64,000 bases of DNA from Laetmonice hystrix (taxonomy: Eukaryota): assembly GCA_965235115.1 (NCBI GenBank), contig OZ249441.1:31310001-31374000 (forward strand). The letters are read 5' to 3'. Positions 1 to 64,000 of this stretch are shown here, in pieces (within the stretch, counting starts at the first letter, position 1; every line of letters starts with the position of its first letter). The notes under the pieces are model-generated. The model ran no database searches. It worked only from the letters and a program-made list of their open reading frames with translations, and was not told the DNA's origin. The position numbers and the translations under genes were made by a program.

Positions 1-504
1 AATTATTTCCAAATGTGATTCAGCCAATGTAATATCATTCTAGTGTAGAGTCGTTGATTCATTTGATAATGTGTTTCGTGTTTTAAAAAGACAAGTTTGT
101 TGCCGATTTTAAAGGTCTAGGATAATGTCAAGTTCGTGCTTGGCCCATCAAATCGATGATTGTTTCTACCTTGCCGGAGCTCGGCAGTAGACTGAAGGAA
201 CGCATCCGTACTGTGGGCGGGTGTCTGGTTTGGTGTAGGCTTCAATCAACACAGCGTTTGTGGAGAAAAGATGAAAGTCTGACGTTCATGTGGCAATCCT
301 TCCAAAATACCTACCAGAGAGACACCATTCAAGTACGACTCATTCCATCAAGAACACTCTTCACGCTTTCCGCTTCCCTTTCCTCACTTTTAGGTCTGCA
401 ATATTATCCCCATCTTCACTCCTACATTCAGCTTGATATCCTTTCTCAGATAACACGCTCCGTTCACCTAGTGAAAATTTCAGTACTTCTTAACGAAACA
501 TTGT

Positions 505-626
505 GTGCTTTGTCAAAGTACAAGGTGCTTTGTCAAAGTACAAGGTGCTTCGTCAAAGTATACAAGGTGCTTTGTCAACGTACAAGGTGCTTTGTCAAAG
601 TACAAGGTGCTTTGTCCCAGTATAAG
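505..626. repeat. 20-bp minisatellite, about 6 copies (GTGCTTTGTCAAAGTACAAG)
   Basis: Units start at 505, 525, 545 (with a 2-nt insertion), 567, 587 and 607; the last is degenerate. Confidence 0.95.
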
Positions 627-2220
627 AGTAATAGCTTAGCAGGCGTGCACTCACGATCTGTGCTCCATTCTATATGTAACACACTTGGTCAACAGCTACC
701 TCTCCAATATTACATGTCTAACAACCTACCAGAACATATGAACGAGACAAGATGGAATCGAAAGATAATTTTCTATTTACAAGTTTAAAAAGCATAAATA
801 TCATACTTATTATTTTATTAATAGATGAATTCGGTGGTAGCACAACTGTGACCATTATTGTGTGCCGATAGCAACTGGTGTTTTAGTACCTGTCACAGTC
901 CTGACACTAGGTAAGCGACGTTAAGTTCCTATCGACGCGGCCCATCGATCCATTTCACGGCATGAACAAGAGAAATACTAATGCGGAACTGTCTTCTATT
1001 CCAATTTATTTTGAAATCGCCTCACGTTGAAAAACGACTGTTGACGCATCTATACCGACACTCAACATAGCGTATTAATTTACAAGCAAGAAATCCGTTT
1101 AAAAGATGCAAATTAACATTATCATTTACGTGCAGGGTTGATTATAATTACGCCACCGAATTCAGTCTTTCATGTTAGAAACTCTAGATCTCAATCAGTG
1201 TTTATCAAATCTCCACTCTGTATCACCGACCGAGTACTACGACCTCAGTCCTCTCCCTGCGTCAGTCCAACTCGGGAAACTTTGGTTTCAATCTTCATTT
1301 TTAACCATCCAGAAATTATTTGACCATACATGTAGTCGCCAACCTGATGCTAATCTATTCAAACGAAGCTTGTGTTAGTGTTTTGGTTCAAATGAAGTAT
1401 TGGCCATAATAAAGACCAGTACTGGTAGTTGACTAGGAACCTATTTCCATATAAATTGTTACTGTCAACATAAAAAAATGCTTGAACCATCAACTAGGCT
1501 ACTTCAGTCAGCAATTAGAGCTGGTAACATTACAATTTCTTATTTGTAGGTTCCACCTAAAAAGCCCAGGAGAACTACAGTCGACGTTGGAAAGCGATAT
1601 ATCATACCAATTCGATTTTCCATGCTTACAGGACCACCATAAGAAAATCTCCTCAGTGAGTCAGTGATGCGGGTCTTACAGCAAGTTTATTCTGTAAGTG
1701 GGGACTCTCCCGCTCGACTAAAATATCCCTTCTCAAGTGTTCTTAATGGGAATGTCTACAGAGACGGTTGGGAAACTACCGCCTGAATGATGAAAGTATA
1801 TATGAATGTACTCCCCTGTCATTCCAATAAACTAAATGTAATCCTCCCACACCAATCCCGTCTCAAGTCAGCAGCAGCTAGCCCACAGAGTACCTATATA
1901 TCTATTCTGTGGCTAGCCTATCTAAGTTACCAGAATAAGATGAGGCCCTTCACGCTGGCTCGCTACCACTTTCATCTTGTTAAATGCGCCCGCTTCAGCA
2001 ACATTTACATCACATCAGCGAGAGACACATTCACACACTCAGATCTGACGCCTGCATCAACTCTAAGATCGTAGGCTTGGCGTGGATTAAAGGTCAGCTA
2101 TGGTCTGCCTGATGTTACATAGACTAAAGTTACAAGGATGGCTCCATCAGAACGTGGATATCAAACACCTTTATTACCGCTACCACCGATACGAGGAGGA
2201 GGTTGTACTATGTACGGTAA

Positions 2221-2640
2221 GTTACCGTGTTATACTTGACTGTGCGCGGTGAGTCACCATGTTATACTGGACTGTGCGCGGTGAGCTACCATGTTATACT
2301 GGACTGTGCGCGGTGAGTTACCATGTTATACTGGACTGTGCGCGGTGAGTCACCATGTTATACTGGACTGTGCGCGGTGAGTTATCATGTTATACTGGAC
2401 TGTGCGCGGGGAGTTACCATGTTATACTGGACTGTGCGCGGTGAGTTGCCATGTTATACTGGACCGTGCGCGGTGAGCTACCATGTTATACTGGACTGTG
2501 CGCGGTGAGTTGCCATGTTTTACTGGACTGTGCGCGGTGAGTTACCATGTTATACTGGACTGTGCGCGGTGAGTTACCATGTTATACTGGACTGTGCGCG
2601 GCGAGTTACCGTGTTATACTGGACTGTGCGCGGTGAGTCA
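2221..2640. repeat. 32-bp tandem array A, 13 copies (ATGTTATACTGGACTGTGCGCGGTGAGTTACC)
   Basis: Exact 32-nt period with unit starts from 2227 to 2611; head-to-tail, no spacers. Confidence 0.98.
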
Positions 2641-2651
2641 CTATACAAATA

Positions 2652-2778
2652 TTGGATGGCGGCGAGTCCACTATACAGTTTACGGGACGAAGAAAAGCGA
2701 TAATGGACGAGGCGAAGCCGAGTCCATTATCGCTTTTCAGAGTCCCGTAAACTGTATAGTAGACGAGCTGCCATCCAA
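2652..2778 (+). other. Long imperfect hairpin with three tandem G.A mismatches and a GCGAAGC tip
   Basis: Position i pairs with 5430-i. Tandem GA/GA at 2664-65/2765-66, 2689-90/2740-41 and 2709-10/2720-21; GAA triloop at 2714-2716; weak outer extension to 2642-2789. Confidence 0.95.
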
Positions 2779-2982
2779 CACTTGCTATATTATACACCTA
2801 TAGAGGTCTATATAGGGCCTAAGTAAAATATTGATAATCCCATATAAATAAAGTCGAGAACACCCGCTTATGAAAATTATGTAGGTTAAACTTTAATGAA
2901 CACATTTTCTGTAACCATGGTCAATGTGACAATTGGACACATTAACTTTAGAACCCCATTAACTAGTTACTATAGTTAAATT

Positions 2983-3017
2983 CATCTTATCTTATCCATC
3001 TTATCATCTTATCATCT
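2983..3017. repeat. Degenerate (ATCTT/ATC)n microsatellite
   Basis: CATCTTATCTTATCCATCTTATCATCTTATCATCT. Confidence 0.7.
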
Positions 3018-3203
3018 AGAATTAGCCTGGGCAGCCGGGCAGGACTGCTCTTATCATTTAGATCTACTTTGACGTCGTCTCTATGGTTTCCAGAGCGAAC
3101 CGTCCAATATCATATTTTACCATCCAATATCAAAATTTTCGGGACGGTCACGTGGTACAAATGGACCAATCAGATTGCTTAGCTGGGCCAGGTGTATAAT
3201 ATT

Positions 3204-3478
3204 ATGTTATACTGGACTGTGCGCGGTGAGTCACCATGTTATACTGGACTGTGCGCGCTGAGTTTCCATGTTATACTGGACTGTGCGCGGTGAGTTACCA
3301 TGTTATACTGGACTGTGTGCGGCGAGTTACCGTGTTATACTGGACTGTGCGCGGCGAGTTACCATGTTATACTGGACTGTGCGCGGTGAGTTACCATGTT
3401 ATACTGGACTGTGCGCGGTGAGTTACCATGTTATACTGGACTGTGTGTGGTGAGTTACCATGTTATACTGGACTGTGT
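3204..3478. repeat. 32-bp tandem array B (same unit and orientation as array A), 8 full copies plus a partial
   Basis: Unit starts from 3204 to 3460 with a 32-nt period. Confidence 0.98.
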
Positions 3479-4561
3479 ACCGTATTAACGGTGGCGGCGA
3501 GCTCGATGTCAAACAAGCTGGACATACAGGAATTAATCGCTCAATATTGCCCTTGCTCGAGGTTGGAATGATGTCCCGTCCAACAAGTCTTGTAATGGCC
3601 GCCGCCAAACACTGGGTATCAAACACTGCGAGTAAACACGATTCAACCCCAGAGATTTACCAGTATTATATCACTTTCACTCCGGTCCAATGTCTGAAAA
3701 TGAATTTAATAACATGGATATAACATCTATATAGAGACTAACTCGCATTCATACTAACACAGGTTATATCAATTCACTATCAGATATCGTCCAGACCTGG
3801 GGTCGTACATATTCATTTATTCAGAATTTGGCCTGTGATGTGATGCTGCCAACATCGCCTACCGGAGATGCACCTTTAGCTCTGTCCGCCTCCAGTACCT
3901 TTTCTTTGACCGACAACCATTTTAGCTGCTTGGGACTGGCTGATACGTCACAGGTTGGCCTTCTCATTGACATGCGTGTCCATGGCAGACAGCTCATATT
4001 TGCCTTGAGACAAATCGTCAGATAAACCTGCTCATGTTGTCAAAGGATACTGACGATTGATAGCCCTCCTCACCAACCCCTGGCCTGACCAGAATAATTA
4101 GCTTAATAACGTCCGTCACTGACGTTTGCCGTCTCTTGTTGGGGTTCAAAGTACGACATGTTGGCATGCTGTCTACGGAGGTTACTGCCATTGCTGTTCC
4201 AGTCGTAGTGATCTAGCACCTGGAGGCATGGTGTTCGGACAGCAAGCCACTGCACTCTTCTATTTGCCCGCCATTTCCCTTTGCACTTAAATACGATGAA
4301 TAAACCATCAGACCCCGATGGCCACACGCGTGCAAGCCGGTAAACTTGATAATGTCGCCATTTCATGGTGCTCTGCATGACAGGCCACTTACACTGACGA
4401 CCGTCTCAGTTTTTTCCCCTCGTGACGGCAGTGGCCACACTGCCCCCAGTGTTGTCAACTAACTGCTGCCAAGATTCAGCCCTGATTGGTCCAATATGGG
4501 CCTCGGCTGGCCAAAGGCCTCTGTAACCTCACCGTTTCAGTCAATTGCTCGAGGTCAATTT

Positions 4562-4848
4562 GAGTGATTTACCTGTGACATACGCTCTGTAGCGGCGTGG
4601 TGGTGGTACAAGATATCCCAAATAAAGGTTTGTATAATTACATCGCTGAGGTAGGTTTCACGTTGTGATATTTTGCAGGACCGTTTCTTCCTTCACGATT
4701 TCCATATTTCTGTAAGCATGGTTACACCGAGCTTACAGAAGATTGTTTTGTTATTCCAATACAACATTATACAGTGTTGACGGGGGATCGACACAATATC
4801 GGCTGTTCCTCCTCCCCCGCATTAGAGTGATTTACCTGTGACATACGC
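4562..4848. repeat. Perfect 24-bp direct repeat flanking a 239-bp insert (possible target-site duplication)
   Basis: GAGTGATTTACCTGTGACATACGC at 4562-4585 and 4825-4848; the insert carries a 10-bp inverted repeat at 4708-4717/4731-4740. Confidence 0.85.
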
Positions 4849-5699
4849 CATCAATGGCCCAGCTCACATGACAAATGAATCTTTGTCATAACAACTCCTC
4901 ATAATAATATCACTACATTACGTGCCCCCTTCCCCATGTAACCTTCACGTCCGTCACGCCCAGGCACTGCCTCTGATCCCTGTACTTTGCCGCAGAATAA
5001 ACTCCAATCTCAGCATGATATAATTAGCCTCAGTGTTATCAAGGTACAACCCCCTGATTAGTTTAGCGTGTCAGCTGGTCACATCCCAGGTGGGCCGTAG
5101 CTGCCAATGATGCCCTGCCCGGCGGCACATGTCCCCAAGATGGGGGGGGGGGGGGGGGCTAGCCTGCAGGATGACAGTCTGTGAGGAGTCAATGAGAATC
5201 CATTGGGCGCTGTGCCATCGATTCCCCAAGGTTGGTAGGAAGGGAGGCAGCAGCACCAAAACCCGGGTACTCCACCATTCAATGTCTCGACGATCGGGCG
5301 GCCAACAGTAGCGCGGTTACTCTCCGATAACCCCACGCCACCCACCCACCCTACCGCCATATAATCCCGGCCCTCGGCGGCTGGCCGTGACGAGTCGTCA
5401 CCAGCCTTAACACCTTCCTCCCAGTCTATAATTGTGGCCGTGTTTTTAGTTCACTTCTTTCGGTTCCATCAAATATGAGACAATATCGTTTAATCTGATT
5501 TTCTGTCGGGAGACGTGATTGATGGCTAGAAGCCGGCCTGGTCACTTGTGCGCCAGTGACAGACTGCCGTGGGCGTCCGAGAAGTTGTTAGGTTTCTACA
5601 GAAATCAGGAGATCTGCAATTGACACTAAGCTCGAGTAAGTAGGTTATCTGTTATCCTTCTGGCAAGTTTGTACATAAACGTTGATGGCTACCAGTGTC

Positions 5700-8600
5700 T
5701 GTGACCTTCACAACAGGAGTTGTGCGAAATTCCCATCCATTCCGTGAGGCCCGTACGAAGCTGGAAGGGTGAAGGCGTATTAAGAACATCTGAAAACAGC
5801 GACTACAAATGTCATCTCTTCAATTACGGAGAAAATTTGAACGACAGATTGCGAACTCTAGTGTTTGGGCATTAATTAAAGACGCAGTAAGAGATGTCAA
5901 ACTTTAGAGGCAGTAATGGAGGCAAACAATCATGGAAACCGTGGCAGTTGACTGATACGAGATCATTGAAATGCTTCCATGGCAGATATATCTCAAACAT
6001 AAGCAGAAGAAAATGTTTACTTATAGCTTACTTGATTGAAGAGTATCTCTTTTATTGACATTATATTCACCTGTCTCTCATTCTGGTGGCGCAAGGTCAT
6101 TTTCGTAACTCAAGATATTACGGTTATTTTTAAACCTTCTGTCAGAAAGTCGGACAGCCTACTTCAACTGGCTCTCTCCATCAAATGGGCCGCCAACATT
6201 ACCGTAGAAGGAGGGAGGAATCCTATAAATCAATCCATGTCCGCTATAATATCTGGGTTAAGTAAACGCAAAAGGTCATTGAGGCTTCTTTAAATCGTCT
6301 ACTCAGGCGTTCAATGGAGAGGAAATGAAGCCCAATACAGCTCGGTGAGCACGACGTCACATTGACTATAGTTCACTGGTAACCATAATGGTATAGCAAT
6401 GATACGAGAGTATTGGTGAGCCCAATACATCTCGGTGAGCACGACGCCACATTGACTATAGTTCACCGGTAACCATAATGGTATAGCAATGAGCTGATAC
6501 GAGAGTAAACACTCTCTCGGGACTGAGTTTTTGAAAGTCTCGAAGCAAATTCTGCCGGCGGCAGGGTACTTTTTCTACTCTTTAATCCAAATATAGCTGA
6601 GGGTTGTAGAGACCCATTGTGAAGCCAGCCCCAACCCTCCACCTGCAGACCGTTGGTGAATGGTCAAGTTCCTGTGAGGACCGTCCGTCTATCAGGAGCC
6701 ATCTAAGGCAGCTCAAACTGAGGAAGGCCTTTATCCCATTGGCAGGTCATTAAACCTGCTGGGTAGCTATGCTGAATCAGGCGTGATGGCGTACATGTTA
6801 ACTACCCACCATTTCCGATCCATTTAATGTCAATTGTAATCTTGTGTCAATGCTTCACTGCTAAGACCCACACTGGTTCTGCTCCAGAGGAGAGTCACTC
6901 TTTTACTAAGGTTGAATAGTGTTGAATATACAATGTAAACCACTACAGGAAATCTAGGTCTATACAGCATGGCAACTACCAATCTCCATGTTTCGCATCC
7001 CTAATGGAACAGGGATAGTGTATGAGCCTTCAAGTCGTCCCTATCTTCCAACTTCTTCACACAGTCTCTTAAATCACAAGTACCTGACCAAGTTATTTAT
7101 TTAGAACCATAAATAAAACTAATCACAAGAAAGATAATAAACTAAGATGAATGTCATCTCATATTTAAAAAAATAAGACCAGGGTTCAGCCTACTCGTTC
7201 CGCCCTCGTAGTAGTTATTTATATCCAGTGGTGGGGAATGACCACTAGATCCAGGACCTCATTAGGATCGGGAACAAACCACGTCTCGCCCACCACCGAA
7301 TCAAAGAGCAAGCCGCAGCTTAATTGCACCACAAGTCTAGGTACCACAAGGGGCCGGCCTATAATATTCATAGAGATACCAAGAGCGTGATGGATCGCCG
7401 TGACATTTTTAAATCTATTTTGTTAAACCAAATAGACCAAACGCCGTTGGAATTACACCCTTGGGAAATGATTCAAATACACTCAACTGGAGAGATAATT
7501 CCGGTCCCCACATATGTAGGCTCAGATCATACAAACCACTTTCACGCCATTTACTAACACAGAAAATTCTCGTCTAATCATGGGCCACTCTGTGGCGGAT
7601 GGACTACGTTGCTGAAGGCAATTTGTGAAAAGGCCGTGGTCCAATTGACGGAGTGGGAGTTGAGGGGGTGCTAAACCTACCGGTATTATGAATGTAAGGT
7701 GTGTCCTTGGCCTGTGTGCCCATTGGCGCCGCCAATAGAAGGTTCAGGAGAAGCAATGCAATCCTCACAGGTTTGGAAGCCAAGATGAGCTCTAACACAA
7801 ACATACTAGCAATAACTCCGTGCCCAGGTGGTAGCCGGGCTCGAGATGTCGGGGAACAGGCCCGTAATCTTCTCTCTCTCTTCTCATCACGGTATATCCC
7901 AAGGTCAGCGTGGACGGAGGTCATATTTGTACTCATGTCTCTCACTATCCTCGCCACAGAGCTGATAAAGAAGACCTTACCTCCTCAGTTCTCTATAATA
8001 ACCTACTTCAAAAATCGCCAACATAATGGAACAGAAACACTTCAACATTGTTTGGGAATATGGAGTTACCTCAACATGGGTAGGAGCATTTGGTTTGCAG
8101 AACGTCCCTGCACTCAATTAAGTACAAGCCTTGCCCGGCATAGCAGTGGTGAAATGGTACTGCCCGTGGGATGACTGATTTTATGCTTTATCTGTTCTGT
8201 ATTATCTCGTCCTCTTGTTGCCAAGTATGCCGGGTCGTCCGCCCAGAGCTCATCCCTTTATAAGTTTTACACAGCAAATAAACTTCTCCCGTCCTCAAGT
8301 GTGGCAAATCAGCTGTCTGTTCAAAAGGTGACACACTATGGAACGCCCATCATCTTCTCAAGCGCTCTGATCGCTTGTAATTTTCAGATTCTTTGTGCAA
8401 ACGGACAATAGTATCCAGTGGGCGCGACTGATTACATCGAAACCAACGATTGGAGCGGGTCGTCCAGGCCTCGTCCCTCGTCATGTACCGTGTATCTGGG
8501 CAGCCAATTCATCATATAGAACGGGCTACCTCAAGTGGAAACTCTCTGAAATCAGCGCCAGGCTTTGCTGTGTTCACTGAACAGCACCATTTCTCGGATC

Positions 8601-9900
8601 TGATACACTCGCATGTCGATAAATCCTCAAGTCAATGGGACATGCAGTCCACCATAAGTAGATACGTATTGATTGGAGGCTGAAGACATGTTCACGGTCA
8701 GTCTTTGAGTTGCTGTTGGCTGGTCATGTCCATGTTATCGTGTCTAGGTTCTCGTGTTGGTGCAGGTTATCAGCGAGTCGGCGCCCATCCAACTACTACC
8801 ATCCAACTACTGCGGCCGCAACCCGCACCACGTGGCTTCTTATCGACCTTCGTCAACTCTCTCAGATTATAGTCTCCTGGGCGGCGATCTCGTACCTCGG
8901 GCCACATAAAGCATGGCTTCTTGTTACACAGCCAATATGCTATTCAATTCATAGCGTAGATGTTTTTATATCTGTACTGCGTTTGTTTCTATATATAAGA
9001 GCTGACCCTGACAAATGACGTTTGTCCTCTGTCTTAGCAAGTGTTCCGATGTGAACATAGCATCTCAGCCCTGCAAAACTGCTCCTTGAATTTCCCTGTT
9101 ATCTCACCATGCTCCGCGCGGTTTGCAGAAGTAAACTGAATGGCATCATAGTGACTCTGTGGTGGTCACTGACGTACAATACCTGAGGCCAGACCAGAGG
9201 CTGCACACAAAGTGGGCGTGATGAGACAGGTACCCACAGCCGCCAGTCGCAGGAGATAGTTCTCTCTGGAGGTTAGCCCGCCTTTCGGTAGTTCTTGCCG
9301 ATATTTGGTCTCAGCTAGGTTGAGGAATTGTACTGAGAGTCTGGGCTGACGTTCCTGGGAGCTGTTCGCGGCAGTGTGTGATGCTTTCACTGGACCACAC
9401 CAGGCACCTCTCGGTTCCAGGCTGGCGCTGTGTCAGCCAAACTTAGCAATGCTCGAGACTCTTGGAGCTGGGGTTGCCGCTCCGACCGGCAGAGACAATG
9501 TGCACCGTGCCACTCAGCATACATCCCGGCTGAACACACGTGGGTGTGAATGTCATTAAAATATTACAAGTGGCTCGAACAGTGCACGTGAGAGCGGCTT
9601 GTGGCGAGCTTCACTTGGTCGAACGAAGTGCCATTCAAAATTGGCGGAGAGCCTGCACCTGGGGTTGGGTGTGAGCCTGCCTTCATTCTTACCCTCAGTG
9701 TGAGCACTGGTGCTATTAAAGCCGTTGGTGTTGCTTCTCTGGAGTGCACTGTAGCACAGATCTCAGATGGAAAGGCAGTGCCGCTGACACTCCGCCAGAA
9801 CCAGTGGCTCCACACAAACCTGATGCCAAACACCCAGTTCATCGAGCGGCATTCAGCATCCCCTACAGTCGTCACACCTGGCTAATCTGGCAGCAGCCCA
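5700..9900 (-). mobile_element. Decayed Tx1/L1-clade LINE ORF2 (endonuclease, reverse transcriptase, C-terminal region); boundaries approximate
   Basis: Minus-strand motifs in the expected order: SRENYLL and SDHHRV (about 9153-9170, APE end), RT-like blocks at 7550-8000, a frameshifted YADD-like site near 7149-7163, GGGLGL at 6627-6643, PSFY near 6200. Many stops and frameshifts. Confidence 0.55.
6330..6507. repeat. Tandem duplication of about 90 bp (2 copies)
   Basis: GCCCAATACA...GATACGAGAGTA starts at 6330 and 6420; a few substitutions and a 5-nt indel. Confidence 0.95.
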
Positions 9901-10486
9901 ATAGTTACAATTATAACTCTGACAAAATCTAACCTTTCCTTTCCCTATTATTGTTAGCCTCCCCTTTAAATAGTTCCATACCGCACTGGTCGACTTGTTC
10001 TGTTGCAGGGGGCGGGGTGGGATGGAACATGCTTCTACTGGATGGTTACTCCATGAAGAGCTGACCCAGGGGCTGTACTAATGGACAGAACTTGTCCAAT
10101 ACTCCAGCAGACCTGTCTGACTGCCAAGGTCACTCACTGTGACCGTGTAAAACCCTCTACCGACACATAGATTATAGCGTCCCCATCATGGCGTCGTCCA
10201 CACCACCCTCAACCAAACACATACAGTCATCGATCAGTGACAGTAAAATTGATAAATAGGGTTCCTCCTGCTTGCTGATCACAAGGTAACTGCACATTAC
10301 AGGCTTATCCTCAATCTGCCTTGCCGGGTCTGGCAGACGTTTCTATCTGATGACTCCAAAGTAAAACCTAATTGATGTATTGTGAACCCCTCACTGCACC
10401 CACACCCTTTCCTTCCCTCAACCTCGTTCTAATCTCTAGACCGCGGGAAATACATTGAGGGATAAAGACCCTGAAGTCTAACTTCT

Positions 10487-10505
10487 GTGGCACCAGGGGG
10501 CGCTG
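10487..10505 (+). promoter_or_regulatory. CTCF-like motif
   Basis: TGGCACCAGGGGGCGCTG closely matches the CTCF core consensus; binding not shown. Confidence 0.5.
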
Positions 10506-11492
10506 CAAGATCTGCACGTTTCCTTGTGTCAGCAGCTGAGTTGTAAATCCCGTTAACTAGCTGCAACGATCAATGCGATCGCTAGCATGGTTGGAAGGAT
10601 TTGGACGGATCCAACCAGGCAGAGCCTGACCTCTAGAGACATGAAGTATGGTTGTCGACATTGGACATCCCACTAGTTTTCGGATTCTGGACTGATCTAG
10701 CTTGACACAAATAAATTTAATACCCGTTAACGTAAATATGGACAGAAGCTAACCCTGGGCTCGGGTGGGTTGTACGGTCCAGGAGATCCTACTACAATAA
10801 CATGTATATTAAACTTCACTCTTTGCGTCTCTCTACTGTTGAATGTGAAATACAAGCGAGTGTATGAGAGATCAGATGTTGCATATTATAATGTTATATC
10901 TGACAGATATATGTCTCTCAGAAACCAACTTCTCAATATGGAACCTCTACAGTCTACAGTATCAATATTGTATTAGGCCAGCAGTGTCCGCTCAAGAACT
11001 ATTGCCAAGGCCACCTGCTGGGTTCCCAAAAGGAAACCTGGTGGAGAAATGAATTTACCTAACTCCACTCTCGAGAGCATTGTAATTTGATAACGCATTT
11101 CATGATGAAAAGTACCTGTCATGTAACAGAATGGGAAGTTATATAAAGTAAAAATTAAATAAAAAGGCCAATTTGGAGAATTGTACGGTCAAAACCACCT
11201 GCGACATTGTTAATTTTCATGACCTGAGTTACAAAGAAACCCCTGAGAGAAAATTAAAGCGTTTCATACGTTAATTTCTTTAACTGGTTTGCGATTCAAT
11301 GTAAACATGAAATCCTATTGAAATAAAGTTCCACCAAAGCAGTCGGGAAGGGGGCAGTAATTTATTATATTTTGGGAGATTCGAGAATCGAGAACTATAA
11401 TTACGCTGTAAACCAGCTGGTGTAAAGCTACAGCATGGGAGGTCTGGGATCACCCGACGACTGTGCCACCATTCATTACTGCCATGTCCTAA

Positions 11493-11535
11493 ACGGTAGA
11501 CGAGACTCCGTCACACGGTAGACGAGACTCCGTCA
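11493..11535. repeat. 22-bp tandem duplication
   Basis: ACGGTAGACGAGACTCCGTCA occurs twice, at 11493 and 11515. Confidence 0.95.
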
Positions 11536-12799
11536 AACCAGTTCGAGGCAAAGGCTGCACACGGTCGTGCCGAGAAGATTGGCCTTGCCGGTCCACACGG
11601 GTCATCAACGACTGGCTGGAAGCCCCCATCACGCCAGGTCAGCGACATGCCTCATTCCTACTGCCCGCTCTCTGCCGTGAACCCGCCTGCCCTTCTCCTT
11701 GCCCCATTAAACAAACACAATCTTCTCTGCCTATATACTATCCTACAAAAAGGCCGACTGACACCGTCACTACCTTCCTCAGCCTCGGTACAGAGCTTTT
11801 ACTTTGTCCAATTCTTTACCATGCCCGCAGGTGTTTTAGCCCTCATTTCCACAGGAAGACATAGCCTTCGGCTTACCCTTGGATGGGGCCAGGCGCCTCA
11901 TGGATTGGAGATGAAAGAGGACGAAACGCGATCTGTCAGAAGTCGACGCAGACAGCTCTGTTACATGAATATATACCTATACTTTCTCTCTGACTACCCA
12001 ACCCAAAGTCATCGTATAAATTAGATCGGTGTTGAGCTCAGTTCTAATTTTGACTTCCCTTCCTTGAAATATTGAAGAATGTGTATACAGTAAAATTTAC
12101 GCTGAAAGAGGTTCCATATAAACAGCTTAATGCCTTTTCCTGTTCGTTTCATTTTTTCATTACCGGAGTTCCTTGACTTTTCCGTTCATCCTTCCAGTAT
12201 CAATGTCTCTCGCACTTCTGGGGTTAAAAATTGGAGACCGGTAGAAATATGGGTAATATACATTCAAGTGCGAAGTAAAACGCTATACCGAATCATATTA
12301 CTCATTGAAAAGAATGGGCACAGCTTTGTGGACCTCGCGTGCCTCTTTGAACTGTGAACTGAATGGCTTTACCGGGCGTCAATCCAAATAAATCTATATT
12401 AACGCTGGCAATCCATACATTTTACATGGAGACGTAAGTGCATCAAGGCGACCCTTGACAGCCATCTTCAGCCTGCATCCCTCAACACTTTTTCTTCACT
12501 CGTGTTGGTACACGCCTTCTGTACCCTTGACCAATGACCTCGGGCCTGACTATGGTGACGGTAGCCAATCACTCGTACAGGCTGGCTGTATCCCGCAAGA
12601 AAAACTCATACGGCCAATTTTGTTCCGTGATCAATGCCTTCCAGATGGGCAAACTTCCCATCCGTTCCGAGCGGTAAGCTCTGGTCAGGATGCGCTCGTC
12701 TATAGCTAGACTGGAAATCTTATCTTGTGATGTGCATTAATCGTTCCAATTCGAGAAAGGCAGTCCAGGCAATATATTGACTGAGATGAGTAGTGTCTG

Positions 12800-13300
12800 G
12801 TGAGGGTCTCCCTCTAATTAAGACCGAAGCAGATAGTAGTTGCATGGATCCCACCAGAGAGCAATCATAACCCTACTCGTATATCACGCTTGTGATATAT
12901 CCCATGTATATTTATGCAATACGATGCAGCTGAAATTTGCTTCAGAACCATTTTCTGATATAATTTGCCAATATCGTTTTAACTCTATGTAAGGTGACTC
13001 AGATCTGGAATAAAATTCATGGGGCTTATCTCAAAATTATCATGTCAATAGTTATTGAGCCCCCTTTCTGAATAACTACAAACCGAACTTACATATGAGT
13101 CATTAATCAGGTCCTGGGGGAATTTGGCAGCAAATGTGGTCTCATTTACAAACATTTGGCCAACTTATTGGTAGGTATGTCTCTGGGCTGACAGCTTACC
13201 AAACCTGGGCCCCGCCGCAGACAAAGAACAATGACACAATAGCGACACTGACATTCCAATTGTCGACTGAGACCTTGGGATTAAGGGAGATGTTTTTTTT
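12800..13300 (-). mobile_element. Possible Tx1/L1 ORF2 remnant
   Basis: SEKGGSITID (13044-13071) resembles the post-RT GGLxxID motif; very degenerate. Confidence 0.25.
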
Positions 13301-14113
13301 GGTAGAGTGTTAGCTGGTTAACATGTTTCGAAGCCTCTTTTCATTTTGAAGATGTATCCTTCGATATATTTATAAGCCGTCTCCTGCCGACAGAGGTCGT
13401 TAGAGCTGTGTCTCAGTTCGCCCCGTCTCCATCGACTTGTTTGTCTGGGAATGAGTTCCACCCGAGATATTGTAATTGTAGTTGGTCACGTTTCTCGGCT
13501 TCCATCTCACCAGCAGTACGGCAGTGGAACAGGCCTGTCGTATATTCTACAGTCGTATCCCTGCAGGTACCAATTCCCATTATCCTCTTCCCCAAGGTGT
13601 CAAGACTGCCGGTTGGCAACAGGTTTGGCTTTGGGTCCCACGGTGTCAGCCACAGCTCGGCCCATCTGACAACCGTAAACCCCTGTGTATAGTCCCGTCT
13701 GTGAGTCATTGCCTGATGGAAATTGGCTACTTGGACAAAAATCCCATTTTCCAGTGCCAGTCCCTTCTTCACAAAACATACCGACATTACCAACTCCTAG
13801 CTGGACCCAACCAACAACAACCTCACGTCTGTAGTTCTCTGTATAGTCAGACATTTCCCAACGAATTACCAACATTCAAACATCAATTTGGGAACAGATC
13901 CTACTTGATCTGCGGCGATCACATATACGACTATTACGAATCAGTCATATTTTTACTGCTTTTACAGATCAGAAGCACAATATCTGCGTACTATAATTTA
14001 GATCCCGGCCACTGCGAGTGAACTACAAAACCTCTTTCACGAGTAAGTTCAATAAAGACCATTCAGATTTACTATGACGTAATCTAACTGTGAGACTTAT
14101 TGATCTGACAACG

Positions 14114-14700
14114 TTTATTTTTTTTTTATTTTTTTTTTTATTCACTGAAACCATCTTCAAGCATAAGCTTGTTCTTCCAGACAGAGTACAAGCAAATAAC
14201 ACAACAATATTAATCATTAAAGTAAATAATTAGTAGTAAATATTATGGATATAATGACACACAAGGAAAGCCCAAGGGTAAGATACAAATTGCAATGCAA
14301 ACCGATCACTTATGCGAGTCTGCAGGTTTACCATCACAAAACAGTGGTTCTAGGAGTCACAACTGTAACGATTGACTGTAACTGTAGCTGCAACGATAAA
14401 TTAAAGGTTCCCTATCTCTGCCGCTATCTGTTTATAATGTGCTTTTAGTACAGATTTGCAAAGCCACTATGTGTGAACATTGCTGGGTCCAACTGTCTCC
14501 ATGCTGGTAATGGCTAGATATTCAAGACAAAGAAAACCTTTCTCAAACAATCGATACGAAGTGATAGGATGTTTCCCCTTGTGAATATTCGGTGTGTGGT
14601 GACGACAAGCGGTCACCATGTTCGGCAGACCAATACCGAGCTCTTCACTGTGGTAGACAGAGCCACCTAGTAGTGTAACTTGGTACTCGTACGCCGCACC
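14114..14700 (-). mobile_element. Possible LINE 3' end with an A-rich tail
   Basis: T-rich tract at 14114-14142 (poly-A on minus); GETSYHF (14558-14578) resembles the C-terminal ETxxHF zinc-knuckle motif. Confidence 0.3.
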
Positions 14701-16799
14701 GTCCAGTCAATGTGCACCCCTCAACTTCAGCAGTACCACTGAGAAGCTGAGTTAAATTATGTTGATGTACTACCTCTGAGAACGGGTCCTGAAATCTCCC
14801 CCCTGGATACTGCTAAGGCTAGTGTTGCAGTCAATACACTTATATCAGATTTACTCTGAGTGACTTACAGTACACGCTGGTGCAATAGGAAATGTCTGAG
14901 TACTACACAGATTTACTTATTCATCTGTCCTCAAGTTATCTTCATATATATGTACGAACTATTATGGAGTGTTAATGGTAGTCTTGCATGTGTCCGACCC
15001 ATTCCTCCGTTTTAAGCATGCTTATTCATCTATATGTACGTAGAACAAAGAGGGCGTTATCCTGTGATATGTAAAACTATGTATACCAGTAGTGTCAACC
15101 GGGCTTTGATATCCAGCAGATCAGTGAGAACGGCCTGAGACTCCACACGCAAGGTCTCTACCAAAACCTAAGTGCTCTCTCACAGATACGACAACTGACC
15201 TTTAAATTCAACCTGGAAATGTGTGCTGGGTCACCTATACCTACATCCAACCTTTTACTTTCATGTCTCCTAGAGATTAGTTCCTCTATTAGAGGTCCTT
15301 AGTTACATACATGTATTTATATATGAAAGATAACAAGCAAACTGATTGATTACGTTGAAGAATAACATCATCCAATAACACTGTGTTACAATCCAATCTT
15401 TAAAATATAATGCAGCCCACTAGCCCTGGTTGTTTTAATCTCACACGGTTAATCACACGGCAAATGGGGGCGTCTTTCATCTTGGAAGCAATTTGCCTGC
15501 AGTATTCAGTATGTCTACTGATTACAAATACCGTCGTCCCAGCGAGATGAATATTACACAGCCCCTGGGGAGCACTACGGTAACCTTATCACCACCCACC
15601 AGACCTATCTATCGTTACCAACTGTTCAACTCCACATTATTCCACATTTCAATGTGATATTGGCCTTGAAGTAGATGTAAATTTAAGGCCCACTTTCGTC
15701 TTGAGAGCACGTAGTTGTCAGGCACCACTTTAATCAAGCTGAGTAAACCAGCCTCCGTTATTAGAGCCACAGGTCATGCATTATCTAATTTAAATGCCCA
15801 TGACCTTTTCAGCCTTGGGTGCCTTTTCTTGCTTGTTGGACCCCAACTTCAAGCAAGATTGTGCGACAAGCACTCAGACAATGAGTTTAGTTCTCCCAGC
15901 CTAACCATGTCAGACGGGTCATTGTGTTATTACTGACACATCCGTCAGAAAACCTGGCTGAATGTTAGAAGTTCTACGCTCATGTCCACTTGGTTTGGAG
16001 AGCTTGGGATAGAGGGCTCTTGTTGCCTCTTGGTTACGATAACCTTAAACTTTCTCATAAAGCGTCAATCCTGGAGACAGTCATAAAGCTCATATATCCA
16101 TTAGGGGCTTCAATTACCCTGCCTTCCCATCGTCTCCCGCCATTTCTAATCTGGCTGATTGACAATAATCCGGCTTAATGGAATGAAGAGTCTGCAATGG
16201 CGACGTTTTACACAGCGTCCACAATACCATTGACGGTGGAACCGAGCCGATCACGGGCGACAGTTTAAAATGGATTAGGAACCTCATCAGACCTCTTCCC
16301 TAGAATTTGCCATGAATCATTTTTGTTTGCCATCATCCGCTGGGAGATTTTACTCCTAATTAGTTGAAAACCTATATTATCAAGGTAAAGCTCACTATAA
16401 TGTCACAATGTGCACAATGGAGGGACACGCATGCCCCGGGCCCCGGACCCCCCCCCTCCTCCCCCACCCCCACGGCCCTGGCTGGGCCCTCACCTCTGCT
16501 GCACTGTATGGAATAGTTACAGAATCAGTGCCTATGTATATTTATCCGTTTTACCAAGGTGAAATCCTCACATATGTAGTTTATGCTTTATCCGTTTATA
16601 CGGTCACTCGCCGTTTTTCATGGTATGTGGCTGGCCTCTAACGACTGTTGGACCTTAGCTCTGCATGACCAAGTCGGTGTAAATCATCCTGGCACATGGT
16701 CATCGGATCAAGGTCACCATCCACCGTGAAAATTCCCCCTGCCATTTATATTCTCAAGTCATCTTTATACCACGTTTTAAAAGTGATCATGCAATTCAC

Positions 16800-17150
16800 A
16801 TGTAACATGCTTTCTTCATTCAATGGAAGAGATACTTGCATGATAAAATGCATTACTGGAGAAATTTCAGCAACAACCATCATGAAGTAATAGCCATTGC
16901 TTCTACTTATCTACTACTGACCATAAATGCTCTGCATGCAGACCTTCCAATCAATTGTCTTGTGATAGAACAACCGCCAAGCAGACCTTTTGTATGGCCA
17001 CATTTAGCTGACAAGACATAGTGTTCAGTGCTGCGGCATAGGAATCTGCCGTAAATCTGGCCTTTGTCATGCACATTTCTATCTTCAGAGAGCCTTTTCT
17101 AATCGGCTGCAGACATGAATGCCGTACTTCAGTCATAAAGTGCTTCTGTT
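16800..17150 (-). mobile_element. Possible CR1-like RT remnant
   Basis: PIRKGSL then ARFTADS (17041-17061) loosely match the GVPQGS and LFADD order. Confidence 0.25.
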
Positions 17151-18324
17151 ACAGTTGCATGACTGACGTGATCGGGAAACTGTAACTAGAAACCAGCTAT
17201 TATGCAATAAAGTCTTTCAGTTTTTATTTCTTGCAAGACGACCTTGAAAAGTGTGAAGGGCAAGTAGTAACTTGTAGGAGAGCAGCGTCAGGTCCTGCTG
17301 TCAGGAAGTCAGGAGGAAACTGCTTCCAGTCTTTTCTCTTCCCTCTGCATGAGTCAACCAAGATAAGATCATCTTATAAAAATATACCACAAGACAGTGA
17401 TGTCTTTGAGAGGTTGTCTTGTCGATAACACAATTATTGATGTGTGTTCGCTGCCTTCAGTTCCGAAAGTCCCACGTGCACAGCCGATGGGTTTTGTCCC
17501 TCAATATACGTCTTAATTTAACGGTGATATTCAGTTCAGGCTAGCCTCATTCTCTCAACATTTTAACAATATCTCTCAAACTGTGAAATATCTGAAGTAT
17601 CCTTTCGACCTATTACAACCGTTCTCCCTCAATAGGTTTTAATGTTTCAACCACACGTTCCTTTTTGGATAGAACAAATTAAACGTCACACCAAAAATAA
17701 CTGACGTTGACACAATAACGTGTTTCATTTGACCAATGACGATAGTGGCACTTGGATCTTGAAATAATTTTAGCGTTACCACATTAGGATAGCCACAGTG
17801 TTCGAACAGTATTTAGTACCAAGTGTAACGGCTCTCAATGGTGGTTACCGGTTAGCAGCGGGCCTTCGTGTAATCAGAATACAGGCACAGAAAGCTGATT
17901 GCTTTATTTTTAGAGCTCCTGCGCCTTAACGACACCTTAATTGTTTTCGCGTCTGTGACCCGAAACTGCCGTTGATCCCAGGACATGGAGCTCCGAGCAC
18001 CGGCACCGTTTACTGGTAAACGTCTTCTATCCGTTCTCCATCATCAAAGTGGCAGCATCAGTCAGTAGCAGGTATTTGATGAATGTCTGGGTAATGTTGC
18101 CGGCTTCTATGCGCGACATTTGGCCCGTCAAGTCTGCGTTGACCTTTGGCCGACGGAGGTGTCTGCTGTGCCTGTGGTGGCAGCGTTTCATATTTAAGTC
18201 CCGAACTTGTTGGCCGTGATGGATCATCCTACACACCCTAACGTCCGGGTGATCCTTCAAACACTCACCCCTGGGTTAGATGCAGTGACTCCAAATCATT
18301 GATGTCAACTCGGAGGGGTTGGTT

Positions 18325-18352
18325 GGGGTCGGGTGGGGGTGGGGGTGGGGGG
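18325..18352 (+). other. Canonical G-quadruplex-forming sequence
   Basis: GGGG-TC-GGG-T-GGGGG-T-GGGGG-T-GGGGGG: five G-runs with 1-2 nt loops. Confidence 0.7.
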
Positions 18353-18807
18353 CAGTAACCACTCCGCTATCACTCCAGCGATATATCACTTTAACATGTT
18401 TTATCTTAAACTTTTAAAATAATAACTCTGCTTTCTTCTTTCATCCTTGTGTGAGTAGAGTTTGCTGGCCAATCTCATTACTTAACGTACGTAGCGGCGT
18501 AAGATGGAGCGCCCTTCACTGAGATACACATCTAAGTCATGGCGGACATAAACAGATTGGTCTCTGCAGGAAAATGTTTATTAGTGGGCTGCCTTCTCTC
18601 GGAGTAATTCTTCAAGTTGTTTACCAGAACTTCCTAAGCTATTAATAGAACCATATCTCATAAATAGCATTTGTTGCCGAATAAAGCCTTCTATTGCAGA
18701 CTTCATGCCCCTAAAAAAGGTGCCTCCTGCTGTTAAACATTCATGGCTTCATCGAATTATTGGTAAGGTTTTGTCACTCTTCCACCAGTCTGCGGTCAGT
18801 CTGCAGT

Positions 18808-18996
18808 CAGACTATGAGGCCCGATACTTGCAGACCATGAGGCCCGCAGACCATGATGCCTGATTCTTGCAGACAATGAGGCCCGATTCTTGCAGACCAT
18901 GAGGCCCGATTCTTGCAGACCATGAGGCCCGATTCTTGCAGACCATGAGGCCCGATTCTTGCAGACCATGAGGCCCGATTCCTGCACATCATGAGG
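18808..18996. repeat. 23-bp minisatellite, 8 copies plus a partial (CAGACCATGAGGCCCGATTCTTG)
   Basis: Starts at 18808, 18831 (7-nt deletion), 18847, 18870, 18893, 18916, 18939, 18962 and 18985. Confidence 0.95.
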
Positions 18997-19867
18997 ATCG
19001 TTCTTGTAGACCTTTGGTTCGTGCCTTGGACCGATTGCCTCCCAGACATCGATCTGCTACCCGCACAGTGATGAGCAATGCTCACGACATGAAGATGATG
19101 GGGATGGGATGGTGGGGATGGACCGCGGAGGCGGCAGTCACCACAGCAGGCAACCTCAGGCTCATCACTGGCCAGTCCACGTTTGGATATCACCACTATC
19201 GATCTTGTCTGACTTTGATCCCTCTGAGATCCCAACCACCAATCTGTGGCGGGCTTGGATCAACACGGGCCGTAGGAGATCACCGTGACAAGCTTGAAGG
19301 GTCATTGAGGCTTGTTGACCAGAACGACTGGCCAACCACCCCCCTGTCTGAACCGAACGACTATTTGATGCCATACAAAGCCGATGGCGGGTTTGTGTTG
19401 CCGTTATCTTTCCTAATCTGCACACAGAAGACCTGCCGGAATGCCTATCCATCTCTGTCTAATTCATAGTCAATCGTCAAACCTTACTTCGACATCCGCC
19501 CCACGGCTCAGTACTGTCTTCAGAGAACAAACACTAAATTCCCCTCCATTGACCCATCCATTCCTGGATAAATGCAAGTCATTATGAATGAAAACATTAC
19601 TCAAATCTACTCGAGTAGATTATTTCTAACTCTGCATAGTCTGCCATCGACCGAATCGCCATATTGATATTTTCTTGTCTGAAACATTACGCTGCTCGAC
19701 TTCCTGCTCGACCTCCCCCGTCTCCATTCCCCCGAAACCCAACAACCGCCCGAGACTGCAATCACTATTAACAAGTACGGTACATGATTTCCGGAATGTT
19801 TCTCACATCTCTTGATCTATAAGCTGCCAAACTTCTGCAGTGAACTGATACGTGGAGCTCTCTAGTA

Positions 19868-20041
19868 CAGTAGCGTACCCAGGGGGGTGCTCTGGGTGCT
19901 CAAGCACCCCCCTCAATTTGCCCAATTTTTTTTGGTGGCCCACAGCCCCGTCCCAATTTGCAGCGCCTACGAGTTGGTTATTTCCAGCACCCCCTGGGTC
20001 CTCCAGCACCCCCCTGGGTCCAGTTTCTGGGTACGCCACTG
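19868..20041. mobile_element. 174-bp MITE with 15-bp terminal inverted repeats and TA flanks
   Basis: CAGTAGCGTACCCAG (19868-19882) and CTGGGTACGCCACTG (20027-20041), one mismatch; TA at 19866-67 and 20042-43; internal AGCACCCCC repeats. Confidence 0.85.
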
Positions 20042-20666
20042 TAGTATACTTCAGTAGGCTACTATTAATATCGTACAGATAGTGTTTATGTAAGTAGCTA
20101 TGTACTACACGCCTGACCAGCAATATTATATATCAAATACTGCGGTTCGGGACTGCCTATGATGATGCTGAATATCCCCTGCACATCTGATTTAAAAAGC
20201 TCAGCCAGCGCTCCGAGATAGATATGACTTTGCCCTGTGGTTGGCGGAGGTAGGTGCGGGGGCGTTGGGACAGTATACCCACCCAGTACAGAGACTGCCT
20301 CACTCACAGGTTCGGAGTGTGATGGAGGCATCCTTTGATGGTATACAAGCGAGTGGCAAAATGTTTTTTTTTTAATGATTACATTTTGCACGTCAATGTT
20401 CGATGGAAAAGCCATAAACTAAGACTCTACTAGTGCACACGACCGACTATTCAGTATTGATTACTCGTAATTTCTGGTCCATAAACGATAACAGCTAACC
20501 GAAAAATCCTTATGAATGCATTTGTTCCCTTTAGAATGCATTTATTCCATAATGAATGGATTTATTGCCTTATGAACGCGTTTAGGCTATCACACTAAAA
20601 ACATGTTGCACGTAACACAGACCCGGTTGCGGAATGAATGTTCAGACGGGAGCTGGTAACTTGGTG

Positions 20667-20777
20667 CTGCCCTCTAGTGTTCTCTGTCCCCCCCTGAAGG
20701 CCCGCCGTTATTATGTTTCCTCCCGCCAGGGGCACTGCTGTCGTTCTCATTGCTACATACCTGCCACCTAGCGGCCA
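20667..20777. promoter_or_regulatory. Cluster of three CTCF-like motifs
   Basis: Minus CACTAGAGGGCAG (20667-20679), plus CCGCCAGGGGCACTG (20723-20737), minus TGGCCGCTAGGTGGCAG (20761-20777). Confidence 0.45.
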
Positions 20778-23700
20778 GACCCGCATACAACCTGCCGAAT
20801 GAATGCAGCACTGACACACAATGCCTTGTCTCTTGCGTAACTTATCAACCTTCAATACGGATATCGTCGCGGGTTCCATGGGGCTGATCGACCAAAATAA
20901 CGGTGGCTACCGGAGAAAGCTGATCGCCAGTATTTATCATATACTAACCCGTCAGGCAGGCATTGCTCAATACATAAATCTCCAGAGGATTCCTATTCTA
21001 ACAATCAATGTTAGAAATGTCCAAAGTGACGTTACATGACATTAAAACTCCTGGCTTTGTAGGTTTACATGAGTTTAAACAGAATGTATCACTGCGTTAA
21101 GAAAATAGTAACTAGGTCTACATAATCTACAGGGTAGACTGCTGGCCTAGCGAGCCCTTGGGGCGCACGACCTCTTGGCCTTTGAAACCCATGTCGAATA
21201 ATCTCCCAACACCGACTTCTCTGAGGTGGGAGCTTTGCCCGTGTTATAAATGATATCACAATTAACCTTTGATACGGCCTCATTACCCCACTGCGGATTA
21301 AGCCGGGATATTTTGGAGCCTCCTTAGGAAACATGCGGCATTTCATGACATTCATGGCCCGGATATCGATATACAGCCTTTGAAATTCCCCTGACTGTGA
21401 GCTATCATACTATCTCAGAGCTGGTTATACTGGACTGTTCAATATGTCCTATATTTGTACGGCACCCTTATCTCCCTCATACCGATATAACAAGGTGAAT
21501 ACCTAGAATACAATACAGTCTGTACTACACACAGGCACTATCATATCTTATTACAGTGGACTTCTACTGTATGTAGACCTTGACATTATATTCACAAATT
21601 ATTCACTTACAGTGTTTGGGCTACAGACCTACAGCTAGTTAATGGGAGCCTCATGTCCTGCTCTAGGTCGAATATTTTTCAATATTCATTCATATATTTC
21701 ACTGAATATTATATTTGAATAATATTCATGAAGTACTCGGCACAGGACAATATCAAGACAGACACCTAGCTCATTTAAATCATCAACGGTCGAACAGTTA
21801 ACTTCTTTCTGAAAGGCAAACAGATCTATGGTAATGAATGATGGTTTCAATGCTCCATCCGCATCAGCCCTAAAATCGTAATTCGACCCATTAGCAAGTG
21901 ACATGCTCTTAACTGACATAATTAGTTTACAAATGAACTATGTTTTTCGACCTAATGCCTTTAACTCTCATATAAATATTTCAGGTTGGGGGAACACAAG
22001 AATGGGTCTAATTTGGTTTGGAAGTCAGACCGCTGAAATATTTAAGACTTTCCAACTCCAGCCCCTGAGGATCTTGGTCCAACAGCTCTTCGTTACCGTC
22101 TAGCCAAACTTAACCCAAGAACAGTCAAGAGCACCGGCGACAAGCCCAGACCCAGTGACCACCACCGGTACACCGACATTGGCTTGATTCCCAGTCTCGG
22201 AGACAGCCGTGTTATGTTCACTAGCCGAGCACATTCTGATGGCTGCTGATGCCACTGCAGGAACACCTCCTCTTGGAGTGTAGAATTTTGTCGAGCACAC
22301 ATTCCTACACCACGTTCTCTCCGCCGTACGAGTACCTCTCCCTGGCCACTCAGTCACGTCTCAACACGTGTAACACAGTCGTTATATCCTCCATACAACT
22401 CGTACATGGGTGAAGGATAATATAATATTGTCACCCAGTATTTCACTACAAAGACGTGCAGCACTGAGAGCCACAGCCTTCTTGTCGACAATCATATTAT
22501 TATTATTACACGAACTCTTGCAGACGGTAAATATTAGACAGATACCGACCTTAGCAGTGGTGCGATGAATTCGCAGATTTCTCGTCTCTCTTCAGTCTTA
22601 ATTAGGGTGTGACGTCTGCTATCTGATGACAATTTTTAATGTAGGCTGGGTGTTTGTAACGCTTGGCTCTACTATCAGATGGCGCCACCGCCAGGCTACT
22701 GCAGCTCCCGCTTTCTTCAATGCTGGCATGATGTCGAAAGTACTTTGATCATACTTCAGAATTATCAACTTTGAGAACACGGATCCCTTCAACTGTCTCA
22801 AACAAGATGCCTGAGATCGCTAACGAATCTCACCGTTACCTAGAGACTTGAGCACTAGAACATGACACTGCAGATTTCATGATCAGCCCGCACAATATTA
22901 GTCAGGGGAGGATTTCAGACTGACCTCCTGATATTTTTGTCGCCATCATATAGATTCTGGTACATACGACTGCACTCGCAGCTCACAAATCCTAATTTAA
23001 GTCGGTGCCCTCTGACTGCGCCTGGTGACCAGTATGCAGTTCAGTGTCCCCTGGTACGACAGCACACACACTCTGACCAGCGGCACGGGTCGACCTCAAC
23101 TGGTAATAGAAAACGCGTTCCGAGAATTCGCCGGGAAGGCCCCCAAGCGATCACTGGCCAGACGATGGTGACGTGAAACCTAGTGCATCCTGATGCCTTA
23201 TTACTGTCATGGTGAGAACCAATTGATGACGGAGCACCCCCATATAATGCTGGGAGTGGGGGGTAAGGAAACATCGGTTGATCCAGGGTAAGGCGGTGCT
23301 GCTAATACTGCTCAGCACTGCCTGGTGCCACAGACACGACTGATCATAAATATGGCCAACACTTGTAGCCTCAGGTGTTACGACAACCTGACTTCCATAA
23401 TGATACGGTTCCAATTTCTTCCGCAAGGTGGTGCCACTTGCCCCACCAACCTCAGGCTCCAGCTCTCTCGACTCCCAGCCCAGGTTTCAACAAACAATTT
23501 AAACAAACTGATTATTTCTATTATGTCGAATCCAACCTCCTCCCCCCCCCCCCCCCCCCCACACACACACACTAAAGTCTAAAGGAATGCCGGTAGGCCC
23601 CTACGTAAGCTACATTGTGTAGGAAGGTAATGAAAAAGTCTGAGTGGACCAAGTACAAGTTGCTACTTCTCTCACCCTCCACCTGTAGGCGCTAATCTAA

Positions 23701-24449
23701 GAAGTTTTCCCGTAAAGCAGGCAACCTTGTAAATCATGTTGCGTTCGGTTAGTCCTGACCCGTGTCTATAAATGTGAGTCGTTCACTGTCGTTACCGTTA
23801 ATCCTTGATCTATCAGGGTTAAATATTTGTTTGCTCGAATGTATTTCAGCTAATGTTGGTGTAGGCAGACAGCCGTTTTAACTGACAGACAGAGCCGTCT
23901 GAGCGCAATTTTACTATGCGCATACAGCGAGCATTAGCTTTTAACACATTTTATATCGAATTCACATCTGTCTTGCTCCGGTACTGACTACGCCTGATAG
24001 CATAGCACAAAATTAGCATTGATTCGGATGCCAGCCACTAAGTGCTTTCACAAACTGCCCTATAGGAATGATCATAGAAACGAGGACGGTTCTCGAAATG
24101 GCCAGCACTGCGAATAAAAGCGCACCCTCCATGCTCGCCACACTGAGACCCCGGACCGAATTAGCTCAGAATTCGTGGCCAATCTATAGCACAACTCCAT
24201 CACTTCTCCATGTCCCTTGTCAGCTAAAGCGGCTCTTATTTTGTTAACACGAGTCAAGTAACGAGGTTTTAGATATCAGTGCTGGCCCCTGGCCGGACTC
24301 TCGCCAATGTACCAATCCACACAGCTACGTCCCGCCAGAACCAGATATCGCATTGATATGGATGTATCTTACTCTTCCCTCAATTGATGACGACATCCTC
24401 CATGTACGGATCTGATACAATGAACAGACAAAATCAAACTTCGGTATAC

Positions 24450-25100
24450 AGTATGGGGAAGCAATTTCCAACAAAACCAGTAAACTCATTCCTGAGAGAC
24501 TACCGACTAAATGGTGATGCCCAATACAAAAAAATGGGTTCTTTAAATTTGCTGGCTAAACCCCTCAGAATTATATGGCACTGGCAAAAGGCTTCTATCT
24601 TATTTTCATTTCTCTGCAAAAGATGTTTCCTTCTATTGGGGTTGCCCTTTCTCCCTTCAAAACTGACCTTCACACAACGGGGTTGGGCGAAGGCAGGCGA
24701 CTGATTGACCTAATTTTTTAGTCCAGAACCAATTGAACACCAAACTATGAAAATACTGGCGGGGCCTTAAAATATCCTACCACGACTTTCTCTTTCAGAC
24801 CTCTTGCCATTGTTCACTCCCGATAATGTTAATTAATCGTTAAATACAATTAATCCCTGCTTTAATTAGTTATTGGGGAAGCCATGCTTTATTTATGCCT
24901 TCAAACAATCCCTCCACATCAATCAGGGGTAGGGAAATCTTTGGCATGTGCTGATGAACATTTCAATCTGCTTACGTATTTTTCTACTTAATTTCCCCCC
25001 CGGCTTCATGGAACCTTTAAATCCCTACACCATCGGATAATGGACTCCAACGACACGATCCCAATATAAGTTGAGATATTTTTGATTATGTTAATATTCG
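24450..25100 (-). mobile_element. Decayed Tx1/L1 ORF2 post-RT fragment
   Basis: IDVEGLFEGINKAWLPQ (24874-24923) resembles IDxxxxxxAxKxxWIxRL; EPIFLYW lies downstream. Confidence 0.4.
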
Positions 25101-27699
25101 ATTACAATCAGCCGAGCCCGATCTCTTGGGATGCTGAGTAAGCCCCCCCCCCCCCCCCCCCCCGAAAAAATACAGGGTTATCATGTCAGCCATTAACATT
25201 TCTGAAAGTTTGTCTTTTTATGTTTCATAATGAATTTCCTGAAACTTTAGTCAATTTACTAACAACACTAGCCGGTCATCATAATAGTAGGGCACAAGCG
25301 CCTCCAAATGGGATTTAGAAGCTTAATCTCATCTGACTGTCATGATGGGCACTGTAGGCATTCAAGAGCAAGATAATTTTAACTTCGATCTAGCCACCCG
25401 GGGTATAAAGAAAGGTACTTATTGCAGAGGATCGGCCCAGTGTCGTGTTTTGAAGGGGGATACAGGTGAATTTGAATAAATCAACTACACTAACTCGTAG
25501 TTAGGTTACCACTGACTCTCGACTGGCGCGTAAACTTAACGGTAAATTTCAACAACATGGTCGCAGACACAGAACCCCATGCAGTGAATAAAACGTGTCT
25601 TCATTCAGAAGTCTTTGTTTGACTGTCAGGACATGTAACAAAAATAATACGGAAACTCGTGTATTCTGACAGGTAAACAGATTTGGTTTGGACCAACTCC
25701 CGGTCACTGGATGGAAGCAAAGATGCGGGGAGAGGCTGCCTGAGAGACAATCGTATTGAGAAGCGAAGTTGGTAGTGTATAAATTGTAGGCAATTGAGAA
25801 TTGTAACGTCACTGTACCTTTCATAAAGAGTATAGCCTTCGCTCCACGGACTGGTGTTCAGCCAACAGTCCATAATGTACGGTGAAATGAAATACCTCCT
25901 AAGGTTTAACCATGATTTTGGATGGATGTGGTAATCAGTCAGCTCACGTTACTTGGACAGTTGCTCCAGACATGTTCGTGTTTTATCTGAATTCATCGGA
26001 AAGCAGATTGGTACTTCCATACGGTATTATGAAGGATCCCTGTGTGATGACAATCCCTCTAAATTATTACATGACTAATGTCAGGTAGACAACAATCATT
26101 TGTCTGCCCTTTTCGATGATAGTTTCGTTTATTTAACTATAATAGTTTAATTACAAAACAGTGTTTTCCAGGTTCCAGCGGAAAAAAATCCGAACTACAT
26201 GTATATCGGCGACATTTTAGCGGCATGCACATTCGCCAAATGCGAATCTACAACAGGTGCTCGATCTAACGCACTGATAAAATAGATATGAGAGAATTCC
26301 CATACTTCTCTCCCCCGAGGATACCCCAGCCTTCTCTCATCCCATTTAAGATTAATGTATCTATGTAATTAATTAATGACAGCGGGCTGTCATGGTTAAT
26401 CCCGGTTAGAGACAGCCGTACCCTGTGATCGACCTGCGGGCGCTACTGGCGACATGTGACGCACGGTTTCTACATTTACCGCCTTATTGACATTGGTGAC
26501 CTTGGTTGGACGCGCTGTCCTCCCCGCCAATAAACAATGCCCCTTGCCGGTAGGACAAATCTGATTGGCACCGGGCACTGTACGCACAGAGAAACTGGGA
26601 CGGCTACCTACATAGACTGTTCGTGGGAGTTTCCAGGAACAGACGGCAAGACTGAAATAATTAGGTACGGAAAACTGGTTCCAGCATTACGAAAAAAATG
26701 TTCCATAATCAATTCAAGGAAGCTATCTCATGTGCACAATAACTATGTTTTTCGGAGAATAACCCCACCTTAGACGCGTCCGAAAAACTGTTCCAGCACT
26801 TGACTCTATGTGAATACTTACCACACGCACGTGCACGTTCACAAAATATCAAAATATGCACACTAATATCAGTGGATCAATAAAATCTGTATAATACTTA
26901 TGACCTTTTTGGTGGGAAGGAGAGGGGGGTCGTTCTGCCGCTCGCCACATTAGCATACTGATGCCTTACCCCGCTCGCCCATGTCCACTGAACGGTTAAT
27001 GAAGCGTCTGCAGCACAAATTGGGAGCCATGAACGCGGCAACATTTGCTGCCAGTTCCTGCTGCCTGTCCACCCACACCTCCACTCATCACCGGTCATAC
27101 TTCCAGTTTACACGGGCTTCCACCGCCCGACAGCAGCGCCCTCTGTACACATGGCTTGCAATCTCCATCTCCAGCCTCCCACTCACTAAAAAACACACGT
27201 TTCTTACTACAAATATATGTATTTAAGGAAAAAAAGGATAAATTTACAAACACATAAAAATACAGGCGGGGAATGATATTCTCATGTGTCAGAAGGCAGA
27301 GAGAGGGTTGAATGGATACGTCTAGAATCAAACCTGCCTGGACGAATGGCTTTTCTATTCATTATGAGAAGGGGCGTTGGAACGGCTCAGGGATAATCAC
27401 ATCTAGCCTGACGCATAGCCTGAAGGATGGGTATGGGGCTTGTCCGGAGCCACTGTACCAGGAGGGTTCCAACCCCCTCCCGTCTCTATAACTGCCGATA
27501 CCAGAGTCATTCTCTACCATATTCATGTAGCATGTAGAGTCGTTTCTAAGTTGTCTAACAACCGGACATTGTCAGGCGGCTCCCTGGATTCATTCAAATT
27601 ACATTAGTTGGGCAGGACATAAATATGCAAGTTTCAAGTTTCAGTTAGGATCCTGATCGACACAGCGGCCTTCCTTACTGTACGACCTTTTCTCATCGG

Positions 27700-28700
27700 A
27701 TACTGTCTTCTACTTCGTGCCCGCGGTAGTCCCACATTGTGGACAGAAAGGTACAGATCGTGCTTCTTCCCATAAATTGTATTTAAACAAACCAGCTATT
27801 CATTACCGGGTACCTTTGTTCGTCCAATTGTACTGTGAGCGAGATTTTCACGCTGCAGATGTTTTTCGCTACCAAAGAGGGCGATGTCCTATCCACTAAG
27901 ACAGTCGGTTGCTATGGAAACTGTTGGTGTCAATTTTGATTTTTTTTATTTGGGAGATGCCAAAGCTCCGCACTGAAGCTGCATTGTGCATCACAGCCCT
28001 GTGGCTTCCTATCAAAATGTGGCAATTTTATGAAAGTCAGCCTTGCAAAGACGATCAATCTACCTCAACACACTATCTTTACATCCCCTACAGACCTATT
28101 TGTCTGGGCACAGGCAATCTTATGAGAAATTAGTTTTGAATACAGATCCCAAAATGGGGGTATTCTTATGCAATAAGCTGTGGGCAGCCGCCTTGAATGT
28201 TGCTGGCAGGACGGGCGGCCCTGACCTGCATCCGCAAGCAGGGAAGCCTGTGCTCAAATAGGGCAGACTTCGATAAATCAAGCCCTTAGCCCTGTCTTGC
28301 TGAAGTCACACTGCTGTATAACTCAGCACCAACCCGATACCTTCTTATGGCAGTTCCACCGATTTGTGAAGAAGAAGCGGGTGGCTTCCACCGGGCTCTA
28401 TCGGCTGGCAGACAGAGCAGCGGTGGTCAGTGACCAGGTCCATCGTCCCTAAGTAGGTGACGAAATCACACGGGTGGCATTTGCATCTGAGAGGACACCC
28501 CACCCCCCTCTTCCTCGGTCCTCGTGAAAATGCAAAGAACCCTGGGAGATGTTGAGAGAGACGGCTGCTGCTTTCCATTAAGATACATTGGTAATGCAGG
28601 GTGGTCTAATTCCGCACCTGACAGGAGTATGGGAACTGACTGATGGTAAGATTGGCGCTCTGCCTGCCTTATAAACTGCTACCCGAAAATACCATGCCCT
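27700..28700 (-). mobile_element. Decayed RTE-clade LINE, 3' part of RT and C-terminus
   Basis: Collinear motifs: NLTIS, DFVTYLG (28447-28467), KGLIYRSL (28264-28287), stop-WIGH (27884-27898), then a CPQC motif. Confidence 0.6.
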
Positions 28701-30189
28701 AATAGAGTGAAATTCAGATTCCCATCACATGGATATAAAACCTTAACAATGAATATAAATCCCTAAATTATGCACAATTCATGCAGGAACGGACTGAATA
28801 TAGAATGATTGTATAGGCAGATGTAGCCCAGCATGTCTTATTGCCGCAAACATGTACTCGTCGATCTACTCTGGAGCATGCTTTACACAGCAGTACTTCC
28901 AAGATAGCACCAATGTGACTACTTACTTAGTAGCCACTCAGACTTTATGCAAATATATGCAATCCATAATCAGATTTCCTACGTCTTACGAAAAAGATAG
29001 TTAGGCCTACACGCATGTGAGTGAGTAAAAAAAAGTTAGGTTACAAATGTTATCTACGGGTCTTATTAGCTGTTACCTAACAATTCTGTTCATGACCTTC
29101 GATGGAGTGGTTTGAAAACATTTTGAAGATATCAATCCCTGTATTCGTATCGTATCCTTGACATGACAAGGGTCCACTGATCTCACTAACCATAAAATTC
29201 CAGGAAACAAGTCGGTACCTCATAGCTGAATGTATTTATTCCAGCGGCTTTTTGGGAACTGTCTCACCGCCAGACAATTTTATGAATACCTATATAAAAG
29301 CATTTCCTATTTCCTGTCCGTGGACATTATTATGGAGGACACGGACGTATATTCTGACCTACTTGGCTGGTTTCCATGGAGATACAACACCTCTATATCC
29401 CACATTAACAGGATGCGACCACATCAACAGGATGACAACAGGATGTCAACAGGTCCGACGTTCATATCCTGGTATAGGTTGGATATGTTTCTCTGCCCAC
29501 ACCACGTCCTGTATGTCCGAGTCGGAATGCTCTAGCAAATTTACCTTCTTGTTGTCAGTGTGTTTGTTGGCATGTTTCTTGTAATATCCTGTAATATCAG
29601 TCAGTGCGACTTTTCAAGGGTTCTCTTAAAGGTGCTATTCGTGAAAAAAAAGTTCAATTTTTTTATTTTTATTTTTGTTGACGTTTATGTGATCCCACCT
29701 ATCATGGAAATAGATTCACAACAAAGGAAATCAAAATTTTTCATGGATAACAGCACAAAAGGGGCTCTCTCAGAAGGCCTGTGGAGACCCTGACACGCCC
29801 CACCATAGGAAATGGCTCTATCTCGGTGCGCACCGAGATAGGTTTCAAATGCTGCACACAAACTAATATCGGTTTATCAGGCCAATGGTACCGGTAGGAA
29901 TTTTTCTAGTACTATGTGCACAATGTATGATAGGAGAAATGCCATTCTGTGCGAGACGAATAGCACCTTTAATGGATTTCATGGAGAGCCAGCCACCAGT
30001 AAACATATACTTATTTATTTGTTACAAATAAAAATATATCCACGGATAAAGGTACACGACTACCACCTAGAAAGTTCCAGGGAAAATTGTCGAGCCTGAT
30101 CAATAACTCGTAGCGTAGACGATCACCGAGAAAAAACCGGGCGACCTTGGACCTGACTGAAGGGTTTGACAAGTGCTTCCACAGCTGGG

Positions 30190-30387
30190 TTCTACCAAAC
30201 TGGCTTCTACCCTAGCTTATATCGGATGAGAAGGTCTCCCCAACCGGCTTCTAGCCAAACTTATCTGGTGGTGAGAATGTCACCCATGATGGAGCCGAGG
30301 GGCCGACAAATTCTACCCCAGCCAGATTATACCCCAGCTTATCTGCTCCAAAAATGTCACCCATCATGTGAGACGGGAGCTGACAAA
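30190..30387. repeat. Old degenerate tandem repeat of variable unit length
   Basis: TTCTA(C/G)C at 30190, 30205, 30249 and 30311; AATGTCACCCAT(G/C)ATG...GACAAA occurs twice. Confidence 0.5.
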
Positions 30388-30749
30388 TAGTCGGGAGGAA
30401 CAAGTTTTTCCGATATTAGACCACCGACATCTTTCCCAATGTCTTTCCTACCAACATTTTCAGATAACTGCACATAAATTCTCTTATCATCTCCCAATCC
30501 AGCGGGATCCTGCTCTGCCGGTAATAGTGACCGTCTCGATACGACCGTGACTGCTGCTGTCCAGTCGAACATTGGTCTGACATTACGGCTCATTCTTACA
30601 AACGTCAAACGTCTATGGCCCTGACTCCACACTTATCGTTCATCTTTGTTTAATTGCACTTTCTTGTTGAACAACTTATACTGCTGCCATTCTCAGAGGG
30701 AAGTTTACAGCAGCTCATCATCACATATAATTACGTATCTCCTCTCAGC

Positions 30750-31200
30750 CCGTCTAATAAGCTGACCTTGGCTAAGCAGACCCTTTTGATAATCGGATGT
30801 ACTTGCTATGAATAATAGTCTTGCATTTATTACTTCCAAAAAGTGCTTTCCTGGACTAACAGAGCCTTATTTTCCTTGATAAAGGCATTGTTCTGCAAGT
30901 AACTCCTAAAATTCGGAAAGGCCGGATGTAGATAACTCATAGACATTGCCGCCTATCTAAAGATGGGCCAGTAATATACTGGTGCTGTGGTACAGGCAGA
31001 TACTCTATGCATATTAATGACGGACTAATCATTCTCTCAGCCCAAGTCTGACAGGTGCTAACTCAGCACTCTGCCTGTTCCCAGGCGCCCTCATCGCCTC
31101 TTCCTCATTCATGCTGCATATTTTCACCAAGGCCTCATCAGAATAACTACACTCGAAGGAACTTTTTTGCATCAGCTTAAAATACAATACTTCACCGAGT
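30750..31200 (-). mobile_element. Possible CR1-like RT remnant
   Basis: YSDEA (FADD-like), TWAERM (31031-31048) and RILGV (30901-30915) in the expected order. Confidence 0.3.
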
Positions 31201-32399
31201 TGCCATGAGAAAGAGCAGAAGTGTCTCGTGAATAGCTCACATATATACAGGTCGCCTATCTCTCAAGTACGCTACCGAGTTTAATAACTGTACACACATA
31301 CTAACGTCTTACTGTAGTCATTTCACCTAACGCAGTCCACTAAAAGCTAGCCATTTAAATGACTGCTACATGAACAAAAAGGGTAATTCCACGCAACTTC
31401 CTTCCTTGTGATTTGCTTGAGATTTCTGAAAATTCCTTTCCAGATAGGCAATTTTTGAAAAAAAAAGACTGTAGCGGACTTACTTACATAAAATTGGTTA
31501 ATTTTATCCTGCTTGATATTCACGTCACCCCCTCGCGAGGGGCACATAGATCACGGCCTCAAGGTGTGATGGCCAACGAAGCAATTACTCTGTGCGATTG
31601 AATCACGAGATTGGCCATTTCATCAAACCTGCTTACAGCAGAAACAGGCCCGACTTACTCCACACAGAGGTCGAATACAAGGTCGAGTTGGGTCTCGCGT
31701 CTGCCAGTCGAAGTAAACGTTAAGCAAGTCCACATAAACTTTGTTACAGTCTAAAATGACGATTGATCCGTCTGCAGGGTATACAACCAAACGCTGGTTG
31801 ACAAATCAATATGGACTGCGCTTACAACTTGACCGCTTACATCGGCCACCCATGCTGGCTGTCCTCACCAAGATAATCCAATGGCCAAACTTCTCTCTGA
31901 TCCGAGTCCCAGCAAGTACTGGTCCGGATACACTGGTGATAGGTACCGACTATCATGATATCATTTGTTCACAAGAAATCATTTTATGCTCATGTCTGGT
32001 CTTTTTTTTATTATAAAATCATACTCCTCCATCTTACCCAGTGAGATCCTACTGGTTTTTTTTGGTAACGAAGTCGGAATATAAATTCTTAACTCACAAT
32101 GCTTCTTTAAAACAACAGCAACAAGGGACAATGAATGGTAAACGACCTAAGTTTGATCAAATTGAAGTATTTCAGTCACACCTTTAATTTGAATCTGATT
32201 TAAAGACTCATACAATATGCTCTATATGCTGGACGTCTATCTATTGATTAAAATGCACCACTCCACATTTCGCAGATTGCATAGCATGTGTATGACAAAG
32301 AAAACAATACCTACCAATACAGTCCCCTTCCCTACACGACACTTCTGAGTTCATCCATGTTCACACAGCAATTATGTGGTAATCTAATTCTAGGGTCCT

Positions 32400-32760
32400 A
32401 CCCCCACCCCCACCCGACAAAAAATACTTTCCACTTGTAGCCCATTGATTGGATGTGAAACAATTGTCCGTGCACGGAGAGAACAGACGAACCCTCAGAA
32501 TGGATTTGTTACCCTGTAAATCTAATAAAGAGACAAGTACCATTAACATCGATTCACCTCGCACGGATGGCGGCAGACATGGTGACCTTTACATTTCTAC
32601 CACGTTTCCGATCCAACCCGGTTGTTAGCCGGGTGTTAAATCTCGGCTGGGAAAGGTCCACATGATTTCTCCTCGACCAGCACATAAGGAATTTTTTCAA
32701 TAACTCCATATCATCCTTCCTTCTACTCAAATAGCCATATCCCGACTCGTTTTCCTTCCT
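32400..32760 (-). mobile_element. Possible Tx1/L1 RT N-terminal remnant
   Basis: GVIEKIP, RGRN and VSLLDLQ loosely follow the GxIxLIPK, GRxI and LLSLD order; very weak. Confidence 0.2.
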
Positions 32761-35700
32761 CATTGATTATCTGCTCATTAATCTATTTCACCAGTGAATG
32801 GCCATGACAAAAATCTAGCCACATTAAAACAATGAGAATAGATTTACAATTAAAGGCGCAACGAGAGAAATATTTCCTTCTCTAGAGGACGCCTCTGGGA
32901 ACAAGATAGTCACTTAATGAATCACCTTACACCTTGCTTATATTACAAGGGAAAGATGCATTCACGGAAAAAATCATTATCAAAAATCTTTAAAACGGCT
33001 CCACCTAAGATGCCCATGGGAAGAGGATAGCTAGAACTGCTTCAGACGTGGCAGATACAGACACTCTGAGGACAAAGTAAATGAGAATGGTCTGTTTCTT
33101 TTTGAATAAATGTAGAACGAAGACGAGAAGAGATGTGGTAGGCCTATAAATAATTGATATCAGGAATGCTCCTTGTTCTTCAGTGCAGCCTCTTTGTTGT
33201 CTCAATGCCTAAAGTATGGTTCAGGGTCTTGGCCATGCGTGGGATATAGGGATGGGGTAGAAAAGAAGACTTTGTCATAAAAGTATGCATAAAGGGCATA
33301 ACACTGTGATTGAAAAGGGTTACATTCGTTCAGAATTTTACTTTCCAAGATAAACATTTAGGAGAGAGCTAGGCTTATAGAGGGGTGAAAGTGTCAGCGT
33401 TCACCAAGGACGTCATCCAGTCAAATGCAATAGATCTAAATATATTACTGTAATCAGTACCACTTTGCAATTGGCAGACAAAATGTATTAAATAATAGGT
33501 CCTAGGCGTTTTGGGATGGCAAAACTTTGTCTAGACAGTCCTCGCCAGACGTGTGTGGGCAATTCAGAAAATCACGGAAAATGAATCTACACATTGCTAA
33601 ACGATGCGCGCTACATTCAATCTCCTTTTCCGATGTAACTGAGTAATTTTTGGTACCCTGCATGGTGAGATGGTTGATCGTGGCTTTCACACTTCGTACC
33701 GACATCACATTCTGCACCTTGTAATATGGCGCTTTCGACCCAGCGTAGGGACGTGATGCACTGTCGCGTAACAAGGTTCGATGTGCTCGCAGGAGCTGGG
33801 AACGAAGTGATCCAGTAATGGCACTCAGCAACTCACTTCTTCAGCATCCATCAGCGCAAACAGCTACCAACACGCCCGCTCTTTCCGAGCAATTTCATTT
33901 CCCAGCTACATTTCATCCGTGCCATCAATCTGTATTTTAGTTGTGATGTATTGTGACATCACATGTAATGAGGCTGACCTGTGATGCTGGCAAACTTTCC
34001 ACTCCTGCTCCCACCCGCCACACGCCGTGATAAAGGCAAGCCCGGTGAACAGACTCCCCGCAATGAACTTCCTTCGACAGACAATTTCTTGGCCCATTGC
34101 CTCCTGTGCCAGGGCCATTACATCACTGCGTCAGCTCTACAGCTCCAGATAGACAGGTACTTGTGTTTCGTTCTCATCTAAGTTCTCTATTTGTATGGTC
34201 AGGCTCCGCCCCATTTACACAAAGCTCTGAGGCAGCAGGCAGCCATTGAGACCGGGGTAAATAAGCGCAGCTTCCAGACTGATGTGAATGGACGGCGGTT
34301 TTGTATGGCCATTAATGGTACATAAATTTGAGAGCAACGGAAACGGCTGGTTAATGTTTTGCAGCAAAAAGTAACGATGGTGAACACCTTTATTAATTGT
34401 CTAGAAATTCCGATATTCTTACATGCAAGTATGAAAATGACATATTAATTTCATCACACAATCATTTACATCAGTCTGACATAAATAAGGTTACCTCCAG
34501 ACAACTTACCGCTTGGAAGTATTTAATCTAAGAGAAAAGACATCACTGAGATTAGAAGTAACATTACACACGAACTCCCGAAATTTTACTTGAGCAACGC
34601 CTTTTCTTGGGACCTGTACTAATCACAGATATATAAATACACACTCAACATGAGCATAAGTCAGTAATACCAACCAACGACTGAATTGGAAATAGTTCCC
34701 AGGCTGGGTATGCTCTATTTTGGAATGATATAGAACATCCGAGGGACGAGCATGGCCGAGAAAGGACGGCTATAGGTACGGGGTGCCTACCGTTTACAGC
34801 CTTCCTGCTTACTTTCCCATTTATTCTGCGTTTTGCAGAGTCTTTTTTTTAATGTTTCTGTTTACAACCTTCTCCTCCTGGAAAGAGCGTTCGAAGCAGA
34901 TCAGAGGACAAATCAGGACATCTTTATCTAAGGCCGCGTCTGGGCTTCAAATATCGGCTCCCTCCGATAAGGGTTCTAATGGGTCTGTTGGGGACACACA
35001 CGCCTCACACAGCTGCCCCTTAGTGGATAAATTCTGGGCTCAAGTGGGAGCTCCTTACAACATGGCGATTGTCTGTGGTTCTGACTAACGTCCTTGTCCT
35101 TGTCATTGGTACCGGATGTAAACTATTTCTATAAATCAACCATTCCTGACGTATAGCTCCTCCCGAATTATTCATATTTAATTGACAAAATACAGGGAAC
35201 ATATATAATTGGGACACTAATGAATACAGATTGTTATGACACTGTGCCAACATTCCATTATACCTCGACTTCTTATATTAATATGAACGATGTATAGATG
35301 ATCCTGTTTAGGATTATCTTCAAACCCACGCTGTAAATATCTTGATACGAAACGGCACTGATGCTAAGGAGACTTGGCTTGTAAATCTCTAATCCTTCTG
35401 CACCCCAACTAAATCCTCTACCAACTGAAATTACTTCCCCAGTTACAGATAAAGTATTTTCAGATGTAATAAAATAATACCCCGGGTCAATCGGTCAATT
35501 TGGCAAGGGAATCTGCTGATAGGCAGTAATTATGTTGTGGTTGGACGCAGTGAATGTTGCGAAATCAAGCTAACCTAATTGTCCTGGAGCCTGTGAGGAG
35601 GGAGGTCCTAATATTATAACATTAGAAACTGTCCACCGGCCTCCACCTCCTGTGACGGCTTGGTCAGATGTGGGAGGCAGTTTGTACCCTCACTACATTC

Positions 35701-36345
35701 TGCTCGAGGACTTGGCCGCCGAGTGTCCTGGCTCATCCACAGCTGTGGGACCCTGCAGCAGGGGGTACTACTGATGAAGTGGACTTTCTACCAAGAGCCA
35801 AGGCAGGCAGCCTGCCCCACGCCCCAATCACCTTAAACTATTGATCTGTAAATTGATGAGTTAACGATAGAACGATGGGGACTACTAGAGCAGGGCCACG
35901 AACGTCAGTGGGGCGGTCCCGGGGTGCAAGGACCCGGGTTTCTGGTCACAGTCCTTCCTCCTAACTTCTCTCATTCCCCGATTGATCTGTCACATCAAAC
36001 CATGCCCTTCAATAGGGAATCTCCAGTCGTATCTCGAGGGAGATGGGCAGGAATATTGCTTTTCCTTTCAGAACTCCGCATTTCGTGGAGCGACTCGGTG
36101 AGCCTCGTGACAGACCCGAGGACCTGCTAACCTTGCGGTTATGGCTGCCTGGCCAGGCCGGGGCCCTCATGGCCAAGTCTTCTACTTACATTATGAGGCC
36201 AAACAAGTTCCCGTGATTAAACAATGGCCTCTCAATCACCTCAGACACTTTAAATTACGAAAGTTCCCTGAGGTCCGGTACGATGCTATTAGAACGCGAC
36301 AGTCCTAACAGAGACAGCCCTAACAAAGCAAATGACCTCACAATG

Positions 36346-36374
36346 CTCTCTCTCTCTCTCTCTCTCCCTCTCTC
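36346..36374. repeat. (CT)n microsatellite
   Basis: About 14 CT units with one interruption. Confidence 0.9.
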
Positions 36375-38699
36375 TTCAGCAGCACCCAATGCTTTAGTGA
36401 CAAGTCTGAATCCACTTAACAAATGTTGTCTTCCGTTGAATTGTTGAGCAGATATATCATAATGCAGAGAATGACATTCATGACAAACTGCTGCATATTT
36501 GAGAAAGAAACTGTCAAAATGAGCCCAACACGGCTTCATCATTAAACCCCCAGTTCGTGCTGCAAAAGTAAGGTGCAAATGACTGAGCACCTGGGTATGC
36601 TTTCCGATGGCTAAATGTGGGCAGTACATTTTGGTATATTTCTTGTTGGGGTCTCTATGCTAGCTAAAACAGCTACTGTGAATATAGCAGCCACGTCCAA
36701 CTGAGATAAAACCTCTCGTTTATGTTGGTGAGGTTGGGATAGGACGTGGGATGTCGAGGGTAGGTGTGTAGCGGGATGGGTTCAGGCAATGCCGGAGGCA
36801 GGGTTGTCCCTGGAATTGGCCTCCCCAGTGTGGCCTATCCAGGGGGCGTCACTCCATTTGGTCAGTACCCTTGTGGGTGCCAGTAGTGCCGCGAGCTGTG
36901 ATTGCAACTGCTGCATGACAAACCAGCAGGAACCTTGGCCTTCATGCCATCTGCGGCTCTGCAGGCATTATCACAGGCTTCATCAGGAGATGGCAACCCA
37001 AGAAGTAGGACAGCAACTCGAACTTAAGCCATCACTCCTCAGCCTCGGACCCTCTTCCTGCCGCCGTCGGCGCCCCCCATGCCAACCTCATCTTCTCCAG
37101 CATCACTTCGCATCACTTCACAGATGCAGACCAGGACATCGCCATGCTGGCGTTGCTGATCGTCTCTGACAGCTTCCCGTGTTTCTCTAGCTCCCGTGCA
37201 GCAGATCTAAAGTTTCAGGCTGTAATCGAACAGCAGAGAACATTAGCCCACCAGTCAGACGGATGTTGCGCTGATACCGTAATAAATGGAACCTCCATGT
37301 CATTGTGTGAAGGCCAGGAGCCATGTGTTAAGGCTCCCCAATAGGATCAACTCGGAGGAGACAGAATCTTGCTTGACCTGCTTTCAGATCAACTGCACTA
37401 AAATAGAGAGTGCATATCCTTGTTAAAGGGCAGGGACTACGTGAAACAATACATTATTAGGACACATAGGTAATCCTCAGCCACTTAGATGCGGATTTTG
37501 GTATTTTATTTCCGTTCACCTTCTTTTCTTCCTTTTTTTCTTCAAAAGCAAGGGCTGGTTTAATATTTTGAATTATAAAATGTTCAAACGGTTGCCTGTC
37601 ATTTTCAATGAATTGTTCATCTTGCTGGGGGATAACAAAATACCGGAAACAATCAAATCTAATGTTAGCAGGTCTCGGGGCCTAATGTATTGTACCAGAT
37701 TACATTTTGGCGGGCTTGAGGGTTGTATGTTGGTGTCAAATACGACAGAAGAGGAGGAAGAATGACGACTACGTCACGTTCAACTGACACATATTGCCTA
37801 TAAAATACTCTGCCTTCCTTAACAACTTATCCAGGATAATGGTGCGTTGCTCTTTATAGCTGGTAAAATGGGCTCCCTCAACTACTATATTTTTGTTCAT
37901 TCAGTAGAACCACCCATTTACGTACAAAATGGCAGTCAAGAGTAAATCCAGGTTTGATGCAAGAGACTGGGCTGGGACCTGACCTTTGCATAATTTCCAC
38001 ATAAACTATAGGCATAAAGCCGCTCTGCTAAGGTGAGGAGCAATAGAAACAACGTGTTTTATTTCCACCGATTTCATAACGTTTAGAAATTATCCTCCCT
38101 ACTAAATGCCATATTAATCGTCAAGAATCAACACCTAATTATGGAGAGGGAAACAACCCTGAGAGGTGCACCACTCCGCCCCGAATGGTGTCCTCTCTCC
38201 CTTCTGTGGGAATGATGCCGACAAATAACGCGCCCTTATCATAGATGTAATACGTGTAGGGAGCGTGTGTGGTGGCTGGCGGGAATAACGATCCAATGTG
38301 TCATTGTCAGGGGTTGACAACTGGAAGCCGCCTGCTCCAACATGAGACCATCTGCTTTTACCAGGTGTCGATACAGATATATTGCCCATGTAAGAGTTCC
38401 GCAGCCGGGGCTGCCCCGCCGGCAATGCCAGACATGTTCATGAATATCTGACACTATATACCACACCATTATGATGTTTCCTGTGCAGGGTGTAATACCT
38501 GGGATATATCATTGGTAATTACTGAGTCCGCGGTATTCTAACAGGAAGCTGCAGATATTCAATTTGATTCCATCATGAGACCTGACACAATACTTAAAAA
38601 TGCGGCCCTGGTCTATCGTCACGATGAGGAAACATAGTCCGAGGTCCTAAGTTACCAAATCAGTGAAGAGCGTAGAACCGAGAATGAACATACCTTGTC

Positions 38700-39050
38700 A
38701 TTGTCCACGGTCTTCATTTTGAAGCTGCCTTTTAACAAATTTGCACTCGCTAAATATCACATTCTGAAATAAGCCTAGATCCATCAGAATTAGACAAGCA
38801 ATGAGAAGAACCGCATGTCAGTATTTACATTCGCAGGATCAAAGTTCTCTTCGTTTGCACACAAACACAATAATGGATGCATCATCGGTACATCAATATA
38901 CACTCTATACATAAAAGAAGACATCCTTTCATTACCTGTCTGGCTTGTTTCCAAACCCTCCCAGGAAATTCCTTCCAAATCACCTCCAATGTTCCCCCAT
39001 GCCCTGGGGATGTTTTGTTGATAACTAAAAAGTGTCCCGTTTGGAAGGCT
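38700..39050 (-). mobile_element. Possible Tx1/L1 C-terminal (zf-RVT-like) remnant
   Basis: FMYRV...PLLCLCANEENFD (about 38840-38920) resembles the FxYKxLH...CxxC...ET motif. Confidence 0.3.
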
Positions 39051-39674
39051 TCTGCCTAGGCGCCTGCTCCCAAATTCCGTGAGATACCTTAAACATGACC
39101 GATCTATAGACGATTTTGTTCGGAGGAGGGTCGTTTGTTTCCCTCTGGGTCAAAGTTAATGTCCCCATTAGGTGTTATTTGCTCCCATAGGGTGCTCCAG
39201 CCAGACCCTCAAACGCACACGTGTGCGCATAATGAAGAGGTAAATTTGCATAGGTTCTGTATCTTCTCCCCTGTGACCAGCCGGGTCTGCACAATGTCTG
39301 AACATGAAGACATTGTGGGCAACGTACGTCGCTATGGGCTGTCTCAGTCCGGGACAGACCTGTTTCGGCTGTTGGAATCACGCCATCATTGACACCAAGG
39401 CAGGATCTAAAGGCTGCCAGCTCGCTCGGATGTTATACCCTGATTCATACTGAGACGGTGGTGTGACCGCTGACCTGAGACACTGGTATGACACTATATA
39501 TTGACGGGTTCATTACATCTTCTGTAATCATGGAATACGGGTCGGTTTCTCTTTGTGGATAACTGGACCCTGGTGTCAAAACCAGCCAGCCAGCCAGCCT
39601 TGTCAGGGCTTGATCTCCATGACCCTATAACATGGTGACTATGTTGTTCCCAGGTCATCCTCCCACTTGGGAAT

Positions 39675-40028
39675 CAGGGTTAAGAGATCCTCAGGTCAAC
39701 CCCTGGTTGTTCGTAAAAGACGACAAATGGGCCGAGGGCTGGTGTGGGGAAGTGATCGAGTGCCCAACTGGGTCATCAAAGGCTTTGGTATGTACAGCCG
39801 TGTCTATGTGACTGGGCATATAAAAGAACCCTTGCCATTTTCGAAAAGAGTAGGGGATTGCCTCCTGGCGGCAGGTTTCTTTCTCACTTCATCCTCCTCA
39901 TCACCCACCCCCTGGGACTCGGGGGGTAAAGTAGGTCCCTTGACTGTATTAAATGGTTCCTATGGCCCTGAATATGGCTGAAATACTGTCGACATGGTGT
40001 AAAACCTCCAATTCACTTATTCACTCAC
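39675..40028 (+). mobile_element. SINE-like retroposon copy; 5' boundary uncertain
   Basis: GCATATAAAAGAACCCTTG...CGAAAAGAGTAG and the 3' block ATATGGCTGAAATACTGTCGACATGGTGTAAAAC with a TCAC-type tail resemble, from memory, invertebrate SINE families; not database-verified. Confidence 0.55.
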
Positions 40029-43000
40029 CCAGGTCATCTCATCAACAGACCTTGAACGTTTCATGTGTCAGTCAGTCAATAAGAAAAATGACCTTCAACC
40101 TACCTCGAACCACTTGATCGTTCTTTCATATCCATAAGTATGTAGTCTCTTTGGTTCCACAATAATATAATATCACTTCCATCAATAGCATGTCTAAAAT
40201 TGATCTGTATTATATAGAGAGGTACGAGAAATTATAACATGTCTGATTCGCCGAATAACGGCTCATTATAACCTCTATGACGTCGTCGGACATTATGCCG
40301 GATACTTGAAAGGTATCATCTGTATTTGGAGGATACTACACGACTGGAAGACGTTCTAAGAAATAACATGGAAAATGAAACGCTTTTATATCCAAAAGAA
40401 ATAGTCTACTAAATGCCAAAACCATCAAGATCACCAAGGATTTGGTGCTTATAAACATCGCAGAATAAATACCGCAACAACGTTTACGTTATTGATCAGT
40501 TGTAAAAAGGAAGATCATTCGTCCACCTAATTTGCGACATTATTTCCTGCCATTTGTATTGGCAGCAACAACAAAGTGTCACATCTGAAACGGTTCCGCG
40601 CTTTGCATCCCAAACTCATTTGCATTTATAAGCGACTGACTTGAATGTGGTCTGATTCACCAAGCTCTTATCATGCAGCAACCTGATCAAGTACTGGCGG
40701 CTGCCACGAGACAGAATGCATCCACCCATGATCCAAACCAACAGACAGGCTGGAATAATAAAGACCGCTGCTCCATGGCTCGCATTCTGATGGCTGCGAG
40801 CCACTGCAGACGTTTCAAATATTTGGCCATCCTCACAGCATCATGTAACACTGCCAGATCCGTCATCAAGTCCAGGGTCATCTTAACGTCATCACATGAT
40901 TGGCATCCAACACAAAGACGTCTTCAAATTAGCTGGTCGGCCAGTTCTCGGAACATGCTTAACGGGCAGCAAAATATCTATGATTCTGCCTCATTTAGCT
41001 CAACATGGCCAAAGAACCTGCGAGAAAATAAAGCATAATATTGCATCATCCTACTCTCCCGTCTTCATTTGACCGTTTCGGTTGCTGTTAACAGTTTCTC
41101 GGCATGCTGTTCACCACTATTGTAACATGGAATTTGGCCACTACCTTTCGGGAAAATAAGCCACATGTGAGCAAGCTAATAATGAAGTTTCCTCTCCGTG
41201 CACGCGAATCTTGGCCATTCAACATTATATCAATCAAACACGCACTCTGAATCCACCGATCACCACCGTCAAATCTTTGGCTCAGACATAAAATGCTCAG
41301 TCATTCCGTCGTGTGTACCCATATGTTAAAGGCATGAGCTTTCCCTAGTTCGACCCCTCCCCACTCCCCATTTTGATTTAAAATGAAGGGAACTCTATTT
41401 ACTGCCTTAAAATGAAAACACGGAAGATGCTTTTTTTCTAGATACTGCAGATATAATGTTTGTTTTAAGTATTAGGACAAGGAAGTGTATGGCACACTTG
41501 ACTAACTAGATTCAAGAGATGCCATTCTTGGGGATTCATCATAGCCCTAGAAATAAAGAAAAGGGTGACATTTAAAAGATGAGATCTGCCTGAGCAACCA
41601 TTAAATAATGCATTTTGTGCCGGTGCCATGTGTCAGGCGGGTCCGCTTGGGGCGCCCGGGCGTCCGCCCAAGGTGAAGGACGACGAGGACACACTCCTCA
41701 TCACCAGCCTCCTCATGACACTCCTTCCGGACTGTTCTGATGGAGTTACTCGCATCTCTTCATAAAGCCTTCCATTAACCTGTAATTACTGCGCCACCTT
41801 CTGCCCTGATTTTAACTTTTGGTGCGGGAACGCCATTGGGCAACAGCACTTTTTGAGGAGCACTTATAAGATAAACCATTTCAATGACAATTTATCGAAA
41901 CCAATGAGAACTTTCCTCTCTTAGTGATGTCGACATTACCGGTTTGCATGCCCAGGTTTGAAAACACGATATCCACGGGTAATAAGTACATTTGGAAATG
42001 TATCAAATTGCGCAAGACCAAATTATGGATTGGAGGCAAATAACTGTACGAAAGTACACGTAGGTCATGGCACTGGGGGGTTAACACGTGTTACGTCCAA
42101 TAACCAACGACACCCTCATTACTCGACCCGTGACTATATAAAATACGAGCTACCAATAAGCAGCATGTATGCAGTGCATGGCTTCACATTAATTTGGGAA
42201 GGGACAGTCGACCATTATGAAAAGGTGAGTGCACAATGGCAGGTGTCCTGGCAGGCGTCTGCCATCAAACTCTCGCCTTCCACTGGCAGTCCCATGGTCT
42301 GATGTGTCCCAGGAGAAGCCATTACACCCATCCCTACTCAAGTGGCCGGTCTGGCTACCAGGATAATCCCTCCCTTTCCGTATTCACAACACCTCACTAC
42401 TCTCAACAGGATATCAAAATAACACAGCATGCTTCCTGCCTCCTCACCACGGCGCCCACAACTCTGGTTTCAGCTTATTTCATGGCAAATGGTAGCAAAT
42501 TTTATCTACTAATTCTCGGTAAATTACTGAGGGATCTTACGCACTTGTTGCAATAGCTTTCCTCCTAAACCCCCATAAATTATTGAGCATTTTGACTATC
42601 TTGCCTTGAGTGAGAACAGTGTTCCTGCACTGCAAGGTTACCTTATATAATTAACAATTTGACGGCAGCAGAGGGATCCACGACGGCGTTGTCCACAAAG
42701 TCTCCCTTTAGTGAAATCGATGTACGGCACAAAAATTGAGGCCAACATGATGAATGTCGGTGAATATTTAATGGTATATCTCGTTTTCGTCGTCCTGAAA
42801 GGAATGCAGCAAGCCACAGTCGGGCCGTAACAAGCCCCAAGACAGCACTGCCCCAGCCATGACCTCAATGCTTTACTCACGCACCAAATGCAATAAGACA
42901 AGGACATTAATGAATATATAGCGATTGGTCTGATTCTTGTGGGATCAAACCCTGGTCTTCTCGGCCTGAAAGAGGCTGGGGTTTTATTGACCTTCAATTT

Positions 43001-43699
43001 ATGGGAATGCTGAACGGGGGCAATACGACCAGACGCAACAAGGTCAAGGCAAGTTAGGCAACATCCGAACTCTCCTTTCTTGTCAACCTTCCTCTGTGCT
43101 CACACCGCCTACTGGACGAACAAGTAGGACACAAGAATAATGGAAGGCCTTCCGTTTTTACAATAATGTATTGTTGGTCTTGCTATTTCAGTATCTGTAG
43201 CTGATTTATATCGAGTGAACATTTATATCCAACATTTAATACATTGTTCCTAGGCAAAATTCATTGGTTAATGATACGAGGAATATATCATATGCTGAGA
43301 ATATAAGATATCCGCAAGGCAATAACACCCCAAATGTTGTGACAAATTAGTGGCAATACTGCTTAGGTATACATGTACTACGTCACGATATTCAGTGCAA
43401 TTAAACCTCATTTTCTAAGATACAAATCAGTTACTGTTTTTGTACTGGAGTTTTGCATTAGCTAGTCCAATTAATGCGTTTTCGTTGATGATTATAACGA
43501 GTTTAAATTTCTTGCGAGATTGGTTGCTGTGCGTCTTTGATCAATGATCACAATGAAGGCTAATGTAGCATTCTATCTTACTTGAATCCTAACTGTTCAT
43601 GAATGACAGGCCTTTTTGCTTGAACTCTTCACAATGTAATCTTGTGTTTGCCTGCTCTAGATCTCCTCACTGTTATCATTCAAAATACTTCTCAAATTG

Positions 43700-44350
43700 C
43701 ATAATGATTTCTGTCTCCATCACTTCTCTTGAAGGCAGGAGACAATTTTCCAACACAATTTTCATCAAATGGCTCCAGGATTGTTGGGTCTTTGATCTCC
43801 GTCCGAATAAACACGAGGTCGTGATCATCACGGCTCTCGTTATCTCACCCTCAGGGATAGCGGCTGGGGCACGTTCTGAGCGTCCCGAGTTAACTCAGCT
43901 AGAACAGATAAGATACGGGCACTGGTCCACGTAATGGCCAGACGTGGTATCTCTTTGCCTCTGAATCAGTCAGGAGCGGCAGACCAATCGCAGCTCCTTG
44001 ACGGTGAACTGACCAGTGCCAAGCCTATCGGAGCCTTCCCACCCCTACGCTTGGAGATGGACAAAGAGGAACATCTAAGGAGACTGGTACTTGGGCTGTG
44101 CCTGGCTAGTCGCTCACAATGCTGGCACTGGTCAATCGATCACGGTGCTTGGCACCTGATGAAGGCCGTTATTAATGGGTACAGACAATATTCTCCCGTC
44201 CGGTTGACGTCCAGCAGGAGACAGTTTGACTTCTGCTGCCAACTACCACAATCAGCCGGCCTCTGGTGGCCCGACACGGACGCCAGCTATTCTCAGAACA
44301 ACCCCACGTTTCCTTGTGGTAAAACAACAGACTTGGTCCAGGCAATAATC
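43700..44350 (-). mobile_element. Decayed Tx1/L1 APE endonuclease region
   Basis: KRGVVL, DGRILSV (44180-44200), DDHDLV (SDH-like) and a downstream W-containing block, in the expected order across frameshifts. Confidence 0.45.
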
Positions 44351-47300
44351 AACCCGTCCCACCGATATGTCTAATACAGATGGTTCCATCCTTTCTGTAC
44401 CCCATACACGTCACCCATATCATCGTTATGTACTCAGGCATGTACCCATAGCAATGACCTGATCCATATCGGTTTCTGTGCACTCAGAAGTCTTTAGCGA
44501 GACACTATAATAAGACTACAATGAAGTCTTCGCTGGATTGTTTCATATTTCCAGAAGCATGAGTAATTATTTTTCCACACAAGGGACCTGTATATGACAT
44601 TATGACTGATCACACAGAAAGATGATGGGAATTCGGCTTGTTAAAGGATATTTAATCCTTTATACGAACATCTTTATTGCAAAAAGAAAATAAAATGGGT
44701 TCATTACCTTTTGATTCAGCCTTTAATTTTTCCATATTACTTCAAACAATATACCCGAAGATTCACTAATGAATGCCTGCCAGGGAAGAAGAAAAAACGG
44801 ATTTTCTTCCTTAGGGTAAAGGTATTAGTATGAACCTCATGTTTCTAACGTGCAGAGGTGCCTAGTTAATTAGCACAATGAAGGATGACTTTTGTAATTA
44901 GGTCCTACAATCAATATATGATAATTATTTCAGTTCATATGAAATCCAAAATACACAGCAGTCACTCTGATAAAGATTTCATTCCTGGATGTATTTCAGG
45001 CTGTCCTTTACGGTATATTTAATTATCTCATGCTCTCCAATGCTTATTAAAAATATTGCTGATAGTCTAATTCTAGCATAAAATATGTATTCATTCAAAT
45101 GTATTCCGTTTACCCTAACTCTTATTTTCGTTACTGTTCTATATACAGTCCTGATATGACTATCCATCATCATCTGTAGCCGATATTTTAAAAGTAAGAA
45201 ATAAAAATTAAAATCAATACATAAGTAAAAGAAAAATAGAATTAAGACCAGTTTTATGGCTTTCCCTCGAATTCGGGCTTGCGTCCCTCCATAATCCCTT
45301 CTCACATGTACCGCCCGGGCAGACACTGGAACAGCGCCCTCAAACAAGTACATGTACATACATCTAGCGATGTGAGCCAATTTAACCAACTACACACTGG
45401 GGTTGCTATGGTAGGATCTGAATACTCACTGCCAACCTTGGGGAAGACACTGTCAGTGTAGCGCTCCATTGCAGCGCTCCTAATCAGCAGGAGAGCCTGC
45501 AGTGTAAAAGGTCATCTCTGAAGCCATTAACGGACCGTCGGACAGATTGGGAATCAAGTACTGCCGGGCCTTCCGTGAAGGATACTTCCACCATCCACCG
45601 CTGTGTTTAAATCTTATGATCGAGATTGATCCCTCTTGTCTGAACCATGCCCGCAAATTAAGGATGATCCTTCCTGACCTCACCCTAACATTAATCTTAT
45701 TTGGATCAACCCTCACTGGGCACTCACACTATCTCAACTGACACTAATATGCTGTACTTGAGAGAGATTCAGTTTACATTCTAACTATAGATAATTTGCA
45801 AGCGGAGGTTAAATTCGCTCATGCCATACTACAGGCAGTTATTTTCAATAAATATGATTAATTTTGTCGTTCTAATAATTTAATAATAATACTAATACTA
45901 ATAATACTACTATTAGTAATAATAGATGTAAAAGTTTGATACATCGTTTTCAGAGTCAAATGCTCAGTGTATTATTTTCGGAGCAGAATAAAATACAACA
46001 AAAAATGTAATGCAATTCCAAAATGCAGTTCTATGGCCATTTTTACATTATGTTTGATATATTCCACTTATTTTACTTTATAAACGGTCTCTAAAGCAAC
46101 AATGAGAGAAGTTAAACTATGGCTCCCTGTGGTTTGGAACCGTCTCTCTTTAAGGCACAAGGGACCTGTGGCCTGGCCTAGCTGGCCTTTGTCACAGTTT
46201 GTGGTCACTTGGGCAAGCCAATACTATTATTCAACTATTCACGCCTTATAAAGACCTCCAATCCCGCACAGTACGAGCCAATCCAATGTGGCAAAGAAAT
46301 ATTGTTGTTGTCATCTATTTTGTAAGCCTTCCTGTATTATGAGAGATTTTTCATAGGCATCACGCAGAGAAATGGGATGGGCCATGGGAAAAAGGATTCT
46401 CCGGGCTGTAGCATCTAATGTTAATCGTTCCGTGCACATGTTAGTATAATTCTTCTCTTTCTTCTATTTCTTCTATTAGCAACATGTATGAACCTATAAT
46501 AATTCACATTTAGATGTTTGCCCCCCCCCCCCCCCCCCCAATATATAAGACATCTGACAGCCTCCCTTCAGCCGCGCCGGAACCAAAGAACCAATCATAT
46601 CGCCCGTTCTGCCCGGTATATCAAAATGGTGTATCCTACCAGGATTGTTGGCGATTTCACTAGTTTTTGTTTTATTTTTTATTTTTACACATAAAAGGAA
46701 CATGTCCCAGGGGTAGCTCTAAAAATCTCCAGTGACTCAACGTAACATAATAAATGGTTATTGTGCTTATTTGCCAACAATACAATTTCTACATTAATTC
46801 ATTCCATGTATGTGTTAGCCTAGACGTGACTCCTTTACAGGTGCAGGGACGTCAATGATCAGGTCAGCATCACATCATTTGCCCTCCCTGTGACCCGCAT
46901 CATAAGTATTACTTGAGTATTCCCGGCGTGGTCTGATGAGATCTGGAAGTCACATTTAGTGAGATCTTTAAGTCGGCGTCCACTGATCCATTCCGAATGT
47001 CAGGCGGCCCACCTTGAGATCCCTGTGTGAGGAGGAAGCGTGGCGAGACGAGTGTCCTTTGCCATGACACACTTACACTAATCACTCCTGACACGTCAGA
47101 AGTCCCACGTCCACCTCCCCTGCCCTCCAAGGACAATCGTCCGGGGCGGACGATTCAGAGCCCGCCATCGGTTAGGAAGGACAGTTGGTTCAGCATACTC
47201 AATACGCACACGCAGCCCAGGTTCATAGTTCTACACAGCTCAAGTCTATGGATGGTCGGGAGGGTTTCCACCATACTTCAACCTACTTCAGTGGGCTCGT

Positions 47301-47551
47301 GTTGCACAGTCTTAGCAACGTGATGGAAATAATTGGTTCAGTCGCCTTTATTCGTTATAGAAATTTCACATGGAAGAGTCCTGGAGATCTGATATATTTT
47401 CCCGGATGTATTAAAGTCCAACTGACATCAAAATTTACATAAAATTTAGTGCCAGATCCTGATAATACATGTAATTTGTTGTTGTTTAACTTAAAGGAGC
47501 GGTTATTGTACAAGAATATGAACTGTGTGTAAGCCGTTTTAAAGACCAATT

Positions 47552-47573
47552 CCCCTGCTGACGTCATCAGGGG
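47552..47573. promoter_or_regulatory. CRE/ATF site TGACGTCA inside an extended palindrome
   Basis: CCCCTG-C-TGACGTCA-T-CAGGGG. Confidence 0.4.
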
Positions 47574-47749
47574 CAATGGTAAAGAATAGGCAGGAGTCAG
47601 ACTGTGATGAGGCGCGAGATTCGAATTTTCAATATTTTTCTAAATTGAGAGGACTTCTCAGAAAACCTATCAGGGATACGGGTACAACTCAAAGTGATCT
47701 ATCTAGATCAGTAAAGTTACCTATGTGATGTCAGTTGCACTTTAAGGTA

Positions 47750-48000
47750 ACAGGTAGTCAGCTATAGCAACCGACGACTTTAAGAGATGGTTAACATGCC
47801 TATAGTTTTCCAATTGTTCACGCAAGTCTGTTGTTTTAGAAGTCGGTGGCCAAGTCTGGGTCCCTTCGGGCTGCTGTAAATCCTTGTAGAAGCCTTGCCA
47901 CCTCAGAAGGCCGGCGGATGGCAATCTTTCTCTATTATGGCCCCATCCATCAGCCATTGAGGGCACTACCGTCACCCTGTCACAGAGGAAGGCTCTCCGT
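47750..48000 (-). mobile_element. Possible RTE-like ORF remnant
   Basis: LLRWQGFYKDLQQP (47869-47909) resembles the LxRWxEYFxxLLN motif. Confidence 0.3.
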
Positions 48001-51000
48001 GCCTACAGTAGTCTGTACTGGGGGAATACCTCAAGGCTGGCCCAATTCCAACGTCCTCATGTTAAAGGCAATATGGGCTCCTTGTTTATTCCTTCCTCAA
48101 TCTCTTTTACCTCGCAACGCGAGATAACCTTCGAAAACCCTCCGAAAACACTTGAAAAATTGAGCTATCTAAAGGGGTTGCTAACTGTTTGTCATGGTCA
48201 CTGACGGGTGAAACAGTAAACTGACATGATTATATCATTTACTCCTGGCATAAACTTATCATATGCATAAGGATTGATTCATCAGATTGAAAAGCCTCTT
48301 CACATAAATCATTTATAAATGACGATGAAGAAAGTGTTTTTTGCACGGATTCAGTCTAAGATCACTGAAGGATGGTGAGATCATAGAAATTTGATTAGGG
48401 TGGGAGGAGCAATTGTCAGCTTGCTCTGTTGCTGGCAATGATGGAGAGCTGTCTAGTACAGAAGTAATTTGTCACCAACAGTCAGAATGGCCGGCTGAAA
48501 GAGTCTGCTGTCAAACATGGACAGGCCTTCACGTTGAGAGAACAATCAATGGTATGTATGGAACACATTGGACTCTGCAAGCAGCCCTTCGCGCGTCAAC
48601 TTAAAACGTGAGCTATATCAAACACCCCTACCCTATTATCTGGTCTGGCAGACATTTATTGGAATAAAAACTACTCGTTACCTCGTCAGAACATTCTAAA
48701 TAACTTCAGGCGCCTTCAGGTCGCATGACACAATAACTACAACTAAACTCAATTTGAAATGACATTCAATAACGACAACTGTCTCAGATATCCTCATTCA
48801 TGCATCAAAATTCAACTTCCATTCGTGTTTTTTTGGATATTGGAATATGGACTCGCCATCCATTTTCATAGTTTGAACATTTTTGCAGTTTCTTTTTTCC
48901 GGCAGTCTTGATGGCATGTATCTATATTATGTCTCCACTAAGAGGAGATGCATAATTTCTTACGGCACTCTTTCTGTAGGCGTGTCAATACAGAATAAGT
49001 GGCGTCTTTATTATAGGATGTTTATCTGTCTCTTAGTTATCATATGGAATGAAAATGGAATATCAGAGAGCATATTACACTATTGATTTTATACTCAGGA
49101 GGTTTCAGTTTATCGGAACCTGTTTCATTCTTCTATCAATTCTTGTATCCTAGTCCTTGTAGGAGCCATGCGGCGCTTTGCCTTCAGACAAGATATCATT
49201 GCAAGATTGAGTGTCCAAGGCTATACTGCGCTCAGGTCTGGCTTCCACGGTTTATATTATGGCACACCACCAGCTCCCCACATTCCCAGGACCTCATTGA
49301 AGGTATAGACTCCTAACAACGCATTTCTTTCAAAGGAACGTTGCTGGAGCTGTATTGAGCAAACGGCGTTTTGGTGCTCGTTTTGATTGCCATTTGCTTG
49401 GGATCCAAACCTGCAAACGACACTTAACCTCATACTCAGCAAACCTATCACTCTACATGAACAACATCCATCAAGGTAAGTTCCTTATAACCGCACTCGA
49501 CCTTGTCAGGCGACAGGGCAGACCAGTTCACCGCTACGATTCTTTCTGAGAGTATGCAGTAAAACGTCAGCCAGGGCCTTTCATAACTGGTGTACCAATC
49601 CAGGACCTCTATCACTCATATCGCCAAAAACAGTTCGTATTAAAAACCATGCGATTTCGAGATGTTGATATCAACCAACGTCACTTCCTGCATACTACTA
49701 CCCGACACGTAGTCTGACAGGAAACCCCCGACAATATGTCGTCAAGTGGCCGAGCTACCGACTCCTAGGATCATATATGCCACAAGCTAAACTACCTCGG
49801 AACACCGATGGACGTGTTAACATTATATAGATGACATTCTATTTTTGACCGTGATCTGCCTCCAACAAGGAGCTCTACATTCTAGTTTGCAGTCCAGCCA
49901 TAAATTTGCAATAGGACCCTATGAAGGAACTAAATCTTCACTCCGTCAATGTACATGCCTTATAATAGGTATTCATAAATTATGCTCCCACTCTCAGGGT
50001 GGCAGGTTACTGGTCTTTGGGTTAAATTATTCAAAGTAGCCGAGTCGAACCGACGATGGGACGCAGCCGTTGGTATTCCGGCGGTGACCCCCATCAGGTG
50101 CAGTTAAGTAATGATGTAGTAGTGAAAGCGTTATAGATGTCACACATGTTACCATCTATGACCCTCTGTCTACTACCGCCTGTTGCCCCAATACATAACA
50201 ATTTATACATTAACCACACGTTATGTATACCACAAGGACAAAGGCGTGTAACCGGTTCCTGGCAGGTAACCTATCACCCCAACCCCTAAATTGTCGTGGT
50301 TCTCCGAAAGTAACCTTTCTCACGATGTAATAGGCAGTCCTGGGGGCCACCATGTAGACAGTCACCTGACCGACGTGACGCCAATTTTGACAAAAATATA
50401 TGACATGAGATCAGCGAAGGTGGGCAGACGCCAGAAACATTGAGAGGAGGTCAAAATGTCTGCTTCCATCTAGCACGATAAAAGTGTGCGACATCCCACA
50501 TGACCCTCCACCGTGTATCTCCGAATCCCTTCAGTCCTCTGATGTCAATGTGAGACTGAACCGAAGGCAAAGGCCAAAAGTTTTGGGCCTAAATAATCCA
50601 ATCAAAAGCCTGAAAACACTGACACTAGAGAGAATGTTTCATTGCCCGCAGATGGTTCCTCGCCTGTCTGGTAAAAGGGCCACTAAAGTGTGAATCTACC
50701 TCTTGGTCCAAGAGGGTTCTCCCAGGACTAGCCTAATAACATTACCTCTAACCTGGCTGATGGATTGTCGTGAAGCCTGCAAACTTTGGGGAAATTACTG
50801 GCGCGAATTACTGGGTTATACGCCGAGAGCATTCCGAGGGTGAATGTGAAAGGAGCAGTTGACGGCACAAAGAGCACCACAGGCTATAAACAACAATGTC
50901 TGACCAGTTTTGCACTCTAGTAAATCTACAAACATGTTCATTATTATTATTTATTATGTGTTCGCAATCTTTATTTACCGGATGTGGTTTAGAAAGAATT

Positions 51001-52522
51001 ATGATTGCTTGCTTGCTCTCGTAATTTTCTCGCCAGCATATTGCTTCTAAAAAAACTGCCAGCCACTGTGAAACTACATATTGGATGTGTTAGTCACTAC
51101 AGTAGAATGTTTAAAAAAACAGAATGTAAATTACATTCCTGCCAACAAAGTAAATTATTTTCAGCATGCAATCATCACATCAGAGACATCATGTTCTTTT
51201 CGTTTTGTGTAAAATGCAAAACATTCTTAGGAGGTCTCTCTGACAACATTTGATTTCAAAGCTTCCCTTTCTGGGGTAAAACGGAAACAAGTAGGAGACA
51301 CTGCGAGGATGTGAAGCATGAGGTCTGCCACATGGGGTTTCTTCAACTGAAGCCTCATTAAAAACCGCGCCAAATTAATGAAACCAGGTCGGGACAACAC
51401 AATGCAATTCACAGTTGGCCGTAGCTCTGCCAGAAGTAATGCTGTCTTTCTATTAATTACAGCGATGCTCTCCAGCCAGACTCTCCGGATTATGAGATTC
51501 CTCCATAACTAGGAGCGGAAGGCGCGGGCAGGCAATCCGTGCGCCGTGCTGCTGTCAAAGTGGCCTTCTGGGGACGAGACCGGGCACATGAAGTCATCCT
51601 CCCGGGCTAATGATCTGCCTTCTCCAGGGGAAGATGGGCAGTGACCGACCTCTCCGACTGGAACACCCAGGAGTGGAGACTAACCTGGACATAACGGCTG
51701 ACCTCTCCGCTACAGGAACACGGGTGGCGTGCAATCCATTACAGGACCTAAATCATCATCAATAGCGAGATCTCTGAAGACGATCAAGATTCGAGTAAGG
51801 AGGCCGAAAGATTCGCTTCATTCACCGGGCTCTGCCAGGGCTGTCGTATTTCTGAGACTAACCTTGAACATAACCCCCACTCAGGCCATATAAGAAGTAG
51901 TCAATTTTTCCAGCTCGCAATCTTACAGGCTCGGCCGACCACTCTCAGTGCAACTGAAAATGTGTGTCAGACAGTGTTTGCAATTGTTCTTATATATTCA
52001 TCCGCCTGAGTGATCGTGGCGATGGGAATGCTTAGCAAAGACCTCTCATCAATTCTTGTTACAGCTGCAGTTACAGCCGAGTCGTACATAGAAACATAAT
52101 AAATGATGATAATGTAATCTTATACAGGACACGTTCTTATTACATGAAATATATCCAAGTGTCTCCTTCCGTCAGATCTGAATCTTTTTATCCCTCCATC
52201 TCGGCCCAGTCTTCCTATAACTGTCTCCTCGAATCAATAATCTCTTCAATTCTTCAACACAGTCAACTCTCTAGAAATGTGATAAATCACGGATGTTATT
52301 TGGAAGATGACCTTGCATAACCTTGGTAAATTTTCCATGTCCGTGCGGCGATCGCATGACTGTTGGTAGTTCTCTCATGCCTGGGAACATGAGTGGTGGT
52401 GTTGTTTAACCTGTTCCACCAGCGGCCCTCACTAAATGAGCCCGTCTGGGATCATCCATCTTGCCACTGCCACTGTCCCTAGATGACCATTTGTTGGATA
52501 TTCTCCTTTCCTTCGCCTCCCA

Positions 52523-52549
52523 CTGCTGCTGCTGCTGCTGCTGCTGCTG
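52523..52549. repeat. (CTG)9 trinucleotide repeat
   Basis: Nine perfect CTG units. Confidence 0.98.
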
Positions 52550-52949
52550 AGCACTACCGTCCCAGCCCCTTGATTCAAGGCTGAATCAACCTTCACGCAG
52601 GCGTGACTGCACAGACTGACGACTACCTAAGGCCCTTGTCAATGTCCCATTCTTTGACCTCTATCATATAATGGATAAATTCTACTGGACTTTATGACCT
52701 CTCTGTAAGAGCCCATGAATTGTGCTCCCCCTTGACTCCTGACCTTCTATCTACTAATACTCTCTTGGACGACGTAGAATCCCTTCACTTCGATGCACGT
52801 TTCCTTATCTTTCTCGATTACACCATATCGTTTCTTCCGCCGTTCCATATACTTTAAATACTGGCCGCTTTCAAAAAGCTCGTTGGTTTTCGTTTTAACC
52901 CTTTGTCTTTTCCGTGTCAGCCCGACGTGCACGTCTTGATGTCTCGCGG

Positions 52950-53150
52950 GCACTCAATCACTGCCTTCGATCTATATTCACGGAGATGGTCACTAGACTG
53001 TATTAATCCCATCAGCCCCGAGGTAACGGTGCCAAACATGAATGTTGTCATCACATATATCCCACAGTATAGCCAAGCATCAGAGCAAACACAAACCACA
53101 ACCAATCCCCCTCCCTTTCCGTATGTATACGCCAAAATCCCGTCATTTAT
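52950..53150 (-). mobile_element. Possible APE endonuclease remnant (CR1/L2-like)
   Basis: GKGGGLV (53101-53120) and SSDH (52986-52997) in one open frame. Confidence 0.3.
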
Positions 53151-53549
53151 CAACATTTGAATGCTTGCTCTGCTCATGCAGCTTTTATTGCACCTACTCC
53201 AACATTTGCTGTCCATACAGCGACTGTAAATACTGTATTTATCTGACTCACTGGCTAGGGATACTACTAATGCTACCACATGAAATAATTAATAAGAGAA
53301 CTTCATACATCATATAGAAATGAACGACTCATCATTTTGTAAGGCAGACCTTTCATTGGATTGACGAGTTACTGGAACCACGATATTCCAAAGGATACAT
53401 GTCGCTTATCACACCGAATTTAGTCAGTTTGATCAGGCTTACCATTATCCTAAAAACCAGTCAACATTTTGTCCGTTCTGAAAACAGTAGACTTCAATTA
53501 TTGCCCAGGTTTCTATAAGTTACAGTTACCAATAATACTGTAATTTATT

Positions 53550-55200
53550 TGTTGGCAATGACCTTCCGGGCGTTCGAAGAGCAGGCTATTCACTTTCCAA
53601 ATTTCCTTAATACCCACTGTGGCCTCGCCTGGGCTTGGTTTCTGACTGGATCCATGAGGAGAGTACTAAAACGTGTGTATTGTGATGTTAGCAGCAGGTA
53701 TTTGTCATTCAGTCAGTGTTTGTGGGTGTCCCATGTTGAAGGACGCCAGGATGACATGAACACGTGACGATGACCCATGGGTCTTGATCATGCGGGATCC
53801 GTTGTCAAGGCAGCGACGAGGGCCGCATTCGAAACCAGAGAGGTTTAGGAGGGGGGCGGGTTAACTGACAACACAGCTTCCTATCGTACCTCCCGTACAT
53901 GGCTGACTGTCTCGCCGTCATTATCATACAACCTACAGTCCCGCCATAGGTTTGATATATTGGAGCTTTTCCATGGGATACATACCGTCATGGTGTTCCT
54001 GATTCATTCCGGCTTTAGGGAAATATCTTTACTGATTTTAAAACAAACTGCCTTTTAGGGTATGTTAGTCACACTAACTCACTGTGACTGTGTGTCGACT
54101 CAAATTCCCCGATTATCCATCAATGTCATACAGAAAAATCAAGTATTGATCAGTTCTTGCCAGAACAAAGAAATCGGCCTTGCATGTTTTATTTTCTATG
54201 GGACGCAGCCACGGTTTAATCATAATAGGACAAATCTGATCCGATCTCGGTTCCCGATGTCTTCATTACAACAACTAGGAAGGATGTCAATTGAGATATT
54301 GGCATTTACTTTTGTCGACAATACTTGGGGACACGTGGTCTGCACTATTAAGTTTGGCATCACACCTACCTATTCACTTCTCTGTTTGAGAACAACATGA
54401 TGAGGCGACGAGATCAATCCACCTCGTGAGAATCTAGTCACCATCTTAACCAAGTACCTTCGCATTCTGGTGAGAAGTGGGGAAAAGATGTATGGATGGA
54501 CGTAACCTAATATTCAAAAAAAATATTATTCATAACTCAGGTCAGTAAACTTTACACGGAACCTCGCGTTGCTTACAAAAAAGAATGATTCTTTCTGAAG
54601 TATTCGTTGAAAAAAAAATAAAAACGTAAAATAAGTTAAATCAACAAAGTCAATTTATTATTTTTACACGGCAGCTTTAATTCACTCTGGGAAACTTTCT
54701 TTCCCACTGTTATGGTTGCAAATCAAATGGTTGCAAGTCATCGCCTCCACAGGTCATGCCTAGAGGCAAGTTTACATTGCCATACCTCGGTCAGCATGTA
54801 AACAAACGCATGTCACCTCAGTTTGCAAACAGACTCTGGCGGAGAGGACAAGAATCCTTTCATGTGGACATTTATGCCAGCTAGAAAGCAGCCACCGTTG
54901 AGACCGATTCAGGCCATGCAGACCTTTGGGGGCACTCAACTGATAGGATCTACTGGAAACTGTCTGACCTCTCAGTCATGGCAAGTCCTGCTTCTGGAAG
55001 ACTCATATAGACCTGCCACACTCAAAGAAATAACCACATGTAACAGTTCAATGAGGGATAAAACAGGCAGTCTGGTCGCCCATGAGGCGAGTAACTGGGA
55101 AAAGGCACTGGCCCACCCAGACAAACTCATACTGACCTTACAACCTCTCTGCTTCCCAAAGTAGAACGACAATTCCTTGACTGGACACAACTACCTTCCC
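53550..55200 (-). mobile_element. Decayed Tx1/L1 ORF2 (APE to RT)
   Basis: APE-like block at 54972-55190; RPISL at 54166-54180 preceded by an ILPS...CN block; G..E...SLLF-like block near 53580-53620. Confidence 0.45.
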
Positions 55201-55715
55201 CATTACATTCAATCCCTCTTTAAGTGTCGGAGTCTCTAAGGCTGTCGGAGTGACAGTGTGGCTTGAGACTAGACCTCTCACCTTTCGATAAGGAAAATGT
55301 TATGTTCCTATTAACGCCAGATGCCTCCACTTCGAGTAGCCCCAGAGGCCAGCCTCCACCTGGGCCGATGATATGACTGTCATACATGACTCGATGGTCC
55401 TTGGAGTTTAAGGAATGTGACTTCGCAGTTAAAACCTAGTCTGGTCTCCTATGACGTGCAGATAGGTATATTATAAATTCTGTCAAGGTTCTCATGGTCA
55501 AGGCTCAGGAGGATAGTCGATACCTTCTTACATGCTGGTGCGAAAAAAGATGAGAGAGGATTCCGGGTTTCATTACACTGGGCCTTATATAAATGTAAAG
55601 GATTCTAGGGGCGTTTATTTTACCTTCTTTCTCGACCACATTTATGAAGTTTTGAGTCAAACAGCAAACTTATTCAAATCCAATGACCCAGCACGATGAG
55701 ATGAAGCAATATCTA

Positions 55716-56070
55716 CTGGCGGATCCAGGTTTTCACTAAGGGGGGGGCACAGGAAAATTCATAACTGTATGCATTACTAACTGGTAAAGCTGTGTTGTAT
55801 GTAGGACTTTGTAGTATAACTTACCACCATTTGCTTCATCATGTCCACTCATGATGTGATGTTTCTAATCTAAATATTACAAAATTACTTAAAAATGAGT
55901 ATTTCCCTGAATATTTCGAATGTCTACTTTTCGATTATGAACACAGAAAAAGCATCAAAGGAAGTCGTTTTTTCCACAATTGGCCCACGTTTCATGAGAA
56001 TCGACCATATGGTTATGAAATTAGGGAAGCTAAAAGAAGGCACGTGCCCCCTGTGCCCCCGGATGCCCCT
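55716..56070. mobile_element. Degenerate MITE, about 355 bp
   Basis: Left end TA|CTGGCGGATCCAGG...GGGGGGGGCAC; right end GCACGTGCCCCCTGTGCCCCCGGATGCCCCT; termini eroded. Confidence 0.45.
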
Positions 56071-58049
56071 ATGATATCCTCGGCCTCGAAAATTAGGCTG
56101 AAGCAACCAATCAGGCAATATAAGAATTAGCAATGGGCACAAAGTTCTTGTTAAATAGGAAATTATATGCAGCTATCAATGATGATGAAATGCATAAATT
56201 ACCAACGTATGGGTACTTCGTACAACGTATAAACCTAAAGAGAAGCAGAAAAAGTGCATTCAGGGAAATTGGTTATTGTGAACTAGGCAGTGTGCTACCC
56301 CAGCAGTCAGCAAATCACATAATTTGTACAACAGAGTCATACAGGCTTGATGTAGAATTCCCCTCGCCTGCCCCCTTTTCAGTCTAGTTGTTCAAGCAAG
56401 CCTATTACAGTGGCATCATCTGCCTCGTCCCCCAGTAGCGGGTCATCCGGACTACTTGTGTATTACGGAAACGACTTCTCTGCCGCCATGTCGAGCTTCA
56501 ATATCAGCACTCATCAAACGCCGACTAAAGAGAACCAAAATACAATAATGCTCTAACAGAAGGGGCTGATGATTTAACCCTGTGGTCTGTTAAATATAGA
56601 GTTACCAGATAAAGACTTTCATAGAAGCAGCAGGGCCTCGTCCAATGTCATGGTCTTTTATCAGCTATCCACCAGAGGTTCCTGCTCCAGTGGCTGGTCT
56701 GAATCGACACGATTAATCTTTTCCTGTCTTCTATTGCCATTCGATGCCTGGCACTCGGCGTGACCTTTCACCTCTCATTCTCAAGGTCTTATCTGTCCGA
56801 GAATGCCATCGATCTGACAGAAACCAGAATATCTTAAATAAGTAACGAATTAAAAGGACTACTTCCGATAAATAATTAAAATGTATAACTGCAAGACATC
56901 TTATCTCGCTTAAACACCCATTTTTACTACTGGGAGAAACACAAAAGTAGAAAGGGCATTCGGAGAAGTCTTTACGTTCTTACCAGATCTGCAACCGCAG
57001 TTCCAAGTCAAATAGGATGACTGTGACCCGACAGAATTCATACAGTTGGTTCAGTTACATGTCTCTATTCGACACTGGTGGTCCACTAGGCTCACCGCCC
57101 CTCCTCCAACTACCTGCCAGTAGGATCAGTATATCGAAACGCTCTCATATTATATCTCAGTGACGCCGTCACTGGACATGTCGACCACCTGGTGCCACTC
57201 TCGTCATGTTCCCCTACCACATTAAAAACGAATTAGCTGGTGAATCTTTCATCACTCCAAGAGCCTCTTCATCTGGTACATCCTCCTTCCAAAACCTGTC
57301 CTCCTCTCTGGTGGCAGTGCCCACCTGCTCCACCAGTTGCTATGTAGACGGATGTGGCCTCCGATCGCCAGCTGTTCACAAAGACTATTGACACTACAGG
57401 ACGAGCAGGGAAGTGGCGATCGAAATGGGCCCGGATGTGTCAAGCCGAGGGCCATATACTTCACGTGTTTTTTTTAGCAATGTTCCATGGATTTCTTCGT
57501 GATGATTTCAGCCAAGGATAAATACAAATTTCATGGCGGTTTAAGTTACAGACAGATCATGTGGGGCTTCATGTCTGAACCTGACTTACCACTGCGTACC
57601 AGTGAAGAGACTGACGTGACACCATGCAATAGGGAGAACCACATGTACCACGACCTGTTACTTCTATTATATGTCACAGCGTGCCCTCCCAATGGATCAA
57701 AGTGAAACACTTGCCGGTGTGACAGACACTTGTATCCGAATCCTGGGCTGGATAACCCACATCCAACCACATACATCCATCGATGTCATATATTTTCAGA
57801 CGCTATGGTTTCAAAGAACCCTTTTAGATTCAGCATGATTGCCTCAGATCATAAGGACGAAATCATTTGCCTTTTTATACCTCGAGACTGAGATATTTCC
57901 ATAAGATGACAGAAGAAAGCGAATGTGAATAGCTAATGTTGGAGAAATAAATGTTTTTAAACATATTTATTTCCGTGATAAATACTCTTGAATTCACAGA
58001 ATTCTGATCCTTGTTAGCGAGGTGATTTCACCCCTACGACTACCTATCA

Positions 58050-58300
58050 ATCAGTGAGCCGGACATGGTGTCATCTAACCCATACTTCTGACAAATTCAG
58101 GTCCCAATTACTGTCCCTTATTGACGGATATCCAGCCTGTAATTGGGTTCTTAGTTTGCAGACTGGCCATGCTGGACTTTCTTCTTGCTGGAGACCTTGC
58201 AGAGGTTTCATCTCTGTACGCTGACACGCAATCCATCGGACAAAAATAATGTTTTCATGCCATGGGACGTAGGGAGAATATGTCACCTTGCCAGGGTTTA
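58050..58300 (-). mobile_element. Possible Tx1/L1 C-terminal remnant
   Basis: HILPT (58268-58282) followed in another frame by FCPMDC...DET. Confidence 0.3.
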
Positions 58301-58915
58301 GATTCATTATCACAATTGATCAGGAGTGGGTCAGGTTAATTGCTACCCACACACAATTAGTGTACATCATAATTAGGCTCAGTATTCTGCTGTTTTACAA
58401 GGTATAATCAACACAGCTATTAAGTGTTGTGGAAACCAGTGAGTAGACAAGTCGTAATGAACCTCCTTCCCTAACAACTCCCTTTCTAAAATAGCAGCTT
58501 AATTGAGAATGATACCGTACACATCTCACTACTTCTTGGGATTCTTTCTACTACACACTCTCAAAGAGAAACTAAACATTGGCACTCTCTCGAATGAGTT
58601 TTAAAAAGTTAATTATTAACAAATATAATTTTTTAACTTATGTACTGATATGCTACATGGATTGTATTTTTTGACGACACATACTGTTATCTTATGCTTG
58701 AAAGTCCTTACAACAGATTTTATTGTGGTGACTGATGTTAATTGGTCATGGTTTTGATCATGGTTTACTGGTAGAATTGTAAGTATACTGACGCACTGAG
58801 GCTCAGCATACCGGTAGGCCTAGATGATGAGTCTTATCGAGTAAAGTTAAACTGACTGTGCAGTCGTTGATGGGTCCTGGCATAGACAGGAAAAGTGCGG
58901 CAGTCATAAAATAAA

Positions 58916-59014
58916 ACAAATATGGCACTTGGTATCGTGCAATCGCGTCGTGCAATATCAGTTGCCATCGTGCCATAAATTTTCATATTGCACTCAACCA
59001 AGTGCCATATTTGT
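58916..59014. mobile_element. 99-bp miniature inverted-repeat element
   Basis: Perfect 18-bp inverted repeat ACAAATATGGCACTTGGT (58916-58933 and 58997-59014); three internal TCGTGC(A/C)AT copies. Confidence 0.7.
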
Positions 59015-60502
59015 ATAATATACTAACATCCAATATTATGAAGCCATTATGTCTATGTAAAGTTTCCTAATATGTAATGACATAAGTTTATTTTCGCATG
59101 CCTGAAAACCGAATAACAGCTCCAAAGTGGCTGACCCACTCATCGAAAATGACACTATGATTGTTTCAGTTATCATTAGACTGTATTTTAATAGCCACAA
59201 TAAGCCGAACGTTCGTATCAAACAGCAACCACCGCAATCCTACTGGCCAATAGGATAATAAGACATCTCGTCATATTTCTGATAAGTCGACACCTCCTCC
59301 AAAGCCTCAGAGTTTCATACTGCATGCCTTGCCCATGTACATGTCGGCTTGCCTTAGTGTTTTTCTTATACATGTACATATAAAAGTGAGGTACATACAA
59401 TATGGTACATCGCTTGTACCAATGGCATTCAAGATATTCAATCCTCAGTGGGAACACTGAAACCATTATTTTCAACCCAACCTATGCGAGACGTATGATG
59501 TGGTCAGCAAACATCCAAAACATGTACGACCCATTTAGGATGCCATTAACCATTTACGAGGTATTTACCATGTAGGGTGCTATTTACGGGCACCTAGTGG
59601 CTCGCTGTGAAACCGTCTCCAAACCGCCTGTCGTTAATGCATGTACCAATCCATCCAACAATAATCTATACGCCCAGTATCCACTGCCCACACCATGGTA
59701 CAGAATTTGCTATAACGTATACCCATAAGGTTTACTATTTGACAGGAACTGCTTGGGGAGAAACGGGGTGAAGGTTAGGGCAGAATCCATAGCCGTCCTG
59801 GGATCTTTTCTCCACAACCACCAAAGCTTTCATACAGTTATTGATCTAAGCCTAACCTCAATTTCGGATAGTCGTGTAGATAGTCCTCTCAGAGATAAAA
59901 CAAACTTGGTGAGTGGTATTTTTCCCTGAAAGTGAAAGCCTGATTCATGAATGCCTAAAAGGATGACGGCGCCTGCCGCTGGACGACACCAAAGACGGCC
60001 CCATACCATCTTAATATTCAACACCATCGTCAAGTTTGCGCCGTCGTCTTTCAAGGAGACTGTTACACAGGTCCGAGCCAGCCTTCCTATGCCGGCTGCA
60101 TCATCTCGTCAACATGAAGAGAGGGATGCCCTGTCTTTGATTGGATTTTCTGCTTCATTACCATTATAACTCGGTTACATTCTGATCAAATTTGTTCCAC
60201 AAGCTTCAGCAGTTGGGAGGTGCCCAAGGTTTTGGTGAGGATCCTGATTACCACCATCGCTCTCATAGATTACACGCTTCAAGACATTGAAAAGTACAAC
60301 ATGGTTATCACTACACAACGCTATCACTGCAGAGAGTATTGCTTCACGTTTAAATATGTACATGTATGTATTCAAATATTGTCAGTATGCGATCCTACTC
60401 TATAAGACGCCAATGCTTCCTGCAAGAGAACCGAGTCATGTGTGTGAGTGACCACATGGCCCATGTTGAAGATGGAAGACTTGAAGCATGCATTTGACTC
60501 AC

Positions 60503-60587
60503 CTATAGGCTCACCGGCCTGAGCCTTGGTAGCTGGGAGACATTGGAAGAGGACTAGGATAAGGACAGCGTATGTAGGACCAGCCAT
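60503..60587 (-). CDS. Candidate first coding exon of a secreted or membrane protein (signal peptide MAGPTYAVLILVLFQCLPATKAQA)
   Basis: ACACA-ATG-G start context, hydrophobic core and small-residue cleavage region; two phase-1 donors, G|GTGAGC (60514) and AG|GTGAGT (60502). No downstream exon identified. Confidence 0.45.
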
Positions 60588-60599
60588 TGTGTGTTACAG

Positions 60600-61080
60600 T
60601 GAGGTGTCTCGTGTGATGCAGAGGGTACACTGTGCTATTGTGATGTGAAGATGTGCCCTGCCTTGGCAGCAGTTGTGGTTGGGATGCAGGCAGGTTGGGG
60701 ACTATAGGGAGAGGGAGGGTTGGTTGGTTGGCTGATGTGCGTTGGGAGGGGGGAGTTGTGCTGTGCGTTATATTGGTGGTGTCGGGAGGCAGGGCTACAG
60801 CCCCGGAGACAGGCAGGCTGTCTGGGTGGCCGCAGCAACTGGAGGCACCGCAGACAACAAGCAGTCACTCTCTGCCGCTCCTGCAGCGTGCAACAACCAC
60901 CGCTGACGACGACAGAGTGATCCAAGTACGCGCCCACCACACACACACACCACTGGACGGTAGACGTGGAGTAGGGGGGAGCGGCTGTCCCTCCGACAGC
61001 CTCACCAAGTCCGCCTCACTTCTCTGTCAGTCGGACACACGTCAACGTGTACGTATACAGCCACAACCACCTGGCTTTTG
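60600..61080. promoter_or_regulatory. GC/CpG-enriched block upstream of the candidate exon (possible promoter or 5' UTR)
   Basis: Visibly higher GC and CpG content than the flanks; immediately 5' of the ATG on the minus strand. Confidence 0.3.
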
Positions 61081-62174
61081 AAGGCAAATCAGAATTTCAA
61101 ATTCTAAGAGATAAAATGGATGGATGTTTGGATGGATTGGTATTAAAAAGGCCGTGCCAAAAGGGCCAGTTTTCTCACTCAGTCCAACGCGAAGACAGTC
61201 ACAGAAGGGTTTCTGGTGAAGAGGCGTGTGAATTGCCTCTTCATCAGTACCCTATGTATTCACAAAGAGTAGGCAGCCAGTAGAGCAGCAGTCAGGGAAG
61301 TCAAAGCACATGGTTCGAGCACATCGAACATAGAGGTCCTTCTCCTTCTAGCTTCAGCAGGAATCACTTGTGGAAGAAATGTAGAATGAACCACCGCTTG
61401 CGTTTCACCGATTCTGATATTGCTGCGGCTCCAGCTTCAAGATCGGCTCTTCTTAAATTGATGGCATTATCCCGTTCACATCCAGTTCCTTCTAAAGCAG
61501 AGGTGGAAAATCTAGAGCAAGACCGGCCGGTGCCGAGAGCCTGATAGAGGAAGGCATGTAGAAGTAGAAGGTTATGTAAAGACAAACACTGTCATAGAGT
61601 ACAGCCTGTCATTGGCAAGCAGACAGGCTACCTCCTCAGTTCCCTGTCAGAACACGCCAAGTCAGCCGCTGGCCTGCAACTGCAAGCCAATGAACGAGCA
61701 ACTGATCCCAACCGCTGCTTACTCCTGCAATGAACCGGCTGTCAGTCCCCCAACCTCCCCTCCCCGCCACACATACACATGGGCCTACACAGTAGCGTTT
61801 CCACTCCACCTAGCGTCACGTCTCAGAACAGCCAATCTGTCCCATCGTTGCCCGGTAATCCGATGTGCCCGTAGCCCACATGGACGCACGAAGAATCATT
61901 ACAAACAAGGTCATGTATGGTATTGTGTTATCATACCATTCAGACCGTCTGTGCTGTAATTTGGGCTGGACGATATACATTTAAATGGCTGTATGGGGGA
62001 CATTAACGGCTAGAAACGAATCGTATGATAGTGACTGCTGGCCCAGTGAGAGGCAGGTCTGTGTGCCATCACCATTTGAAGATGGAGTGCAGGACTAGCA
62101 GCCAGGACCGGAGCTCTGAGGCTGGATATGTAATCCAGGAGCCGTTATGGCCGGGGCTGAGCTGTGAGCTGAAA

Positions 62175-62629
62175 CTGTGGGGCAGGAGTCGAGGGTTAGA
62201 GCCACGGGCTGGAGCTGTGAGGCAGGAGTCGGGGGTTAGAGCCACGGGCTGGAGCTGTGGGACAGAAGTCGGGGGTTAGAGCCACGGGCTGGAGCTGTGG
62301 GACAGGAGTCGGGGGTTAGAGCCACGGGCTGGAGCTGTGGGACAGGAGTCGGGGGTTAGAGCCACGGGCTGGAGCTGTAGGGCAGGAGTCGGGGGTTAGA
62401 GCCACGGGCTGGAGCTGTGGGACAGGAGTCGGGGGTTAGAGCCACGGGCTGGAGCTGTGGGACAGGAGTCGGGGGTTAGAGCCACGGGCTGGAGCTGTGG
62501 GACAGGAGTCGGGGGTTAGAGCCACGGGCTGGAGCTGTGGGACAGGAGTCGGGGGTTAGAGCCACGGGCTGGAGCTGTGGGACAGGAGTCGGGGGTTAGA
62601 GCCACGGGCTGGAGCTGTGGGGCAGGAGC
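62175..62629. repeat. G-rich 40-bp minisatellite, 11 copies plus a partial (CTGTGGGACAGGAGTCGGGGGTTAGAGCCACGGGCTGGAG)
   Basis: Exact 40-nt period from 62175 to 62615; copies nearly identical. Confidence 0.98.
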
Positions 62630-62830
62630 CTGTAGCCGTGAGGCTATAGAAGGGGGTCGGAGATTGGAGCCGGGTCGGGGTGGCCGATGGGGGCGATGCC
62701 ATGGGAAAGGGATTTGACGATGAGAGAGAGGCCTGTGTATAAGGCCGCTGTACTCTTAGTGGCCGATGCGACAGCTCGCCTTTCAACCACATGATTGCTG
62801 TCAAGCTCCAGATCTACAGCTTAAGTTAAG

Positions 62831-62886
62831 CATCCTGACGAGGCCAAACGACTTTTGTTAGGTATACAGGCCGAAACCATGTCCAT
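62831..62886 (+). ncRNA. Type I hammerhead-ribozyme-like core, probably inactivated in stem I
   Basis: CUGACGA (62835-41), stem II GGCC/GGCC (62842-45/62869-72), GAAA (62873-76), minimal stem III C-CAU-G and GUC site (62881-83); C.C mismatch at the base of stem I. Confidence 0.55.
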
Positions 62887-64000
62887 TTATAATGCTCATG
62901 CTGTCGCAACACAATTAGATGTTCGTATAGTCACTGATAAAATACCTACTCTTTGCCAATGTCAGATTTTTATTGAATTGTGTTAGCTCAATATGTCAGC
63001 GCTGGATGCCGCACATCTTTTCTTTTAACAAACGAATGATCCTGGATAGTGTTCTGGGTTCTACAGCAAGGTTACACTGGCTCCCGTCGAGGGATATGTT
63101 TCCTATCCCAAGATCTTTAACACTCAGTCTGTCGGGTAATCACTAATGCTGAGCGCCTTTCATGTCTACAGGGGAAACACGAGATATACGCTACTTAACT
63201 GCACTATAGTCCCTCCGTGAATTGGACTCAGTAACTGTACACGGACACAACAATCTTTCCAGAACTTTCTGGCGTAATTTAACCATTTAATATCCTTTTT
63301 CCCTCACGAAATTGTAGATTGGATCTGGAATTAATTATTGATTTCAGAGTCTGCTTATCCTTAATGACCGGCATTTAGCTCCGAATGTTGCATTTAAAAA
63401 AACTGAAATGAACATGCAATAAAGAACCTAAACGGAGATCTAACTAGATACATTCAAATCGATTGGAAAATAACTACTAAAAACACAATGGAACCGGAAA
63501 ACAGTGCACTATGAAATTAATACGTCAAATCAAACACAATAAACTCCGATTCTGATACAATATTTGAAAACTCAATCATGAAGATTCAAAATAGCCTATT
63601 TGAATATTGTTTCACATTTCATTCCCGAAGTGCAGACAACATGAGACCATTAGACACTCTCAAGCTTTCAGTTTTCCGAATACCAAGAAGTAAGCTTCCA
63701 TAATCTTATCCATAATCTTATCAAAGACCTAAACATAATTTGACTGACTCTCCAGGACCAAAGAACCGAAATGCTTACATAAATATTCCACTTGCAAGCC
63801 AAATGTTATCATTCAAAAAACCTTGCTTCGACATAACTTACAAGGTTATACTACCATTTTATTCTGACACAACTCCCGACATTCTGTACTGAAGCTACAT
63901 CATGAATGCTAACTTCAATACGTACACACGGTACTCGGAACAACAACACTCTTGTCAACTTACTAGCAGGCCTTCATTTCCGTTTGACTACGACGTCATG

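Follow-up and report, generated by a model that had tools for sequence, protein, structure and literature searches.

In Helitron2 and in Helentron/HINE/DINE-1 transposons, the closest described systems to the locus reported here, the layout is one of asymmetric inverted repeats, the 5′ one lying 0-4 nt from the element end and its partner lying before a 3′ palindrome. HINE and DINE-1 elements are non-coding, with a variable centre that holds micro- or minisatellites and gene fragments, and they are associated with satellite DNA and occur as tandem head-to-tail copies. Insertion into TT targets has been reported for Helentrons, and Helitron2/Helentron insertions are expected to leave the target unduplicated and to have T at the 5′ boundary. 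Autonomous partners encode, between the same ends, a Rep/helicase with or without an endonuclease. The Helitron2 elements of Fusarium (FoHeli1/2) combine asymmetric inverted repeats with terminal hairpins in which a GAA triloop is closed by C-G. In Helraiser, a Helitron1, the 3′ hairpin is the transposition terminator, circles with joined ends are intermediates, and the chemistry is confined to the top strand, which is the only one to form and cleave junctions. A further precedent comes from the attC sites of integrons, imperfect palindromes recognised as folded single strands, in which unpaired bases give the two strands unlike hairpins and set the strand choice. Finally, the extra stability of sheared G.A pairs and of the GCGAAGC mini-hairpin in DNA is documented in published work, and GCGAAGC-type motifs occur at the single-strand initiation sites of phages and plasmids.

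Here we describe a long hairpin in a 64-kb window, by which we mean the whole stretch of DNA that was analysed. Judged by its structure, which is what the class assignment is drawn from, the hairpin is probably the 3′-terminal palindrome of a rolling-circle transposon, non-autonomous and Helitron2/Helentron-like (HINE-type), inserted in a satellite array. A rolling-circle or HUH transposon was one of several options in the original prediction, and it is the option that the asymmetric repeats, the terminal hairpin and the modular build bear out. The element and its surroundings consist of the following features.

Positions 2215-3477, no strand: host array of a 32-bp satellite, given as context, interrupted by the element from 2642 to 3204.
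Positions 2643-3203, minus strand: whole non-autonomous element, about 561 bp; the ends are good to 1-2 nt and come from the satellite register and from the ends common to the copy L012.
Positions 3190-3202, minus strand: 5′ asymmetric (subterminal) inverted repeat, 1-2 nt from the 5′ end of the element.
Positions 3064-3203, minus strand: conserved 5′ module, from BLAST and alignment against L012.
Positions 2853-3063, minus strand: variable centre, unshared with L012, with a short microsatellite-like run at 2982-3013.
Positions 2787-2799, minus strand: 3′ asymmetric (subterminal) inverted repeat, 13 nt, abutting the hairpin and 100% complementary to 3190-3202.
Positions 2642-2789, minus strand (element sense): 3′-terminal palindrome of 148 nt with a 68-bp stem, from sequence, DNA folding and eight other DNA copies with the same structure.

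The spacing of the satellite over the insert is 593, that is 32 + 561, and the register is kept on both sides, therefore about 561 bp have been inserted cleanly. The flanks of the element are TA at 2642-2643 and TA at 3203-3204; should this TA be duplicated target sequence, the element proper would be 2644-3202. The satellite itself comprises about 22 units (2215-2641 and 3205-3477) at 93-94% identity. Other tandem arrays in the window are found at 62168-62628 (40 bp x 11.5), 18808-19012 (23 bp x 9), 505-624 (20 bp x 5.5) and 6329-6492 (90 bp x 1.8). Two further ideas about the array were dropped. An origin of the 32-bp satellite from a hairpin arm gave a score that was equalled by 45 of 2000 shuffles and by 22 of 394 window controls, and a second hairpin formed from the array flanks (2100-2230 and 3470-3640) folds no better than shuffles.

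Read along the minus strand of the window, the element runs from its 5′ end through the inverted repeat, the 5′ module, the variable centre and the partner repeat to the hairpin and the 3′ end. It is non-coding, and Pfam gave no match among its internal open reading frames (ORFs) or among the 51 ORFs of the window. The window as a whole is gene-poor and eukaryotic-looking, with four ORFs of at least 150 aa, and the 64 kb contain no tRNA genes, no Rfam families and no second copy of the hairpin tip. The 5′ module hosts no significant hairpin. It does contain the motif ATTGGAYGG twice (3100-3108 and 3120-3128); this motif has three matches in the 64-kb window, all of them within the element, and the third is the foot of the hairpin (2651-2659). 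These copies are reminiscent of Rep-binding iterons, which we take only as a lead. Elsewhere in the window, on the plus strand at 58916-59012, there is a second hairpin with an 18-bp outer stem (z -6), whose stem has a TC/TC mismatch beside an A.A and whose right foot ends in the roughly 13-nt terminal motif of the element's 3′ end. This shorter hairpin matches the element in sequence over only 11-16 nt (E 0.05-0.2) and may represent the 3′ terminus of a distant relative that lies the other way round.

The 148-nt palindrome can be read through in one frame on both strands, and gene callers consequently yield spurious ‘proteins’, which we used as probes for copies. An ORF search found 29 proteins and a profile search found 64; with cluster members included there are 79 hairpin-reading ORFs, P0074 excluded, from ERZ26222911, ERZ26168297, ERZ27289179, ERZ23498486 (a marine metagenome), GCA_022702875.1, GCA_022702835.1 and Logan runs. 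There are also eight further DNA copies (L012-L018 and L021), from five other assemblies or metagenomes. For most copies the states of individual sites are read from ORF translations, not from DNA. Genes neighbouring the copies have metazoan domains, and no Rep/helicase gene was found in the copy neighbourhoods examined. P0074 (ENA, 1764 aa) was considered as a transposase and rejected, as it is an ORF that runs through satellite DNA with a period of about 37 aa and ends at a hairpin fragment; it marks another copy of the family that adjoins satellite DNA. Exact-pattern scans of the JGI metagenomes and of IMG/VR with the hairpin core gave no match. Eleven viral-contig matches to the 19-nt tip were discarded as an unrelated prophage motif of GC-rich bacteria. 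This 19-nt tip, a GA-flanked GCGAAGC, recurs in a conserved and intergenic-looking stretch of the IMG/VR prophages L001-L003, L005, L006 and L008-L010 (53-97 kb), where it may act as a signal in RNA or in single-stranded DNA.

The copies define the ends of the element and their arrangement. Similarity stops just past the foot of the hairpin in more than 25 ORFs, and for this reason the end of the element is placed there; foot and end are 0-2 nt apart in all copies. An inverted repeat close to the 5′ end and a 3′ partner before the hairpin are found in the window copy (13 of 13 nucleotides complementary) and likewise in L012, L013, L014 and L017. The sequence of the repeat pair differs among three lineages (window and L012, L013 and L014, and L017); within each copy the two partners match, the match being perfect in the window copy and L014 and covering 9-11 nt in the others. 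The 3′ repeat lies about 145-150 nt from the terminus, outside the 20-60 bp of Helitron2/Helentron elements, because the hairpin is itself 148 nt; the difference is one of size, not of order. Joined ends are also seen. L017, a contig of 537 nt, starts and finishes with an identical stretch of 119 nt, which makes it a 418-nt cycle, and at its junction the hairpin's final bases run straight into the 5′ end. The ORFs P0063 and P0058 cross the same kind of hairpin-to-5′-end junction.

Between the window copy and L012 about 140 nt are common at one end and about 210 nt, the hairpin included, at the other, with centres that differ: the window has its microsatellite-like run and L012 an ORF fragment. 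The L012 centre (L012 2467-2765, also seen in the ORFs P0029 and P0053) belongs to a subfamily in which this ORF fragment starts with ATG and has no Pfam match. It may resemble the N-termini of recombinase-associated proteins of invertebrates, and it is probably a captured gene fragment.

The arms of the palindrome, 68 nt each, lie at 2646-2713 and 2717-2784, so that a position p pairs with 5430-p. The stretch 2652-2778 contains eight positions that are neither Watson-Crick nor wobble pairs, and six of the eight form three tandem GA/AG blocks on the plus strand.

Positions 2664-2665, partner 2765-2766: outer tandem mismatch, GA/GA on the plus strand and TC/TC on the top strand of the element (2664/2766 G.A, 2665/2765 A.G; C-GA-G context in both arms).
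Positions 2689-2690, partner 2740-2741: middle tandem mismatch (2689/2741 G.A, 2690/2740 A.G), adjoining an A.A at 2691/2739.
Positions 2709-2721: tip, with a tandem mismatch 2709-2710/2720-2721 (2709/2721 G.A, 2710/2720 A.G; C-GA-G context in both arms), a 3-bp stem GGC/GCC and a triloop at 2714-2716; on the plus strand 2711-2719 is GGC-GAA-GCC, and the triloop is GAA on that strand and TTC on the top strand.

The stem also has a C.A mismatch at 2669/2761 and a single G.T wobble at 2661/2769. The C.A and the A.A are private to the window copy; both positions are paired in other copies. This re-reading agrees with the original description of 2642-2789, that is with the eight mismatches, the three GA/AG blocks and the GGC-GAA-GCC tip. 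As a DNA fold the plus strand reaches -56.3 kcal/mol (z -16.2), which 0 of 200 shuffles equal, and the minus strand reaches -56.0 kcal/mol (z -15.0). It had been proposed that the plus strand folds better. What stands of this is that the GA/AG mismatches and the GAA tip are present on that strand; the computed energies of the two hairpins are equal under a generic nearest-neighbour model, which is blind to the special stability of sheared G.A pairs and of GCGAAGC. Any extra stability of the plus strand would thus be carried over from published work on such motifs, and is not computed for this hairpin.

To compare the hairpin between copies, the nine DNA copies (window, L012-L018 and L021) were aligned in the top orientation of the element. 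Pairing is seen in 85-87% of cells over the 62 pairs of the stem, and at 22 of these pairs both sides have changed and still pair, counts that overstate the independent evidence to the extent that transposon copies share ancestry. For the whole structure, with 24 double-changed pairs when the bubble columns are included, 0 of 500 shuffles reach the observed values, and when the partner is slid by 1-3 columns only 3-11 double-changed pairs are left. The mismatch sites are paired in just 5.6% (outer), 27.8% (middle) and 5.6% (tip) of cells in the nine copies, and the top strand reads TC, the bottom strand GA, in 45 of 54 half-sites; shared ancestry inflates these site counts too. The half-sites that depart from this reflect concerted flips in L012, one closure in L021, and decay of single bases, for the most part at CpG. 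The bases beside the mismatches vary between copies, and the Y-GA-R context is not strictly kept. A good example is L017, whose stem differs from the window in 26 of 124 letters, with 11 pairs doubly changed, and in which 62 of 62 pairs form and all three TC/TC bubbles are kept. Because relatives keep the three mismatches while the paired bases covary, the comparison supports a selected structure, the shape of which has itself been preserved, rather than a decayed palindrome. This had been the central suggestion of the original prediction, together with the proposal to align the copies and look for conserved GA/GA positions and covarying pairs, and both of these are seen in the nine DNA copies.

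Within the young family, the states of the three sites were taken from a hand-checked table of 33 ORFs in top-strand view. For half of the half-sites in this table the amino acid fixes one base of the two; the two-base pattern is read directly in the DNA of L012.

Outer site: TC/TC in 21, closed to Watson-Crick in 2, flipped to GA/GA in 0.
Middle site: TC/TC in 13, closed to Watson-Crick in 10, flipped to GA/GA in 1.
Tip: TC/TC in 16, closed to Watson-Crick in 2, flipped to GA/GA in 5 (with the loop flipped too).

By eye, P0026 gives a third closure of the outer site, which the table does not include. The near-identical P0004, P0030 and P0031 differ in the state of the tip. In P0058, also of the young family, there is a one-base frame shift in the loop that fits GAAA instead of GAA; a GAAA loop is the other known extra-stable variant of the mini-hairpin. 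Perfect pairing in other copies, which the original prediction regarded as evidence against it, is therefore found in part: the middle site is closed in 10 of 24, and the tip is closed in 2 and flipped in 5 of 23, while elsewhere the mismatches persist. Given this sizeable minority of closed or flipped young copies, a strict requirement for open sites is not proven. The changes in the young family are always a concerted, complementary dinucleotide and never random bases, which points to templated exchange between the arms. The best explanation for flips and closures is that one arm serves as template for the other, through template switching or conversion inside the palindrome, and such events are evidence that the arms meet in vivo.

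What other kinds of element or process could produce such a locus? The flanking sequences bear on the first alternative, a TA-targeting cut-and-paste miniature element (a Tc1/mariner-like MITE) in which the palindrome is an incidental internal or foldback structure. Both young DNA copies (window and L012) have TA to either side, the satellite register fits a 559-bp element with a 2-bp duplication and a single base substitution, and no insertion into a TT target was seen. The base before the 5′ end is T in the window copy, in L012 and in P0024, and is not T in L013 and L014; on the 3′ side the last conserved bases are followed by N-T in all copies read from DNA (six) and from ORFs, and in L017 directly by the 5′ end. 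The TA flanks are thus compatible with such a MITE. The two outermost ends of the element, however, do not form an inverted repeat with one another, the partner repeat being internal and before the hairpin. In addition, head-to-tail and circular junctions exist, and conserved mismatches and covarying stems are without a role in elements of this type. We consider a MITE unlikely.

The second alternative is that the hairpin acts as RNA, either processed into small RNAs or as another structured transcript. A long, nearly perfect and covarying stem is what one would look for in such an RNA, tandem G.A pairs are stable in RNA as well, and the 5′ module contains promoter-like CCAAT and CACGTG motifs. 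Against this, the foot of the hairpin coincides with the end of the element to within 0-2 nt, as would suit a signal for the processing of DNA, Rfam gives no match, and the flips swap the strand that carries the purines without loss of the copy. Taken together these points make an RNA role decidedly improbable.

It could also be argued that the palindrome is functionless, the product of chance or of a replication error, with the GA pattern a coincidence that was fixed in one master copy. Conservation in the young family could come from shared ancestry alone, and closed sites are tolerated in some copies. However, the three sites persist in families whose stems differ, with compensation, at no fewer than 20% of positions. 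When a perfect 68-bp stem was subjected to simulated random substitution until it had eight mismatches, three or more GA/AG blocks arose in 0 of 2,000,000 runs and two blocks in 50. A chance origin is very hard to reconcile with these results. That the hairpin is the end of an integrated virus, parvovirus-like or of another ssDNA kind, hardly deserves consideration, and the same goes for a retron/msDNA-like product; a parvovirus-like terminus and an msDNA-like product had been listed in the original prediction. Internal bubbles in a terminal hairpin and flip/flop-like variants of the tip do recall such systems, but the hairpin is at one end only, the element measures about 560 bp, lacks coding capacity and contains neither viral nor RT genes, the 51 window ORFs have no Pfam match, the scan of viral contigs for the hairpin core yielded no match, and there are dozens of dispersed copies with variable centres.

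If the hairpin is the 3′ end of a Helitron2/Helentron-like element, as we favour, which of its strands matters? The wobble pairs, which occur on each strand, do not discriminate between them. If the Helitron2 convention is followed, the minus strand of the window, with TC/TC bubbles and a TTC loop, is the top strand, and by analogy with Helraiser, which uses the top strand, the transferred strand would carry TC/TC and not GA/GA. The earlier claim that the plus (GA) strand is the functional one appears weakened for this reason. That said, the complement of the conserved TC sites and loop consists of exactly the most stable non-canonical DNA motifs, and a GA/GCGAAGC complement would be surprising if being unpaired were all that counted.

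We know of no experimental account of how the ends of Helentron or Helitron2 elements are recognised, or of which strand they move. By analogy with the described systems, a Rep/helicase transposase may nick the 5′ end and peel off one strand. Once the 3′ region is single-stranded, the palindrome would snap back into the 68-bp hairpin and so mark the end of the element, where the strand would be cut 0-2 nt from the foot of the hairpin and then joined to the 5′ end. The three mismatches and the triloop would make the hairpins of the two strands distinguishable, with pyrimidine bubbles and TTC on the top strand and sheared G.A pairs and GAA on the bottom strand, and might therefore be conserved marks of recognition or polarity, like the unpaired bases of attC. 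They may also serve to interrupt an otherwise perfect long palindrome in the duplex. A bolder version, which we think rather doubtful, is that the three mismatches form a strand-discrimination code, by which the two strands would be read differently, for instance one as the signal for cleavage or termination and the other in priming or against cruciforms, and that the flip/flop of the tip reflects hairpin-templated synthesis in a transposon, similar to that of parvovirus telomeres.

The family offers a large, sequence-defined end structure with covarying pairs and three fixed non-canonical sites. With this, ‘what does the enzyme read?’ becomes a concrete structural question. The natural variation alone, in the form of concerted two-base flips and closures, indicates that information passes in vivo between the arms of a palindrome 148 nt long. 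The locus is also a further case of the entanglement of satellite DNA with rolling-circle elements.

In comparison with known systems, the element is like HINE/DINE-1 and Helitron2 in its asymmetric repeats, its non-coding variable centre, its association with satellites and its head-to-tail copies. It has a palindrome at the 3′ end as they do, though a much longer one: 148 nt with a 68-bp stem, where theirs have stems of about 5-20 bp, which makes it some 5-10 times the length of the described Helitron/Helentron 3′ palindromes. In contrast to theirs, it extends to the very end of the element and carries three conserved tandem mismatches, and its flanks read T(A)...(T)A-N-T in place of a clear TT target. 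The GAA hairpins of FoHeli1/2 are short and lie at the 5′ end on the top strand, whereas most copies of the present element have GAA on their bottom strand. A 3′ hairpin and joined-end circles are shared with Helraiser, but the short hairpin 10-12 nt from the end is absent here, and a canonical Helitron (Helitron1) was rejected, since the 5′-TC and CTRR-3′ ends and the A|T target are absent on either strand. A Replitron was rejected as well, as direct terminal repeats are lacking and the neighbouring genes are metazoan, while the hosts of Replitrons are plants, algae and protists. The likeness to integron attC sites is one of principle only; these are bacterial, are acted on by a tyrosine recombinase and have extrahelical bases, where the present hairpin has tandem mismatches. 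With the terminal hairpins of parvoviruses, which bound NS1/capsid genes and usually occur at both ends, it shares a terminal palindrome, asymmetric bubbles and two orientations of the tip, but there are no viral genes, only one end has a hairpin, and the flips mostly affect the tip and not the whole terminus. Finally, the plus-strand tip is an exact match to the d(GCGAAGC) mini-hairpin, and P0058 apparently has the GAAA variant, as judged from its ORF. Here, however, the motif caps a 68-bp stem, to which its own stability adds little, and its complement is on the strand presumed to be transferred.
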